Shown here: positions 1 through 64,000 of the stretch, in pieces
Layout of the letters: each line of letters opens with the position of its first letter
How positions within the stretch are numbered: position 1 is the stretch's first letter
Assembly: GCA_965248435.1 (NCBI GenBank)
Contig: OZ252100.1
Location: forward strand, 2,048,001-2,112,000
Reading direction: 5' to 3'
DNA length: 64,000 nt
DNA from: Candidatus Latescibacterota bacterium
Lineage (GTDB): Bacteria > Latescibacterota > UBA2968 > GCA-2709665
Position numbers and translations under genes: made by a program
The notes under the pieces: generated by a model
What the model saw: only the letters and a program-made list of their open reading frames with translations
Told to the model about the DNA's origin: nothing
Databases searched by the model: none

Positions 1-1078
1 ACACACCACCTCCAACTCACGCGCTTCGAAGAAGCCGTGGATGGACACCCTAGGCCGCCCACCCCCGAGGACCCGTACTTTGCCTTTCCTAATCAGTGAT
101 CGCAGCACTTCACGTCCGTGCTTAGGCAGCATTCCTTCGTCAAGACTTGCAATGAACACGGCCTTGTCACTCGTAATTTCTCCCCTTAATATCTCGGCTT
201 CGATCTTCTCCTGGAATAGATTAAGCTTTTGAGGTTTGTCCATCTCGGGGAACAGGTGTGGGATTTGCGAGTCGAGATTGTCCTGATCGATATCGAAATT
301 GGCCTCTCCTCGCTGGGGATCTACTTTCCAGCAAAGCCGCAAGAATTTGTCTATCCCAAGTGGATGAGCAGATCCGAAAATTAGGCCGTAGATATTGCTA
401 CCTTTCTTAATCGAGAACGGAGTCAGATAGATGGGCTTCGAGGCGCTGACAAGCCCTCTGTAGTAATCCGTTACTGCGCGATGGGTGTGGTTAAATTTTC
501 GAGCGGAAATCGAACCCTTGGGGATAGGAAGATGCTTTTTGAAGTGGGGGTGCTCTGAGAAGCGCCGGACGAATGATGATGCGATAAAAAAAATAAAGTC
601 GGTTCTGGGAAGCTCTAATCCGAGCGAAGACATCGTCGGAGATGAACTTCATCCCTTGCTGGTCCAGGAATAGAAGATTTGGTCCCTCCACCATTTCTGA
701 GTAGAGAGTGTCGAAAGCCTCATGAAATTTCAGATTGTAGACTCGCCATTCACATAGATCCTTCGGGATTTTCTGGGCCTCCATGACTTCTCGCAAGCTC
801 TTTGCTTTCCATTTCACTGCCTCGTTCAGCTCAAGCCTGATCCTCGTTCCGGTAGTCCGAATCGACGGTGTGTATTTGCGAATCTCATCCAAAATAACGA
901 GGGGGCTGCCACGATTCCCTGCCGAGTCACGGCCTGGCCCCGCGAAGAAGTCCACGATTGTTATCGTCCCACCCTGCTGATTTGAAAGGAATACCGGCAA
1001 CCACTCCTTCGTATAGCTCCTAAACAGATAGAGTTTCTCTAACGTACCTTCATCAAACGGTTTGCGGTGGAAGTTCAT
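1..1078 (-). pseudogene. tcmP: Three-Cys-motif partner (TcmP-like) protein, frameshifted near 617, runs off the window start
   Basis: N-terminus ...TLEKLYLFRSY...IVDFFAGPG...LLFLDQQG. Coding continues in another frame (ELPRTDFIFFIASSFVRRF...YLTPFSIKKGSNIYGLIFGSAHPLG). The shift may be a sequencing error. Confidence 0.65.
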
Positions 1079-1368
1079 CGTCTAATTCCGCATTCACTCG
1101 ACGAAGCCACCAAACGGTGTGGCTCCATCTCTCGATAACCATTTACTCGTAAGCGATGTCGCAACTGCAAGTTCACGGCTCAATCAACTTACAACCAACG
1201 CCATTCACATAAAAGTATAGTCAAAATTCTCCAGCCCGGGAAGGCTCGACATTCAGGAATACTTCGTGAATGTGGTAGCAACCTACGCCCAGATGCATCT
1301 ACAGACATAGTGTCCCACCTTGGGAAGCCAACCAGCACCATTTCATCAACTCTCTTCCTTCACTGATC

Positions 1369-2298
1369 CTATTCAAATTCTTCAACCGAGCCTTTATATA
1401 ATTGCACAAAGTTCTCAAGTGCAGTGGCTTTCAGGTTGAATCGTCGAAAATGTCCCTCTCCGTATTTGGTGCCATCGTAATCTCTGATCGCACAGCCACC
1501 ATTGTCAGATTCAGCGCCTATGTGGACCACATAGTGGTTCATGGTTAGATTGCCCCCGAAACGGTCTCTCAGCTTACTCGCCCATGCTTCAATTAGCAGG
1601 GCTTTGTGCGGTAATGCCTCTGCGTAAGCACCGACAAACTCTTCGAAAGCCTTTGACTCTCGAAATCCTTTGGTTAATTCAACGGGCCTTCTGGGCAAGC
1701 ACGACTCGACAGTTGTCAGGATTGTCGGGATGCCCTCGCTCTCGATTTGAATCAGATACAAGAGAGCCTGTCCGTCTTCCTCAAGCAAGGCTGGAAGCTT
1801 GTTAAGTAGCTGCTCAGCAGAACCGTTTCCATCCACCCCAGCTTCGGAGTGCAGGGCACCAACAACACCTTCAGGTGTGGCGACAAAAGGTGGGTTGGCG
1901 AAGATCGCATCAAACATACCAGAAGACTGAAAGCTGCCGAAATCTGCGACTACCGTGGAAATTCTGTCTAAGGGGAGGTTGTTTCTCTTAATATTCTCCA
2001 GAAGAAAGTCCATTGCCCTGGAATTGATGTCTACGAAGGTGACCCTCTCGGCGCCCAGCGCCAGAGCGACAATACCAAGTGGGCCTGATCCCGAAAATGG
2101 CTCCAAGACATTCTTGCCACGGACAAGCTCCGGGTGACTAGCTATATACTGCATCTGGATACCGCAAGCCGCTCCTAGAGCAATGACTCTGTTTTGATCA
2201 GGTCGATCCAGCTTGTCTGTCTGGAAGACTAGCTCGCCAAATCTATAGACCCAAGAGTCCCCCTCATCTCCTGCGAACGTAAGTGGCGGTTTCATCAT
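1369..2298 (-). CDS. Class I SAM methyltransferase (HemK/PrmC-like)
   Basis: VLEPFSGSG SAM-binding motif and NPPF motif. Confidence 0.75.
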   Translation of the reverse strand: MMKPPLTFAGDEGDSWVYRFGELVFQTDKLDRPDQNRVIALGAACGIQMQYIASHPELVRGKNVLEPFSGSGPLGIVALALGAERVTFVDINSRAMDFLLENIKRNNLPLDRISTVVADFGSFQSSGMFDAIFANPPFVATPEGVVGALHSEAGVDGNGSAEQLLNKLPALLEEDGQALLYLIQIESEGIPTILTTVESCLPRRPVELTKGFRESKAFEEFVGAYAEALPHKALLIEAWASKLRDRFGGNLTMNHYVVHIGAESDNGGCAIRDYDGTKYGEGHFRRFNLKATALENFVQLYKGSVEEFE

Positions 2299-2348
2299 GG
2301 CTGGTCAATGATTCATCCCATTCATACTTTGCTGCCCGGCCCACGGAA

Positions 2349-2789
2349 CTATTGATTCAATACGAGTGTGCCATCATCTCTGATTTCGAACATTGGACCC
2401 CAGGCCACCTCCCACGGGTATCCGTCGGGATCTGCGAAATACCCGCTGTAACCGCCCCAGGATGATTCCCGCGGAGACTTGAGTATCTTCCCTCTGGCGG
2501 CCTCAGCGATGCTGAGGACTTCATCTACGTCTTCACGCGTTCTTGTGTTGTGAGCCAGAGTGATTCCGCCGAATCCGCTCCTACGTCCCTCCGTAGCTGG
2601 CGAAATATCCTTGGCCAGGTGATCGTAGGGATAAAGCGAAAAGCGAGTACCGCTGGTTTTAAAGAGCGCACATCCTGCGTCGTCTTTAGCAGATGTCGGA
2701 AAGCCAAGCCCGTCCCTATAGAACCTGATCGACGTTGCCATATCACTTACACCGAGCGTAATGATGCTAATCCTGGGTTCGAAAGGCAT
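2349..2789 (-). CDS. VOC/glyoxalase family protein
   Basis: ITLGVSD...RFYRDGLG...WGGYSGYFADPDGYPWEVA. Confidence 0.9.
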   Translation of the reverse strand: MPFEPRISIITLGVSDMATSIRFYRDGLGFPTSAKDDAGCALFKTSGTRFSLYPYDHLAKDISPATEGRRSGFGGITLAHNTRTREDVDEVLSIAEAARGKILKSPRESSWGGYSGYFADPDGYPWEVAWGPMFEIRDDGTLVLNQ

Positions 2790-2819
2790 TTTGAATACCT
2801 CCGTCTTATAGGAGCTTAT

Positions 2820-3821
2820 TCACTTCTTGGCAGCCCGCGGTACCTTGGCAAACAGTCCTTCCTCTATCTGGTACGCCTCCTCATCTACTGTGATTTTCCA
2901 GGTCTCGTTCGGTTCCGGCGGGTTCTCAAGCTGCCAGAGCACGGTTTCCCTGAGTGCTTCTTCTACGGCCACAACGTCACGGACGCCCAGATCCCTTGAA
3001 ACGCGGGAAAGGTCATACTGGCACAGCGGTCCACTATATATATCTCCCTCCCAAACGTCGTCTGGTATTTCGATGATTTCCCATTCGTGGCCCAACGTCT
3101 TCGCGATCTCCTTTGCAATCTGGGGAAGCGTTTGACACTCCACATCGGCGAGATTGTAGACCTTGCCCACAGCCGCATCTGACTCTAGAGCTGATACGAC
3201 ACCCGCTGCCAGATTCTTGTGGTAGCCTCGCGCGGCTGGTATTCGAAACGCCTTCCCTGGGAGGGCCAATCTATCCCGGCTGTCCAAGACTCGCCTGATG
3301 AGAGCCCACTCGCGGTATCCACCGGATCGGCCGGGACCATAGATGACCGGATAGCGGATCACGGTCGCAGGAAAGTCCCCTTCTTGACAGGCTGCCAGCA
3401 CTGCCCTCTCCATCAAAACCTTGTCGTAGTTCCTTGGCTCTTCCTCATAGGTCGGAGGATCTCTTAAAGGCGCATCCTCCGAAATCGGTTCTTCTCCGAA
3501 GTCCGGAGCGTCCGCGTACACATCGCCAGAACTGATGTGTACTGATGCCCTGATTCGACCTCTGAAAGCTTCGATCACCGGCTCAGAGTCTGCATCGATC
3601 ATACTCAGCATGTCGATCACAGCATCTGCCTTGATCCTCTTCAGCGCCTCCCCGAACGTATCGCGATCTTTCCGATCACCGTGAATGTGCTCACAATCCG
3701 GCATAAACGGGCTCTCGTGCTCCCCACGATGGTAGACCACTACCTCGTGACCACGGTTCTGTAGTTCATGCGCAATAAAAGGACCACTAAATCCGGTTCC
3801 CCCCAGTAAAAGCACTCGCAT
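2820..3821 (-). CDS. NAD-dependent epimerase/dehydratase family protein
   Basis: GGTGFSG Rossmann motif, ISSGDVY, IYGPG. Confidence 0.85.
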   Translation of the reverse strand: MRVLLLGGTGFSGPFIAHELQNRGHEVVVYHRGEHESPFMPDCEHIHGDRKDRDTFGEALKRIKADAVIDMLSMIDADSEPVIEAFRGRIRASVHISSGDVYADAPDFGEEPISEDAPLRDPPTYEEEPRNYDKVLMERAVLAACQEGDFPATVIRYPVIYGPGRSGGYREWALIRRVLDSRDRLALPGKAFRIPAARGYHKNLAAGVVSALESDAAVGKVYNLADVECQTLPQIAKEIAKTLGHEWEIIEIPDDVWEGDIYSGPLCQYDLSRVSRDLGVRDVVAVEEALRETVLWQLENPPEPNETWKITVDEEAYQIEEGLFAKVPRAAKK

Positions 3822-3959
3822 CCGTCACCCCTCAGAAATGCTATGGTGGTACCTGCCGTTGCCAATCTAAGAAATTTTGAACCTTTTCAGCGCTTACGTG
3901 TATGACTATGTGATAGCGGTTCCGACTCAATGCAAAAGGTGATCTGAGAGATAGGAGAT

Positions 3960-5120
3960 TTGGAGATGAAAGCGTTAGCCACGTCCCTTGTTATCCTGGT
4001 ATCTACGCTGTGCGCCACCTGCATTGCCAAGGCAGAGTCACTGAAGCCGGAAAAGGTGCATCGACTTACGAGAGTAAATCAACCCAGGGAATGGTATACG
4101 ACACAGGCCGGCCTCTGGAAGGGAGAGATAGAAAACGACCCAAAGAATTCAGGAGCCTGGTACAACTATTACTTTGCTAGTCGTTATTCCCTGAACAAGC
4201 GAACCAAGTCGGGCAGAGCCACATTGGACAGGATCATCTCAGATATGGGAAAGGCAATCCCAGATAGCTATCAATATCTCTACACGAAGTTTTTGAACGA
4301 TGATCTTAAGGATATCACGTTGCTAGAAAGGGCCCATCAACTTCGCCCTGACAATCCTGAACATTACGAAAATTTCGTTCACATTTATGAACTGAGTAAT
4401 GAAAGGGAAAAAGCAAAAATATACTGGGAGAAACTCTATCGAAGCGGGTACATACCGGCAGCCTGGCTAAATTACAACTATAACACATTGATGTCTACTG
4501 AAGAAGACGCAATCCTATTTACGAACGGCGATAACGACACTTATCCCGCCTGGATGCTCCAGCGTGCGAAGGGGGTCCGGTCAGATGTTACCATTCTGAA
4601 TGTATTCCTATGCAGGAAGAAGCCTTACCTGCTTCGCGTACTGCAAGAGAAAGGAATCAAGATCAGCCCCGAGGAGTTGCCAGACAGTGATGCCGAGAAC
4701 TGGCTACTTGAGCTTTGCAACACTCTGATTGCAAACAATCCCAATATTCCCATCTACTTCGGTATTACCTTACCTCGAAGGTACATCGGGCCCTTGCAGG
4801 ATAACCTCTATCTTGTCGGACTTGCCCATCAATACAGCCCCAAAAGAGTAGATAACATGGCCTTGCTGGCCAAGAACCTAGAAAAACGCTTCAGGTTGAA
4901 CTATCTTCGACACGATTGGTACAGCGAAGCACACGTCTCCGAAAAATCCATTAGAGAAAACCACAATCTCAATTATATCATCCCATTCATGATGCTATAC
5001 GAACACTACAAAGCTGGCGGAGAAAGAGAAAGAGCCGATTATTGGAGGGAACTTTCGCTGGATCTTGCCCAGAAAGGGAACAGTAAAGGAATGCTGAACT
5101 ACATCAAGAAAAGAGGGTAA
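3960..5120 (+). CDS. Secreted TPR-like protein with DUF2723-like motif
   Basis: N-terminal signal peptide, helical repeats, ILFTNGDNDTYPAW motif; first gene of the ECF operon. Confidence 0.55.
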   Translation: MEMKALATSLVILVSTLCATCIAKAESLKPEKVHRLTRVNQPREWYTTQAGLWKGEIENDPKNSGAWYNYYFASRYSLNKRTKSGRATLDRIISDMGKAIPDSYQYLYTKFLNDDLKDITLLERAHQLRPDNPEHYENFVHIYELSNEREKAKIYWEKLYRSGYIPAAWLNYNYNTLMSTEEDAILFTNGDNDTYPAWMLQRAKGVRSDVTILNVFLCRKKPYLLRVLQEKGIKISPEELPDSDAENWLLELCNTLIANNPNIPIYFGITLPRRYIGPLQDNLYLVGLAHQYSPKRVDNMALLAKNLEKRFRLNYLRHDWYSEAHVSEKSIRENHNLNYIIPFMMLYEHYKAGGERERADYWRELSLDLAQKGNSKGMLNYIKKRG

Positions 5121-5142
5121 CCATCGGCGTGAGTGTTCTCGG

Positions 5143-5742
5143 ATGAACGCTTCCAAGAAGAGATACCAACAATTCCCTGACGAAGAATTGATGGATTTGA
5201 TTAGCAAAGGAGACACATCCGCTTTTGACGACCTCTATGCACGCTATAGCACGCGTTTGTTGCACTATTTCTTACGGATGCTTAAGGGAAACGAAGAGAA
5301 GGCACAGGACTTCTTGCAGGATATCTTTCTAAAGATCATTGAACACCCTACTAGGTTCGACACAGGACGGTCCTTCTCAAATTGGGTATTCAGCGTTGCT
5401 CACAATATGTGCAAAAACGAATACAGGGATCTGGAGACAAGAAAACTTCGGGCGAATGAACCGGAACTGAATTCAACCAGCCACTCTGACATCGACTACC
5501 TTCCTCTGGAAAGAAAGCTGGACCAGTCCGAATTCAAAGCAGCGCTACTAAAGGAGTTGGAAGATTTTGACGAAGACCAGCGAAGCACCTTTCTCTTGCG
5601 TTATCAGGAGAACCTATCAATCAAAGAAATCAGTGAGGTATTAGAGTGTTCAGAGGGAACGGTAAAATCTCGTCTTTTTTACACATCCAGGAAGCTATCT
5701 AGAAAGCTCAGAAAGCTGAATCCGCAAGAATCTGAGAGGTGA
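5143..5742 (+). CDS. ECF RNA polymerase sigma factor
   Basis: AQDFLQDIFLK...FSNWVFSVAHN (region 2); LSIKEISEVLECSEGTVKSRL (region 4). Confidence 0.92.
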   Translation: MNASKKRYQQFPDEELMDLISKGDTSAFDDLYARYSTRLLHYFLRMLKGNEEKAQDFLQDIFLKIIEHPTRFDTGRSFSNWVFSVAHNMCKNEYRDLETRKLRANEPELNSTSHSDIDYLPLERKLDQSEFKAALLKELEDFDEDQRSTFLLRYQENLSIKEISEVLECSEGTVKSRLFYTSRKLSRKLRKLNPQESER

Positions 5743-5749
5743 CAGGGCC

Positions 5750-6322
5750 ATGGAAAGATCAACGGACAACAACTGTACCCATTTCGAAGATCTCTTGGTG
5801 AGGAAAAGCCTGGGGCAAATCACACAAGGTGAGACCTTGCTACTGACTGAACATCTCAAAGGATGCAAGCAGTGCCAGGCTTACAGCGATACATTGGCGG
5901 AAATCGCCAGTTCGATGCAAATTTCCGAGACTGATCTAACTCCGAATCCGGAGATCTATGAACACCTGAAAAGTCGCCTACAAACTGCAAAGACGGTTGA
6001 ACTTCGTATACTGAGAACACTGGGGAACCGGTTGTTCAGAATATTCAATATTAGGATCCCTCTCTACCAGGCGGTGTTGGGAACGGCGGCAATTCTTATC
6101 ACCGCGTTTGCCCTAGAGAATGTCAGTCTTTCCAATCTGGATCTGCCTGAAAGTTCTCAAACGAAAGAACCAGCGATCGTCCCGGACAGACTACTCCATC
6201 ATCTCAAGATTACCGAAGCGCAAAGGATCGGGCAGACTGTCGGGGAAGATAGTCTTTTGACAAAGCACATAGTTGAGCTGCACGATACATTCCTTGCGAA
6301 AAGTATTTTGGAGGGCATTTAA
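5750..6322 (+). CDS. Zinc-finger (HxxxCxxC) transmembrane anti-sigma factor
   Basis: HLKGCKQC motif, one TM segment, directly downstream of the ECF sigma gene. Confidence 0.8.
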   Translation: MERSTDNNCTHFEDLLVRKSLGQITQGETLLLTEHLKGCKQCQAYSDTLAEIASSMQISETDLTPNPEIYEHLKSRLQTAKTVELRILRTLGNRLFRIFNIRIPLYQAVLGTAAILITAFALENVSLSNLDLPESSQTKEPAIVPDRLLHHLKITEAQRIGQTVGEDSLLTKHIVELHDTFLAKSILEGI

Positions 6323-6426
6323 CTTCCAAGTCGTCCTCCCCAACTAGATTTCCTTCTCCCCTCTCCACTGCCGCGGGCAAGTTGGGCGGAATGCCCTTCA
6401 CTGAAACAGAAAATGGGGGTTCAAAA

Positions 6427-7386
6427 TCATGAAAATATTGGAAGAATGTCTTTGGCGAAAACCTCCATCGACTGAACAGCTTCCTGATAGGATAGATCTC
6501 CCCATTTGAAACTACACAGTATCTCATCAACCCCGAGTGCTTGGAGTTCCTTTAGCTCTTTGATCATATCGGAAGAGGACTCATAAAGGCCGAAAACATT
6601 CTGGAAAGTATCAATTGTTTTCTTATGAATGTTCTCCTTGCCTGTAAGAAGCTCTCCGAATGAATTGACTGCACTACGAACCCTGCCCTGATCTATCGTA
6701 TCCTCTCTTACATAGATATTTCGAAGATAGCCAACATGCCCATAGAAATTGGGAGAACAAGATTCTCGATAAGCCTGGATGACTTCCCTCAACTTGGAAG
6801 AGTTCCCAGCTAGGTTGATATTGAGTCCAAGTTTCCCCATGGCAGAAGCTCCTTCCTTAGAGCCAACTGACACACAAATAGGCGGGTGGGGACTTTGGAA
6901 AGGTTTGATCGCTAACCTTACGTCTTTCAGAGAATGGTAGTCACCTTCAACTGAAACAGCTTCGCCGGACCACAAACTCATTATGATTTCAAGAGATTCT
7001 TTGGCCATCTCCCGTCTTTGTGCAAAGTCGAGACCGAATATATCGAAGTCTCTTTCTTGATTGCCCGACCCAAATCCTGCAATTAGTCTGCCGTTACTCA
7101 AATGATCTACCAATAGTAACTCTTCAGCCAATTTCACGGGATGGTAGAAAGGTAATACATTGACTGCATATCCAATTCCTAGGCGATGCGTTTTTACGGC
7201 GATAGCAGCTGCAATGACGGATGGAGATCCATTTATGCAATAAGAAGTATGGTGTTCGGCCAACCATACATTTGAAAAGTTTAGTTGCTCAGATCTACAC
7301 ACAAATTCTACAGTTTCATGTATGATCTGATTGCAATCGCCGCCCTTCAGCAGGTGCATTATTTGGAAAGTACTGAATATCATCAC
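6427..7386 (-). CDS. LLM-class flavin-dependent oxidoreductase
   Basis: VWLAEHH, HPVKLAEE, DHLSNGRL, KPFQSPHPP. Confidence 0.9.
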   Translation of the reverse strand: MMIFSTFQIMHLLKGGDCNQIIHETVEFVCRSEQLNFSNVWLAEHHTSYCINGSPSVIAAAIAVKTHRLGIGYAVNVLPFYHPVKLAEELLLVDHLSNGRLIAGFGSGNQERDFDIFGLDFAQRREMAKESLEIIMSLWSGEAVSVEGDYHSLKDVRLAIKPFQSPHPPICVSVGSKEGASAMGKLGLNINLAGNSSKLREVIQAYRESCSPNFYGHVGYLRNIYVREDTIDQGRVRSAVNSFGELLTGKENIHKKTIDTFQNVFGLYESSSDMIKELKELQALGVDEILCSFKWGDLSYQEAVQSMEVFAKDILPIFS

Positions 7387-7447
7387 CAGGTTTCTCTAGT
7401 TTTCGGTGTGTTGCTACTTTTTTTGCGTGCGAGGCTGGCATTTCCTA

Positions 7448-7570
7448 TAACGTTCTCGGGCTTTTGCAAACCTTGCCGACCCGTCAGGGCTGGAGTGTTG
7501 GTTGCCCCGACGCTCTCCCTCTCAACGATCGGCTAAAGCAATTCCGGGCACGAAATTGCCCTCTTTGTTA
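7448..7570. repeat. Degenerate attC-like cassette site
   Basis: TAACGTTCTCGGGC...AACC start matches the repeat family; the right half is decayed. Confidence 0.5.
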
Positions 7571-7576
7571 TTGAAA

Positions 7577-8362
7577 TCATCCGCGCTTGCGGCGGACCGA
7601 GATGATGCTTGGGCTATCAGCAGTCAGCGATTCCAGATTCCAATCGCCATACTGCCGTACGATGCTGAAGCCATTGTAGAATAGCAGTGCTGCAAGCTCC
7701 TGCGGGAAGGTGTAACGCAGCGCGATGCGAGTGACCTTGGTGTGATCCTCCTCACCCTCGTGCCAGCGTTTGTAGGTCGTCCAGTGGTGGATCTGAGCCA
7801 TATGGTCATATACGTACGTTCTCGATACACGCACTTCGCTCCCGCTGGTATCGCTAAAAGAAGGCCAATCTTGCTCTTCTTCGTTCGTCTCAAGGGGTAC
7901 AAATAGCCCTTCTGGGGTCTGGGAGTGGGGGAAAAGTGGGTTGCGCGTTTCGAAGGCAAACAATCCCTCGTCGTGTAAATGTGCATGCACGCGTTGCAAC
8001 AGTGCTTCTTGATCTGCGTTTGTCAGAAAACTCTGGAAGGCGTTGCCAGTCAAGAAGATGAGTCGAAATTGTTCGCCAAGGTCAAATGTGCGTGCGTCAC
8101 CCGCAATCCAGCGCGTAGGGAGGCCAACAGATTTGCTACGCGCCTGATCTATCATTCCAGGGACAATATCCAAGCCAGTTACAGAAAAGCCCAAGCGGGC
8201 AATCGGGATGCTGACGCGACCCGTGCCACAGGCAATTTCGAATACAGAACCACCCGTTTCTTGCGCCAGGGCTGCGTAGAAGGCGATGCCTGTATCGCTG
8301 GCATCCCCCATGTCATAGTTGGCTGGATCGGAGAACTCCTCGAGATTGTCGTGATCAATCAA
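7577..8362 (-). CDS. Class I SAM methyltransferase
   Basis: EIACGTGR, GLDIVPGM, GDARTF. Confidence 0.9.
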   Translation of the reverse strand: MIDHDNLEEFSDPANYDMGDASDTGIAFYAALAQETGGSVFEIACGTGRVSIPIARLGFSVTGLDIVPGMIDQARSKSVGLPTRWIAGDARTFDLGEQFRLIFLTGNAFQSFLTNADQEALLQRVHAHLHDEGLFAFETRNPLFPHSQTPEGLFVPLETNEEEQDWPSFSDTSGSEVRVSRTYVYDHMAQIHHWTTYKRWHEGEEDHTKVTRIALRYTFPQELAALLFYNGFSIVRQYGDWNLESLTADSPSIISVRRKRG

Positions 8363-8407
8363 TTCGCTGCTTCCTATTTCTTCAAGCGAAAACCCTGGGT
8401 AGTGTGC

Positions 8408-8905
8408 TCATTGCTCGGCCTGCTCAATTGCATTACGAAGCTTCTCCGCAAATTTTGCCATTTCGTCTGGCGTAGTTTCAATGACGCCATTCTCATGCAT
8501 TAGCGCATAGTATTGCTGTTGCTCAAGCGGAACCCCCTTTGGAAGCGGCGCCACATGCCAATGGACATGTGAATTGGCGGCTTGGCTTCCTAGGCTTAGA
8601 ATGTAGATGCGTTCTGGTTCAAGCAATTGTCTCATTGCTTCCGAAATTTTGTATATGAAACGCTGTAGATCCAGATATTCCTTCTTATCGAAGTCACCTG
8701 TGACCTGTTCGTGGTGTTTCTTCGGGGCAACTAAGACATATCCAAAGAGAGTTGGGAACCTGTTAAGAAAGGCAACTGCAGTGTCGGTTTCAGCAACGAC
8801 TAAATGCTCATAACGGGGGTTACCCGCTAGGAATTCGCAAATAAAGCAATTCGTATCTTTCTTTGTAAGACGAGACATATCGAATGGTACGCGCGTTCTA
8901 TCCAT
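8408..8905 (-). CDS. HIT family protein
   Basis: CFIC and HVHWHV motif. Confidence 0.88.
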   Translation of the reverse strand: MDRTRVPFDMSRLTKKDTNCFICEFLAGNPRYEHLVVAETDTAVAFLNRFPTLFGYVLVAPKKHHEQVTGDFDKKEYLDLQRFIYKISEAMRQLLEPERIYILSLGSQAANSHVHWHVAPLPKGVPLEQQQYYALMHENGVIETTPDEMAKFAEKLRNAIEQAEQ

Positions 8906-9419
8906 GGGGGTGACTGTTCTCCCAGTCCTCCCGTCTAATCTCCATATTCAAGATCAGTATCTCTTCTTGCAGAAGTCTAGAGTGGGATTGCCTTTTAGTT
9001 TTTGATGTGAATCCGGCTGCCTTGTAACACCGGATTGCGGGATGATTCGTGTCAAAGACTCCAAGCCCGACCTTGACGAAGTCCATTTCCTCAAATCCCA
9101 CCCGCAGCGCTTCAGCCAGGATTCTTCTTCCAATCCCCTTCGACCTCGCATCTGGTTTCACTATGACTCGGAATAGCCGACCCTCTTTCGGGTGTAACTC
9201 TCTAATCTCGAAGTATCCAAGAAGGTTTCCTAGGGAATCAATTGCCGAGAATCCGGTATGATCCGTCTCGCTGTGATGCTGGTTAAATGGCCCTTTCTCC
9301 AGGGGAAAATCAAACCAGGCACCACCCCAATATGCGAACTCCTTCTTGTCACTCACCCAGGTAGCGAGTCTGTCAAAATCGTTTTCTTGATATGGGCGTA
9401 TGGATACAGACTCTTCCAC
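8898..9419 (-). CDS. GNAT acetyltransferase
   Basis: RSKGIG, NHPAIRCYKAAGF. Confidence 0.88.
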   Translation of the reverse strand: MEESVSIRPYQENDFDRLATWVSDKKEFAYWGGAWFDFPLEKGPFNQHHSETDHTGFSAIDSLGNLLGYFEIRELHPKEGRLFRVIVKPDARSKGIGRRILAEALRVGFEEMDFVKVGLGVFDTNHPAIRCYKAAGFTSKTKRQSHSRLLQEEILILNMEIRREDWENSHPHG

Positions 9420-9424
9420 GGTGT

Positions 9425-9562
9425 TCAGATCCTGTTAACCCATCTGTGCCACGGATATTTGTTGGTGCTGTATCGCTCATGAAGTTCAAACCGAGCATAC
9501 AGGTTGCTGGCGTCCTTGTACTGTTCGGTAAGCAGGTAGTTTTGATCTGAAAGCCTCGACAT
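9425..9562 (-). pseudogene. Truncated N-terminal fragment of a methyltransferase
   Basis: MSRLSDQNYLLTEQYKDASNLYARFELHERYSTNKYPWHRWV* aligns with the N-terminus of 43714..44544 (HLLTHQYKDATNLKDR...WNRWI). Confidence 0.7.
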
Positions 9563-9590
9563 GGAATCCCTATGAGCCGGAGGTGCCGTA

Positions 9591-10100
9591 TTAAATGTTG
9601 TCATGCCCCCCAGCTTCTGGGAGTTCTAAGAAACGTTCGAACCAGTGCCTGGTGCTAGGGTGCATCTTGTAGTTCCTTGCCCAATTAGCATATGACTTCC
9701 TTGCGTTCTCTCTAACTCCTTTCAGGGAAAGTGCAAGACCCTGGAAGGCGGCCCAGTCGCAGACTGTCTCTCTTCTGGCTGACTCTGGAATCTCAATGCA
9801 ACTGCCGTCTTTGTTATACCAGTGGGGCAGTTCGTGATCATTCCTCGCAATGTGGTGGGCGTTGGCTTTTTTAAACAGACCCATATTTCGCTCTTTCTCG
9901 GTCGGGTTGCTAGGATGGAAATGTCGGCCAATCCCGAAGTACTCGATGGGGGTAATCTTGCTATAGTCGTGCAAAAAACCTCGTAAGGGCACGCCCAGCA
10001 TTACTGAGTGAACGAAGACCCGAAGCTTGTGCTTGACCAGATATGCTATGGTTGGAAGATGCCTCATGATCAATTCGATATTTCTCAGACTTTCCCACAT
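9591..10100 (-). CDS. DUF5662-like HD-type hypothetical protein
   Basis: HDYSK...HHIARNDH...CDW pattern. Start trimmed because the longer ORF runs into a repeat remnant. Confidence 0.55.
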   Translation of the reverse strand: MWESLRNIELIMRHLPTIAYLVKHKLRVFVHSVMLGVPLRGFLHDYSKITPIEYFGIGRHFHPSNPTEKERNMGLFKKANAHHIARNDHELPHWYNKDGSCIEIPESARRETVCDWAAFQGLALSLKGVRENARKSYANWARNYKMHPSTRHWFERFLELPEAGGHDNI

Positions 10101-10107
10101 CGAATCT

Positions 10108-10155
10108 GAACCTGCCGCAGGTTTACGCGTAGGCGCGAATGCACCGGAGCCGTGC
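10108..10155. repeat. Remnant of attC-like site (central part)
   Basis: GAACCTGCCGCAGGTT...GGCGCGAATGCACCGGAGCCGTG. Confidence 0.6.
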
Positions 10156-10199
10156 CTGATTCGCCTGCAGCAACAGGATCTCTGGCCGCCCATATGTGG

Positions 10200-10751
10200 T
10201 CATCGTCTTTCCGTCGAATAGAGTATTAGGTCAATGTCCCGTCCGTGGATCCTGTCGGCCTTTTCGAGCAGCTTTTCCCGAGTAAACCCGAGGCGCTCGA
10301 GCAATAGGGCGCTACCGGTGTTACCGACAGCTGAGCAGGCCACGACCCGCTCGCGATCGAGCACATCGAATGCATAGTCGATCAGGCGACGACCGCAAAT
10401 GGCCGCGACCCATCTGCCCTGGTACGCCGCACCGACCCAACATTCGAGTTCGATTGCATGTGGCTGCCCCGCCACTCCGACGAAGGAAACCCAACCGGCG
10501 ATCATCCCCTTGTGTAGCATGCAGAATGCCGGGCCCTTGCCGTCTTTGCCCTGTTCGCGGTCCTCGATGATCGACCGCATCTCGTCCGGCGAGCGGATCG
10601 CGCTAACCCATGGTATCCACTCGTCGAGGTAAGCCCGGTCAGCTTCGACCAGCGCGAAAAGCCCCACCGCGTCCTCTGGCAGGGCTGAGCGTAGGCGGAT
10701 TCGGGGCGTCAACTGTTCGTCCACTCGGACTGGAGGCATCGAAGGGTCCAT
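10200..10751 (-). CDS. GNAT acetyltransferase (RimJ/RimL type)
   Basis: YLDEWIPW, YQGRW, NTGSALLLERLGF. Confidence 0.85.
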   Translation of the reverse strand: MDPSMPPVRVDEQLTPRIRLRSALPEDAVGLFALVEADRAYLDEWIPWVSAIRSPDEMRSIIEDREQGKDGKGPAFCMLHKGMIAGWVSFVGVAGQPHAIELECWVGAAYQGRWVAAICGRRLIDYAFDVLDRERVVACSAVGNTGSALLLERLGFTREKLLEKADRIHGRDIDLILYSTERR

Positions 10752-10788
10752 CTTGTTACTTTCAATCAGGACTGGCTGTCATTTCATA

Positions 10789-10917
10789 TAACGGTCTCGG
10801 CACCCACGAACCTGCCGAGCGGGCGCGGCGGTTGCCACAAGTTGTGATTTAAAGCAAGCGCCGTGAACGAGGTTTGGCGAAGGCGCGAATGCGCCGGAGC
10901 CGGGGGTGCGCGTGTTA
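10789..10917. repeat. attC-like site, long variant
   Basis: TAAC GGTCT CG GCACCCACG AACCT...AGGTT...CGGGGGTGC G CG T GTTA. Confidence 0.85.
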
Positions 10918-11093
10918 CACGCTGTGTTGTCCTTTGTCATCGAGAAAGGAATAAAGGAGCGACCATAACGCTCTTTGTCTTTTACGATTTTCTGTTCTTT
11001 AAAAAGGAGATAGCTATTGCAGAGAATCCCCGCCAGATAATTTATCTCACGGGGATCTCATATTACATAACATGCTTGAAAGGTTAAATCGAA

Positions 11094-11158
11094 TATTAAC
11101 GGCTCGCGTCCACCGGTAAAATGCGAGCGCAGCGAGTAGTTTAAACGCTTTGTTAGAT
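11094..11158 (-). repeat. Classical-looking integron attC (different family, possibly damaged)
   Basis: Minus strand ATCTAAC AAAGC GTTTAAAC...TCGCTGCGCTCG...GTTAATA, with the canonical 5-nt spacer and an L-box. Confidence 0.5.
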
Positions 11159-11212
11159 TTATGTGCTCGACGATACTCCGTGCTTATCATACCCTAACGA
11201 CCGCATACCTTA

Positions 11213-11671
11213 TTAAAAACGGCGCACAGCTAGAAAAACGCCAATAGCCATAAATACCAGCCCAACGAAACGTTGAACAGATATTGGGTGATGAGGAGCA
11301 CCCAATAGACTGTAGTGATCAATGATTGCCATTGAAATGAGCTGGCCTAACAATACCAAAGCGACAGCATTTCCAACACCAAACCTGGGCGCAACCCAAG
11401 TTATGCTGAGAATATAAAATATTACAAATAGCCCACCTAGATAGAAATAGATGGGGATTGAAGTTTGAGGGTTAAACTTAGGCATACCTTCGAAGATGAA
11501 CAAGAACCCAAGGGAAACTACGATGCCCACCGTAAATAGGATTGTTGTAGCTAATGCTGGGCTTTGGAGTTTTTCGCCTAACCCTCCGTTCAACGCGGCC
11601 ATTACTGGAATTCCTAGGCCTGCAATCAACATTAAAACTGCGTAAAAGATTGAATGATGCAGTCCGTTCAT
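11213..11671 (-). CDS. DMT family transporter (YdcZ-like)
   Basis: AGLGIPVMAALNG...YLGGL...GQL...IIDHY; hydrophobic, AT-rich. Confidence 0.85.
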   Translation of the reverse strand: MNGLHHSIFYAVLMLIAGLGIPVMAALNGGLGEKLQSPALATTILFTVGIVVSLGFLFIFEGMPKFNPQTSIPIYFYLGGLFVIFYILSITWVAPRFGVGNAVALVLLGQLISMAIIDHYSLLGAPHHPISVQRFVGLVFMAIGVFLAVRRF

Positions 11672-11748
11672 TGAGGTATCCTCATATGGGTAGGGTTTGT
11701 TTTTGCTCCCTTATGCTTTTCCCATCACACAAAAAATAACATTGCGTG

Positions 11749-11827
11749 TAACGTTCTTTGTGTGTGCGAACCTGCGAAGCAGGTTTTCAGTGAGGGGCGG
11801 ATGCCCCGAACGGCACACACAATGTTA
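11749..11827. repeat. attC-like site
   Basis: TAAC GTTCT TTGTGTGTGC...AACCTGC/GCAGGTT...GGGGC/GCCCC...GCACACACAA T GTTA. Confidence 0.9.
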
Positions 11828-11848
11828 CCTGCCGTGGCAGTTCTCGCG

Positions 11849-12787
11849 CTATCCTGATAGGTCTTTGGTCCAAGCCTCATACAGTTCGTAGTCGGGCCCC
11901 ATAACAGACTCATAGAATGCGTTAGCTCCTGAATTTCCACCGTGAACAGAGGCAACAGTCGCTCCCATTCGCCGCAGTCTTCTGAGGCCCTCCGTCATCA
12001 CTGCTCTGCCTAGTCCCTTCTTCTGATGAGCTGGGACGGTCGCCACAGGCTCGACATATCCGCTACGAGTCACATCATCGAACCAAATCGTACAGAACGC
12101 AGCGATTGAGCCGTCTTGTGCGGCAGCAACAAGATCTAAGTCTCGGCGGTAGAGAGGGGCAGTCTGGATACTACGATACCAGGTGGGGTCGTCTCGGTTG
12201 TCCACGGCTACCTTGATGTCACCTTTATGGAACCCAAGCCCCGACGCATAGCAGCGCTCCAGTAGCTCCAACCCTTCGCCGACAGATCGAATCGTATATC
12301 CCTCAGGGAGATGGATACAGGGCAAATCGTCTTGTAGTTGCCGACGCCATTGGTGGAATCCATTACCCCTGCTATAACCCTTCTCTCCAAGAATATCTTC
12401 GCGCATCACATCTTGATTCGTTGCCCATATTTCCAGCCGCTTTGAGCCGTCTAGATCCACACACGGGAGGCAGCTCTCAGCAACGTCGATCATCTCCTCC
12501 TCTAAATCGGGAGTCCGAAAGTCAGGATGGACACACAAATGTGCTTCTCCTGGACCTCCATCCGCTATCAGAAGGGCGATGATTCTGCTTTCAGCCTCCC
12601 ACAAGAAGACGACTTCCCCGAATGGCACGCCGGTGCAGTTTGGACAGACGTGCCACCTTGTGTAGTCGAGCCGAGCGACGTGCCAGCTACGTTCCAGACG
12701 TTTGTTCAGCAAGAACACTTCGCGAAGAAAGTCGCGCAAGCGCCAGTAGTCATCCTCTGATTCGTAGGCGCGAAATACGTGACTCAT
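11849..12787 (-). CDS. GNAT acetyltransferase (two-domain)
   Basis: VEPVATVPAHQKKGLG; start taken at MSHVF. Confidence 0.85.
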   Translation of the reverse strand: MSHVFRAYESEDDYWRLRDFLREVFLLNKRLERSWHVARLDYTRWHVCPNCTGVPFGEVVFLWEAESRIIALLIADGGPGEAHLCVHPDFRTPDLEEEMIDVAESCLPCVDLDGSKRLEIWATNQDVMREDILGEKGYSRGNGFHQWRRQLQDDLPCIHLPEGYTIRSVGEGLELLERCYASGLGFHKGDIKVAVDNRDDPTWYRSIQTAPLYRRDLDLVAAAQDGSIAAFCTIWFDDVTRSGYVEPVATVPAHQKKGLGRAVMTEGLRRLRRMGATVASVHGGNSGANAFYESVMGPDYELYEAWTKDLSG

Positions 12788-12876
12788 TGGATCGCCTCCC
12801 CAGATTTCCATCTGACGTAACGCCAACACTCATTACTCTATTTCTCACAGGCTGATCTTGACACTGCCATGGCAGG

Positions 12877-12956
12877 TAACGTTCTCGCGGGCTGCGAACC
12901 TGCGTCAGCAGGTTGGGCGAAGTGGCGAATGCCACGAGCCGCAGCCCGCCGTGTTA
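12877..12956. repeat. attC-like site
   Basis: TAAC GTTCT CG CGGGCTGCG AACCTGC/GCAGGTT GTGGC/GCCAC CGCAGCCCG C CG T GTTA. Confidence 0.92.
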
Positions 12957-13028
12957 TGTGCTTTGCCAGCCTGGGGCGGATGGCTCTGGCGGTGCCGTCC
13001 CCGAAACGCCGAGGTATTTTCAACCCAA

Positions 13029-13712
13029 TTAAGAATTAAGTTCACTCAAGGAAGGACCATCTCCTTCAGTTTCGTATAGCCAAGCTTCCAAGTTTCTCTT
13101 GATTGCAGGCCACTCGTCGTCCATCATCGCATACCAGGCAGTATCCCGGTTTTTGCCCTTGATAATCATATGCTGTCTGAAGATCCCCTCAAACTTGAAT
13201 CCCAGTCGAATTGCTGCGGACCGCGATCGCTCATTCACGGCGTCACACTTCCACTCTACTCGTCGATAGGCCAGGCGATCGAACGCCTCAGAAAGCATCA
13301 AGTAGACACATTCAGTATTGACTTTCGTTCTCTGAGCTTCCGGACCGTACCAGATATGTCCGAGTTCGAGCCTTCTCATGTCTGCGACTACGTTCAGGAA
13401 GGCAACCATGCCCACTCGTTTCTGAGATTCCTCCTGGTGAACAGTAAGAAACAGGGGGTCATCCGAGTTCTCGGTGCTTTCCAGCCAAGAGGCCATTGAA
13501 TCTTGGCTTGCAAACGGTCCGTACCCCATATAGGTCCAGAGTAATTCTCCATCCACCGTCCCGTGCGAGCACTCGTAAAGCTCTTGCGCGTCCTGCTTTG
13601 CCTCGACTGGTGCGAGAGTCACGAACTTTCCAGAATAAACTCTTCTCTCTGGAAGATCCTGTGGACTTCCCACGTTAGCAGGCTCTCCAGCGAGCAAGGA
13701 ATTCGAACTCAC
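13029..13712 (-). CDS. GNAT acetyltransferase (RimL/YdaF-like)
   Basis: ELGHIW, YRRVEWKCD, RLGFKFEGIFRQH, NRDTAWY. Confidence 0.9.
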   Translation of the reverse strand: MSSNSLLAGEPANVGSPQDLPERRVYSGKFVTLAPVEAKQDAQELYECSHGTVDGELLWTYMGYGPFASQDSMASWLESTENSDDPLFLTVHQEESQKRVGMVAFLNVVADMRRLELGHIWYGPEAQRTKVNTECVYLMLSEAFDRLAYRRVEWKCDAVNERSRSAAIRLGFKFEGIFRQHMIIKGKNRDTAWYAMMDDEWPAIKRNLEAWLYETEGDGPSLSELNS

Positions 13713-13795
13713 ACAGTATCTCCTGTAGGTAGATTGCGGGTAAACCTACGGCGCTAGGGATAGCGGCGTTCGTTTGGTTAGGCTGGCATTGCATA

Positions 13796-13875
13796 TAACG
13801 GTCCCAGGCCTTGCGAACCTGCCGCAGGCGGGTTGCAGTGAGGGCCGTCAGGCTCGAACCGCAAGGCCTGTGTTA
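13796..13875. repeat. attC-like site
   Basis: TAAC GGTCC CAGGCCTTGCG...CGCAAGGCCTG T GTTA. Confidence 0.92.
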
Positions 13876-13942
13876 AGCGCTGCCCCGGTCGTGATCTCAT
13901 AGGCAGATGCTGACAGGACAAGAACGCGTCAGTCGGTGCTGC

Positions 13943-14728
13943 CTATTCAGAGCGTATTGTGCCCCAAGCAATCTGAGTACGCACCGGGTACGAGATCTTT
14001 CCATCGGAGGCATACGGTGCCAAGATTTCCTTGAGTTCTTGATCAAACTCAGCTAACCAAGGTCCGAGTCTAGATGGTGCAAAGGTGTTGCGAGAGTGCT
14101 GGCAGAGCACAAAGTCGTCTATCGTCTGCGATACTGGATCCGACAAGATGGATGTTTCGCCAGAGATGTTGATGAATTGCCTGTATTGGTTGATGAAATC
14201 CTGATAAGGAAGATCTCCTCGGAGTTCGTATTTACCGGCTTCTTTCAGTCTTCTAACCCAGCGCTCTACCAGGTCACGCCATTTGCCTTCCCAGGGGGGA
14301 TCAAACGCCCCATCTCCATCCACCACCGCGAGAACGTGCTCTTCGGACACGGCACGGTGGAGGCGAGGAAATAGAGCAGCGTGATCCATCCAATGAATGC
14401 TGGCCGCAGCTACCACAAGATCATAGGGTATCCCCACGAGAGGGAACGATTCCGCGGTATCCTCTACCCAGGTGACATTTGATGTCGTGTCTTCTGCCAG
14501 GGATTTCGCGACGGAAAGCATCGCACTCGAAGGATCAACTGCAGTAGCTCTATTGAAAGAGTGACAGAGGCGGCGTACGATCTTCCCCGTCCCGCATCCT
14601 ATATCCAGAAGGGAATCATAGCGAGGACTGACTTCCAAGAGCTTCGCGTAGACTCCATCGCAGTACGGCGCCCGATACGCGTAGTTCCGAACAACGTCTT
14701 CATCCTCAAAGGCTCTACCTATCTTCAT
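13943..14728 (-). CDS. Class I SAM methyltransferase
   Basis: LDIGCGTG, VDPSSAML, AASIHWMD. Confidence 0.9.
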   Translation of the reverse strand: MKIGRAFEDEDVVRNYAYRAPYCDGVYAKLLEVSPRYDSLLDIGCGTGKIVRRLCHSFNRATAVDPSSAMLSVAKSLAEDTTSNVTWVEDTAESFPLVGIPYDLVVAAASIHWMDHAALFPRLHRAVSEEHVLAVVDGDGAFDPPWEGKWRDLVERWVRRLKEAGKYELRGDLPYQDFINQYRQFINISGETSILSDPVSQTIDDFVLCQHSRNTFAPSRLGPWLAEFDQELKEILAPYASDGKISYPVRTQIAWGTIRSE

Positions 14729-14783
14729 GCTGCCCCCGCTGAAATCGAGCGACGGATGTCTTTCCTTCGACCGGGGTTGCGCT

Positions 14784-14861
14784 TAACGTTCTCGGCACCC
14801 ACGAACCTGCGAAGCAGGTTGGAGCGGAGGCCGAATGGCCGGAGCCGAGGGTGCCGTGTTA
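14784..14861. repeat. attC-like site
   Basis: TAAC GTTCT CGGCACCCACG...CGAGGGTGCCG T GTTA. Confidence 0.92.
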
Positions 14862-14880
14862 ACCGCTGTGCCGGTTTATT

Positions 14881-15342
14881 TCACGACTCAAGTAGTGCAC
14901 GCATATCTGCGATGATCTTTTGGTATTCATCAGGATCTAGATGAACAATCTGTTCATTGATTTCCGTAAACAAGTACGGCGCAGCCTCATATGACTGAAC
15001 AATAATGTGGCAGTGTATGTGAGGGCAGCCGTTGCCGTATACGGCATAGTTTATCTTGGGTGATGAATAGAGCTTGTTCAGTGCCTGGGCAACTGACGCA
15101 ACATCCTGCCAGAACTCTGAGAGTTCTTGAGGAGATAGATCGAAAAGCTCACATACATGCCGCTTGAAAGCAACAATAGTCCAGCCGCGTAAGTATTGAT
15201 TGCGCGGCAGCCTGACGAAGCTTTGCTTGAGTTCGACCACGAGAAAACCATGTGGATTTTCCTCAAGGTGGATGTCGGCGCACATCGGGCAGCCGATGCC
15301 CTTTCTTAGTCGTTCCCACTCTTCCCAAGAAGGCCAAGCCAT
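14881..15342 (-). CDS. HIT family protein
   Basis: CPMC, KINY, PHIHCH. Confidence 0.88.
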   Translation of the reverse strand: MAWPSWEEWERLRKGIGCPMCADIHLEENPHGFLVVELKQSFVRLPRNQYLRGWTIVAFKRHVCELFDLSPQELSEFWQDVASVAQALNKLYSSPKINYAVYGNGCPHIHCHIIVQSYEAAPYLFTEINEQIVHLDPDEYQKIIADMRALLES

Positions 15343-15399
15343 AGAAAACGCTCCAAATCACTTATGAATATGCCCGAAGCCCCAAACCGGCATTGCGGT

Positions 15400-15531
15400 T
15401 AACGTTCTCGCGGGCTGCGAACCTGCCAAGCTGGCGCGGCGCTTGCAAACGAGGTTTCAAAGCAAGCGCCGTGACAGCGACAGGCAGGTTGCGCGAGGGG
15501 CGAATGCCACGAGCCGCAGCCCGGCGTGTTA
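15400..15531. repeat. attC-like site, long variant
   Basis: Family ends plus an inserted hairpin GGCGCTTGC-loop-GCAAGCGCC. Confidence 0.92.
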
Positions 15532-16425
15532 GCCGCCGGCCGGCTCTTCAGAGGTTTCCCACCCGGGCAGTCGAGATTCAATGTAGTCCACCAGCAATTT
15601 GTACCTGATAGCCAGCTTGGTGTTCTTCGCTTCTCGGTACTCCTGGAGTTTCTCCTGCGCAAACTGAAGTGCCTGCTCGGGGAGCTCGGGATCTCCGCCT
15701 ACGTACGTTCGGAATCCTTCACCTAAATAGTCGAGAATTGTGTTACCATCGATGTCCCTTGCGATGAGACTGAGGCACAACCCAGACATCTCCTGGTTGA
15801 ACGAATCGAATTCGTCTTTGGGATCGAGATTCCTTTCTTGGAGAAGGTAGTTAACCATCTCTGTGCCTATTGTGATTCTCGGGTATTGGGCAACCTTGCT
15901 CTCTAGGTTGTATGCCCTAGCCACCGCAGGTCCGTATAGTTCACCTTCCCGCATTTCCATGCCGATTCCTACATCTAAGCCTCCTCGGAGAGGATGTTTG
16001 CTGGCTAGAGAGATCAGCATAACCGAGGCGCACGCGGAGAGAAGTCCCCATACTGATCGAAACGGCATCCTCCCGGCGCTTTCCGAGAGCGCGACAAAGA
16101 CAACAATCCCATCAGAATAGCGTTGAAACTTTATCTTGCTTCCAGTAAGAGCCTTGTACAAATCTGGATTCTGGGTTTTAAGTCCCTCAGGAATCCTTCT
16201 CTTTTCCATAATTCCGCCAAAGAACTCTTCAAACATCTTGTGAAGGCCATCCACAACGCCAAATGTACGCTTCAGCTGGTCGATAAACGCGCGCATCTCC
16301 TCTTCATTGTCTACGTCGGGCAGAGAATCGAGTCGAGATAGCTCCTCCTGTTGTCCCAGAAGATCGATGAACCCGACCAAATGAAAACAAACTTCGTAGC
16401 GATCATCATTCTCTTCAGTAGACAT
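15529..16425 (-). CDS. Hypothetical protein with nucleotidyl-cyclase-like motifs
   Basis: FIDLLG, YSDGIV, LRGGLDVG, GPAVARAYNLES...YPRI. The TAA stop lies within the site core. Start trimmed to MSTEE. Confidence 0.6.
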   Translation of the reverse strand: MSTEENDDRYEVCFHLVGFIDLLGQQEELSRLDSLPDVDNEEEMRAFIDQLKRTFGVVDGLHKMFEEFFGGIMEKRRIPEGLKTQNPDLYKALTGSKIKFQRYSDGIVVFVALSESAGRMPFRSVWGLLSACASVMLISLASKHPLRGGLDVGIGMEMREGELYGPAVARAYNLESKVAQYPRITIGTEMVNYLLQERNLDPKDEFDSFNQEMSGLCLSLIARDIDGNTILDYLGEGFRTYVGGDPELPEQALQFAQEKLQEYREAKNTKLAIRYKLLVDYIESRLPGWETSEEPAGG

Positions 16426-16454
16426 GATCAGCCTCGGATTTTCCGGCTGGCGGC

Positions 16455-16532
16455 TAACGTTCTCGGCACCCACGAACCCGCGTAGCGAGTTGGGCGGAGG
16501 CCGGATGGCCGGAGCCGTGGGTGCTCGTGTTA
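16455..16532. repeat. attC-like site
   Basis: TAAC GTTCT CG GCACCCACG...CGTGGGTGC T CG T GTTA. Confidence 0.92.
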
Positions 16533-16630
16533 TAGGATGCCCGACCCAATTGATTGAATCGCACCAGAGTTTATCCGGAAGATCATCTGGAATCGGACTC
16601 AGCGTGAGAACGAAGGTCACGAATCTGCCA

Positions 16631-17233
16631 TCAATGGGACCCGGGAAAGGGACAGTGATAGGGAATCGTGAGGAAGTCAGCGACGGCCTGGTCGCCCAGA
16701 TTGACAGGATCGCCCTTCTCCAAACGTTGTGTGATATTCGATCCGCAAATATTGAACGCGTCGACAAGCTTTGGGATGTCGCCGTCGAATAGGACGTTAT
16801 CGGGATTCCAGTCCATTCCGGCGAAGTAGGGAAGATTGTCAGCCTGCCGAAGCCCTTTTCTAAGAATGCAACCGAGCTGGTCTATTTCGGGGTCTGCTGT
16901 CTTGTCTTCCTCCAGCGTAGCCTTCAGCACGTCAAGGAACCCCTGCTGCTTTTCCCTCTCACGTTTGAAATACCTGGGCGTCTCGACAACAAAGCCATTT
17001 CGCTGCAACGAGATTATGGACCGGATTTGTGGCAGATTCGTATGTGGGTTTTCTCTGCATAGTCTTGCAAATATGAGGTAGGCGGGATCGAACGGGGTGA
17101 GCTTGACGACATGGTCTGCATGAGGCGTCAGGAAGACGAGAGACCAGTCACCAGAGGCGAGCTGCGTGTATCCAGCATCAAGGAAAGCATATGCCGCCTG
17201 CCGGTAAGTTAGTGACTCAAGATCCAATATCAT
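16631..17233 (-). CDS. Hypothetical kinase-like protein
   Basis: VVKL, DWNPDNVLF, LVDAF resemble kinase/phosphotransferase motifs. Confidence 0.5.
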   Translation of the reverse strand: MILDLESLTYRQAAYAFLDAGYTQLASGDWSLVFLTPHADHVVKLTPFDPAYLIFARLCRENPHTNLPQIRSIISLQRNGFVVETPRYFKREREKQQGFLDVLKATLEEDKTADPEIDQLGCILRKGLRQADNLPYFAGMDWNPDNVLFDGDIPKLVDAFNICGSNITQRLEKGDPVNLGDQAVADFLTIPYHCPFPGSH

Positions 17234-17282
17234 AACGTCCGGAATCTCGTGATAAATAGGATTTCAGGGAGGGCATTTCCTA

Positions 17283-17417
17283 TAACGTTCTCGCGGGCTG
17301 CGAACCTGCCAAGCTGGCGTGGCGCTTGCAATCAACGTCTATCAAAGCAAGCGCCGTGACAGCGACAGGCAGGTTGGGCGAAGTGGCGAATGCCACGAGC
17401 CGCAGCCCGTCGTGTTA
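17283..17417. repeat. attC-like site, long variant
   Basis: Family ends plus the inserted hairpin. Confidence 0.92.
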
Positions 17418-17444
17418 TGCGCTTGTGCTGCGAATGCGTGTCCG

Positions 17445-18242
17445 TTAGAAGGGAATGCGCAGCCCATCATATGCCATTTTGAGCCCTGGATTCTCCCTGA
17501 GAACGTCGGTGCGCCTGTCCTCGTCGAATCCTGCAATTAGTGCCCCGTCCCTCCAACTGTGAAAAGACATGTGTGTCAGGATACACTCTCTGCTTCCTAT
17601 CTCCTTCCAGACTTCGATCGCTCCCGCGATATCAAGGTTGTGCCAACCTTCTGCATCAAGCTCATCCATTGTAGCCTCCAGAATGAGCAAGTCCACACCG
17701 CTAAGTAACTCTAATGTGTCATCCGGCGGCCGGACGCCATCGCCCAGATAGGCGATTCGTCGCTTACCCTCAATGATGAAACCAACACTATCTTTGAAAT
17801 GAGACGTCTTGACCGGAATATAGCGCAGTAAGCCAATATTCAAGGTCATCCCTGCTTCAATCACACGTAAATCGCAGGTTTTCTTCATATAACTCAGTTC
17901 CTGCTCCAAATGGACCAATCCCGACGCAGGAGTGTATAATGGGAGCTTTTCCCATTTGTGAATAAATGCGGCTTCGTGAAACTCCCCAAGCCCCGCGATG
18001 TGGTCAAAATGCCAGTGAGTGATGAGGATCGCATCCACCTTCTGGATTGACTCCCTTTCAAGCTGTTCGGCTATGTCGGGTCCCGCATCGATAAGTGTCG
18101 TCTGGCTATCTATGATTGCAAGAGCAGATCGCGTTCGTCTAGCAATGGCACCTTGGCGAGTTGCCTCGCAAATGGCGCAGGAGCAATGAAAGGAAGGGAG
18201 CCGCAGGGCAGCAGCAGTTCCAAGGAAGGCTATCTCAGGCAA
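17445..18242 (-). CDS. MBL-fold metallohydrolase (PhnP-like)
   Basis: FLGT, CSCAIC, IDAGPD, THWHFDH. Confidence 0.9.
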   Translation of the reverse strand: MPEIAFLGTAAALRLPSFHCSCAICEATRQGAIARRTRSALAIIDSQTTLIDAGPDIAEQLERESIQKVDAILITHWHFDHIAGLGEFHEAAFIHKWEKLPLYTPASGLVHLEQELSYMKKTCDLRVIEAGMTLNIGLLRYIPVKTSHFKDSVGFIIEGKRRIAYLGDGVRPPDDTLELLSGVDLLILEATMDELDAEGWHNLDIAGAIEVWKEIGSRECILTHMSFHSWRDGALIAGFDEDRRTDVLRENPGLKMAYDGLRIPF

Positions 18243-18319
18243 GTCAAATTCCTTTAGTCATTCCGCAGTTGAGGCTCGCAGCACTGCGCATTGTATCTTG
18301 AAAATATGATCTATTTGTA

Positions 18320-18490
18320 GATTATCTTGGTTCGAAGAAGACCTCTGGGGAGGCCGGATTGCGCATGAAGGCATTGACCTTGGACGTTAGATAGGCCCCC
18401 CGCCTTCTTGGCCCATGCCGAGGAGTATCCGAGACCCGAGAGTCTGTATCACAAGGCTGGTAGGCCAGGTGCAAGGTCGGGGGACCAGAG
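18320..18490 (+). ncRNA. Predicted IS110 bridge RNA (boundaries approximate)
   Basis: Two stem-enclosed loops. ATTGCGCAT (18358-18366) and ACGTTAG (18384-18390) match the target; GGAGTATC (18422-18429) and ACAAG (18451-18455) match the donor. Confidence 0.8.
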
Positions 18491-18513
18491 GTACAAATAA
18501 GGAGGGAGAGATC

Positions 18514-19506
18514 ATGAAGCAAGAGAATCTGTTGGGGGTAGATGTCTCAGCCCGGGAGCTGGTGGTCGCGATCCGTCGCTCAGGGAAAGCGTATCCACTG
18601 GCAAGATTTCCCAACACAGGCGAAGGGCACCGTCGATTGATCAAGTGGGCGACAAAGTGGGGAAAGCCGGCTCGAGTGGGAGTCGAGGCCACAGGCATCT
18701 ATAGTTTTGAGGTGGCGTTGGCGTTGTATCGGCATCCGAAGACTCAGGTGATGGTAATCAACCCCAGAGCGCTGAGGAATTTCTCTCAGGCTTTGATGAA
18801 ACGGGGGAAAACCGACCCGATCGATGCGGAAGTGGCATTGGAGTATGTGCAGCGGATGCCCTTCCAGACGTGGCAGGCACCCCGTGATGAAGTACTTGAC
18901 CTGCAGGCGATTACACGCCGGATCGCGCAGATCAAAGTCGAGATCAACCGGGAAGGAAACCGGCTTCACGCTTCCACGCAACGCCCATCGGTCGCGTCTG
19001 CGGTCGCCTTGGACATCGAAGAGCATGTTGAACATCTCAAAGCGCGTGTGCAGCAGCTGAAAGCGCGGGCTCTGGAGCTCATTGAGGGGGAAGCCACTCT
19101 GCGCGAGAAGTTCGCGCGATTGACTTCCGTTCACGGGATCGCAGCAACCAGCGCGATGGGCATTCTGGCAGAGATTTCGATGTTGCCTGCCGACATGAAG
19201 CCTGCCCAATGGGTGGCCTACGCAGGCCTGGATCCACGACCCCACGAATCGGGAGACACGATTCAGAAGCGCCGAGTGATCTCCAAAGCGGGGAATAAGT
19301 ACTTACGAACCGCCTTATATATGCCAGCGCTGGTGGCCATTCAACAGCAGCCCAATGTGAAGGCGTTCTACGAAAAACTCATCAGTCGAGGCAAGAAGCC
19401 CATGCAGGGGGTCATCGCGGTGATGCGAAAGCTGCTTCACTCCATCTGGGGTATTCTCCAACACAACCAGGACTTCGACGGAGAAAAGTTCTACAAAATG
19501 GCTTGA
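18514..19506 (+). CDS. IS110 family DEDD recombinase
   Basis: GVDVS, VEATG, KTDPIDA, ESG, ISKAGNKYLR, AVMRKL; RBS GGAGG before ATG 18514. Confidence 0.95.
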   Translation: MKQENLLGVDVSARELVVAIRRSGKAYPLARFPNTGEGHRRLIKWATKWGKPARVGVEATGIYSFEVALALYRHPKTQVMVINPRALRNFSQALMKRGKTDPIDAEVALEYVQRMPFQTWQAPRDEVLDLQAITRRIAQIKVEINREGNRLHASTQRPSVASAVALDIEEHVEHLKARVQQLKARALELIEGEATLREKFARLTSVHGIAATSAMGILAEISMLPADMKPAQWVAYAGLDPRPHESGDTIQKRRVISKAGNKYLRTALYMPALVAIQQQPNVKAFYEKLISRGKKPMQGVIAVMRKLLHSIWGILQHNQDFDGEKFYKMA

Positions 19507-19522
19507 CCACCAAGAGAGTATC

Positions 19523-19609
19523 TAACGTTCCCGCCACTTGCGAACCCGCCCCCAGGCGGGTTGCCGCAGGCCAAGGCGCGGATGCGCCGCAGCGCAAGTG
19601 GACGTGTTA
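19523..19609. repeat. attC-like site (IS110 target)
   Basis: TAAC GTTCC CG CCACTTGCG...CGCAAGTGG A CG T GTTA. Confidence 0.9.
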
Positions 19610-19678
19610 TGGGCTTGTGCCAGTTTGGAATTGGGCAAGAACATACAGTGGACGGCTATTACCTAGATTCCCAGGTCT

Positions 19679-20560
19679 TTAGTCGAACCTCTTCTGATAA
19701 CCACTGGCTTGGAGAAATTGTTCGAAGTCGTCAATGATAAGCATATTTCGGACTGCCTGACTCTTGTCAGAAGTAAGGTGATAGTACGATTCACAGATCT
19801 TGTAACCAATGAAGTACCCAAGATCGGCTGGGCGGCCCTTTGCCTTATCCGCATTGTATAGCCAATCGCTATGATCATTTCCGTTCATCTTCTCACGAAA
19901 GTCAATCCATAACTCACGCTCATGTAAGTTGCCATACTCATGGATATGTTCGTTGATATGTATGCCTGCAACAAGCTCTCCCAAGAAATCCGCTGAGCCT
20001 TCATCGATTGACTTCCTAAGAAGTGTCATCTCACCGTTTGGAAATCTCTGCTGACAATGAATCAGTTCGTGCATGACGATAAACGGAATGTCTTCCACTG
20101 GCTTTAAGACCTGTTTGTGCCAGTCACCCAGTTCTTCAAGAGGCGTCTCCCGCGTCCTGCCGTACATCTCCGCCCCGATTAAGAGGCCATTGTCCGAGGT
20201 TGTGCCTCCAGTGCGCATCCTTCCAATCACGAAAAAGACATCTGGAAACACCGAATCAGGATAGAGATGGTTCAACCTTAGGAAGTAGCTCCTAATTTCG
20301 TCCGTCATTTCGGCGATCCGAAGCGTACTCTCTCTCACTGATCGATAATAGCCAGGATGATGATCAATCGCTTTGACCAGGGCTTCGGGATTCTCAATGC
20401 GCATTCTGATGAAGTCTTCGAGTCCCTTCGTCCCCTTGTCGAGATACTCCGTCGCGAAGATCCGGATGCGCTCTTCACCTGTCACATCCCGTGCTAAGTC
20501 AAAAGCCCTCCAGAAATTATCGATGTCTGAAGTGATAAGTCGTGCTTCATCAGATTCCAT
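19679..20560 (-). CDS. Putative Zn-dependent protease (DUF2268-like)
   Basis: HELIH, EGSADF, DLGYFIGY. Confidence 0.75.
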   Translation of the reverse strand: MESDEARLITSDIDNFWRAFDLARDVTGEERIRIFATEYLDKGTKGLEDFIRMRIENPEALVKAIDHHPGYYRSVRESTLRIAEMTDEIRSYFLRLNHLYPDSVFPDVFFVIGRMRTGGTTSDNGLLIGAEMYGRTRETPLEELGDWHKQVLKPVEDIPFIVMHELIHCQQRFPNGEMTLLRKSIDEGSADFLGELVAGIHINEHIHEYGNLHERELWIDFREKMNGNDHSDWLYNADKAKGRPADLGYFIGYKICESYYHLTSDKSQAVRNMLIIDDFEQFLQASGYQKRFD

Positions 20561-20631
20561 TGTATGATCCTAGCCTGTCTGCCTTTGTCCCACTCTCAGT
20601 TTCGCTTTGGCTCCAAAACTGGCATGGCCCA

Positions 20632-20769
20632 TAACGTTCTCGCGGGCTGCGAACCTGCCAAGCTGGCGCGGCGCTTGCCACCCACGATTGTCTTAAGCAA
20701 GCGCCGTGACAGCGATAGGCAGGTTAGGCCGGAGGCGCAAATGCGCCGGAGCCGCAGCCCGGCGTGTTA
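20632..20769. repeat. attC-like site, long variant
   Basis: Family ends plus the inserted hairpin. Confidence 0.92.
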
Positions 20770-20808
20770 GCCGCAGTCGATTGAATTCACTACTACAACC
20801 GTAGGCCG

Positions 20809-21213
20809 TTACAGGGGAGCAGCATGATCAGCCTCTGTAAGACTGACGATCTCGAATCTCGTACCCTCGGGGCCTCGAAAGAATACTGCATAGTAGTCAC
20901 CACCATATTCAGGACACTCCTCCGGTCCATCGGTAATCACGATGCTTCGATCTTCCGCCCAGACCGCAAATCTATCGACCTCCTCCCGGCTGCGCGCTGT
21001 GAACGCAAGGTGCTGGAGGGCCCCCGGAGGTGAGCCAGACTCCACATCTTTCAAATAGATGCGTGATCCTCTGCCCTTCCAGCCCGCGAGGGCTTCATGA
21101 GTTTTCTCCTTAGTCATACCGAGAAAGCCAACCAACAACTCGTCGAAAAACGCCTCAGCCTCTGCTGGCTCCTGAAGTCCGAGTCCGATATGGTGAATCA
21201 CAGAATTTATCAT
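20809..21213 (-). CDS. VOC family protein
   Basis: IHHIGL, HLAF, YYAVFFRGPEG. Confidence 0.88.
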   Translation of the reverse strand: MINSVIHHIGLGLQEPAEAEAFFDELLVGFLGMTKEKTHEALAGWKGRGSRIYLKDVESGSPPGALQHLAFTARSREEVDRFAVWAEDRSIVITDGPEECPEYGGDYYAVFFRGPEGTRFEIVSLTEADHAAPL

Positions 21214-21246
21214 GGCGTCCCTTCATTGACGTGCATCGATTGCGGC

Positions 21247-21325
21247 TAACGTTCTCGCGGGCTGCGAACCTGCGCAGCAGGTTGGACGAAGTGGCGAATG
21301 CCACAAGCCGCAGCCCGGCGTGTTA
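21247..21325. repeat. attC-like site
   Basis: TAAC GTTCT CG CGGGCTGCG...CGCAGCCCG G CG T GTTA. Confidence 0.92.
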
Positions 21326-21365
21326 GCGGCAGTCGCCTAAGGGGTCTACTCTCCAAACCGTTGCT

Positions 21366-22451
21366 CTATCTCAGGCTAACGAGCCAATCTCCGATGGCTC
21401 GGAGTGCGTCCTGCGAAATCTTCGCGTCCAGAGAAGCGTACTCCTCAGGAGATCCTGTTTCAGCCCTTTGCAAATGGTGATTCAACCCATCCATCAACTT
21501 AACGTCGTAGTCAGCCTTCCCCCTCCTGTTCAGCACTCCCTCCATTGCGTCCATGTTCCCGCTCGGGGGCACTTGCCAGTCCTTCTCACAAAAGATAGCC
21601 AGGATTGGGCAGTGAACCTCAGTCAGTGGTTTGGTTGGGTCATACCCAAGTAGCCATTCCAACCAAGGGGTAATCAGTTCGGGGAGGCTCTCCTTGAGAA
21701 TCTGAAGTGAATTGAGCCCAAGCTTTTCATACTCCGTGCTAAGTTCTGTTGACCGACCTGAGACAAGAGCAGCAGCAGTCCTCTCGATTTCGGTGTTGGG
21801 TTTGCGTCGTCTGACTAGAGCAAAGACCCGCGTCCAAAACAAACGCTCGGACTCGACCAAATCATCGCTCGCTCCATGGGAGATGAGACGTATTTTTCGC
21901 TGGAGGTGCAGATTCTCCTCGATGCCCGCGGTGGGGTGAGCCATCAGGACGATGAACGCCGTATCCGGAATCCGTGACGCGACCATCGACGCAATCAGCG
22001 CCCCTTCACTGTGGCCGATTATACCGATTTGCTTAGGTGCTATCCTCTTATGTTTCCGTAAGAAGGCGAATGCAGCAGTCACATCCCCAGAGAGGTCTGC
22101 CGTTGTTGCTCCAGATAAGCTTCCCGAGGACCGACCTACACCCCGTTTGTCGGAACGCAGGACGGCAAAGCCAATTGATGTAAGATATTGTGAAAGTTGC
22201 ACAAGACTTGGATCGTCGCGAGCCGTGGGCCCATCCCCAGGTACAAGGATGGCTGCAGGAACTGACGATTCGGAGTCCGGCATATCTAAAATGCCAGAGA
22301 TAATAACTCCCGCATTTTTGAACTCCACGGATTCCGAGCTGGATTCCGCCTTGGAGGCACCAACCAGCAGTAGTACACCCAGCGACAGGAATAGCCTGGC
22401 GAATAGATGCCTTGCCATTACTTCGACTTTCTTTGGAGATTGATCACTCAT
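21366..22451 (-). CDS. Secreted alpha/beta hydrolase
   Basis: DKRGVGRS, GHSEG, DWQV, LNH; start trimmed to lie inside the cassette. Confidence 0.85.
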   Translation of the reverse strand: MSDQSPKKVEVMARHLFARLFLSLGVLLLVGASKAESSSESVEFKNAGVIISGILDMPDSESSVPAAILVPGDGPTARDDPSLVQLSQYLTSIGFAVLRSDKRGVGRSSGSLSGATTADLSGDVTAAFAFLRKHKRIAPKQIGIIGHSEGALIASMVASRIPDTAFIVLMAHPTAGIEENLHLQRKIRLISHGASDDLVESERLFWTRVFALVRRRKPNTEIERTAAALVSGRSTELSTEYEKLGLNSLQILKESLPELITPWLEWLLGYDPTKPLTEVHCPILAIFCEKDWQVPPSGNMDAMEGVLNRRGKADYDVKLMDGLNHHLQRAETGSPEEYASLDAKISQDALRAIGDWLVSLR

Positions 22452-22465
22452 ACGGCGATTGCCGC

Positions 22466-22533
22466 TAACGATTAAGCGTGTATCCGGAGTCGGAGAAGCG
22501 TGGACGGGAGCGGGATTCCGGATACACGGTGTT
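22466..22533. repeat. Divergent att-like hairpin abutting the recombinase/IS91 element
   Basis: TAAC GATTAAG CGTGTATCCGGAGTC...GATTCCGGATACACG GT GTT. Confidence 0.75.
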
Positions 22534-22742
22534 GAACGAAGCCGCTTCACCTGCCTATGGGGATTGGATGAGTGATTCTTGTGTAAGGACCGCTGGGCTG
22601 GCCCAGTCATCGGACCGTATTTGAAGCTGTTTGGAGGGGCCGATGTCGCAGGATCCCATAGTCGCTCTACCAAGCTCAAAGAGTGGACAGACTACTGCCG
22701 TGTTGGGTGGTTGGGCTTGCGGACAAGGGATGGTGTAGGAGC

Positions 22743-23933
22743 TCAAGCTACGGCAACATGTGCCGGAGGCGCTCGCAGAGGCGCGAGGGTTCCGACTGTG
22801 AGCATAGGGCCTCCGCACTGCGCACAGACCTGAAGATCGATGCCTGTTACCCGGAACAGAAGGTCCTGCCAGGTCGCCTTTGTGGCTGCGGAAGCCGTCG
22901 TGCATACAGTGCCCAGGAGCCTACGGCATCGTGCGAGCTTTTTCCGGCGACCCCGATTGCTGAGCAGTCCGTAGTGCCGGATCTTCACGAAGCCATCCGG
23001 CAGGATGTGAAGCAGGAACCGCCGGATGAACTCGTAGGCATCGACGGTCATCAGCTTCCGTCGGTTGCCGGCCTGGCGGTCCCGGTAGTGGAATGAGACC
23101 CGGTCGCCCTCACAGGCGACCAGCCGGTGGTTGGAGATGGCGATCCGGTGCGTGTATCGTCCCAGATAGGCCACGATGCGTTCTGGACCCGCAAAAGTCG
23201 GCTTGACGTAAACGGTCCATTCCCTCTGGTAAAGACCCCGAAGCAGATCGAAGAACGCATCTTCCAGTGGAGCACTCAATCCCGGGAACGCCAGAAGGCC
23301 TTCCTGGTGCGCGTCCTTCAGGAACGCAAGGAACTTCCCCCGGAACAGTCGGGACAGAACTTTTACGGGTAGAAAGAAGCCCCGTCGCGCCGCCTTCCAT
23401 TCCTGACCGTCGTGGGTCAGCCCACCTCCAGTTACGATACAGTGCAGATGCGGGTGGTCGATGAGTGTCTGAGACCACGTATGAAGCACGGCGGTAAAGC
23501 CGATCTGCGCTCCAAGATACTTCCGTTCCCGCGCCAGCTCCAGAAGACTCTGCGATGCGGCTTTAAACACCAGGTTGTAGATCAGCTTCTGGTTCCGCAG
23601 AGCAAGCGGCCGCAGGGGCTCGGGCAACGTGAAGACGACGTGGAAGTATGGGATCGGAAGGAGATCCTCTTTACGAGCGTCGATCCATCGTTCGGTCGTC
23701 AGGAACTGGCACTTCGTACAGTGCCGGTTGCGGCAGGAGTTGTAGGCGATCCGCTTCGTTCCGCACTGCCCGCACACTTCCACGTGTCCGCCCAGCGCAG
23801 CTGTTCGGCAGATCTGGATGGCTCGCATGGCCCGCTTCTGCCGAAGCGGCATGTGATCACCGTAGTGTGCTTGATACCCATCTCCGTGGACTCGGAAGAT
23901 GTCGGCGACTTCGAGAGGCTGTGACATGGCCAA
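22743..23933 (-). CDS. IS91-family (Y2 HUH) transposase with Zn-binding domain
   Basis: CRTAALGG...CGQC...SCRNRHCTKC, HPHLH, YLGRY, FVKIRHYG. Confidence 0.93.
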   Translation of the reverse strand: MAMSQPLEVADIFRVHGDGYQAHYGDHMPLRQKRAMRAIQICRTAALGGHVEVCGQCGTKRIAYNSCRNRHCTKCQFLTTERWIDARKEDLLPIPYFHVVFTLPEPLRPLALRNQKLIYNLVFKAASQSLLELARERKYLGAQIGFTAVLHTWSQTLIDHPHLHCIVTGGGLTHDGQEWKAARRGFFLPVKVLSRLFRGKFLAFLKDAHQEGLLAFPGLSAPLEDAFFDLLRGLYQREWTVYVKPTFAGPERIVAYLGRYTHRIAISNHRLVACEGDRVSFHYRDRQAGNRRKLMTVDAYEFIRRFLLHILPDGFVKIRHYGLLSNRGRRKKLARCRRLLGTVCTTASAATKATWQDLLFRVTGIDLQVCAQCGGPMLTVGTLAPLRAPPAHVAVA

Positions 23934-23939
23934 CCTCTG

Positions 23940-24791
23940 CTACAAGGTCGGCTTGTCTTCATCTCCCAAAAGGTCCAGGGGGCTTCTGATACGCGTGAGA
24001 TCGCGAGTGGTGACGTGGAGGTAGACGGTGGTGGTTCGCAGGCTCGTGTGACCCAACAGTTGTTGGACGAAACGGACGTCCACTCCGTTGTCCAGAAGAT
24101 GTGTGGCGAAGCTGTGACGCAGAGAATGGACACTCGCACGCTTTTGTATCTCGGCGCGTCGGCAGGCCTGCTCGAAGACTTTCTGGACACTGCGGGCGTG
24201 GAGCGGTGCATCCGGTCTTTCGCCAGGGAACAGCCAATCGCGAGGCTGGTAGCTGCGCCAGTAGACGCGGAGTGCCTTTAACGCCTCCTGGGCCAGAAGC
24301 GTCTCTCGCTCTTTTTGGCCTTTGCCCCGCACACGGATCAGCATCCGGTCACTGTCGATATCGGAAAGCTTTAGCCCGATGGCCTCACTCAGTCTGAGCC
24401 CACCAGAGTAAATGACCATCAGCAGCGTACGGTGTTTCAGGTTGTTGGTCCTGTCGATCAGCCGCTGCACTTCCTCTGTGGAGAGTACCACCGGGAGCTT
24501 CTTTGCCTTCTTCGCACGAGGGATGCCCCACTCGACCCAGTCACGCTTCAACGTCGTTTGGAACAGAAACTTCAGTCCGCTGTATACCTGGTTGACATAG
24601 CTTTGGGACAGCTTCCGCTCAGTGATCAGATAGTGCAGATAGGCGCGGATCTCTTCTTCGCTGAGCCGGTCGGGCGGTGTCTTGCAGTAACGACACAGCC
24701 CGGCCACTCCGCTCACGTACGCCTTCTGCGTATCCGGATCTAAACCTTTCAACTGCATGTCCCGGATCATTCGCTTCCGATGCTTGGTCAT
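23940..24791 (-). CDS. Tyrosine recombinase, IntI-related but lacking the IntI-specific insertion
   Basis: LPVVLS, GLRLSE, GKGQKER, HSLRHSFATHLL, LLGH, TTVY, SPLD; only a short segment between WLFP and box II. Confidence 0.92.
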   Translation of the reverse strand: MTKHRKRMIRDMQLKGLDPDTQKAYVSGVAGLCRYCKTPPDRLSEEEIRAYLHYLITERKLSQSYVNQVYSGLKFLFQTTLKRDWVEWGIPRAKKAKKLPVVLSTEEVQRLIDRTNNLKHRTLLMVIYSGGLRLSEAIGLKLSDIDSDRMLIRVRGKGQKERETLLAQEALKALRVYWRSYQPRDWLFPGERPDAPLHARSVQKVFEQACRRAEIQKRASVHSLRHSFATHLLDNGVDVRFVQQLLGHTSLRTTTVYLHVTTRDLTRIRSPLDLLGDEDKPTL

Positions 24792-25099
24792 GGCTCTCTC
24801 CTTCTGCTGATGGTGGACGTTGTTAGCAGAAGGAGGATGCGAAGCACAGAGCCATTTGCAAAGTGGCTCCGGACTTGCACGGTATCATATCCTGGTTGTC
24901 AAAGAGCAAAGGCCTTGCAGCAGGCCACCGCGAAGCGGTTTAGTTCAACTTCTGCATTCGCGTACTTCGTGGATTCCACCAAGGTACGAGTATCTGCGCC
25001 CTACGCCTATCCCGGTTAAACGTACTTAACACGCCCTTGTTCGTGAATCCCTTTCTATAGAGACACGTGAATTTGACAACCGAGTGCCGCGTAATACGG

Positions 25100-25160
25100 C
25101 CGATCCCGCGAAGGATGTTGGGCCAAAGAGCGAAGCGACCGAAGCGCAAAGCCCGTGTTA
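25100..25160. repeat. Right half of a decayed attC-like site
   Basis: ...GTTGGGCC...GAAGCGCAAAGCCCGTGTTA. Confidence 0.6.
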
Positions 25161-25181
25161 CACGCTGGGCAATGATTACCT

Positions 25182-25664
25182 CTAGTCATCATGAGCAAGC
25201 ATAGGCACATTCGAGGTGAAATACTGCCGAAGTAGAGATGCATACCTTCGTCTCTGATCGGCGGGCGCAATTGAAAATTCCGATCTATACAGGTTGTCTC
25301 CCTCGAAGCGCGGAAGTACGTGCAAATGATAGTGCCACACATCTTGACCCCCTGCCGGCTCATTGTTCTGGCGGGTAGTAACACCATCACAGTCGTGAAC
25401 AGATTTCAGCGCTAGGGCAAGATGTCGAGAAAAGCGGTGTATTCGGTCGGAGAGGCGGCCCGGTAGTTCGTAAAGGTTCTCAACATGCCTCTTTGGAATT
25501 ACGAGTGCATGCCCAGGATTATTAGCCCACCAATGCAGACTAATGATCGAGAAAATCAGATTATCCTCATATACCAAATATGGGTTATCAATGTGAGAAT
25601 CATCACCCATCATTCCGCAGAAGGGACAAGGATACCCATCAGGTTCGTGGCTAAACAAAGGCAT
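25182..25664 (-). CDS. HIT family protein
   Basis: CPFC, GHALVIPKRH, QDVWHYHLHV. Confidence 0.92.
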   Translation of the reverse strand: MPLFSHEPDGYPCPFCGMMGDDSHIDNPYLVYEDNLIFSIISLHWWANNPGHALVIPKRHVENLYELPGRLSDRIHRFSRHLALALKSVHDCDGVTTRQNNEPAGGQDVWHYHLHVLPRFEGDNLYRSEFSIAPADQRRRYASLLRQYFTSNVPMLAHDD

Positions 25665-25700
25665 TCAGGAGCTCTCCTCTTGTATCTAGTGCCTTGCGCA

Positions 25701-25782
25701 TAACGGTCCCGCCGTGCGCGAACCGCCGCAGGCAAGTTAGGTCGGAGGCCCGAAAGGGCCGAAGCCGCAGCCCGGCGTGTTA
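25701..25782. repeat. attC-like site (arms mismatched)
   Basis: TAAC GGTCC CG CCGTGCGCG...CGCAGCCCGG CG T GTTA. Confidence 0.85.
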
Positions 25783-25848
25783 TGCGTCCGCACAGGTTCT
25801 GAGCTCGTCTCTATCCATCACGGCACACCATCCGACTATTCGACTCCC

Positions 25849-26891
25849 GAGTTCAATAAGGAAGTGCAACACTTAGGGTAGCAACTGTCCTATCCTAAGT
25901 GTATGGGAAACAATTACAAGCATCTTACGATAGACGAACGCGAGCAGATTGCGCTTTGTCGAGCCACTGGTGCAAGCCTTAGAGATATTGCCAAGGCCCT
26001 TGACCGGAGCGCCAGCACGATTTCAAGAGAGTTGAAACGTAATCCGTCCCCGATAGCTGAGAGTTACTCGGGCCTCCAGGCTCACAGAAGGGCTGAGAAA
26101 CGTAAGCGGGAGGCCGGCAAGCGGAAACGGCTGAAGAATCCGGTTATCCGGCGATATGTCGAGACCAAACTCAAGCAAGGATGGTCTCCCGAGTTGATCG
26201 CTGGGAGGCTTCCCGAGGAGCGTCCGAGCGCGGGTATCAGCCACGAAGCCATCTACCAGTATATCTACGATCCAAAGGTGCACAAGCAGCGGGATCTGGT
26301 TGCTTGCTTATCCCGAGCTCACAAAAAACGAAAGCCGCGGTGGCATACCCGAAAACACCGGGAAAGCCACATTCCAGGCCGTATTTCGATCGATCGACGT
26401 TACATCGAAAAACGGAAACAACCTGGCCACTGGGAATCCGACACCATCATCTCTCGTGAGAGCAAACAGGCCGTTGGCGCTTGTCTTGAGCGATCGTCGA
26501 GATACCTACACCTGGCTAAGCTGGCAAAGAACGGACCCTCGGAGGTCGCCGAAGCGATTAATCGACGCCTTGGGCGACATCCTCCCCACATGAGGAAGAG
26601 CATCACATATGACAACGGATCCGAAAACGGCCAACATCAACGGGTCAACGAGGTGCTTGGCACCAAATCCTATTTCTGCAAACCGTTCCACAGCTGGGAG
26701 CGAGGCGCTGTGGAAAACGCTATCGGTCTGGTCCGCAGATACCTCCCCAAGAAGACAGACTTCTCAAAGGTCAGCAAACACGAGTTAAAGAAAATTCAGA
26801 ACCGGATCAACAACCGACCAAGAAAATGTCTTAACTTCAAAACACCAGCTGAAGTCTTCAAGTCCAAGTGTTGCACTTAGTCATTGAATCC
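25849..26891 (+). mobile_element. IS30-family insertion sequence
   Basis: ~26-bp imperfect IRs GAGTTCAATAAGGAAGTGCAACACTT / AAGTGTTGCACTTAGTCATTGAATCC. Confidence 0.85.
25903..26880 (+). CDS. IS30 family transposase
   Basis: YKHLT...STISRELKRN, WSPELI, GHWESD, TYDNGSE, WERGAVEN, NNRPRKCL. Confidence 0.95.
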   Translation: MGNNYKHLTIDEREQIALCRATGASLRDIAKALDRSASTISRELKRNPSPIAESYSGLQAHRRAEKRKREAGKRKRLKNPVIRRYVETKLKQGWSPELIAGRLPEERPSAGISHEAIYQYIYDPKVHKQRDLVACLSRAHKKRKPRWHTRKHRESHIPGRISIDRRYIEKRKQPGHWESDTIISRESKQAVGACLERSSRYLHLAKLAKNGPSEVAEAINRRLGRHPPHMRKSITYDNGSENGQHQRVNEVLGTKSYFCKPFHSWERGAVENAIGLVRRYLPKKTDFSKVSKHELKKIQNRINNRPRKCLNFKTPAEVFKSKCCT

Positions 26892-27430
26892 AGCACTTCG
26901 ATTTTCTGTCCTTCAGGTCCTATTTCAGCAAAATGATCCCAGTAGAATTGCGCCCTGGGTTTCTCCCCTCTGCCAAGGATCTCTCGCCAGTCCGCAAGTC
27001 TCACGTCTGGTTCAAATGGCCAGACCTTGTCCTGGAGCCTTGCGATTCCCTTCTTCCCATCATAGGCGTCAGCAATCCTCTGCCGGTCCCACCACATAGT
27101 GGGCTCGGGTAGCTCGGAGACCTCGAAGTAGGCCGCATCCGCGATCTCATCTGGACAGATCGCGATCCGATGGTTCAGAGGTTCTCCTGCGAAAACCACG
27201 ACATTGTCGCCACCGTTGTGCCACCGTGGGCTAGAATAGATCCCAACCATTCTGGTTAATTCCGTCTCGATGCCCGTTTCTTCGGTAGTCTCACGGATGG
27301 CAGCTTGGGCGACGGTCTCTCCAGGGTCTACCATTCCTCCAGGTAATCCCCAGACTTCAAGATCTTGCCTCTGAACCAAGAGAACTTTGTCAGAGTCAAA
27401 GACAGCGACACTTGCAGAGAGGTTTGGCAA
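26858..27430 (-). CDS. NUDIX hydrolase with its last codons replaced by IS30 sequence
   Basis: Nudix box GGMVDPGETVAQAAIRETTEETG. Confidence 0.88.
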   Translation of the reverse strand: MPNLSASVAVFDSDKVLLVQRQDLEVWGLPGGMVDPGETVAQAAIRETTEETGIETELTRMVGIYSSPRWHNGGDNVVVFAGEPLNHRIAICPDEIADAAYFEVSELPEPTMWWDRQRIADAYDGKKGIARLQDKVWPFEPDVRLADWREILGRGEKPRAQFYWDHFAEIGPEGQKIEVLDSMTKCNTWT

Positions 27431-27514
27431 GTTTCCTCCAGAGAGAGCATAACAGATTTAGGGTTCTGTGCTTCCGATTGTACGGGTATTGCATCTTGGA
27501 ACCTATGTGGCGCA

Positions 27515-27595
27515 TAACGGTCTCGACACCCACGAACACGCTGCAGGCAGGTTGAGCGCCAGGCCGAATGGCCGGAGCCGTGCGTGCACGTGTTA
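27515..27595. repeat. attC-like site
   Basis: TAAC GGTCT CG ACACCCACG...CGTGCGTGC A CG T GTTA. Confidence 0.88.
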
Positions 27596-27622
27596 GGCGT
27601 AGCCGTGGCGGCCACTTATTGC

Positions 27623-28354
27623 TTAGGCCAAATGGTCCTCAGCCTCTGTGACAATGGTGCCTGGCTCGAAACCCCGACAAATGTCAAGCATTGCCCCTTC
27701 CGCATCGAAGTCGAATACGTGGATCGGCAAACCACACTTTTGAGCCTTGACTATCGCTGGGAGGTCCATGACTTCCAACTCCTGCGAAATCGCAGTGTGA
27801 TATGACAGAGTCTGGTATCGTCTCGCCTCCACGTCAGTCTTCGGATCCGAAGTGTACACCCCATCGACGCCGCATTTAGCTGCCAACACCGCCTCAGCAT
27901 GGAGCTCCCGGGCTCGTAGGACCGACGGAAGATCTGTGGTGACATACGGATTCGCCGTTCCTCCCGCTAAAAGCAAGATGGCACCTTGTTCAAGGTATTT
28001 GACTGCGTTGTGTTTCAAAAAGGGCTCTGCAACGCTGTCTGCGCCAATAGATGACATGACTTTGACAGTAGTAGTAGTTTTGCTCTCGATTACTCCCTTG
28101 AGAAGGAGAGAGTTCATCAGAGTCGCCATCATACCGATGTTGTCCGCGTCGGGTCGCTCGATACCCCAGCGTTCCCCGAGTTCTCCGCGAAAGATGTTAC
28201 CTCCGCCAACCATCGCGGCAACTTCTATCCCTATGTCGCTCAGTCTAAGTAACTCATCGGCGATATGCTCGAGACAGGAAGGGTCGAAGCCCGCCTCTTT
28301 CGATCCAGCGATTGCTCCGCCACTTAGCTTTAGCATGACTCGTTTATATCGCAT
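27623..28354 (-). CDS. pyrH: UMP kinase-like protein
   Basis: YKRVMLKLSG, VGGGNIFRG, DNIGMMAT, PYVTTD, VDGVYTSDP. Confidence 0.8.
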   Translation of the reverse strand: MRYKRVMLKLSGGAIAGSKEAGFDPSCLEHIADELLRLSDIGIEVAAMVGGGNIFRGELGERWGIERPDADNIGMMATLMNSLLLKGVIESKTTTTVKVMSSIGADSVAEPFLKHNAVKYLEQGAILLLAGGTANPYVTTDLPSVLRARELHAEAVLAAKCGVDGVYTSDPKTDVEARRYQTLSYHTAISQELEVMDLPAIVKAQKCGLPIHVFDFDAEGAMLDICRGFEPGTIVTEAEDHLA

Positions 28355-28415
28355 CTTGGTAGCCTCGTGATTCTGAGTTGCTTTAGATGTCGCCCCTCAA
28401 ATTTGCGTTAGCCTA

Positions 28416-28958
28416 TTAACCAGATTCCCAATCGGCACGAGATAGCAGAAAAACAGACCTCTCAGGCCATTGGTAACCACCCCTGCCTAGTCCTGGCGGT
28501 ATCCGCTCCACTTTCCTGAACGCCAACCTGCTCAAAACCTGTATAGAGCGCTGGTTTGCGGTAACGGTTCTGGCTTCGAGTTCGTCAAGATTTAGAGCCT
28601 CAAACCCGAATTGAACCATGGCCGCTACAGCTTCGGTTGCAAGGCCCTGCCTCCAGTGTTGGGGGGATAATTCATATCCGATGTCTCCTCGTGCAACCTC
28701 AATGGATTCGCACCTTATCCCGCAATTTCCCAAGAGTACACCGTCGTCCTTCAGGGTAATTGCCAACTGATACTTGCAACGTGGTTTCTCCGAAGCCCAC
28801 CGCATGCACTTTGCGACAAACTCCTCGCATTCCGACCTCGAATACGCAGAACGAGGATAATGTTCCAAGTACTTCGGATCTGTTCTATACGAGGCAACGA
28901 CATTAACATCTGCCGTAGTCATCTCTCTTAAAAGCAGTCGTTCAGTTAGTAATTCCAT
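28416..28958 (-). CDS. GNAT acetyltransferase (RimJ type)
   Basis: TERLLLR, IGYEL, WRQGLATEA, NQRSIQVL. Confidence 0.9.
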   Translation of the reverse strand: MELLTERLLLREMTTADVNVVASYRTDPKYLEHYPRSAYSRSECEEFVAKCMRWASEKPRCKYQLAITLKDDGVLLGNCGIRCESIEVARGDIGYELSPQHWRQGLATEAVAAMVQFGFEALNLDELEARTVTANQRSIQVLSRLAFRKVERIPPGLGRGGYQWPERSVFLLSRADWESG

Positions 28959-29023
28959 GCTCCCTGCAGTCCATTATGAACTGCAATATTCATGACTCGG
29001 ATTCGGAAATACCCTGTCGCGTA

Positions 29024-29118
29024 TAACGTTCTCGGCCGGTTTTCTTAAGCAAGCGTCGTGACAGCGATAGGCAGGTTGGGCGAGGGACGGATGCCCCAAG
29101 CCGCAGCCCGTCGTGTTA
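29024..29118. repeat. attC-like site, long variant with internal deletion
   Basis: TAACGTTCTCG joined to ...GCAAGCGTCGTGACAGCG...CGCAGCCCGTCGTGTTA. Confidence 0.85.
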
Positions 29119-29152
29119 GGCGTTGCCCTCCCCGGCCACATTGCCAAGAGGA

Positions 29153-29935
29153 TCAGAACATCACATCCAGAAGAAGGAAATACTCAATCTTGTCCCAATC
29201 CGGTTTCTCTCCAAGACGCTCCAGAAGCAGAGCTACGTGCTGCTCTCCGAGGTCCTCTCTGACGCTCCTTATGCACATGGCAATGTCAAACCATTTGTCT
29301 CCGACACCTCCGCGTCCCCAGTCGATGATCCCAGAAATGCGCTGACCATCGAGGAAGAAGTTCCCGTCACTCATGTCACCATGAGAGAGCGTGGGCTCCT
29401 GATCTGGAATATTGTCCTTTAGATGCTTGACCAGCGCTGAGGGCGATGGGAAACCTGTATTCTCAGAGTAAAAGTCCTCTTCGGCGGCCAGTCCACTTTC
29501 CAGGAGGTACTCCAGTTCAGTCAGTCTTCTTTCAACGGGAATGGCAAATGGGCATTCGACATGATCAATTGATTGAATGAGCCTCAAAGCTTCCAGGTAG
29601 GTGTCTATTACTTCTGGAGGACCATGGTCCTTCCTTTCGTACAGCGATACGCCATCCACTTCCGATATGAGCAGATACTCACGATCGGCATCAGAAGCAA
29701 AATGCATAACCCGGGGAACGGCAAGCTTACCATCGAGCCATCGTAGGACACACTTCTCTCGTCCGACTCCGTATGTTGTGTTCGCATACCGCTTGTCGCT
29801 GACCTTCAAGAACATGACATCCTTGTCTCTGGAGAGGCTGTACACATCGCAGGGTGACATACTACCCGCTTGAGATGAAAGCGAATAGTCAGAAACGATC
29901 GACTGGAGACTGTCAGGTAGTGAGTGTAGTTCCAT
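29153..29935 (-). CDS. APH(3')-family aminoglycoside phosphotransferase-like
   Basis: MSPCDVY, WLDGKLAVP, SHGDMSDGN, IDWGRGG, YFLLLD. Confidence 0.85.
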   Translation of the reverse strand: MELHSLPDSLQSIVSDYSLSSQAGSMSPCDVYSLSRDKDVMFLKVSDKRYANTTYGVGREKCVLRWLDGKLAVPRVMHFASDADREYLLISEVDGVSLYERKDHGPPEVIDTYLEALRLIQSIDHVECPFAIPVERRLTELEYLLESGLAAEEDFYSENTGFPSPSALVKHLKDNIPDQEPTLSHGDMSDGNFFLDGQRISGIIDWGRGGVGDKWFDIAMCIRSVREDLGEQHVALLLERLGEKPDWDKIEYFLLLDVMF

Positions 29936-29954
29936 TCCTCAAATGGTTTCCGCC

Positions 29955-30033
29955 TAACATTCTCGCCGGCTGCGAACTGCCGCAGGCAATTGGGCGAAGG
30001 CGCGTATGCGCCGCAGCGCAAGTGGACGTGTTA
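29955..30033. repeat. attC-like site (arms mismatched)
   Basis: TAAC ATTCT CG CCGGCTGCG...CGCAAGTGG A CG T GTTA. Confidence 0.85.
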
Positions 30034-30114
30034 CACGCTGGCGGCGCGGGCTTCGTCATGGCGAAGCCCCCCACAGGCCGGGAGTACAGTGCACGCCACA
30101 AACAGGGGTGGCAG

Positions 30115-30794
30115 TTACACACTCGGGTTCACGACCTGGCAGGAGCACCCAGGAGCAACGTACTCGCTGGCCCCCTCGCCAAATCGGACGACACCATCAT
30201 AGCCAAGAGCGATGATCTCCGTACCGGCAACCACGATCGCGGACCGTTCTGAGATGGCAAGTACAGGGTGCGAATGGTCCCCGACCAGCCGTGATATCAT
30301 TGGGTCGTCTGAAGTCTTGTAGTGACACCATATCGTGAAGCCGTGGACGACCCCGAGACCAGTCGTGTCCGTCAGCCCTACGTCATTGGGATCCGCATGT
30401 TCGCAACTTCTGATGTCGCACCCCATTATGATCGCGCCGGCACTTCCGCCGAAGACTGGTCCGCCCGCTTCGATGAAGCGTCGCAGAGCGGGCTCCATCT
30501 TCTTCGAGCGCAAGTGGCAAGCATTGAGAAGGTGTTGCCCCCTCCGATATACACTCCGCCAAACTCCCCAAGACGATCCGGATTGTAGTCTCCAGGGCCC
30601 GCCCACATCTGGATGGAGGTGACCCCGAAGGGGGACATTGTCGCACAGATCCATCTGTAGGAATCCTCTGCCGGAAAGGCATCACCGGGCATATATAGCA
30701 GAGGTTTCCTGCCTGCGATCCAGGCCGCAAAGAGTTCGTGGTGAAGACGGGTTTCGTTCTCGTCTCCGCCTCCAGATAGCACGAGTCTCATCAT
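30115..30794 (-). pseudogene. Peptidase S51 (dipeptidase E-like), frameshifted near 30515
   Basis: LSGGG...YIGGGNTF in one frame, GGSAGAI...WCHY in the next. Confidence 0.75.
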
Positions 30795-30898
30795 TGGGTC
30801 GATCCCTTGTCTGTCGTCCAATGGAGGGGTTTGGCTTCCTGCTCTTGTGCACGTCTTTCCGGGGTGGGGTGGCTGGGCAGTCCTGTGCCGCTTGCGTG

Positions 30899-30985
30899 TA
30901 ACGTTCTCGGCACCCACGAACTTGCCAAGCGGTGTTGGGCGAATGCCCGTTAGGGCTGAGCCACGCAGCGTGAATTGCCGTGACG
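30899..30985. repeat. attC-like site, right end decayed
   Basis: TAACGTTCTCGGCACCCACGAAC...GTTGGGCGAA. Confidence 0.7.
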
Positions 30986-31005
30986 TATGAAGTGGGATAC
31001 TTTTC

Positions 31006-31587
31006 TCATTTGCACGCAGCCATTCTTTGGAATGCGGTAGGGCGGCGGCGCGACTTCCAAGCATCAATTAACGTATCTACGTTGTCTTGGTTTGGTTGCA
31101 TCGAATCAACTTCCAGATCGTACTCAGTGAAACGGTGAACTTGCTGATAGTCTGTTCGAGCCTCCCCAACTCGCCGGTTTCCCCTTTCGTGCTCCCTTCG
31201 CTCTAGCTCACGAAGCGGACAGTGCACGCCGACAAAGAATACGTCAAGATCAGCGAGAAGTTTCAGCAGATCCGACATCCAGCTCTCATTCTCTATAATG
31301 TGATCGACGATGAGATTGTTGCCCGCCTCAGCCAACGCCGGCAGACACCTATGAAACCCATCGAAAACGGCGGGCCGCATGGCTGACCAATCAATATCGC
31401 CACTGCGGATACGCGCCATCGGCAGGGCGTTGGAATCTCGCAGGTGGTCAAACGAAAAGTGCCAGAATGGTTCTGGTAACGTCTGCTGTAACTCGCGTGC
31501 AAGCGTCGACTTTCCCGCGCTCGACGCCCCATTAAGGAGAATGATCTTTCCTGGCTCGCGATTGTTATCCATGGGTCTCCGGCCCAA
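31006..31587 (-). CDS. Chloramphenicol phosphotransferase-like P-loop kinase
   Basis: IILLNGASSAGKS, VGVHCPL, RRE..RGNR, YDLEVD. Confidence 0.85.
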   Translation of the reverse strand: MGRRPMDNNREPGKIILLNGASSAGKSTLARELQQTLPEPFWHFSFDHLRDSNALPMARIRSGDIDWSAMRPAVFDGFHRCLPALAEAGNNLIVDHIIENESWMSDLLKLLADLDVFFVGVHCPLRELERREHERGNRRVGEARTDYQQVHRFTEYDLEVDSMQPNQDNVDTLIDAWKSRRRPTAFQRMAACK

Positions 31588-31588
31588 T

Positions 31589-32230
31589 CTACTTGCGAAT
31601 CAGACTTACGAGAGTATCAGGAGCGTCAGCAATCGCTTGCGCAAAGGATAACTCCTCAATCGATCCATAGCCCCAGGAAACACCGATGGCGTAAATGCCC
31701 AAAGCGCGAGCCGCCTCGATGTCGTGGTTACGGTCACCGACCATGGTTGCATCGGACGACGGAATGCCTTCGGCCTGAAGCCCAAATAGCAGTATTTCCT
31801 CCTTCGTCGCAATGCCCCGCTCAAACTGTGCTCCGAACACACCGCGAAAGAACGAATCGAGTCCGAACTGGTGGACGACTCTTTCTGCAACGTCCTGACC
31901 CTTTAGGGTCGCCACATATAAATCACAGCCTTCTTGTCTGAGAGCTTCGAGCGCCTCAAGAATGCCCGGAAACACAGAGTTCTCACGGATTCCAACTCGG
32001 TCGAATCGATCAATATACGCAGCGACAGCGTCGTCGATCTTGGCCGCATCAGCTTCCGGAAGGAGCGCCTGGAAAACCTCGCTCAATGGGGTGCCGATGA
32101 ACGGTCGGAGAGAGTGCAGTGCTGGTGGGGTACCCCCCATAGCACGAACTGCGTATGCGAGGCAACGAGTGATGCCTGGCGCGGAGTCTGTAAGTGTGCC
32201 ATCGAGATCGAACATGACGTGTTGCTTCAT
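31589..32230 (-). CDS. HAD hydrolase (phosphoglycolate phosphatase-like)
   Basis: FDLDGTL, VGDRNHD, WGYG. Confidence 0.9.
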   Translation of the reverse strand: MKQHVMFDLDGTLTDSAPGITRCLAYAVRAMGGTPPALHSLRPFIGTPLSEVFQALLPEADAAKIDDAVAAYIDRFDRVGIRENSVFPGILEALEALRQEGCDLYVATLKGQDVAERVVHQFGLDSFFRGVFGAQFERGIATKEEILLFGLQAEGIPSSDATMVGDRNHDIEAARALGIYAIGVSWGYGSIEELSFAQAIADAPDTLVSLIRK

Positions 32231-32242
32231 CTCGGACCGCCT

Positions 32243-32962
32243 CTACGTTTTAGTCACCCGCCGCGGAAGTCCCTCAACTCCATCGATCAGATCAGACATT
32301 GTCGTGAGTCGAGGGAATCCACCAGACCTCTCTTTGAGAGCATTCTCCAAATTCCAGTGGGGCCATCTTTCGAGATACCAGCTCGCCCAATAGGGCTTCA
32401 TACCTGCTCCGTGCGCTCCCGATAGTTCGTCGTTTGCTCCGTCCCCGACGAAAAGACACTCACCAGGATTCACCCCGAGTCGCTGGCAACCCTCGTGATA
32501 GATCTCGACACCAGGCTTTAGTAGCCCGACGTCACAGGAAAACACTGTAGCATCTACATGCTGTGCTAATCGGCACGCAGGCCAGGCGGCGACTTCCTCC
32601 CGACGCGCGTTGCTTATCAAACCAATCAGTATGTTTTGATTTTTCAGAGTCTGGATAACATCAAGCACTTCGCACTCGATACTCTGAAAAGGAAGAGCCT
32701 TAAGTGCGATCCTCTCAGACTCAAGGTGCACAAGGAGTTCCTCGTCAATATCTCTCCCCACAGCAATACATATTTCGCGAAGCAAACTCCGATAGTCTGG
32801 AATCTCACCCAGCAGGCTTGGCCCTCTACGCTTGTCCCATTCGTGCATTACCGCTGAGATATCTACGCCGAGCCGTCTCGCAAGATCAGGTTTAGGGCTC
32901 TTGTTGGTCTCGTGCTCCGTTATGAGCGTCTCGTAGAGATCAAAGACAACAGCTCTAACCAA
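32243..32962 (-). CDS. HAD family hydrolase
   Basis: FDLYETL, LISN, KP, FVGDG. Confidence 0.88.
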   Translation of the reverse strand: MVRAVVFDLYETLITEHETNKSPKPDLARRLGVDISAVMHEWDKRRGPSLLGEIPDYRSLLREICIAVGRDIDEELLVHLESERIALKALPFQSIECEVLDVIQTLKNQNILIGLISNARREEVAAWPACRLAQHVDATVFSCDVGLLKPGVEIYHEGCQRLGVNPGECLFVGDGANDELSGAHGAGMKPYWASWYLERWPHWNLENALKERSGGFPRLTTMSDLIDGVEGLPRRVTKT

Positions 32963-33020
32963 CGGGCAGTGCCTCCAAGCTGTCTCGGTTCATGGGCCTC
33001 AATTCTTTACGGGTGGCGGC

Positions 33021-33070
33021 TAACGTTCTCCCCGTGCGCGACCTGCGAAGCAGGTTTATAGCGAGGGGCT
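33021..33070. repeat. Truncated attC-like site (left half)
   Basis: TAACGTTCTCCCCGTGCGCGACCTGCGAAGCAGGTT. Confidence 0.7.
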
Positions 33071-33073
33071 TTG

Positions 33074-33457
33074 CTATTCCACAACGTTCTTATGCCGGTC
33101 CACCCGCAGCAATCCCCTAGATGTATCGAGGATAACGATATGATTTCCCCACGGATCTTTTAGGACCGCACACTTGCCGATAGCAATGTCAAAAGGACCA
33201 GAGACTACTGCCCCACCGGCTGCCTTGAATTTCTCGGCGGCATCGGTAACAGAATCAACAAGGAGATCTGTTTCTACTGGTCGAGTATCGGTATGAAGAA
33301 CAAGCTCCGAGTCCGATTCTGGGAAACGGAGTCCCGCTGCTTCTCCACTGCGCCAGATTAGCTCATGTCCCAGTTTATCTTGATAGAACTCAATAGCAGA
33401 ATCGAGATTTGCTACTGGCAAACTGTGACAATCAATTTTTCGGAATAGTCCAGACAT
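33074..33457 (-). CDS. VOC family protein
   Basis: FYQDKLG, GPFDIAIG, DPWGN. Confidence 0.88.
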   Translation of the reverse strand: MSGLFRKIDCHSLPVANLDSAIEFYQDKLGHELIWRSGEAAGLRFPESDSELVLHTDTRPVETDLLVDSVTDAAEKFKAAGGAVVSGPFDIAIGKCAVLKDPWGNHIVILDTSRGLLRVDRHKNVVE

Positions 33458-33545
33458 TGAATACCTTCACGCCTAACTTGTGATGGGGTTCTTGTGCGCG
33501 ACTTTTCGGGGTAGAGCTGTTGGGACTCCCTGCGCCGCTCGCGTG

Positions 33546-33624
33546 TAACGTTCTCGCGGGCAGCGAAGCTGCGAAGTAGGTTGGGCGAAAGAGCGAAAGC
33601 CCCGAGCCGCAGCCGGGCGTGTTA
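33546..33624. repeat. attC-like site
   Basis: TAAC GTTCT CG CGGGCAGCG...CGCAGCCGG G CG T GTTA. Confidence 0.85.
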
Positions 33625-33669
33625 AATGCTGTCGTGGCCTGAGGTGGTTTGGGCAAGACGAAAAGGGTG

Positions 33670-34473
33670 TCAGTTTGGCTTTATGTACTGTGTCCTATAG
33701 CTGATCTTTCCATTCTTGAATTCATATATTCTGAAAGTTGCTTGTCGTCCCCAATAGCCTGCAACGGGGGAGCAGACGTACAGCGGGACGTTTCCCAACC
33801 AATGATGTTCATCTCTGTGAAAGTGCCCAGCGATTACCGCTTTCACATTGTGGGTGTTGATGAACTTTTCCCATTTATCTCGGAATTTCCTCTTCCAGCC
33901 CTCATGGATTTTGTTCCTGTAGAAATCTTCAACTGATGGGGTGTGATGAAAGAGCAAAACCGGACGTCCATCTGCTCTTTGGAGGTATCCTTCAAGTTCC
34001 TTTAGGGGTTCAAATCCTTCAAGAATGAACGATTGCGCTAAAGGCTCAGTGCAGATAAAGATAAAGACTACGCCCTTATATTCTGCCTTTGAAATCAATG
34101 TTCCAAAGTTGCTCTCGTATGTGCGTCTAGTCTCCTCAAGCAGTTTTGGAAGGAAATCATGATTCCCGGGAACATAGTGGATTGGAACCTGGAGGTCGCC
34201 TAAAACAGACCTGGCATTGGTGAGAGTAGCTTCATCAAGAATTTTATTCATTGTTATGTCGCCAGTGTGAACAACGCATTCGATTTTCATAGGCAAGTTA
34301 TTTATACGATCCACAACTCTAGCGACACGCTTAGCATGATCGCCGTCTCCGAAGTGGGTATCAGAAATCTGAACGAAGTAGAAATGAACATCATCGGACT
34401 CGTCTGCACAGATCGGATAGGCTCTGAAGAAAGCGAGAGCAACAAGCAAACAAATGTGATATCTCTTTAGCAT
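33670..34473 (-). CDS. Secreted metallophosphoesterase
   Basis: SDTH, TGD, GNHD, HH, GHFH; signal peptide. Confidence 0.9.
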   Translation of the reverse strand: MLKRYHICLLVALAFFRAYPICADESDDVHFYFVQISDTHFGDGDHAKRVARVVDRINNLPMKIECVVHTGDITMNKILDEATLTNARSVLGDLQVPIHYVPGNHDFLPKLLEETRRTYESNFGTLISKAEYKGVVFIFICTEPLAQSFILEGFEPLKELEGYLQRADGRPVLLFHHTPSVEDFYRNKIHEGWKRKFRDKWEKFINTHNVKAVIAGHFHRDEHHWLGNVPLYVCSPVAGYWGRQATFRIYEFKNGKISYRTQYIKPN

Positions 34474-34533
34474 TGTTATTTCCTTCTGGGGCTTCCCAGG
34501 GCATGAGGTTTTGGGATAGGCCACGACTGCGTG

Positions 34534-34608
34534 TAACGTTCCAGACACTTGCGAACCCCGAAGGGGTTTGCCGAGGGCCGAAAGGCCTTAGGCGCAAGTG
34601 CCATGTTA
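34534..34608. repeat. attC-like site
   Basis: TAACGTTCC...CACTTGCG AACCCC/GGGGTT GGCC/GGCC CGCAAGTG...T GTTA. Confidence 0.85.
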
Positions 34609-34626
34609 TCGGAAGTGTGCGACCAA

Positions 34627-35199
34627 TCAAAGCTCCGGGTGGGTAAGTCTGTATCGTGTGACCAGCCTTTCACCACTGTGAACTGAATTTTCTAGAATTC
34701 CGCGTTCGTGGACTTGAAAGTCTAATTTCTCCAAAACTTTGATTGATGCAACGTTGTCTTCAATAGGACTCGCCTGGATTGTCTCAATTTCAAGGTCGTT
34801 GAAAGCAAACTCGACTACTCTATTTGCAGCTTCCGTGGCGTATCCTTTGTTCCACTCTTCCGGAATGATCGAGAACCCGAGGATCGCCAGATCCCGAAAC
34901 TTACTAAGCGAGACAAAGCCAACATCAACATGATTATCCTTTCTCTCGATTATCATGGAGAGAGCTTCTCCAACTTCATTTCCCGACATCACCCTTGAGA
35001 CAAATTCCTCTGCATGCTGGTGCTTAAAGGGAAATGTGACCTTTGATAAGTGCCTAGAAACCTCCCAATTCGAATACAGCTTGAACACAAAGTCAACGTC
35101 GCCAAGATCAAGCCGCCTGAAATAAAGACGTCTTGTTCCGGTTGACGGTGTCCGCCAATGCTTACTAGACGCCACTAATTGACTCCTGGACTTACGCAC
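34627..35199 (-). CDS. GNAT acetyltransferase (RimJ type)
   Basis: WNKGYATEA, NVASIKVLEK. Confidence 0.88.
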   Translation of the reverse strand: MRKSRSQLVASSKHWRTPSTGTRRLYFRRLDLGDVDFVFKLYSNWEVSRHLSKVTFPFKHQHAEEFVSRVMSGNEVGEALSMIIERKDNHVDVGFVSLSKFRDLAILGFSIIPEEWNKGYATEAANRVVEFAFNDLEIETIQASPIEDNVASIKVLEKLDFQVHERGILENSVHSGERLVTRYRLTHPEL

Positions 35200-35207
35200 A
35201 TTCCCGA

Positions 35208-35275
35208 TAACGGTTGCGCCACGCGCGAGCCCCGCTAAGCGGCGAAGCCGTGAAAGGGCCTGCGTGGATAATTGA
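35208..35275. repeat. Decayed attC-like site
   Basis: TAACGGTTGCGCCACGCGCG; the cassette IR to its left matches 34605-34621. Confidence 0.55.
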
Positions 35276-35280
35276 GCGCG

Positions 35281-35889
35281 CTAAAACGGTATTACGCCCA
35301 AAGCACCAAGGCGATAACGCCCATCGTCGTACTCGATAGTCGTAAGAGAACACCCAGGTATGACATCGCTGCTGTAAGGGTGCACGCGGAACTCAGGGCG
35401 GATAGGATCAAGTTCCTCCGATGAGAAGACATTGAGGAGGAAATCGGCCAGTACACCCCCGTGAGTCACCGCGACAACGGAGCCGAATGACTGAGTATGG
35501 CAATTCGAGACGAAGGCCTCGATGCGTCGGCCCGCCTCAATACTGGAGTCACCCGTGCTCGGCCGGTAGGCACGTTCACGGCTACAACGGTCCCAATCGG
35601 CTACAAACTCGTCGAATGATTGGCCCTCAACATCGCCCCAATTCATCCGCTCACGCAGACGTAAATCCTCTACAACTTCGAGGTCCAAGGCCGTGGCGAT
35701 AACCTCTGCCGTCTCTCTTGCTCGTGCGAGAGGGCTACTGAAGACCCCTGAGTTGCTCGACGACAGCTCGGTGGCGACCAAGTGAGCCTCTTCTCGCCCT
35801 TCGGGCGTCAATGAAGGATCTCCGACATGTCGGCCTCGTTTGCCATGTCGGATGAAGTGGACTCGAGTCATAGCTGATCCTTTCGCCAA
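35281..35889 (-). CDS. Histidine phosphatase family protein
   Basis: FIRHG, SSPLARARETA, VTHGG. Confidence 0.9.
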   Translation of the reverse strand: MAKGSAMTRVHFIRHGKRGRHVGDPSLTPEGREEAHLVATELSSSNSGVFSSPLARARETAEVIATALDLEVVEDLRLRERMNWGDVEGQSFDEFVADWDRCSRERAYRPSTGDSSIEAGRRIEAFVSNCHTQSFGSVVAVTHGGVLADFLLNVFSSEELDPIRPEFRVHPYSSDVIPGCSLTTIEYDDGRYRLGALGVIPF

Positions 35890-36006
35890 TTCTGCCGAAT
35901 GGGCTTGTTGGACGAGAACAACCTCTCTCTGACCTACAGACTCGCGAGGAACGGGATTAGTCCACTTGCACGAAAAGTCTGCTCCTGCTTTTGCGCCAGT
36001 TTCGCC

Positions 36007-36060
36007 TAAGGTTCTCGGTACCCGCGAATCCGCGCAGTAGGATGAGCCGAAGCGAGCGCT
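36007..36060. repeat. Decayed attC-like site
   Basis: TAAGGTTCTCGGTACCCGCGAATCCGC. Confidence 0.55.
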
Positions 36061-36073
36061 TGCAGGCTTGATC

Positions 36074-36673
36074 CTATCCTGATGAACGTAGTTCCTTGAA
36101 CCAAACCAACTGAACTTCGTCGGGAAACTCTGTGTATGCGTACTGGTGAAAAATACCTAGTCTACATCCCTGCGCGACATAGAACCGGCAAGCGGGAACG
36201 TTGATATTCTGTGTCTCGATCTTCAGCAGGGTACAATCTCGACTTCTTGCCCAATTTTCTATACTTCTGAAAAGCAGTTTTCCAACCCCTTTCCTACGGT
36301 AATCAGGATGCACACGAATGTCCCACAAGGCAGCCATGTCGGTGCGCCCTTCTAAGAAGTTGACGCCGGGAGTATTATATGCCACGGTCGCAGCACCGAT
36401 ACGGTGGACCCCTTCGAATACTGAAAGGAATCCCCAGTTGGACAAGTCCCAGCGTTCGCGCCAGCGAGTAGGCGTCTCCCCGGCGTCTTCGTCGTATGCT
36501 TTGACGTAGGGAGGAACGACAGCCTCTTCAGTCAAGCGGATGCCACCAAGCCCATCTTCAATGAGTTCAACACTGAGCTTGGACTTGACCTCGAAGGCTA
36601 TTGAAATCTCGCCGTATTCTTCGAGTTTCTCTAGACTCTCTTCTTCTACTCTGAAATCCATGGATTTTACCAC
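36074..36673 (-). CDS. GNAT, streptothricin-acetyltransferase-like
   Basis: DIRVHPDYRRKGVG, IETQNINVPACRFY. Confidence 0.85.
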   Translation of the reverse strand: MVKSMDFRVEEESLEKLEEYGEISIAFEVKSKLSVELIEDGLGGIRLTEEAVVPPYVKAYDEDAGETPTRWRERWDLSNWGFLSVFEGVHRIGAATVAYNTPGVNFLEGRTDMAALWDIRVHPDYRRKGVGKLLFRSIENWARSRDCTLLKIETQNINVPACRFYVAQGCRLGIFHQYAYTEFPDEVQLVWFKELRSSG

Positions 36674-36693
36674 ATGCCCAGAAAATTGCCGCC

Positions 36694-36775
36694 GAACGTT
36701 CCCGGCACTCCCCGAACCTGCCGCAGGCTGGTTAGGCAGAGGCCCTCATGGGCCGGAGCCGTGGGTGCCGTGTTA
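36694..36775. repeat. attC-like site
   Basis: GAAC GTTCC CGGCACTCCCCG...CGTGGGTGCCG T GTTA. Confidence 0.85.
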
Positions 36776-36801
36776 TGAGGGGTTAGGGTGTCTACAGTTT
36801 T

Positions 36802-37634
36802 TCACTTCTTTTTGCCAACTGTCAAAAGATGCAGACTCACGCCTAGAAGGGCTGACTCTTCCTCTATCAAGCGAAGCGCTTCAAGAATAACCTGTTTCTG
36901 TTCTGGATCTGACCACCGCTCGTCGAAATCCCCCAAGAGCCATCCTGGTCTCTCCAGGCCCATCGTTTTTAAATGGATAAATCCAGCTTCTTCGATTTCC
37001 TCTTGTAACTCTTCTGGCCTGTGAAAGTATGCAGTGGTGAAATAATGGGGGGTTTCCTTCGGATTGAGGTGTTTCCCAACTTTCAAGTCTCTTTGGACAA
37101 TTTCACGGAACTCTGGATCGGACAGAAAACCCCGTTTCAATCCACTAGAAGGGATGCGAACCGTGAAATGGCACCACAAAAAACGAAGCCACCCTTCTTT
37201 AGGACTCGGCGAGCTTCCTTCAGCGACTGGATCCGATCCGAGCGATCTGGAAGGTGATAGAGCGGCCCGAGCAGGAGCACCACATCCATCGATTCAGACT
37301 CGAAGTCAAGCTCTCTGGCCTCTCCTTGGCCGATGCTGGCAAGAAGGGTACTACCTTCCCTGGTCTTGGCCTGCTCCAGGTGGAGGGGCACAATGTCAAT
37401 CAGGTGCACATTGTACGACTTTTCTGCCAGCCAGAAGGCGTAAGCACCCGCCCCGCCTCCAACGTCGAGAACTTGAGCTGGGGGAGGCGGTAAATATCTC
37501 AGTAAAACCTCCTTCGTCCGTTCGAACTCGAGGCGGGAAACTCCCTCGGCTAGGCGAGTTGCCTCGTCTTTGACTGTCTCGTAATGTCTGATCACCTTCG
37601 AATCCATCATTGCTCCCATACTGGACGTTCGCAT
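36802..37634 (-). pseudogene. Class I SAM methyltransferase, frameshifted near 37150-37180
   Basis: LDVGGGAG...LGPLYHL...AISRFASL continues in another frame as FLSDPEF...FTTAYFHRPEEL. Confidence 0.75.
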
Positions 37635-37654
37635 ACTGATAGCTTCTCTGAAAC

Positions 37655-38182
37655 TCAGTCTGGAGAGCCCATCGCTTCCCTAACTACGCGACGAATGAAC
37701 GAACCCTTTGCCCCACCGTACGCCTCACGGTCAAAACGAAAGCGTCGAGCCAGTTCGCCCTTTAAAGCAGCATACTCCTGTGCAGTATTGGGGTGCGAGC
37801 GCAAGTAATCGCGGAATGCTATTCGCTTGTTCCAGCAATTACTTCCATACGGAATAAGCTGAAGGTTATAAGGCTGCTTACCTTGCACCCTTTTGTCGAA
37901 GAAATGCATGTCATGCGGGCAAACAGAATCATAGCAGTATCTAACTGCCTCAAGAGACCCAAGAGCCGGTCGAGTTTCGTCGAGGCCAGCCACCCCAACT
38001 TGAATGTCGACTATAGGTTTTGCGGCAAGCCCGGGAACTGAAGTACTGCCAACGTGTTCAATGCTGCCAACCACGTACTCGCCGATCGCAGTGACGAGCA
38101 CTTCACGTTCTCTCTGGAATGCGGCGGGCCATGATTCGTCATAATCAACGATTTCAACTCTCTCCACTTCACGGGCAACCAT
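37655..38182 (-). CDS. GrpB family protein
   Basis: IEHVGSTSVPGLAAKPIVDI, FRDYLR, YAALK. Confidence 0.92.
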   Translation of the reverse strand: MVAREVERVEIVDYDESWPAAFQREREVLVTAIGEYVVGSIEHVGSTSVPGLAAKPIVDIQVGVAGLDETRPALGSLEAVRYCYDSVCPHDMHFFDKRVQGKQPYNLQLIPYGSNCWNKRIAFRDYLRSHPNTAQEYAALKGELARRFRFDREAYGGAKGSFIRRVVREAMGSPD

Positions 38183-38271
38183 GCTGACTCCTGATAGGGA
38201 TCACATTCAAGATAAGTTTGATATAAGCTGGGCCGCCGTAAACGTAGTGACTACTCGACTTCTGCTCAGAA

Positions 38272-38907
38272 TTAATCCCCAAATAGGACGACCCCAACAG
38301 CGCCGAGTCCATAACGGTTCCCGTCATACGAAACGGTTGTAATCGAGCACTCACGCATGACTTCACCACTGTATGGGTCATCACAGAATTTCGAACTCAC
38401 GCGACCCAGTTCTTCAGATGAGAAAACGTTGAGAAGGAAGTCTGCCAGGACGCCGCCATGGGTCACCGCGATCACAGTGCCTTTGAATACCTGGTGGTAG
38501 CAATCGGAAACAAAAGCCTCAATGCGTCTGCCAGCCTCCATGCTTGAATCGCCAACACTGGGTCGGTAATCTCGTTCGCGGCTGCAACGCTCCCACTGCG
38601 CTACGAATTCGTCGAAAGATTGGCCTTCGATGTCGCCCCAGTTCATGCGTTCGCGCAGCCGTGAATCTTCGGTCATTTCAAGGTTCAAGATTGCAGCGAT
38701 GATCTCCGCTGTCTCTCTCGCTCGTGCCGGTGAACTGCTGAAAATTCGTGTGATGTCGTTTGAAGCTAACCTCTTGGCGAGCAGTCCAGCATCTTCTCGC
38801 CCCTCTGATGTCAATGATGGATCGCCCATCTTGCGGTCTCTCTTACCGTGGCGAATAAAGTGAAAGCGCATTAAGTCTACCTGCCTTCCGATCTTTCTTG
38901 TGCACAA
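38272..38907 (-). CDS. Histidine phosphatase family protein (paralog of 35281..35889)
   Basis: FIRHG, RLRERMNWGD.EGQSFDEFVA shared with the paralog. Confidence 0.9.
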   Translation of the reverse strand: MCTRKIGRQVDLMRFHFIRHGKRDRKMGDPSLTSEGREDAGLLAKRLASNDITRIFSSSPARARETAEIIAAILNLEMTEDSRLRERMNWGDIEGQSFDEFVAQWERCSRERDYRPSVGDSSMEAGRRIEAFVSDCYHQVFKGTVIAVTHGGVLADFLLNVFSSEELGRVSSKFCDDPYSGEVMRECSITTVSYDGNRYGLGAVGVVLFGD

Positions 38908-38945
38908 TTTGTCGGAGTGGGGGGAACTTTTGCGCCGCTTGCCGC

Positions 38946-39024
38946 TAACGTTTTCGCCGTGTGCGAACTGCCGCAGGCAGTTGAGCGAAGTCCCTTGCGG
39001 CCTGAGCCGCGCACGGACGTGTTA
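38946..39024. repeat. attC-like site
   Basis: TAAC GTTTT CG CCGTGTGCG...CGCGCACGG A CG T GTTA. Confidence 0.9.
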
Positions 39025-39038
39025 TGTGCAGTGGACGA

Positions 39039-40142
39039 TCAGTCCGAAATTTCAGCCTTTCCGTACCATAGTCTCAAAACCTTCTCGGCAGGCTTCCCTT
39101 GGGGAGTAAAAGGCGCTTGAAATCGCCGCACTGCTTCATTGGACCGTGGGTGCCACTTCCAGATATACATCCCAGAAAGCCATTCGGCACGTGAAACTGC
39201 TTGGAAGAACGCTTCGTAGCAGTTGGCCTGCGTCTGTAAGCCCTCTTTTGTAAAACCGACCGTACTTGTCTTCAAACCCCGTTTTGGCTTCTCCCAATGC
39301 CAAGGGCGAATCGCAGCATTTGACTCGCTTCGATACCCAACTTCGGTAAACAGAATGGACTTTCCGTATGTTCGATGTACAGTCTGTATACGTTTGAGAT
39401 GGTTCTTCCACCCCTTTAGAAGTTCTGGAATCGATGGATTGTCATGCTCGGCTACTGGAAAATACGCCTGAATACCGATAAAATCGAGAGCGTCCCAAAA
39501 CCTGACTTGCTCAATTTCACTGTCCCAATTGGCCCCGTAAACTAACAAGCCTTTATACACTTTCCTGATAGCAGCGATAATTTTCCTCCAGTCACTTTCC
39601 CGCGTCGTCGTTCCCTGCAATTCCGTACCAATGCACAATGCTTCAATATCCGCCTCTTCAGCCAGCCGAGCGTAATGAAGTATGAAACGTTTGTAATTAT
39701 CGAACCACTGACGCCATTCAGCATCGTTGTCCATTTCTATGTCACCGCTCCAATGGCGGCCCCAAACTTGAGGCTTCAAAAGGGTTTTGATGCCCACCTG
39801 TCGGGCCAACTTCGCAGTTTTGGCGATTCCTAGATCATTCTCTCCCCACCAATCTGAATCAGCGTTAAGTTCGATTTCAGGTGAATGAGCATCGTGATGC
39901 CAGCCAAAGGTAGTCTGGGAGATCCAGTTGACATGATTGCGCAATAGTGGCTTGAGGTCATCCAACTCAACGGGTTCCGTTGCTGCGACCCAACAGACGC
40001 CTCGCTGCATGGTATCGGCTCTGGGGGAAGTGGAGACAGATGACACCAACACACAGGCCAATACGAAAATGCCATAGCGCGAGAACATCGCATTGCCGTT
40101 CAAAAGACTGCTCATCTTATCCGAGGTACAGTATTTGCCCAT
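39039..40142 (-). CDS. Secreted glycoside hydrolase (GH113-like TIM barrel)
   Basis: LLKPQ, IGTEL, YGANWD, IGIQAYFP, FTEVGY; signal peptide. Confidence 0.8.
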   Translation of the reverse strand: MGKYCTSDKMSSLLNGNAMFSRYGIFVLACVLVSSVSTSPRADTMQRGVCWVAATEPVELDDLKPLLRNHVNWISQTTFGWHHDAHSPEIELNADSDWWGENDLGIAKTAKLARQVGIKTLLKPQVWGRHWSGDIEMDNDAEWRQWFDNYKRFILHYARLAEEADIEALCIGTELQGTTTRESDWRKIIAAIRKVYKGLLVYGANWDSEIEQVRFWDALDFIGIQAYFPVAEHDNPSIPELLKGWKNHLKRIQTVHRTYGKSILFTEVGYRSESNAAIRPWHWEKPKRGLKTSTVGFTKEGLQTQANCYEAFFQAVSRAEWLSGMYIWKWHPRSNEAVRRFQAPFTPQGKPAEKVLRLWYGKAEISD

Positions 40143-40148
40143 TGCAGG

Positions 40149-40177
40149 TATCGTTCTCGCCGTGCACGGACGTGTTA
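40149..40177. repeat. Collapsed 29-bp mini attC-like site
   Basis: TATC GTTCT CG CCGTGCACGG A CG T GTTA. Confidence 0.75.
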
Positions 40178-40186
40178 GGCGATGTT

Positions 40187-40699
40187 TTACTCTCGCTGAA
40201 AATATGGTGCGCTCGATGCGTACGAGATCCTAGTGTGGTTCTCATCGAACACGCTAATACCAGAATAGAAGAATTTGCTGTCTTGGAGCATCTCTGGGAG
40301 GAACGCTCTTTGATAGCTGGTCAAATCTTCAAGGTCCGAAACGGACTCAATGTCGTGCCACGCGAGCGTTCCTTCGTTTGACTCCTCGAAAATCGTGCCT
40401 GTGTGCGATTTGGCGGTAATGAGGTGGGAAATCCCAGCTGAGCCAGACTCGATAAACCAGGCAAAAGTCCCTTGGAAATGCAGGTCACTAATGGATAAAC
40501 CAGTCTCCTCCAGAAACTCTCGCCTTGCGGCCTCAAACAGATCTTCGCCTGGCTCGATTTTCCCCCCGATCCCGATCCACTCATTAGGCAGCATCCTCGC
40601 GTCGTGTGGCTTCCGGAGTAGCAACACTTTTTCATCATCGACGAGATACACGACCGTAAAAGGCTGAATCGAGCAATTGAAAAGTTCGGGACTGAACAT
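40187..40699 (-). CDS. NUDIX hydrolase (8-oxo-dGTPase-like)
   Basis: GGKIEPGEDLFEAARREFLEETGL, EGTLAW. Confidence 0.88.
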   Translation of the reverse strand: MFSPELFNCSIQPFTVVYLVDDEKVLLLRKPHDARMLPNEWIGIGGKIEPGEDLFEAARREFLEETGLSISDLHFQGTFAWFIESGSAGISHLITAKSHTGTIFEESNEGTLAWHDIESVSDLEDLTSYQRAFLPEMLQDSKFFYSGISVFDENHTRISYASSAPYFQRE

Positions 40700-40722
40700 T
40701 AAGACTCTCGAAGAATGTCGCC

Positions 40723-40801
40723 TAACGCTCTCGGCACCCACGAACCCGCGCAGCAGATTGGGCGAAGGGGCGAATGCACCGAGCCGTGGGTGCTCGTGTT
40801 A
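40723..40801. repeat. attC-like site (last intact copy)
   Basis: TAAC GCTCT CG GCACCCACG...CGTGGGTGC T CG T GTTA. Confidence 0.9.
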
Positions 40802-40838
40802 GCCGTTGCCGGGGCCAGTAAGCTTCTTCACTTGAGAA

Positions 40839-41720
40839 TTATGTAGCCCCATTCTCCGCACACTCCACAGTATTGCGCAGAAGCATCGCGACGGTGGTCG
40901 GACCAACCCCACCACGTCTGGGCGTTATCCATCCGGCCACCTCGGAGACTGATTCCTCAACATCGGGCACAAGCCGCTTACCCTTCCAGGTGATTCCTCC
41001 GCTGATCACAACTGCCCCGGGCTTCACCATCTCTTTCTTAACGATACCAGGAACCCCTGCCGCAGCTATCACCATGTCGGCTCGTCTTGTGAATTTCCCA
41101 ATGTCAGGTACAGCACTATGCACGACAGTCACAGCCGCATTCGCCCCAGGACGTTTGAGGGATAAGAGAAGTGCTAAGGGACGTCCAAGAGTGGGTCCGC
41201 GGCCAACGATAGCGACTTCTCGACCCTCAATGGGAATCTGATAGTGTATTAGCATTGCCTGTATTCCCGCTGGAGTTGCGGGAACGGGGCCAGGTTCCTG
41301 CAATACTAATTTTCCGAGGTTCGATGGATGTAATCCGTCAGCATCTTTTTTTGGATCAATAGACCTGACCGCTTCTCCAAAATCGAAACCTTTAGGTACA
41401 GGAAACTGGATCAAGAATCCATGCACTTCCGGTCTCTCATTAAACTCCCTGACGACGTCTAGCAAATCTGCTTGTGTAGCATTCGCCGGGATGTGTTCGT
41501 CAAATGACCCAAAGCCCATCTTCTTGCAAGTCTCGTGTTTTTTTTGGATGTACCCAGCACTTTCGGCACTATCTCCAACCAAGATCGTACCTAGACCAGG
41601 GACAATTCCTTTGTCTTTTAGCCTCTTCACACGCTCGGAGACATCTGCCAAAACCGCATCTGCAACCGGCTTCCCTTCCAGCAATTGTGCTGACATATCT
41701 CCTTCTCCGATACTAACCAA
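40839..41720 (-). CDS. folD: Methylenetetrahydrofolate dehydrogenase/cyclohydrolase
   Basis: ILVGD, KDADGLHPSNLG, PATPAG, ITPRRGGVGPTT. Confidence 0.92.
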   Translation of the reverse strand: MVSIGEGDMSAQLLEGKPVADAVLADVSERVKRLKDKGIVPGLGTILVGDSAESAGYIQKKHETCKKMGFGSFDEHIPANATQADLLDVVREFNERPEVHGFLIQFPVPKGFDFGEAVRSIDPKKDADGLHPSNLGKLVLQEPGPVPATPAGIQAMLIHYQIPIEGREVAIVGRGPTLGRPLALLLSLKRPGANAAVTVVHSAVPDIGKFTRRADMVIAAAGVPGIVKKEMVKPGAVVISGGITWKGKRLVPDVEESVSEVAGWITPRRGGVGPTTVAMLLRNTVECAENGAT

Positions 41721-41729
41721 TACGATCTG

Positions 41730-42167
41730 TTAGGCTCTTCGTCCTTCGTCAAAGTCATAGTAATCGAAGAGAGTTTGAATCTCTTCGCGATCTCCTAAGC
41801 CAATGCTATCTTTTTCGCGTTGAACAAGCTCACTATCATCGTCTCGCCAACCGCGTTTCTCCATGAAAAGGTTCCAAATAAGTACCTCCTCATCGTTTGG
41901 TCTTCGACCATTGGAGTAACACCAGTCTAGGACCTCCAAATCCGTTTTCCCCTCAGAAATGAGCCTTCTGATCTCCTGGTAGTCAACGTGAAGGAAACGA
42001 CAGCAACGCCTATCAAAGCCTACGCCAACAAATTCATGGTAGGCTTCTGGTAAGACACCGCGTTGCATTAACCTGGCCTTGCTGCACATTCTGGCAAAAT
42101 AGACTAGTCGCTCAGTCTTTTCGTAGCCGCTAGCTGGTAGATCATCGCTCATAATCTTCCGCTCCAT
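41730..42167 (-). CDS. DUF5069-like protein
   Basis: VYFARMCSKAR, FDRRCCRFL, DFDEGR. Confidence 0.65.
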   Translation of the reverse strand: MERKIMSDDLPASGYEKTERLVYFARMCSKARLMQRGVLPEAYHEFVGVGFDRRCCRFLHVDYQEIRRLISEGKTDLEVLDWCYSNGRRPNDEEVLIWNLFMEKRGWRDDDSELVQREKDSIGLGDREEIQTLFDYYDFDEGRRA

Positions 42168-42254
42168 TTGATTTCTAGATTCTACAAAGCCGCGAGCACA
42201 ATGTCAGCTGGCCCAGCGAGTTCCTGTCCGAAATGCAGAATATCTCTGCTGTCG

Positions 42255-42848
42255 TCACTTGCCTCCCGGCGATCTCGTCATAATGGTATATGGTGCCACC
42301 TCGAAACCGCAGCGCCGGTATGCCCGGAGTGCGCGTTCGTTCGCATTGTGTGCATAAAGCCGGACATCTAATGCACCGTGCGCTTTTGCTACCACTGTTA
42401 TGTGATCCAACAAGAGTCTAACAAGCCCTGTGCCGCGGTGTTCGGGTAGGATAAAGAGACTCTGGATCCACCAGTAGTGTCCGCCGCGAAAGTCGCTCCA
42501 CTCGGTCACCACGGAAGTGCTCCCTGCGACGCAGTTGTTCGGCGCCTCGGCTACCCAGTAAGCAGCCAGCGGTGGATCCTCAAACGCCGCCTGTACACCA
42601 CGTCCCACGGCCACTGGGTCCAATTCGGTACCCTCGGCTTCGCGAGCTTCCTCCAGTGTGAAAGTGACAAGCGTGTCGATGTCTTCCTTGACTGCCTCGC
42701 GTATGATGTAAGTAGGTGCCACAGAAGTTTCCCCGGATCGAGCTACTTCGCGGCTAACGCGACAATTTCGATCAACGTATCTCCCTCCAATTTCACTTCG
42801 ACGCAAGCCCGTTGTGGCCAGTGGTCCGGGCCGATCCAAGGTTCCCAT
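42255..42848 (-). CDS. GNAT acetyltransferase (start uncertain, probably ~42720)
   Basis: TEWSDFR, WWIQSLF, HRGTG, NERALRAY. Confidence 0.85.
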   Translation of the reverse strand: MGTLDRPGPLATTGLRRSEIGGRYVDRNCRVSREVARSGETSVAPTYIIREAVKEDIDTLVTFTLEEAREAEGTELDPVAVGRGVQAAFEDPPLAAYWVAEAPNNCVAGSTSVVTEWSDFRGGHYWWIQSLFILPEHRGTGLVRLLLDHITVVAKAHGALDVRLYAHNANERALRAYRRCGFEVAPYTIMTRSPGGK

Positions 42849-43087
42849 ATCTCGTTGACAATAGGTTTCTTCTCAATTTCTGTGATGTAGATGGTTGCGG
42901 AAATCAACCGGGTTTTGTCCGTGCCTGCCTCTGCTAGATTGTTATCCAACTGCGCAAGCGCCTGCTCGGTCTGGCTCCTCAGATCTCCTGACAAATCCAG
43001 TGCAATTACAGCCGTGTAGATCAATCCTTTGTGTTCGACTGACTCACTGCGGCCAACAGCCTTGCCAGGATATCGCTTGATTGTCAC
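42743..43087 (-). CDS. RidA family protein
   Basis: AGTDKTRLISATIY, NEIW, PQRACV, IEIVALA. Confidence 0.9.
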   Translation of the reverse strand: MTIKRYPGKAVGRSESVEHKGLIYTAVIALDLSGDLRSQTEQALAQLDNNLAEAGTDKTRLISATIYITEIEKKPIVNEIWEPWIGPDHWPQRACVEVKLEGDTLIEIVALAAK

Positions 43088-43124
43088 GATCTACTCCTCA
43101 GCTCGCACGAGCAAGTTCAACATC

Positions 43125-43730
43125 TTAGAGATCTTCTGGCACATTCGTCTTCAGTTCCTCCATCGTCCTGCTGCTTTGAAGCGCCTGAAGCACACTCTCG
43201 TTAGGGTTCGTGAACACAACGGGGTAGTCCTTACCACCTCTCCTCTTGTCTATCTCGAATGCCAATCTCTCTTCGTCAACCGAGAACTGAGCATCTATTC
43301 CCGGTTTATTGCCACGCGCATCGACCCTGATCCATTTACCAGTCCCCTTGAGATATATGCCGTTCAAGCCGTGAAGAAACCTCCAAGGAGTCGTCTCAGA
43401 CCCACTTGCCAGAACCTGATAGCAGAATCCCGCAGGAATTCCTTGGGCACGAAGAATAGCGGCCAAAAGGTGAGACTTTGCCCAACAGATTCCTTCCTTC
43501 CTTTGCAGCACATCAGATGCCCTGCATGTGACTGTCTTTCCAACAATATCAAGCGAATGGCTGATACGGTCCCTCACGAACTCATATGCAGATCGGGCGA
43601 ACTCTCCATCAGAGCCTGCACTCTGCGCCAGTTCACGAGCAACGGTTTGAACCTCGGGATGCTCAAAGTCTATGACTTCTGAGCTTACCAGATAATCGTT
43701 GATGTCGTTTGATTCAGAACACAGATTCAT
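43125..43730 (-). CDS. Transglutaminase-like protein
   Basis: GICWAKSHLLAA, HGLN, DARGNK. Confidence 0.88.
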   Translation of the reverse strand: MNLCSESNDINDYLVSSEVIDFEHPEVQTVARELAQSAGSDGEFARSAYEFVRDRISHSLDIVGKTVTCRASDVLQRKEGICWAKSHLLAAILRAQGIPAGFCYQVLASGSETTPWRFLHGLNGIYLKGTGKWIRVDARGNKPGIDAQFSVDEERLAFEIDKRRGGKDYPVVFTNPNESVLQALQSSRTMEELKTNVPEDL

Positions 43731-44544
43731 TTGTGCCTATTCTTCTCTTCCTGGCCTCAAATATTCCCGCAGCCTTGGTAATGTGGATAGGACCTCGTGA
43801 GGCAATTTCTGCTTCCAGGATCCTTCTGAACTCTGGCAACTTTGCTTCGTCAAGCCTGTTGCTCGAAAGAACGTAGGTTACTAAAGGTTCGACCTCTGGA
43901 ACGATCAAAGCGTCATCACGCAGGTGAACTTTGACTTCGTCAAACCATTCCGAAAGCTGTTCTGTTCCACTCTCAAGGTCAAAATGGAAGCCCGGCCTAA
44001 TCGGGTAGGCAGCCGGATCGGCCCTTTTGGCAAGATCGATAAGCTCCTTCATATGACCTTTCCCAACAGTCGATGCGAAAAAACGCCCGTTCGCCTTCAA
44101 GACTCGCCACATTTCCGAGAGTGCTTTGGGCCTATCGGGCACGTGATAGAGCATATGATTTGCAATCACTGTATCAAATGTCTCATCTGTAAAAGGAATT
44201 GCCTGAGCATCGATAAGTTTGAAATCGAATTTGCGTTGGCTCTCTCTAAGATTGTCCTGGGCTTCCTGAAGCATCCCCGATGAGAAGTCTGAAACCGTTA
44301 TGTCCCACCCATTAGGAAGACGGTCCAAATTCTTCCCCCACAACCAGGCAGGTCCGCAGCCCAGTTCGAGTATGCGATTGCTGGGAGGGAGCCTCAGATG
44401 ATCGAAGATCCATCGATTCCAACTACCCTTGTTTACACTGAATAGCCCATGTAGTTGCGAACGATCTTTGAGGTTGGTAGCATCTTTGTATTGATGCGTA
44501 AGAAGATGCTCTCGATCCGTTTTCTTATCCATAAGATCTATCAA
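43714..44544 (-). CDS. Class I SAM methyltransferase
   Basis: LELGCG, ANHMLYHV. Confidence 0.9.
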   Translation of the reverse strand: MIDLMDKKTDREHLLTHQYKDATNLKDRSQLHGLFSVNKGSWNRWIFDHLRLPPSNRILELGCGPAWLWGKNLDRLPNGWDITVSDFSSGMLQEAQDNLRESQRKFDFKLIDAQAIPFTDETFDTVIANHMLYHVPDRPKALSEMWRVLKANGRFFASTVGKGHMKELIDLAKRADPAAYPIRPGFHFDLESGTEQLSEWFDEVKVHLRDDALIVPEVEPLVTYVLSSNRLDEAKLPEFRRILEAEIASRGPIHITKAAGIFEARKRRIGTNESVF

Positions 44545-44575
44545 TGCTTGTAATGCTCACGCACAACTGATTGCA

Positions 44576-45313
44576 CTAGATTGTGACTATCTCCAATACC
44601 TCATCGAGTGAATCGATCTGATGCATCGGTTCAGGTTGCTCAGACGGCCAAGTATGATAGCCGCACTTCCATATAGGGGTCATTCGAACGGCGGCGGCTC
44701 CCAAGACATCGTTAACTGGATGATCCCCCACAAACCATGCCTCCTTCGCCGAAACTCCTACCTCGGAAAGACCAACTTCGAATATCCTAGCTTCAGGCTT
44801 TTTCACTCCAATGGCTTCTGATACTATGACACAAGACATCTGATCCCTAATGCCGAGGACGTCTATTTTCAAGTTCTGCCCAAATTCAGACCCGTTTGTT
44901 ATGATCCCAACCTTCAACCCTAGTCCTTTCAGACCCTTCAACGTCGTGCCGACTCCGGGAATAGGCTTGGCACATTTCGGAAATCTGGTCCTCCAGAAGT
45001 CACTTATCTCCTCAGCGGATGGACTAGGCTCCCAAGGAAGGATCCTTGTGAGTTCGGTGAAGAATTCATCTTTCGGCCTATAGCCGCCCTGGTCCGCATT
45101 GCGAATACTATTGAAAACTTCCTCATAGTCAGTCGAATCAAAGAGGTGCGAGAAGTGATCGTAGAAGACTTCCGCAAATGCCACTAAGGTGCCCTCTCTG
45201 TCTACCAGAGTGTTATCTAAATCAAAGAATACGCATCCATGACCAACAAGAGACATCACCATCCATCCTGTTCCTTTGTACCGCCAAATATCGCGTGACC
45301 GGCCTTCATCCAA
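44576..45313 (-). CDS. HAD family hydrolase (start probably ~45260)
   Basis: FDLDNTL, ITNG, KP, VGDHPVND. Confidence 0.88.
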   Translation of the reverse strand: MDEGRSRDIWRYKGTGWMVMSLVGHGCVFFDLDNTLVDREGTLVAFAEVFYDHFSHLFDSTDYEEVFNSIRNADQGGYRPKDEFFTELTRILPWEPSPSAEEISDFWRTRFPKCAKPIPGVGTTLKGLKGLGLKVGIITNGSEFGQNLKIDVLGIRDQMSCVIVSEAIGVKKPEARIFEVGLSEVGVSAKEAWFVGDHPVNDVLGAAAVRMTPIWKCGYHTWPSEQPEPMHQIDSLDEVLEIVTI

Positions 45314-45984
45314 TAGACGTCAACATTCTCGAACCCTGCTTCCTCCAGCCACTTCAGCTGATCGAGCAGACTGGAGGGCTTATCAACGGGATCGGGATAC
45401 CGATAGAAATTCCATTTCATTTTCCTAAAAGCGTCGAAGGCCTTCTGATCGCCGTCAAACCTAAGGGCGCGCTCAAGCACAGCGTCATCCCAGGCCTTTG
45501 CTGCGTATTCGATTGCAGTTTTATCGACGGGCTGAATCAAGTCTGCAATCAGAAAATCGCCTCCCGGATCCAGAACTCTGCAAATGTCTTGAAAGAGCTG
45601 CTTCTTCTGCTCTCCATCCAAATGATGAATGCCTAGCGAGGAGACCACTACCCTAACAGAGAAGTCAACGGTTCGCCAAGAGCGATCTGCTAGCTCAAAG
45701 ATCCTCGTTTTGTATCGGCCTTTATACTGAGCAAGATTAGCCTCAGCACGTTTCAACATATCGGGCGAACCGTCGAATCCGCATACACTACAGTGTGAAA
45801 ATTTCTCAAGTAAAGCTCCTGCCAGGGTTCCATCTCCGCAGCAGATATCGAGTATGTTGATTTGCTCCTCACACTCTGGAATCAAAGCACAAATAGTCTC
45901 AATTTGTTCCTCACGATCAGGCACGAAGTATCGGCCGAAATCCATGAAAGTTTCAGAGTCTTGTTCGGTCCAGGTCTCTTCCAT
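45256..45984 (-). CDS. Class I SAM methyltransferase
   Basis: LDICCGDG, SSLGIHHL. Confidence 0.88.
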   Translation of the reverse strand: MEETWTEQDSETFMDFGRYFVPDREEQIETICALIPECEEQINILDICCGDGTLAGALLEKFSHCSVCGFDGSPDMLKRAEANLAQYKGRYKTRIFELADRSWRTVDFSVRVVVSSLGIHHLDGEQKKQLFQDICRVLDPGGDFLIADLIQPVDKTAIEYAAKAWDDAVLERALRFDGDQKAFDAFRKMKWNFYRYPDPVDKPSSLLDQLKWLEEAGFENVDVYWMKAGHAIFGGTKEQDGW

Positions 45985-46004
45985 TGCAGAAATCTGCCCT
46001 TGGC

Positions 46005-46469
46005 TTATAGATCCAAGTGCATCCTCTGAGTCTCAGGCTCGAAGCCCTGGGATCTGAAGAGGCTTTGCGCCTCCTGATTGAAGCACCATACTTCGAGGTC
46101 CAACCGATGTATCCCTTTTTCTCTGGCTATCGCCTTCGCTTCTTCTACAAGCTTAGCCGCGAGTCCACGTCGACGGAAATCTCTAGCCACAGCAATCTGC
46201 TCGATATACAACGACTTGAAAGCAAACCGGAGTTGATTCTCCGGCCTCTCCCTCACGATGGCAACCATATACCCCACTAATTCGCTCTCTTCTGCAATAA
46301 GGATCACCGATTTCTCATCCTTTAGACGTTCTGCAAAATTCTCCCTTGAGGCTTCGGACACAAGAGGCTTGAAAAAGTCTGGTCGTGCCTCAACGTGGAT
46401 GTCGTGAACCCATCGCCTGAGATCAGCAAGAGCATCCAGATCCTTCTCTGTGGCCCGCCTGATTTCCAC
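46005..46469 (-). CDS. GNAT acetyltransferase
   Basis: IAVARDFRRRGLA, FNQEA. Confidence 0.88.
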   Translation of the reverse strand: MEIRRATEKDLDALADLRRWVHDIHVEARPDFFKPLVSEASRENFAERLKDEKSVILIAEESELVGYMVAIVRERPENQLRFAFKSLYIEQIAVARDFRRRGLAAKLVEEAKAIAREKGIHRLDLEVWCFNQEAQSLFRSQGFEPETQRMHLDL

Positions 46470-46496
46470 TGTGGTTTCCCTTTATAATCCTCTTAG

Positions 46497-47285
46497 CTAC
46501 TGTGCAATTAGTCCGCCATCTACGACCATGGCGTGACCAGTAACAAAGGAGGCTGCGTCTGAACAGAGCCATACCACCGCTTCGGCAACCTCCTCAGGGG
46601 TCCCTATTCTACCGCTCGGCTCCTTCCGAATGTTATCTCTTTCTAGTTCTATTCTCGCTTCGGGACTACCGCCTGCAATGACTTCGCCTAATCGCTCATA
46701 CATCGGTGTCCGAATCGTGCCTGGGCACACGGCATTGACCCGAATGCCTGCCTGAGCAAATTCCAACGCTGCGGTCTTGGTCAGCCCAACAACACCATGC
46801 TTACTGGCAATATACGCTGGTAAACCCAGGTCATTTCCCACCAGCCCCATTGTCGAGGAGGTGTTCACAACCGCGCCACTCCCCTGCTCAAGCATCTGTT
46901 GGAGTTCATATTTCATGCACAGCCACACCCCTTTGAGGTTGACGCCAATGACTTGATCCCAATTCTCCTCTGAACATTTGTGAGTGCTGGCTTGAACGCC
47001 TTCGATTCCTGCGTTATTGTGTGCGCAGTCTAATCGACCGAACATCCCGATGGCGCTCTTGAATAGTATTTCTACATCTGAGCGTTTCGAGACATCGACT
47101 GGCACGAACAGCGCATCGGTTCCGGATTTCGAGATCAGATGCGCTGTCTCTTCTCCGCCTTCAGTGTCTATGTCACCAATGATGACCCTTGCTCCCTCCC
47201 TGGCAAATGCTAGAGCCGAAGCTCTTCCCATTCCAGAGCTCCCTCCGGTTACGAGCGCAACCTTGTCCACCAGGCACCCCGACAT
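46497..47285 (-). CDS. SDR family oxidoreductase
   Basis: TGGSSGMG, NNAG, YIASK. Confidence 0.93.
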   Translation of the reverse strand: MSGCLVDKVALVTGGSSGMGRASALAFAREGARVIIGDIDTEGGEETAHLISKSGTDALFVPVDVSKRSDVEILFKSAIGMFGRLDCAHNNAGIEGVQASTHKCSEENWDQVIGVNLKGVWLCMKYELQQMLEQGSGAVVNTSSTMGLVGNDLGLPAYIASKHGVVGLTKTAALEFAQAGIRVNAVCPGTIRTPMYERLGEVIAGGSPEARIELERDNIRKEPSGRIGTPEEVAEAVVWLCSDAASFVTGHAMVVDGGLIAQ

Positions 47286-48044
47286 CTAGGTCTCTCTCAG
47301 AGTCTTTTTGAACACGAACAGGTCTACGGGCTCGAGGATCGGCCCGTCGGGCTGGAAATCCTCGTCTCTGGCCATCGCTTCCAGTCCCTCTTCGAACTCT
47401 GAATCAGTGATGCTTGCCAGATCCGACAGAGCCCGTTGAGCGATTTTCTCTCTGTATTCACTGAAAGATACCGCAAACGCCTGATTGATCACTGTGTGGT
47501 CAACTAGACTAAATCCATTCGCTTGTATGGTCCCGATAAGCTCCGATTTTCCAGGCAGCATTTTCTTTCCCACACGTCGGGCACTTGGAAAATACTTTAG
47601 ATACGGCACGCGATCATGCAGATCCAAGGTCGAGTTCCGGATACATAGCTTGCCACCTGCTCTGAGCACCCGGAACCACTCACGAGTCGCTTCGATCGGC
47701 TCAGTGAGGTGATGGAACACCATTGAGAGAAAGACTAAGTCAGATGAATCATCTCTGATGGGGACAGCGTGAGTGTCTCCTCTGACAAATCTCACATTAT
47801 TTCCACCCGATCTGGCTTGGCTAAGCATTCTAAAGGAGGGATCGATCCCAATGAGCCTTGCATTGAACCTTTCGGCAAGGGCATCAGAGAAGCGTCCGGT
47901 CCCACATCCAACATCTACAATACACCTCACCGGTCCAACGATCAGATCTGCAATCGCATCCAGCCAGATCCTCAGTGTGGCTTCGGGGAGCTGCCTCGCT
48001 TTTACATAGGTGGCAGGTATGTCAGTGCGGTCGTACTCTAACAT
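47286..48044 (-). CDS. Class I SAM methyltransferase
   Basis: DVGCGTGR, SMVFHHL. Confidence 0.9.
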   Translation of the reverse strand: MLEYDRTDIPATYVKARQLPEATLRIWLDAIADLIVGPVRCIVDVGCGTGRFSDALAERFNARLIGIDPSFRMLSQARSGGNNVRFVRGDTHAVPIRDDSSDLVFLSMVFHHLTEPIEATREWFRVLRAGGKLCIRNSTLDLHDRVPYLKYFPSARRVGKKMLPGKSELIGTIQANGFSLVDHTVINQAFAVSFSEYREKIAQRALSDLASITDSEFEEGLEAMARDEDFQPDGPILEPVDLFVFKKTLRET

Positions 48045-48090
48045 TGGGATCCAGTATGCTTGCGACGCCTACCAAATCTAAGCGCTCACC

Positions 48091-48762
48091 TCATTCGATC
48101 ACATAACTGACTACAATTCTCAGACAATCCGGGAACCGAACGATATCGATCTCGTTCGAGTATGGACGAATAATTTCCCTTAGCTCCCCATCCGAGAGAT
48201 AATGCTTGATCACACGGTAACGTGACCCATCTCGCAGCTCACGCGTCTGTATGTGGTTTCCTGCCTCATCATATAGGCCGGTGATGTTGTGATTGTGGGG
48301 CAACTGATCGCAGAACACCACCCTTGAATTTGGCTTCAGTCGCTCGTGCAGCCCTTGAAGAAATCCGTTAAGGCGTGACTTAGGAACGTGTGCAAACCAG
48401 TCAACGGCAAATGCGGCGTCAAATGATTCACTCACCGATGTGAGATCGTACGCATCCACGGCTTGCAACGAAACCTTGTCCCAATCTAGGGATTTACGTC
48501 GCGCTTGCTCCAAAGCCGACTCATTATAGTCTGTGGCAAGAATGGAATCGGCAACCTTACTAACCAGGGCGGTCCAGAAGCAGGGGCCGCAGGCGACTTC
48601 AAGAACCCTCCTCTCCCTCAGCAGGTCCTGTACTTCCCTAATCACGGGAGCGAGAGCCTTGACCGTTTCTGGCTGGTCATACCCCATAGACTGATCGTAG
48701 CGGGGTGCCCTCTTCCCGTAGTAGGTCTGCATTTCCTCTACAATCGTTTCTTTCAATTTCAT
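48091..48762 (-). CDS. Class I SAM methyltransferase
   Basis: LEVACG, DAY, WFAHVP. Confidence 0.88.
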   Translation of the reverse strand: MKLKETIVEEMQTYYGKRAPRYDQSMGYDQPETVKALAPVIREVQDLLRERRVLEVACGPCFWTALVSKVADSILATDYNESALEQARRKSLDWDKVSLQAVDAYDLTSVSESFDAAFAVDWFAHVPKSRLNGFLQGLHERLKPNSRVVFCDQLPHNHNITGLYDEAGNHIQTRELRDGSRYRVIKHYLSDGELREIIRPYSNEIDIVRFPDCLRIVVSYVIE

Positions 48763-48798
48763 GTTGCCCTTACCCCCTAACTGACCTTTGGGTGACAG

Positions 48799-49161
48799 TT
48801 AAACCACAATTATCATCTCCACTCTATTCCCGAACGGATCACGAAATTCGAAGCGTTCAAAGCCTGGGACAGGTACTGATTCGAATATCTCAACACCTTC
48901 ATCAGTTAGGCGCGACCGCCAAAATGCCAGGTCCGATACCTCATAAGCCAGATGCGCTTTTGTCGCTTGACGATCAACACCATCCTCTGTCCCGATGTGG
49001 ACTTCCCCATCCCCGACCTTGAGCCATAGGCCACCGCGTGCTTTCAGAATATCGGGCTTCTCCAACTCCTTTAGCTGCAGAGTTCCACAATAAAAGCTTC
49101 TCGCTTCCTCTTCAAAGCCTCTTGGGATTGTGATCTGTGCGTGATGAATGCCCTTTATCAT
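48799..49161 (-). CDS. VOC family protein
   Basis: IHHAQI, HLAY, RDPFGNRVE. Confidence 0.88.
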   Translation of the reverse strand: MIKGIHHAQITIPRGFEEEARSFYCGTLQLKELEKPDILKARGGLWLKVGDGEVHIGTEDGVDRQATKAHLAYEVSDLAFWRSRLTDEGVEIFESVPVPGFERFEFRDPFGNRVEMIIVV

Positions 49162-49207
49162 CTTGCTATCTCTTGGCCTTCTACCGCTAAGGCCGTTGAA
49201 ATTTCCT

Positions 49208-49601
49208 TCAGGCATCGCCCTGTCCTCCGGTCAATCTTGCTGCCTTACGCCTCAATTCCTCGGTCTCGGCATCGCACAGCCGCTCCTCCGGGCTGATTTC
49301 AGTGCGCTCAACAAACGCCACGATTAGAGGACGGTTAATGAGCCATTCGAGACGATCCTCGTTGCCGGCAAAATCGGGGCAGTCTACATCATCATCGCTC
49401 TGCTACCTTGTAGAGGAACCCTTCTCCTATCTTGCCATCGTGCTTGACCCCTGAATTGGAAGCAGAAACGATAGTGGGTTTATGAGAGAATGCACGGGCT
49501 GCGTCCCTATTCTGCGTAATAGCACTACCCGGTTTAAGTGTGGTTAGGTCTTTGTAAGGCGACCCATGGTACCACGTGCCGTCATAGTCCCAGTCTTTCA
49601 C
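49208..49601 (-). pseudogene. Frameshifted hypothetical gene (WYHGS motif, weakly ADP-ribosyltransferase-like)
   Basis: A 69-aa ORF stops at 49392; a plausible continuation (DDVDCP...EWLINRPL...) in another frame runs to 49208. Confidence 0.5.
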
Positions 49602-49604
49602 GAT

Positions 49605-50228
49605 CTACTCCCTATAAGGCCGACTTGGTGCAATCCTTTGGCCACTTTTCACCTTTTCAAATTTCTCTCGAGTAAGAATCAGATCATAGCAACTGCGTGC
49701 CTTTCGCCCTGGAGGTTGCGGCACTACTGAGTCCACTTCATATCCGTTCTTCTGAAACGCCTTTAGGCTCCGAGGATTATAATCAGCCACATCGCAAGCG
49801 AAGATCACGTCTGATTGTTCCTCTTCAAATCCCAATTCGCTTAGTAGACCAACGACTCTCGTCCCTATCCCATGCCCCCATAGATCCTTTTCGCCAATCG
49901 TGAGGTCAATTCGACGACAGTCTAGATCTGGATAGCTTTTAAGGATCCTCTCAAGATTCATTTGCTGAAGCCAGCACTCCCCGATCGACCGACCATCATA
50001 CTCCGCAATAAAGCAAAAGGCTGCTTGTGACACAGAGCGATAGATATTGTGAACTTCCTCGAGGGTTCGTCCTGTGACATTATCCCCTTCGGAAAAGTAG
50101 AGCACTTCTGGATCACTATTCCATTTCATTAATAAGTCCCAGTCTGCCTCGGTCATCGGACGCAAGATCAATTCTTCGTCCTCAAGTGTGACATCATGTA
50201 GTCTCAGCTTGTCCACACATATCTCCAC
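49605..50228 (-). CDS. GNAT acetyltransferase (AAC(6')-like fold)
   Basis: LMKWNSDPEV, IDLTIGE, WGHGIG, NPRSLKAFQK. Confidence 0.85.
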   Translation of the reverse strand: MEICVDKLRLHDVTLEDEELILRPMTEADWDLLMKWNSDPEVLYFSEGDNVTGRTLEEVHNIYRSVSQAAFCFIAEYDGRSIGECWLQQMNLERILKSYPDLDCRRIDLTIGEKDLWGHGIGTRVVGLLSELGFEEEQSDVIFACDVADYNPRSLKAFQKNGYEVDSVVPQPPGRKARSCYDLILTREKFEKVKSGQRIAPSRPYRE

Positions 50229-50263
50229 AGGAGGCAGTCGATTGAGCTGCTCAGTTGTCGTCT

Positions 50264-51022
50264 TTACTTCGCTGAGTCGACGGGTTTCCTGGCGACTGCG
50301 ATCAGGCGGTCGGCTTTCCGCCCATATTCGACGCCCTCGAAGTTACCATAGAGCTTCACTTCATTAAAGCCCACATCGGCCAGTCTATCCTTCAACTCTT
50401 GGCCGGAATAGATTGTGTGATGGAAGCTGAAGCTTAACACTTCCGAGCCCTTGACCATCGTCCACTCGTTTCGGATCCGAGTCCATTCGTCAAAGATCTC
50501 ACGGCGGTACACCATCAGAGTCCCGTCATCCAGCTTCTCAGACGTCGTGGACAGAAATATCTTCGCCAATCGTTCCTTCCCAATGATATCGATCACGACG
50601 GCGCCCCCGGGCACGAGATTCGCCAAGACGTTCTGAAGCACTTTGAGGTCTTCTGCTTTGTCATCGAAGTATCCGAATGATGTGTAAGAGTTCAGTACAA
50701 GGTCGAATGCATTGGGCCGAAGGAACTCCCGCATGTCCTCCTGGACCCACTCGATATCTAGCCCCTCATCCGCTGCCCTCGTTTTGGCTTTGTTCAGCAG
50801 AAAGGGAGTTCTATCCACTCCAGTGACACGGAATTCACGTCGTGCGAAAGGGATGCAGAACCGACCGGGACCGCAGCACAAGTCGAGAACCGATCCAGAG
50901 CTTAGATTGACCAACTCCAGCAGCTTGTCGACCAGCTCCTCTGCCGCTTGAAACTTGCTTTCAGGAAATATGAAAGGATATGTTTCGATCCAGAAGGATT
51001 CATCTTCAAACCATTGTGTCAT
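50264..51022 (-). CDS. Class I SAM methyltransferase
   Basis: LDLCCGPGR, DMRE, TSFGYF. Confidence 0.9.
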   Translation of the reverse strand: MTQWFEDESFWIETYPFIFPESKFQAAEELVDKLLELVNLSSGSVLDLCCGPGRFCIPFARREFRVTGVDRTPFLLNKAKTRAADEGLDIEWVQEDMREFLRPNAFDLVLNSYTSFGYFDDKAEDLKVLQNVLANLVPGGAVVIDIIGKERLAKIFLSTTSEKLDDGTLMVYRREIFDEWTRIRNEWTMVKGSEVLSFSFHHTIYSGQELKDRLADVGFNEVKLYGNFEGVEYGRKADRLIAVARKPVDSAK

Positions 51023-51075
51023 TCCTGACCCCTACTGTCTGCTGTTATGAGCCGGCGACTGTGCGAAACTTGATC

Positions 51076-51897
51076 CTATGACCTGTTCTTTTCCATCCAG
51101 CCGGCTGCGAAATCGACCAACTGAGGCTGAGGTATATGTTGGCAATCAGCTTGACCAACTCGGCCACTAAGAACCACTTCCCTACCATCGGTTCGCACAA
51201 AGTCCTCTCCAATCTGCGCGAAGTCGGAACTATCGAGATCGATCTCTTCGAATGTCGTCCACTGCCTCTTGCCGTCCATCCAGACCGGTGCGCCCTCCTC
51301 CAGCACCTTCTTCGACGGGTATGTGGAGCGATATTCCGCCAAGTGCATAGAGGTGTTCCTGGCGTGATCCACACCCAGGAGCAGGACACACCCGTCGAGT
51401 TCATAGATTCGCGCCAAAGGGGATCCCTCGCCCAAACCGTTGGGCAAAGGATGATCTCCTGTTATTCGTCCCGCATATTCGCCCCAGGCACAGAAGGAGT
51501 GGTGTGGGTGTGCGCTTCGAAGTACGCCTGGCTGCTTTCGAAAGGTCTCTGGTATCGCACCTATGGCTCGAGTTGGAGTAAAATCAGGATCGAATGCCGG
51601 CATGCTCTGACGGATAACCTCCCACCAGGACTCCGGAACTGGAGGGTTCTCCCATCTGCTCGGTTCGGTCAAATCCGTTGAGTGTGCTGGCATAACTAAA
51701 GTTCCGGTCGATCCTAAAGCCTCTTCAAGAGCCAGAATCACTGCTACAGCCCCGCCACAGACCCACCCGATGGAACTCAAGGAAGAATGCACCAGGAGCA
51801 CCATGTCTGGCTGTACACCCAGCGCATGTAGATCGGCCTTCAGCGACTCGACAGTCGCTAGCGTTTCGGTCCTTTTGACAGTCTCAGCTTCTGGCAT
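51076..51897 (-). CDS. AAC(3) family N-acetyltransferase
   Basis: LVHSSLSSIGWVCGG, RSAHP, GEGSPL, NTSMHLAE. Confidence 0.92.
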   Translation of the reverse strand: MPEAETVKRTETLATVESLKADLHALGVQPDMVLLVHSSLSSIGWVCGGAVAVILALEEALGSTGTLVMPAHSTDLTEPSRWENPPVPESWWEVIRQSMPAFDPDFTPTRAIGAIPETFRKQPGVLRSAHPHHSFCAWGEYAGRITGDHPLPNGLGEGSPLARIYELDGCVLLLGVDHARNTSMHLAEYRSTYPSKKVLEEGAPVWMDGKRQWTTFEEIDLDSSDFAQIGEDFVRTDGREVVLSGRVGQADCQHIPQPQLVDFAAGWMEKNRS

Positions 51898-51935
51898 AGG
51901 AATCGGCCCTGTAAGAGCGCAGAAACAAGAGGTGG

Positions 51936-52733
51936 TTACACGACAATAACTTTGAACACCGTAATCGCCTTGCCCATGATCACATTGAAGTCCTTATCAA
52001 CCTGTACCCGGACCAAACCAGTCCTCCTCGATATCTGCTTCCCCGTTAGCTCCTTCCTGCCAAGTCTATCTGCCCAATATTGCCCAAGTGTCGAATGAGC
52101 AATGCCAGTCACCGGATCTTCGTCGATTCCTACGGGCGGTGCAAAGAATCTCGAAACGAAATCGATTCTGTTCTCATCAGACTTCGCGGTCACGACGCAG
52201 CTGTGTCCATTTCTCTTCATCCGAGAGAGATCGGGACTGAGGTCGCGTATTCCTGCTGGATCGTTCAACAGAACGATGTGGTAATCGAATCTGCTCCTAA
52301 AAATCTCCTCGCAGCGATCTATTCGCAATTCGTCCAACAACCCACCAGCATCTGTTACGCAGGTAATCTCATCCTTTGGGAACTTCATCGCAATCCAGTC
52401 ATCTTGTTTTCTCACCTTCAGCAGATCGTTTGGCGCTTCAAACAGGATTTCGGAACCTTCCTGCACAATGGCCGATTCGTACAGGATATGCGCCGAGGCC
52501 AGAGTAGCGTGGCCGCACAATGGGACTTCAGTTTCAGGAGTGAAATACCTGATGGCATACCGATCTACTTTGGGGATCACGAACGCTGTCTCTGACAGAT
52601 TCATTTCTCCGGCAATTTGCTGCATCCATTGCTCATCGGCAGGCCCAGGCAACACGCACACCCCCGCCGGATTCCCCTTGAATTTGGTCTCTGCAAATGC
52701 ATCAACCTGATAGAGCATGATCTCTTTGGCCAT
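51936..52733 (-). CDS. PhzF family isomerase
   Basis: VDAF, GNPAGV, NLSETAF, LCGHAT, EDPVTG. Confidence 0.92.
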   Translation of the reverse strand: MAKEIMLYQVDAFAETKFKGNPAGVCVLPGPADEQWMQQIAGEMNLSETAFVIPKVDRYAIRYFTPETEVPLCGHATLASAHILYESAIVQEGSEILFEAPNDLLKVRKQDDWIAMKFPKDEITCVTDAGGLLDELRIDRCEEIFRSRFDYHIVLLNDPAGIRDLSPDLSRMKRNGHSCVVTAKSDENRIDFVSRFFAPPVGIDEDPVTGIAHSTLGQYWADRLGRKELTGKQISRRTGLVRVQVDKDFNVIMGKAITVFKVIVV

Positions 52734-52754
52734 ATTCTTTCCTTGGATTACCGT

Positions 52755-53501
52755 TCACGGCTTCCTGGCTACAAAAAACATCCTGCCCTCGTGCCTTGAG
52801 AGTCCTTCTGCAATCGGATCCTTCCCATCAAACGTCAGAATCGCATCAAAGCCTGCCTTCTGAAACGCTGATTTCACCTCGCTCTCTGAATACCATCTCT
52901 GGAGCAGGGTTGAATCGCTCCGGTTCCAATTTCCTCGATCCAGTTCAAAGATCGTAAATTCAGTCTTCCCAATCCGTTGCTTTTCATCCCTGCTTGTACG
53001 TACCACAAACACGTGGTCATCTTCGACATGGCCACGCGATCCGCCCCACCTGGCCAGGTAAGCGTCCTCCATGTTCAAATCGAACTCGAAGTATCCCCCA
53101 CCTTCGAGGGCTTCGTATACGCTTCGGAAAACCCTCTCTAACTCCTCCAAAGTCATGACATGGTTCAAGCTGTCAAAGGTTGAGAAGGCGGCATTGAATT
53201 TCTTGGGCACAGAGAACTCACGGGCGTCTGAGACAAGAAACTCTGCATCTGGTGCCTTCTTGCGCGCAATCTCAATCATCTGCTCAGAGCCATCGATCCC
53301 CGTTATCTTGTATCCCTGCTCTACCAGTCTTGCGGCCAGCTGCCCTGTGCCGCAGCAGAGGTCAAGCACAGCACAATTCCTGGGCAGATGTCTCAGCACC
53401 AGGTGATCTGCGATCGCATACGCTTTGGTTGCAAAGAAGCTCCAATGCCGGTTATACACTTTGGCAAAAGGGTCATAGTCACTGTAACGAGTCACTGACA
53501 T
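52755..53501 (-). CDS. Class I SAM methyltransferase
   Basis: LDLCCGTG, FDSLNH. Confidence 0.9.
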   Translation of the reverse strand: MSVTRYSDYDPFAKVYNRHWSFFATKAYAIADHLVLRHLPRNCAVLDLCCGTGQLAARLVEQGYKITGIDGSEQMIEIARKKAPDAEFLVSDAREFSVPKKFNAAFSTFDSLNHVMTLEELERVFRSVYEALEGGGYFEFDLNMEDAYLARWGGSRGHVEDDHVFVVRTSRDEKQRIGKTEFTIFELDRGNWNRSDSTLLQRWYSESEVKSAFQKAGFDAILTFDGKDPIAEGLSRHEGRMFFVARKP

Positions 53502-54126
53502 GGAACTCCCCTGCTGAATGTTTGCAACATGTCGGACTTTCGTTCATTTGATCGTGGGGCCGACTTTCTGCAACAGCCTTGGAAATGATACTCCCTACAT
53601 TGATATTCCCACCCTTCAAGATTCTCGCATATACCCCTCGTAAGTGCAATCCTTGTCTATCGGCCGCGTTGACGAAGTTAGAGGCTTCCTTTCCATAACG
53701 CGCTAGGAACTTCCTGCAACCATTGTGCGCCAAATCGGTGACTTCCAGAATTACATCATCAATAGCGAGCAATTGCCCTGCAGGCAAATTCTCTTCTCTG
53801 AGATCTAAATCAACAATCAGATTATCCCCTGCCAGGGACCATCTCTCTTTAGTTACAGTTATGAGGTCGAGCATGCGCACGTTTATGAGAGAGACCTGGT
53901 TACGAGTGCCATACTTACTGGAGGTAGTCCACCTATCACCTTGAATTCCTTCTTCTGGGGACAGATAGGCGCTCTCGAGTAATTCGCGTTCGCCCTCTTT
54001 TGGACGAATGAGTATGGCTTCCAGCGTTCCCCGATCCTCTGGAGACTGAAGAACTTGAGAAAGTCCACTTTCAATATCTGACTCGGTAACGAACAATTCT
54101 CCCATGTCATTTCTCCAGGAACGCAA
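53479..54126 (-). CDS. MOSC domain protein
   Basis: GDRW, AGDNLIVD, HNGCRKF, LRGVYA. Confidence 0.8.
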   Translation of the reverse strand: MRSWRNDMGELFVTESDIESGLSQVLQSPEDRGTLEAILIRPKEGERELLESAYLSPEEGIQGDRWTTSSKYGTRNQVSLINVRMLDLITVTKERWSLAGDNLIVDLDLREENLPAGQLLAIDDVILEVTDLAHNGCRKFLARYGKEASNFVNAADRQGLHLRGVYARILKGGNINVGSIISKAVAESRPHDQMNESPTCCKHSAGEFHVSDSLQ

Positions 54127-54336
54127 AATTCTCCTAGGTATCTCAGTTAAGCGGCTTCATTTCTTGATTTGTCTAGTCTTCCTGAGGCTCCGCTTGGATC
54201 ACCTGCCTCGTCTCGGTCTCCTCCGGACGCCACTTTTTAAGTGGCTTAGCTCCTCCTTCCGGCTCAATACATCTCTGAAGGTCTGCATCCTGGACTCCTT
54301 TCTGCAATTTCTTGTATGACGACGGAATTTTGGGTA

Positions 54337-54430
54337 AAAGAAAAACCCGCTGTCGAGAGGTCTCAACGGCGGGTTCAGGTTCTGGCGCAAGTTGTCTTGC
54401 TCAAGGCCACAAACGATCCCGCCGCTCCAT
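54337..54430 (-). terminator. Intrinsic terminator with upstream antiterminator (attenuator copy 3)
   Basis: CCCGCCGTTGAGA-CC-TCTCGACAGCGGG followed by TTTTTCTTTT; upstream AGCGGCGGG is complementary to the 5' arm. Confidence 0.75.
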
Positions 54431-54586
54431 CTTAAGGGAATGCCAGTTAATAACGGCGTAGGCTTCTACCCTCTGATGCGAATGGGCAGGTCCCTTAGTT
54501 AGTGCGATTGTGAAGCATGAAGTTCGGCGGGTGATCATTAGATTTTACCTCTTCTGTTCATTAGTAGTGTGCATCCAACTGGTGAG

Positions 54587-54616
54587 AATATATAAACAGG
54601 CACCCTTTGGAGTCAA
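54587..54616 (-). promoter_or_regulatory. Putative sigma70 promoter
   Basis: TTGACT-N18-TATATT on the minus strand, upstream of the attenuator. Confidence 0.5.
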
Positions 54617-54685
54617 GGTTTTTCTCTTTTTTGGACGACCAGCCCTGCTCGAACATCACCCTTGCTGTGTAACGCTGATACGCGA

Positions 54686-57600
54686 TCACTGGATATGCTT
54701 TTCCAGGAAAGCTTCACTGATCCGCCCTGTCTGTAGATACGTCCCGTCTTTGAGAACAAGGATATTCGTCGGCCAGCTCTTGACTTTGAGGGCTCCGATC
54801 AGTGTCGAATCTGCCAATACTTGAGGCCAGTCCATTTCGAACCTCTCGACCACCCGCTTGGCATCGGGGAGTTTGTTGACCTTCACAAAACTCACCATCT
54901 TCAGCTTATCCTTCCGGATCTTCCGATTCATTATCACCAGGGAGGGTATCTCCTGAATACAGGGTGGGCACCACTCGCCCCAGAAATTTAGCAAAGCATA
55001 CTGACCTCGCAGGGATTCTAAGTCGACAGTCTCACCGGAGATGGACTCGTAGTGGCCTTCCCAGAAAGACGCGGGAATCTGTCCAGTTTCCTGGACGGGA
55101 CTCGGCACCTTACTTCGCGCTTCCCGCCTGACTGAATCTCGTTCTGCCATCTCCTTTTGATGATAGAACGTCGGCGCCTCGCCCGTCTTGCTAAGGGTCA
55201 TCCTCTCACCATATGGATGAACGAACGAAAGTTTGTAGTTCTCTTCCCCAATCGTGAAGACGTCGTTCAGCTTAAACACTTCTACCTCCGTGGGTTCCAG
55301 TGACGGACCCCTGGCCCAACGCTTCAAGCCGCCTTCGCGATCTAGGTCGATGATGAGGAAGTCCCCCTCATCGTTGTAAAGTCCATTTCCGCTGAGATCC
55401 CACAGCCCGATCTCGTAGTCGGACTGATTAACCGTAACCCGGCCTCGACGCATGGAGAGATCGCCCCGGAAGTAGTACGTCCCAACCTCGCCGGTGAAGT
55501 CAGGGTAAAGTCTCTTCCAGAACCCCGCTGGACCTGCAAGCAGATCTCCACTAACTGTGTCTATGTACGAAGCCAGCATCTCTGATATTCTCTTGTTAGA
55601 AGGATGGTCATCTGGAAGGTGTCTAAGATGTGGTCTCCGCTGCCAGAGCCTCGCCGTCTTCTGTTTCGGATCTTCTCTGTCAGCTAGCCAGATCACAAAA
55701 TCGTTCTCATCGCGCGGAAAGAATCCCGGACTTCCGTCGTTCGTAAGGTCCTCGTCGTTGTTCAGATCGACATAGAACCGATCCCCATCCTTTTGTGGAA
55801 TCACCATCACGGAAATAATGCGATCTTCTCCAACTGCGGGCCGGTGACCCGTTTCGTAGAAATAGGCGGGGCGATCGGTAGCGGGAAGTTTCAGCTTTTC
55901 CCTCGGTTCCCTGTGGGACCCGACTATACTCACTCCGATACCGTCCAACCCGGTCAAATCAGGAAGCAGGACCTCTATCTCCTTCTTCTCGACAACCACC
56001 GGCTTCTTGCGTTCGCCCACAGGATCACGCGGTGCGCTGAGAACCGTAAGGGTCTTCTCTATGTCCTTCTTACCATCGAGATAGACTTCGAATCTCCACT
56101 TTCCGGGTTTGTCCAACGACCGGTCGAATTCATACTCAAAGATCGTCTCTTTCGGCCAACGCTCACCTTGAAGATCGTGCTCGGCGACTAACCTTCCTGC
56201 GCCGTCGTAGATCTTGCAAGCGATGTCCGCCTCTTCTCTGGGAACACCCCAGTTCACGAAGGCATAGACCTTACCTTTGGCGATCGAGATCTCTTTTATC
56301 TCGTCCATAGGTTTGTTCCCGCCGGGGCCACCCAGTCGAGTCGTGAGAACCGCGTCGCCCCGCCTGATCCTTGTCGGGACAAACCGGAGTCCCTTGATCG
56401 ACTCACCCGCCTCGACTGCGAATTCCAAGGGCTCCACGCCCTCGCCGTACACGACTGAAACTCTGATCTGTCCGGGAAAGACCGGGGCGCGGAAGCTGCC
56501 ATCAATCGACGTGGTCGCGCCCGACCTCGCCCATCCCTCTTCATCCTCGACGCGGATGCCCGCACCGGGCCAGGGCGATCCATCTTCGCGAGTCACCCTG
56601 CCCGAAACGCTGCCCAGGTTGTCCAGACTGGGTCGATAGGGAACCCACCCGACGTATCTGACACCCAGCAGAAGCCTGCCGTCATTCAACTCTCTGATAC
56701 CGTTGACGTGTCCTGCGGGTAGACCATCCTCACTCGTGATGAGCAGCCACCCACCGTCCTGATAGCGCAACAGACCGCCACGGCTTTCGAGGCCGTGATG
56801 GTGGTAAGATGTGCCCATCCAGATCGTGCCGTCCTTTATTTGGCAGATGGCTGAAGCCCCGCCTGCCGGCAGGCCGTGAACCTCGTTCAACGTCTTCCAG
56901 GACGCTCCATCAAACACGGAGATTCCGTTGCGGTACGAGTGCGTCCCCCAGACCTTTCCGTCCTGAGCGACGAGGATCTCGTAGGTCTTTTTGCCACCCA
57001 ACCCGTCCTCTCGAGTGTAGGAGGTCCACTGTTTTCCATCGAAGCGGCTGATCCCCAACCGTGTCCCAACCCAGACCGATCCATCCCTCCCGTCTGCGGC
57101 GCTGTAGACGCGGTTGTGCGAAAGCCCGTCCTCCACTCGAAAGTTTCGCCAGTTCTTTCCATCAAAACGTGTGACGCCGTGACCCTCATCTCCGACCGGG
57201 TGCGCCCTCATCCATATGTTCTCTTTGCTGTCGAAGCACAGTGCGTACACGGCAGGCCCGATGCTCCTGTCGTGGGTGGTGATCTCCCAGTCCTTTCCAT
57301 CGTAGCGCGCGAGCGCAGGATTGGTTCCCGCCTCGTGGCTTCCCGAAAACCACAATGTTCCGTCCTCGGCCTGGAGCATGGATGTAGTCCATCCATCCAT
57401 CAAGCCGTCCGCAGGACCGTAGGTCGTCTTCTCTTTACCGTCGAATCGGATGATCTCTCCATGCATCGAAGACCGGCCCCAGACGCTGCCGTCTTTGGCA
57501 AATAGAGGCAGGAGCAGGCCTCCCATCTCCTGAATCGCGGTATCGATGCTCGCGCTTAACGAAACCGAATCAGTCCCCCTATTTCCGAAAACGGTCGCCT

Positions 57601-58735
57601 TGACCGTTCCAAGGGTCACTGCCGCGAGCACCACGGCAGCTGCGACCGAGATCCACATGCCGCGGCTGATATGCGGAGAGACGCGTTTTCCGATGCTCAC
57701 AATCCGGTCGATGCGATCCATCACACCGCCCTGCCTGGCCATATCCATACCCATCGAAACGGCTGGGATTGGCTGCATCGCGGAAGTTACATCCAACAAG
57801 ACACCCGCGTAACTATCTGAATCGCCCGTGGTCACGATCGACCAGTCGTCGCAAGCCTGTTCCTGCGCTACGGACAGGCGACGACTGGCTATCCACACGA
57901 GTGGATGGAACCAATAAAACGCCAGCGAGAGTGAGGAGATGAACTTGAAAAGGCAGTCAAGGCGGCGGACATGAACTAGCTCGTGAATGAAAATCACATC
58001 AAGGGCTTTCTTCTCGATTAGATTCTCTGGAATCACAATGATCGGGTCCAAAATCCCGATCTGCGTGGGGCTCCCGATTCGATCGCTGCTTGCTAACGCT
58101 ACTTTGCGTCTGATGCCAAGCCGCTGCTTTATCTTATCCATTCGAAGTTTGAGAGACGAATCATTGAGATCGGTCAGGGACCTTCTTAGGGTGAAGACAT
58201 ACAACACTGCTCCGACTAACCGAATCAGCATCACCACTAGACCTGCCAGGTAGATTGACACACCAACAGCCAGAACAATCGGTAATCGATCAGCGGCAAC
58301 AACCGAAGATGCCGGGACATTCCGAGCAGACGGAGGGTAGGCTCTTGTCGACAACGCAGGAGATTGAAGATTCCGGTCTGACGGCCGCATCGGCCTGGTC
58401 GCAGGCGAGACGGTCGTCTCCATCTTGTTTTGACTCAGGGCAGCGGGCGCTTCATCATTTACACCTGACAGTTCTGTGAAGGCCTTCAGAACGAGAACCG
58501 ACGACGGCTTTGGGAGGATGGGGAGACGCAGTGAGGGCATCAACCCAGCAGCCAGCGGGATCAACAACAGACCCACCATGCCGAGGTTCAACAGCAAGTT
58601 CCGCCACGCAGCCCGATTCGCGCTACACAGTCGGACTGCCAGGAGGACGAGTGCGACCAGGACCGTTGCTTTGATTGTAGTATCCAGCAGAAAAAGCCCA
58701 ACAGTTTCCGTGAGATCGAACCATAGCTCTGTCAT
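54686..58735 (-). CDS. M56 (BlaR1-like) peptidase fused to beta-propeller repeats and a C-terminal TlpA-like thioredoxin
   Basis: HELVHVRR.D, WFHPLVW, EQACDD; DGL...DG..W.GT repeats; FWGEWCPPC. Confidence 0.85.
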   Translation of the reverse strand: MTELWFDLTETVGLFLLDTTIKATVLVALVLLAVRLCSANRAAWRNLLLNLGMVGLLLIPLAAGLMPSLRLPILPKPSSVLVLKAFTELSGVNDEAPAALSQNKMETTVSPATRPMRPSDRNLQSPALSTRAYPPSARNVPASSVVAADRLPIVLAVGVSIYLAGLVVMLIRLVGAVLYVFTLRRSLTDLNDSSLKLRMDKIKQRLGIRRKVALASSDRIGSPTQIGILDPIIVIPENLIEKKALDVIFIHELVHVRRLDCLFKFISSLSLAFYWFHPLVWIASRRLSVAQEQACDDWSIVTTGDSDSYAGVLLDVTSAMQPIPAVSMGMDMARQGGVMDRIDRIVSIGKRVSPHISRGMWISVAAAVVLAAVTLGTVKATVFGNRGTDSVSLSASIDTAIQEMGGLLLPLFAKDGSVWGRSSMHGEIIRFDGKEKTTYGPADGLMDGWTTSMLQAEDGTLWFSGSHEAGTNPALARYDGKDWEITTHDRSIGPAVYALCFDSKENIWMRAHPVGDEGHGVTRFDGKNWRNFRVEDGLSHNRVYSAADGRDGSVWVGTRLGISRFDGKQWTSYTREDGLGGKKTYEILVAQDGKVWGTHSYRNGISVFDGASWKTLNEVHGLPAGGASAICQIKDGTIWMGTSYHHHGLESRGGLLRYQDGGWLLITSEDGLPAGHVNGIRELNDGRLLLGVRYVGWVPYRPSLDNLGSVSGRVTREDGSPWPGAGIRVEDEEGWARSGATTSIDGSFRAPVFPGQIRVSVVYGEGVEPLEFAVEAGESIKGLRFVPTRIRRGDAVLTTRLGGPGGNKPMDEIKEISIAKGKVYAFVNWGVPREEADIACKIYDGAGRLVAEHDLQGERWPKETIFEYEFDRSLDKPGKWRFEVYLDGKKDIEKTLTVLSAPRDPVGERKKPVVVEKKEIEVLLPDLTGLDGIGVSIVGSHREPREKLKLPATDRPAYFYETGHRPAVGEDRIISVMVIPQKDGDRFYVDLNNDEDLTNDGSPGFFPRDENDFVIWLADREDPKQKTARLWQRRPHLRHLPDDHPSNKRISEMLASYIDTVSGDLLAGPAGFWKRLYPDFTGEVGTYYFRGDLSMRRGRVTVNQSDYEIGLWDLSGNGLYNDEGDFLIIDLDREGGLKRWARGPSLEPTEVEVFKLNDVFTIGEENYKLSFVHPYGERMTLSKTGEAPTFYHQKEMAERDSVRREARSKVPSPVQETGQIPASFWEGHYESISGETVDLESLRGQYALLNFWGEWCPPCIQEIPSLVIMNRKIRKDKLKMVSFVKVNKLPDAKRVVERFEMDWPQVLADSTLIGALKVKSWPTNILVLKDGTYLQTGRISEAFLEKHIQ

Positions 58736-59130
58736 GACTCCTGCTCCTTCTTTCGCTGCTCCAGTCTTTTTTGAATCTGCTCGAGTTCATCCAAATCCAC
58801 CTGCTCGTCTTCAACCAGACGTGCAAGAAGCATTTCCCCGGACCCGCCAAAAACGCGCTGGATCATCTGCTTCACGGCAGACTTCTGGACTTCCTCGCGT
58901 TTGATCAGGGCGCTGTAGATGTTCGCGCGCCCCTGCTTCCGGCTTGCCACATACTTCTTATCCTCCATGATCTGCAGCATAGTCCGAATCGTGGAATCCA
59001 CGAGCGGATCAGGGAGGGTCTTCTGAACCTGCTCGACACTCGCTTCCCCTTCGTCCCAGACAACCTGCATAATCTGCATCTCCCGGGGAGTCAGTCCATC
59101 CAGACGTGATCTCGCCATACACTCCTCCAA
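58732..59130 (-). CDS. BlaI/MecI/CopY family transcriptional regulator
   Basis: LTPREMQIMQVVW, STIRTML, FGGS; adjacent to the M56 gene. Confidence 0.92.
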   Translation of the reverse strand: MEECMARSRLDGLTPREMQIMQVVWDEGEASVEQVQKTLPDPLVDSTIRTMLQIMEDKKYVASRKQGRANIYSALIKREEVQKSAVKQMIQRVFGGSGEMLLARLVEDEQVDLDELEQIQKRLEQRKKEQES

Positions 59131-59225
59131 CCTCCAAAAAGGGCTTGTCGCCCGGCTCTAAGCAAGACAGGAATGGTTGATGGGCCAATGATTCCGCTTC
59201 GGTTCCACGGAAAGGGTCGCCTATC

Positions 59226-59282
59226 CGCTAAATTTCTAGCGATTTAACGCTAATAAAATAGCGTATAAATTTCGGGTGTCAA
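59226..59282 (-). promoter_or_regulatory. Promoter with two palindromic operators
   Basis: CGCTA-N6-TAGCG at 59226-59241 and 59248-59263; TTGACA-N16-TATTTT on the minus strand overlaps the second. Confidence 0.7.
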
Positions 59283-59363
59283 GCAAAAAGTTCAAAACTA
59301 CATTTTGCCCGGATCGCCCTCAACAGTATGAAGTGGTGGCGCAGGCTTCCCGGACCTATCATT

Positions 59364-60677
59364 TCAAGGATGGAGCCTGTTAGGAGTACGTGGCAGGAAC
59401 GTGGTCTCCCGTATGTTGGGACGATCGAGCAAGACCATGAGGAGGCGGGAGAGACCCAAACCGAAGCCGCCGTGAGGAGGGCACCCGCACTTGAAAAAGT
59501 CTAGGTAGAACTGGATGGAGTCGAGGCTCATGCCAGTTTCTCGGGCCTGAACTACTAACCGCTCCAAGCGGTGTTCTCGCTGGGCGCCTGTGGTGATCTC
59601 AAGACCCTTCCAGAGAAGATCGTAGCTTTTCGTGATGTGCGATGCTTCCTCGTATCGCATGTGGTAGAAGGGACGTACCGATACTGGATAGTCGGTCACA
59701 AATACAAACTCATGGCCGAACCTGCCGTGCACGTGCTCCCCTAATAGCCTTTCTCCTTGAGGATCTAGCTCACCCGAGTAGGGCACCTCGTAGCCTTCCT
59801 GTTCAAGATAGCCGATGGCCTCACTCAAGGTGACCCGCGGAAAGGGAACAGAAGGGACAATCATCTCCAAACCAAAGAGATTAGCGATTTCATGCCCATG
59901 TTTCTCGCTAACAGTCTGAAGCGCATACGACAGCCACCTTTCCTCGAAGGCCATCACATCCTCGTGAGACTCGATCCAGCCGATTTCCACGTCCACGCTT
60001 GTGAACTCGGTGGTGTGCCGCGAAGTGAATGATGGGTCTGCCCGAAAGACGGGTGCGACTTCGAAAACCCGATCCAGGCCCCCAGCAATGGCCATCTGCT
60101 TGTAGAACTGCGGCGACTGAGCCAGGTATGCCCGTTTCTTAAAATACTCAAGTCCGAAAAGCTCGGAACCTGACTCACTAGGGCTACCCATCAGCTTGGG
60201 GGTATGGATCTCGATGAAACCCTCCCTGATCCAGAAGTCCCGCATCGCTTGTTCAAGTGTGGTCTGCACTCGGAACAGAAGATGGTTCTCCGGACGCCGC
60301 AGATCGAGGTAGCGCCAGTCGAGCCTTAGATCCTGACCAGGGAGTGGTGTGGCAAAAGGATCTATCGGTAGAGGAGACACCGCCAGGTTCTCTATCTGAA
60401 GACCGGTCAGGCAAAGTTCGATTCCTCCAAGCTTCACCTGCGGGTTTTCTACCAACTCTCCTGTCACAATCACGGCGGACTCGCGAGTGAGGTCAGACGC
60501 ATGTTCTGCTAGAGAGGGATTTCCCTCCTTTTCTATCACAGCCTGTGCACAACCTGTGTGGTCTCGCAAGATGAGAAAGATCATGTGCTTCTGGTCACGG
60601 ATGGTCTGAACCCACCCCTGCACTGTAACGGTATGACCAGCCTTACTAGGCAGCTCAGAGATTAAAGTGCGTTCCAC
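59364..60677 (-). CDS. aspS: Aspartate--tRNA(Asp/Asn) ligase, short non-discriminating type
   Basis: OB fold (GWV..IRD), LAQSPQFYKQM, FRAD, EITTGAQR, PPHGGFGLG; 437 aa, lacks the GAD insertion. Confidence 0.9.
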   Translation of the reverse strand: MERTLISELPSKAGHTVTVQGWVQTIRDQKHMIFLILRDHTGCAQAVIEKEGNPSLAEHASDLTRESAVIVTGELVENPQVKLGGIELCLTGLQIENLAVSPLPIDPFATPLPGQDLRLDWRYLDLRRPENHLLFRVQTTLEQAMRDFWIREGFIEIHTPKLMGSPSESGSELFGLEYFKKRAYLAQSPQFYKQMAIAGGLDRVFEVAPVFRADPSFTSRHTTEFTSVDVEIGWIESHEDVMAFEERWLSYALQTVSEKHGHEIANLFGLEMIVPSVPFPRVTLSEAIGYLEQEGYEVPYSGELDPQGERLLGEHVHGRFGHEFVFVTDYPVSVRPFYHMRYEEASHITKSYDLLWKGLEITTGAQREHRLERLVVQARETGMSLDSIQFYLDFFKCGCPPHGGFGLGLSRLLMVLLDRPNIRETTFLPRTPNRLHP

Positions 60678-60699
60678 AGTAGTATCCTCCTATCTGAGA

Positions 60700-60740
60700 G
60701 AAAAAAGAAAAAGCCCGTCGCAATGCATCAACGACGGGCT
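60700..60740 (-). terminator. Attenuator terminator proximal to aspS
   Basis: AGCCCGTCG-N11-CGACGGGCT followed by TTTTCTTTTTT. Confidence 0.85.
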
Positions 60741-60761
60741 CTGAAATTGAACGCGGGGTTA

Positions 60762-60851
60762 TTAACTGCCAAACCACGGTCCTGCCCGCCGTTGGATGGG
60801 ATTATTATCGTCGTTCGGATTGGGATTCAGATTCAGGTAGACTTTGGTCAC
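60762..60851 (-). CDS. Asn/Asp-rich leader peptide (proximal)
   Basis: GTG start, MTKVYLNLNPNPNDDNNPIQRRAGPWFGS*, RBS AAGGAG; an in-frame ATG at 60902 is an alternative start. Confidence 0.75.
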   Translation of the reverse strand: MTKVYLNLNPNPNDDNNPIQRRAGPWFGS

Positions 60852-60934
60852 GATCGGCTCCTTCACGATAAGTTGAGAAGCAATTGAATGGATCCTGATC
60901 ATTTCAGTTGATCTCCTTAGGGGGCAATGTTCTG

Positions 60935-60975
60935 AAAAAGAAAAAACCCGCTGTTGATTGGCTCAACGGCGGGTT
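60935..60975 (-). terminator. Attenuator terminator (distal)
   Basis: AACCCGCCGTTGA-GCCAA-TCAACAGCGGGTT followed by a U-tract. Confidence 0.85.
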
Positions 60976-60999
60976 ATTGTTTGCGTGTAGGTTATCTGC

Positions 61000-61080
61000 T
61001 CAGGGCAATACAAGATCCCGCCATTGGATGCCATAATTATTGGGGTTGGAATCAGGATTGAATCCCTTGGCTCCGTTCAT
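61000..61080 (-). CDS. Asn-rich leader peptide (distal)
   Basis: MNGAKGFNPDSNPNNYGIQWRDLVLP*. Confidence 0.7.
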   Translation of the reverse strand: MNGAKGFNPDSNPNNYGIQWRDLVLP

Positions 61081-61331
61081 CAATGCTATCGAAGACAAAC
61101 GGGGTTTACGGCGAGTTATCATCAGTCAGAATCTCCTTTGGATTGATCGGTTACGGTATACGTACAATAATCGACAAAAATTGTGTAGAGTCAAGATTTT
61201 TCTCAGGACGGGTAGGATTTCGGAGCCTCGGCGTTATATTGGGCCCGGTCTTACGCATTATAGTGCAAGTGCACTGAAAGGAAACGCCCGTGATCGATGA
61301 TCGCCAGCTTGTCGAAGCGAGGTGTTTCTGC

Positions 61332-62198
61332 TTACGAGGTGGTTCTCTGCTTGCGTTGTTGCATCCTAGAATACGACCAGTGACTGAATGTACCTACAAA
61401 CTCGAAGCCGAGATGGGGATACAGATACTTCCCTTGGCCGGAAGCGAATAGTGTCGCAATGTGATAGCCCAATTCATAAGCGAAAGAACATGCGGCAAAG
61501 GTCACAGCGGTTCCTATACCTTGGCGTCGTGCCCTCTTTACGACCCCGACCCCGTACAAACCAGCAACCCCGCCACCGATACACAGCGTAGCGACCCCCA
61601 ATGGCTCGCCTCCCATAGAGGCAACAAAATGCCAAATCCGTCGGGGCTTTTGAGCTGCCATCATTTTAAAACTTTGAAGGCGAGCCCTCCGAAGAGGCGT
61701 CGATATTCGACCTATATCCGGATGTTCATAGTGCTCAAAGATTTCAAATTCGTTCTGGACACCAACCTTGAGCTTCTTTGGGAGGTTGTGGTCCATTGCA
61801 AGACGACTCAAGTCACAAATCATCGGCGATGAACGCGAGTAACAATGGAGCCCATAACTTCTCAAACAATCCTCTATATTGTGGGGCCGCGTACTCGGAC
61901 CTAACATGATATTCAGGAACTGCTCCGCCTCAGCATAGCATCTGAGTATTTCATCGAGGCGCTGTTCCGCTGTCTCACGCTTGAATCGAGGCGATACAAT
62001 CTGGTTGGCTCCTCCTGGTTGTGTCGATAATACCCAGGTAGTATCAGATTCTTTATGAACTTGCCCACCTACAGACCGCGCAGTATGGATGGCGAATTGT
62101 TCGCAGTTCACTTCAGTCGCCCTCGCCAGTTTTTGGGGCGATATATCAACTAAGGGCTTAGGTAGCCGGAATCTGCTTCTTGCGGTCTGGGTAGACAT
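61332..62198 (-). CDS. GNAT acetyltransferase
   Basis: AGLYGVGV, ARRQGIG, LYPHLGF. Confidence 0.85.
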   Translation of the reverse strand: MSTQTARSRFRLPKPLVDISPQKLARATEVNCEQFAIHTARSVGGQVHKESDTTWVLSTQPGGANQIVSPRFKRETAEQRLDEILRCYAEAEQFLNIMLGPSTRPHNIEDCLRSYGLHCYSRSSPMICDLSRLAMDHNLPKKLKVGVQNEFEIFEHYEHPDIGRISTPLRRARLQSFKMMAAQKPRRIWHFVASMGGEPLGVATLCIGGGVAGLYGVGVVKRARRQGIGTAVTFAACSFAYELGYHIATLFASGQGKYLYPHLGFEFVGTFSHWSYSRMQQRKQRTTS

Positions 62199-62222
62199 TA
62201 CTTCTCATTCGATAATGACGCC

Positions 62223-62256
62223 TAACGGGCTTCGGCCCAACCTGCTGTCGCAGGTT
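62223..62256. repeat. Possible isolated remnant of the cassette repeat
   Basis: TAAC GGGCTTCGGCCC AACCTGC TGTC GCAGGTT just upstream of a GNAT gene. Confidence 0.45.
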
Positions 62257-62313
62257 CTCTTACATAATATCACCGGCATCTAGAACTTGCCTGTCCAATT
62301 GTCCCATCTATCG

Positions 62314-63759
62314 CTAAGAATTCACTGCAAGTTCCTCAAGCAGCTTGGCTGTTTCCTTCTGGCCAAAGTATAACGCCCAACCCTTCGGGGTGCTATCATG
62401 GGAACCGTCCTTGAGGGTCAAGTCCGCGTCGCATTCCACCAAGAACTTTACGATTTCGTCATGACCGTTTACTGTGGCAATATGAAGAGGCGTGCCGCCG
62501 GCATACATGTCCTTGTCGTGAGGACGTGCTTGGATGAGTGACGGGTCAGATTTGATAAACAGCTTGACCGCTTGGAGGTCGCCAATAAGAGTAGCTGTGA
62601 AAATGTCGTCAACAACCGCGCCATTCCCCAAAAGTAGATCTACCATCGCACGATCCCCTGCTTTCCAAAAGAGGGGTGTGCGTTTGTGAAACTCATCGCG
62701 AGCGTTGACGTCTGCACCTCGCTCGATGAGAAGCTTCGCTATCTCAGTCGTTTTAGCGTAGTGAAGTGGCCGAGCACCTTCAGGGCCTTTCGTATTAACA
62801 GCATTGGGGTCAGCGTCTAGGAAAGCCTTTACCCGATCAAAGTCGCCCATTTGTGCTGCAGCACAGATGTCTATCTCCGCACCCTTCTCGATGAGGTAGT
62901 CGATCAGTTCGGAGTTTCCCGCTATGATCGCCAGCGATAACGGCGTGAGACCTGCGCTACCCTTGACGTTTACATCTGCCCCGCTTTCGACGAGCTTCTT
63001 GACCACCTCCACGTGACCCTTCCCGCAAGCGACGTGTAGCGCCTGGAAATCCTCATGGTACCACTCAGGCACCGGTCCCTCGGCGGTCGCAAGAGACGGA
63101 TCTCTTGCCAAAAGCGAAGTTACTTTTCCGACGTCCCCTTTGTCTGCTGCAGAGATAATATCCATTACGCGATCCGCGAAAGCCTCGTCTCGGGAAGGTC
63201 TACGTTCGTGAAGCGATTCTTTGACCATTCTAATCATCCTTTGTTTCAATCGTTTTCGTCCCACATGAAGCCGGTTCTTTACACTGCTCAATGGAATGTC
63301 TAGGAACGATGCGATGCTTTTCTGCGGGATCTCAGAGATGTAAAAGAGAGTAATGACTTCTCGCTCTTGCACAGGGAGATTGCCGATCTCCATTCGGATC
63401 CTGCTATGGACTTCCTGCCGGATTAACCTCTGTTCGGGATCGAGATTGTTAGCGGCTACAGCATCCGTCTCAGCAAGAGGAACGATATTGAACCGTTTCC
63501 TTCGAGTAATACGGTCGCATTGCTTCAATGTTATCCGCTTAAGCCATCCGGGAAAAGCAGCCGGTTCTCGAAGTGCTGAGAGGTCCAAATAGGCTGCTAA
63601 GAAGGCCTCCTGCGCCGCATCTTCAGCAAGGTGCAAGTCGCCTAGGACCGTGATAGCGTAGCCTACTACAAGGTCTTGGAACTGACGAACCAAGGACTCG
63701 AAGGCCTTGCTGTCACCAGCCTGAGCACGCAGCACAGTTCTACTTATCGATTCTTGCAT
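62314..63759 (-). CDS. ECF sigma factor fused to C-terminal ankyrin repeats
   Basis: AEDAAQEAF, FPGWL, SVKNRL, then TPLH/GADVN ankyrin repeats. Confidence 0.9.
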   Translation of the reverse strand: MQESISRTVLRAQAGDSKAFESLVRQFQDLVVGYAITVLGDLHLAEDAAQEAFLAAYLDLSALREPAAFPGWLKRITLKQCDRITRRKRFNIVPLAETDAVAANNLDPEQRLIRQEVHSRIRMEIGNLPVQEREVITLFYISEIPQKSIASFLDIPLSSVKNRLHVGRKRLKQRMIRMVKESLHERRPSRDEAFADRVMDIISAADKGDVGKVTSLLARDPSLATAEGPVPEWYHEDFQALHVACGKGHVEVVKKLVESGADVNVKGSAGLTPLSLAIIAGNSELIDYLIEKGAEIDICAAAQMGDFDRVKAFLDADPNAVNTKGPEGARPLHYAKTTEIAKLLIERGADVNARDEFHKRTPLFWKAGDRAMVDLLLGNGAVVDDIFTATLIGDLQAVKLFIKSDPSLIQARPHDKDMYAGGTPLHIATVNGHDEIVKFLVECDADLTLKDGSHDSTPKGWALYFGQKETAKLLEELAVNS

Positions 63760-64000
63760 TGGTTATATCTAGAAATCCTTACAAAAGGCGCCTTCACGAA
63801 TATAGCCCCACTTAGAAGCGAAAAGGTTTGCAGAAATGTGCTAATTGAAGATCGAAATTCCTAATCCATAGAGCGAGGCGTTCAGAAGAAGATGGAGGAT
63901 AAATGACATAACAGAACCCCTACTGTCTGGCAAAACAGAAGGGGCAGAGGGGAGATCTGAGTCAATCACGCTTTATTTCGTCGTTTCGCCCCGCAATCTC

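Follow-up and report, generated by a model that had tools for sequence, protein, structure and literature searches.

An IS91-family insertion sequence carrying a tyrosine recombinase gene in the first-cassette position of attC arrays in a Latescibacterota genome

The window analysed here is a 64,000-nt stretch of contig OZ252100.1 from a Candidatus Latescibacterota bacterium, and its positions 22466-24949 are one copy of an IS91-family insertion sequence (IS), from the subgroup whose members carry a tyrosine recombinase gene ahead of the transposase gene. In this genome all six copies lie at one and the same point, the G|TT crossover, of an attI-like module of ~140 nt that heads attC arrays, and they share the orientation of the cassettes. 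Because the element always takes the first-cassette position, it has the look of an array parasite, a site-specific guest and not their maker. The initial annotation had cast it as the engine of the array, naming as the alternative an element that parasitizes arrays serviced by another enzyme; the alternative is the better fit, with the caveat that the other enzyme is here a dead relic. Our best guess at the inserting enzyme is the element's own recombinase, which would act on a single-stranded circle made by the transposase.

The element, its copies and its ends

Comparison of the genomic copies places the repeated unit, hairpin included, at 22466-24949 (2,484 nt); exactly this interval is common to all six, and the flanks diverge immediately outside it. 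In contigs assembled from four of the 7 public runs (4 studies) that contain the stretch, the assembly graph breaks at 22466 and 24950, and depth within the element is ~5-6x that of the flanks; among the contigs listed none joins the two ends of the element to each other or shows an excision product, and no RNA run is listed as containing the stretch. The copies are 97.8-99.9% identical and form two subtypes, with 99.7-99.9% identity within each. Copy against copy, the cores keep 97.8-99.9% identity, but the adjoining modules only 39-76% and the opposite flanks 15-44%, so the six copies represent independent insertions. The features in and around the copy in the window are as follows.

21242-22465, minus strand: first cassette after the element, with an alpha/beta-hydrolase gene (~22418..21366) and its attC (21242-21330)
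22466-22469, no strand assigned: TAAC crossover core common to the element and the adjacent cassette (minus-strand reading G|TTA)
22470-22530, minus strand: large hairpin, subterminal at the oriIS end and downstream of tnp; its arm 22477-22491 pairs with 22514-22528
22531-22548, no strand assigned: right inverted repeat GTTGAACGAAGCCGCTTC, downstream of tnp; its motif GCGGnTTnGTTCnnn is kept in relatives
22555-22562, minus strand: CCCCATAG box, just inside the right repeat
23933-22743, minus strand: IS91-family HUH/Y2 transposase (tnp), 396 aa, frame open in all six copies
24791-23940, minus strand: IntI/Xer-like tyrosine recombinase (int), 283 aa, catalytic R-K-H-R-H-Y intact
24911-24939, minus strand: two small hairpins adjoining the left repeat, one (GGCC..GGCC) spanning 24911-24926 and the other (ACCGC-GAA-GCGGT) 24927-24939
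24932-24949, no strand assigned: left inverted repeat GAAGCGGTTTAGTTCAAC, at the terIS end and upstream of int; last letters of the element ...GTTCAAC
24950-25083, minus strand: attI-like module, the target and outside the element, running on the minus strand from GTGTCTCTATAGAAAGGGATTCACGAA to CGCGAATGCAGAAG|, delimited by alignment and an nhmmer profile

The transposase carries the Pfam domains Zn_Tnp_IS91 (PF14319) and Y2_Tnp (PF04986) and scores 449.6 bits against the NCBIfam model for IS91 transposases (NF033538, cut-off 125). Its translation includes HPHLHCIV and AYLGRYTHR, which we take to be the HUH and Y2 motifs. Both open reading frames of the two-gene unit described in the initial annotation were recovered intact, and the GTT/AAC-anchored inverted repeats it had reported lie at 22531-22548 and 24932-24949, where GTTGAACGAAGCCGCTTC and GAAGCGGTTTAGTTCAAC are reverse-complementary at 16 of 18 positions (counted by eye).

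A hairpin at 22466-22533 had also been described as abutting the element. Its presence is borne out, since single-stranded DNA of 22466-22537 folds better than shuffled sequence (z -3.8 on the plus strand and -3.4 on the minus strand, with 0/200 and 1/200 shuffles folding as well), but its placement is not, as it lies inside the 22466-24949 unit of all six copies. The stem is a perfect 12-15 bp without internal extrahelical bases, its minus-strand tail reads ...CTTAATCG, and a covariance model of the local attC sites found no match in 22466-22537. When the two ends of the element are joined in silico, the resulting circle junction folds at -18.6 kcal/mol (z -5.4; 0/300 shuffles as low) into an attC-like shape in which a 7-bp GTTCAAC/GTTGAAC box is followed by a 5-nt bulge on one side and then by a 15-bp stem closed by a loop. 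The bulge is on the same side as in the attC sites of the local array.

The inverted repeat and the hairpin after it are seen together in relatives of other phyla, so neither is a chance structure. The 75 nt that follow the right repeat reach z <= -2 in 9 of 16 relative loci, and the base of the stem, TGTATCCGGA/TCCGGATACA, recurs in the sister genome G007 and in relatives from Gemmatimonadota, Acidobacteriota and a Clostridium relative. A CCCCATAG box stands beside the right repeat in about nine relatives (L018, L020, L022, L026, L044, L045, L051, L062 and L068), a tally read by eye from the printed sequences and not a formal count, and is present in G007 as well. At the other end, both arms of the 24927-24939 hairpin covary among relatives (CCCGC/GCGGG, GCCGC/GCGGC, ATCGC/GCGAT). 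The architecture that recurs across phyla is a left repeat with a small hairpin, int, tnp, the CCCCATAG box, the right repeat and the large hairpin.

Insertion sites in this and other genomes

The genome contains 12,408 TAAC/GTTA tetranucleotides in total, and none of its 65 attC matches (E<1e-3) is occupied by the element. For five of the six copies an attC lies within 0.6-1.5 kb on the hairpin side, in constant relative orientation. As single-stranded DNA the module at 24950..25083 folds no better than its shuffles (z 0.1 / -0.4). Unoccupied modules were found by nhmmer at genome positions 4954222-4954364, 5351193-5351310 and 5004257-5004374; the first, which alone was read base by base, comes after the stop codon of a relic of int*, a stand-alone relative of the IS-borne recombinase, and runs ...GCGAATGCAGAAG|TTAACAG, giving an empty site of ...GCAGAAG|TTAACAG. 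The six flank pairs have only the AAC core in common, and it is present once in the empty site, so that no target-site duplication is formed. The target is TAAC in all six cases, where the terIS end of the element is CAAC, and the cut at 22466..22469 could be either TAA|C or TAAC|.

The TAAC had been read as completing the inverted repeat of the neighbouring cassette; this reading does not hold, as the cassette has its own attC at 21242-21330 and the TAAC is the common crossover core. The broader proposal of a cassette-like shape and placement agrees with the G|TT-type cores, the attC-like joined ends and the cassette positions taken up in two genomes. Within the window, the element divides what appears to be a single array into two. 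It also puts two mobile-element genes into the first-cassette position, the one with the highest expression in classical integrons. Other arrays of the genome, at 0.95-0.99 Mb, 4.948-4.952 Mb, 5.335-5.352 Mb and 5.55 Mb, are without the element.

The second genome is G007, in which all three insertions are at integron recombination cores. Two of them share the arrangement of a canonical IntI gene (464 bits), ~180 nt, the element as |GTTGAAC...int-tnp...hairpin...ACCG|TTA, and a VapBC-like cassette; the third splits a classical attC (GCCTAAC...G|TTAGGC). The element is thus found at two unrelated attI sequences, the module of the present genome (G000) and the IntI attI of G007. No homogeneous repeat array was seen downstream of the L026 and G007 copies, those of G007 being accompanied by heterogeneous attC-like ends.

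More widely, an IS91 transposase lies directly downstream of the recombinase in 29 of 80 related loci, with one further, non-adjacent match. Close homologues number in the thousands, and 407 plasmid records hold a transposase homologue; in RefSeq the pair on a Mesorhizobium plasmid is annotated as 'tyrosine-type recombinase/integrase' and 'IS91 family transposase'. The hairpin and repeats are features of this family and also occur in genomes and phyla without visible integrons. One of the three copies in Oceanirhabdus, the Clostridium relative, has no TT after the element, and the flanks differ among alphaproteobacterial relatives. The Acetobacteraceae genome of L051 has a single copy, so boundaries cannot be learnt there.

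The recombinase and the integrase of the arrays

The recombinase combines a Phage_int_SAM_4 domain (PF13495) with Phage_integrase. R133, K157, H222, R225, H248 and Y257 are invariant in alignments with its relatives and with true IntI, which upholds the earlier reading of an intact catalytic set. The accompanying description, IntI-like without the IntI-specific insertion, also stands: by sequence the best relative of solved structure is the Vibrio integron integrase (PDB 2a3v), about 41 alignment columns filled in three IntI sequences are gaps in the recombinase, and against the integron integrase model TIGR02249 it scores 191.4 bits, below the cut-off of 265, with a match in two stretches between which the middle of the model is skipped. 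It falls equally short of the curated Xer scores (188 against 335 bits for XerC, 184 against 330 for XerD), and the genome's own Xer-like genes lie elsewhere, at 3.44 and 4.59 Mb. The phylogeny that had been suggested as a check places the recombinase in an IS-Int clade, outside an IntI clade with an SH-aLRT of 99. Its nearest neighbours in the tree include the int* found at array heads, to which it is ~50% identical, and the IS-Int clade is separate from int*.

Like the IS-borne enzyme, int* is without the IntI insertion. Arrays go largely with this different integrase, a pattern that the initial annotation had itself named beforehand as speaking against the element as engine: int* or a remnant of it is followed within 8 kb by co-oriented attC sites in 13 of the 19 places examined. 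In four genomes an attI-like module comes directly after the int* stop codon, the homology of the module in G006, G021 and G041 being judged by reading the sequences. The nhmmer profile built from the modules of this genome is weak elsewhere; it was run on 20 stretches, one of them this genome's own relic locus, and gave 1 weak match in the 19 from other genomes. The sole int* of this genome is a relic, ~90 codons of the C-terminal part without the catalytic tyrosine. The search of the 97.5%-complete assembly gave neither an intact IntI or int* nor any IntI at cut-off, and of the IntI-like/int* family it found no intact members other than the six IS-borne recombinases.

Among solo recombinases of other phyla, L027 has an array, while no clear array is evident downstream of L019, L024 and L029. 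These checks were limited to a few loci because a generic attC detector meant for 80 loci (AAC...GTT with a fold filter) was abandoned after two versions had each recovered only 2 known sites of the window; the short R-box pairs are absent from the minimum-energy DNA fold.

Co-occurrence of the recombinase clade with the repeat type had been offered as a further check on the engine proposal, and it points the other way: of 41 related genomes, 27 have attC arrays of the local type but only 3 the IS91 transposase. This distribution already contradicts an IS-borne recombinase as the builder of the arrays, which are natively headed by int*.

Insertion mechanism, known relatives and meaning

There is in our judgement about an even chance that the element is an IS91-family guest whose own recombinase inserts the folded junction of a transposase-made single-stranded circle into G|TT cores. 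By analogy with IS91, the transposase would release a single-stranded circle with the two ends joined. These ends would fold into the attC-like site computed above, with its 7-bp box, 5-nt one-sided bulge, 15-bp stem and loop, and the recombinase would then recombine this folded DNA into a G|TT core, that of an attI or an attC site, much as IntI inserts a cassette. The near-identity of the copies in a genome in which no intact host IntI or int* was found speaks for this reading, and the IS recombinase may act on the arrays in the present day. Against it, a mechanism that used the HUH enzyme only predicts identical junctions, and the TAAC by oriIS resembles the CAAC of terIS. Further points against it are the occupation of two unrelated attI sequences, the lack of a match between the hairpin and the local attC model, the perfect stem of that hairpin, the missing TT at one Oceanirhabdus copy and the differing alphaproteobacterial flanks.

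That HUH-only mechanism is itself unlikely, in our view. The HUH/Y2 enzyme would carry out both excision and insertion by rolling circle, targeting YAAC at the foot of the module, and the recombinase would be an accessory for, e.g., termination accuracy, multimer resolution or regulation, as with Orf121 in IS91. The IS91 family is described as inserting without target duplication by way of single-stranded circles, and as having palindromes near its ends, an accessory ORF upstream and a short target by oriIS that resembles the terIS end (GTTC/CTTG type) (PMC13181058). The junctions described here fit these rules in lacking a target duplication, in having subterminal palindromes at either end and in the similarity of the TAAC by oriIS to the CAAC of terIS; the transposase frame is open in six of six copies, and the CCCCATAG box, repeats and hairpins are conserved alongside the transposase across phyla. 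In that account, however, tetranucleotide targeting of the IS91 type uses many sites, whereas here six of six insertions fall at one point of the module among the 12,408 TAAC/GTTA of the genome. The three G007 insertions at integron cores also tell against it, and the supposed accessory protein is a complete recombinase, with catalytic residues intact, of a family that acts on such cores.

We think it improbable to a further degree that the element is moved passively by a resident integrase (int* here, IntI in G007), with its hairpin serving as attC and its own enzymes unnecessary for these insertions. Recognition of attI is normally integrase-specific, and in each of two genomes, which differ in their attI sequence, the element has the resident attI as its site; since two unrelated attI sequences are occupied, a resident integrase fits this observation at least as well as the element's own. 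In G007 an intact IntI is directly upstream, and one copy there lies in a classical attC. In the present genome, by contrast, only the ~90-codon int* relic remains and no IntI reaches the cut-off, yet copies are 99.7-99.9% identical within subtypes, and the hairpin and repeats are also found where integrons are not visible. The proposal that the IS-borne recombinase, with or without the transposase, builds and shuffles the arrays is very unlikely: it could draw on the six copies being the sole intact family members in the genome, on their placement at array heads pointing along the cassettes and on the ~50% identity to int*, but it conflicts with the distribution among the 41 related genomes, with int* plus module as the native array head, with the several arrays here that are without the element and with the separation of the IS-Int clade from int*.

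The gene order, int followed by tnp, is that of ISShvi3, ISSod25, ISWz1 and ISAzo26 (ISfinder/TnPedia names), which we take to be IS91-family elements that have a tyrosine-recombinase ORF upstream. The literature searched gave no indication of what the recombinase does in such elements, nor any description of the conserved terminal hairpin or of systematic insertion at attI/attC G|TT cores. Compared with IS91 (with its Orf121), IS801 and IS1294, the element is alike in its HUH/Y2 transposase, its palindromes at both ends, the ORF upstream of tnpA, the absence of target duplication and the resemblance of the target by oriIS to the terIS end. It differs in that its accessory ORF is a full tyrosine recombinase, its target is one point of a ~140-nt site and not a tetranucleotide anywhere, and its core is TAAC/GTTA where theirs is GTTC/CTTG.

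Like an integron cassette, the element is bounded by G|TT, occurs at attI and in attC sites, is co-oriented with cassettes and has joined ends with paired 7-bp RYYYAAC/GTTRRRY boxes, an asymmetric spacer, a stem and a variable loop. Unlike a cassette, it is 2.5 kb long with two genes for its own recombination and transposition enzymes, its hairpin is that of an IS family spread across phyla and is not matched by the host attC model, and its long stem lacks internal extrahelical bases. The IS1111-attC group and group IIC-attC introns likewise invade attC sites. They share the habit of specific parasitism of integron recombination sites, but their enzymes differ (a DEDD transposase and a reverse transcriptase), and they interrupt attC without cassette mimicry at the crossover point. 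One paper mentions both as attC invaders and reports ISShvi3 within a Shewanella integron, adjoining an attC (PMC9229058). With IntI (e.g. VchIntIA, PDB 2a3v) the recombinase shares the SAM-like N-terminal domain PF13495 and the catalytic residues; it is set apart by lacking the ~35-41-residue insertion, by its score below the TIGR02249 cut-off and by its position outside the IntI clade. That insertion, about 35 residues near patch III, is described in earlier work that judged proteins without it 'not IntI' (PMC4889954).

Two claims, taken jointly, are put forward tentatively and are on balance doubtful. The first is that insertion-less IntI-like recombinases of ~280 aa may be the working integrases of a second, unrecognized type of integron. 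In such an integron the attI would come straight after the integrase gene, with co-oriented cassettes beyond it, and this order of parts was observed both within this bacterial order and in one genome of the Ignavibacteriota. The second is that one branch of these recombinases may have been captured by an IS91 lineage to give a self-inserting cassette, in which HUH-made single-stranded circles would be coupled to structure-specific recombination of the folded end-junction. Judging from the two-profile method (PMC4889954), current tools would probably class these arrays as CALINs, clusters without an integrase.

Recombinase-bearing elements of the IS91 family are common, and no description of the function of that gene was found in the literature searched. 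The junctions, the empty site and the second genome point to cassette-type insertion, so that the role of the recombinase is testable with standard integron and IS91 assays. If the preferred reading is true, the element would link HUH rolling-circle excision to structure-specific tyrosine recombination, two modes of handling single-stranded DNA. The element also flags the attI-like site in arrays with a native integrase that is without the insertion thought essential for reading attC. Should int* be active, an integrase may have been overlooked for many of the attC clusters that seem to have none.

The element and its IS91 relatives

The element (window 22466-24949, 2,484 nt) carries two genes:

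24791..23940, minus strand, tyrosine recombinase (int), 283 aa
23933..22743, minus strand, transposase (tnp), 396 aa, beginning six bases past int

As the initial annotation described, GTTGAACGAAGCCGCTTC begins at 22531 and GAAGCGGTTTAGTTCAAC ends at 24949; by our count the two are reverse complements at 16 of 18 positions. The hairpin stretch at 22466-22537 (15-bp stem; z -3.8 and -3.4 against shuffles) had been taken for an abutting neighbour. In the host genome (G000; 5.67 Mb in two contigs, 97.5% complete), however, we identified six copies of the element (A-F), and alignment of their junctions gave a common unit of exactly 22466-24949, with divergence of the flanks starting right outside. 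The hairpin lies within this repeated unit and is therefore the element's own end. The copies make up two subtypes (A/B/C and D/E/F), with core identity of 99.7-99.9% inside a subtype and 97.8-98.1% across them, and neither the int nor the tnp reading frame is interrupted in any of the six. Identity among copies is just 39-76% over the 135 nt right of the cores, and over the 135 nt on the left side the sequences are unrelated (15-44%). Contigs from public runs break at 22466 and 24950, with depth within the element about 5-6x greater.

The element is a member of the IS91 family, its transposase (Zn_Tnp_IS91 and Y2_Tnp domains) being firmly assigned by NCBIfam (449.6 bits versus a cut-off of 125). 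The recombinase (Phage_int_SAM_4 and Phage_integrase domains) falls under every curated NCBIfam cut-off, scoring 214.9 versus 220 on the XerA/'integron integrase' model, 191.4 versus 265 on the IntI model TIGR02249, where the match is split into two stretches, and about 185 versus about 330 on the XerC/XerD models. Its catalytic residues (R133, K157, H222, R225, H248, Y257) are invariant in our alignments, and the IS recombinase has gaps at some 41 columns that three true IntI proteins fill. By sequence, the closest solved structure is the Vibrio integron integrase 2a3v, with XerA and XerD ranking lower.

Recombinase homologues of about 283-284 aa number in the thousands, chiefly on 1-5 kb contigs. 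An IS91 transposase lies directly downstream in 29 of the best 80 genome loci, from many phyla, and an equivalent gene pair is annotated in RefSeq on a Mesorhizobium plasmid; the element is thus one of a widespread IS91 subgroup. Some ISfinder entries, ISShvi3, ISSod25 and ISWz1 among them, carry such an integrase ORF; the literature available to us confirms them only as IS91-family elements. Relatives share a left repeat, nnnGAAC[GT]AAnCCGC, 145-185 nt upstream of int, then a small hairpin whose two sides covary; past tnp, a CCCCATAG box is followed by the right repeat, by a larger hairpin and finally by a short tail. In 9 of 16 loci of relatives, the fold of the 75-nt stretch beyond the right repeat has z <= -2, and the stem base TGTATCCGGA/TCCGGATACA is seen again in the related genome G007, in one Gemmatimonadales and one Blastocatellia genome and, in variant form, in a Clostridium relative. 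Because fold and stem base recur in this way, the hairpin is a feature of the IS family, not one taken from the host's array. Published IS91 elements use single-stranded circles as their functional intermediate, leave no target duplication, have subterminal palindromes and an accessory ORF upstream of tnpA, and take a short target that adjoins oriIS and is similar to the terIS end; the features of our element agree with what is described there (PMC13181058).

Insertion sites in integron arrays

Insertion of the element takes place at the crossover point of attI/attC sites of integrons. To the right of all six copies lies a semi-conserved module of about 140 nt, running from GTGTCTCTATAGAAAGGCATTCACGAA to CGCGAATGCAGAAG in the int direction. 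Five of the six have an attC 0.6-1.5 kb off the hairpin end, in constant relative orientation, and four (B, D, E, F) stand at the extreme head of an array. Through a profile search of G000 we found additional modules without the element, the clearest (genome 4954222-4954364) directly after the stop codon of a recombinase remnant. This remnant spans 90 codons, shares 64% identity with a sister genome's stand-alone recombinase and has lost the catalytic tyrosine. This empty module runs directly into a cassette as ...GCGAATGCAGAAG|TTAACAG..., versus ...GCAGAAG|TTGAAC...element...AATCG|TTAnnn at occupied sites, the pattern characteristic of a cassette inserted at an attI site. Folded as a single strand, the module shows no more structure than its shuffles do, as expected if the site is read as duplex.

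Window repeats of 80-138 nt, from TAACG to CGTGTTA, lie between minus-strand genes; 14 were alignable, with a consensus fold of 22 pairs, 12 of them showing compensatory changes. The attC covariance model built from these 14 gave 65 sites in G000 at E<1e-3, clustered at 0.95-0.99, 1.44, 2.06-2.09 (the window, 19 sites), 3.85-3.87, 4.65, 4.84, 4.95, 5.01, 5.33-5.35 and 5.55 Mb. The element is in none of these 65 attC sites, and the genome holds 12,408 TAAC/GTTA tetranucleotides, so its choice of module is highly specific.

Among 40 related genomes, canonical IntI was found in G007 and G039 only. The G007 IntI gene (464 bits) is oriented towards its cassettes, and an element starts with GTTGAAC about 180 nt past the IntI stop and ends past its hairpin as ...TTTACCG|TTATC, after which comes a VapBC-like cassette. 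The arrangement occurs twice, the second possibly a duplication, and a third copy interrupts a textbook attC (GCCTAAC...G|TTAGGC). A 1.65-kb insertion (L113:8830-10478) lies near the CCCCATAG box of the second G007 copy, just within the right end, and in a divergent fourth copy the recombinase gene is down to about 41 codons.

An Oceanirhabdus genome (L098-L100), in which we noticed no integron, carries a related element in three identical copies, which have 11 more common bases (A[CT]AATAAAAGA) ahead of GTTGAAC and end in ...TACTACTCG; the resemblance of their downstream flanks (nATGnnATAAGAAA) hints at a specific target. In G000, copy F adjoins a phage-type integrase gene broken by a stop codon, and next to a 370-aa tyrosine recombinase there is a partial second copy of the module and flank of copy F (G000:C1:4624400-4625500, 4650300-4651300).

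Within the window, some attC sites are about 130-140 nt long rather than about 80 (10784-10922, 15395-15536, 17278-17420, 20627-20769, 29044-29083) and share an internal insert of about 55 nt (...CCAAGCTGGCGCGGCGCTTGC...AAAGCAAGCGCCGTGACAGCGA...); this may form an alternative inner arm or may be a small insertion acquired secondarily. A half-attC-like sequence (25110-25162, in region 25027-25162, ending ...AAAGCCCGTGTTA) adjoins the module's outer end, just upstream of the module in the int direction; the seemingly single array is therefore probably two arrays fused there. A separate insertion sequence (25852-26888) with 23-nt inverted repeats (25852-25874, 26866-26888) separates an attC (25696-25787) from a NUDIX cassette; its 325-aa ORF, with an HTH_38 and a weak rve domain, looks like IS30. 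An amino-acid kinase family gene (PF00696; 27623-28354, minus strand) lies amid cassette-like units, which nearby encode NUDIX, HIT, glyoxalase-fold, alpha/beta hydrolase and DUF2268/GldB-like proteins.

The native integrase of the arrays

The arrays' native integrase differs from the IS recombinase. No protein of G000 reaches the IntI cut-off, and of 41 genomes from the order, 27 have attC sites of the host-array type, versus three with an IS91 transposase (G000, G007 and, as a fragment, G041). Array heads carry a stand-alone IntI-like recombinase, here int*, of about 280 aa and 48-52% identity to the IS recombinase, which likewise lacks the IntI insertion and scores 206-238 bits on TIGR02249 (cut-off 265). 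In G006, G021 and G041 (L152, L151, L154) about 140 nt follow the int* stop, from CnATAG..AGCATTC to AG|TTA, and then cassettes. We examined 19 int* places, intact or remnant, for attC matches within 8 kb downstream: 13 have co-oriented attC, one (G004) has attC in opposite orientation and five have none, the 13 representing eight genomes and four genera and, as some are orthologous, not being independent. At many arrays there is only a C-terminal int* remnant of about 90 codons adjoining the module (e.g. L165, G000:C1:4946300-4955200).

We built a quick maximum-likelihood tree from 86 proteins. IntI makes up one clade in it (SH-aLRT 99), and the IS-borne recombinases a separate one (SH-aLRT 95) with 27 of the 29 rows so labelled plus two labelled solo (L059, no transposase match; L085, a 60-residue match only); int* adjoins the latter clade within a 38-row group (support 87). 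An Ignavibacteriota genome (L027:5935-12810) has this layout too: an insertion-less recombinase (250.7 bits) is followed, after about 27 nt, by G|TTAGCC and then by an array of attC sites in the same orientation. In Cury et al. 2016 such proteins were judged 'not IntI' on the basis of 21 cases, each with <3 attC sites (PMC4889954).

Which enzyme inserts the element

We joined the element's ends in silico at AA|C. The unconstrained minimum-energy fold has a 7-bp outer stem (GTTCAAC/GTTGAAC), five one-sided unpaired bases, a 15-bp stem and a loop, at -18.6 kcal/mol (z -5.4; none of 300 shuffles reaching so low an energy). The unpaired bases lie on the same side in the host attC consensus, bearing out the asymmetric spacer likened earlier to that of the cassettes; the host attC covariance model does not detect the hairpin.

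We give roughly even chances to insertion by the element's own recombinase: the transposase would make a single-stranded circle with joined ends, and the recombinase would act on its folded junction. This is favoured because the target specificity far exceeds a tetranucleotide, because the protein's family acts on such cores, and because G000 is without another intact family member, yet its copies are nearly identical. Insertion by the transposase alone, which would give the same junctions, seems unlikely to us. That the element is a passive cassette moved by a resident integrase best accounts for the two different attI sequences in use, and is on the whole improbable. The suggestion in the initial annotation that the IS recombinase services the arrays as their engine is very improbable and, as an account of their origin, contradicted by the transposase's rarity beside the spread of this attC type and by int* as native integrase. 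What survives of it is the possibility that the G000 arrays are at present acted upon in trans by the IS recombinases.
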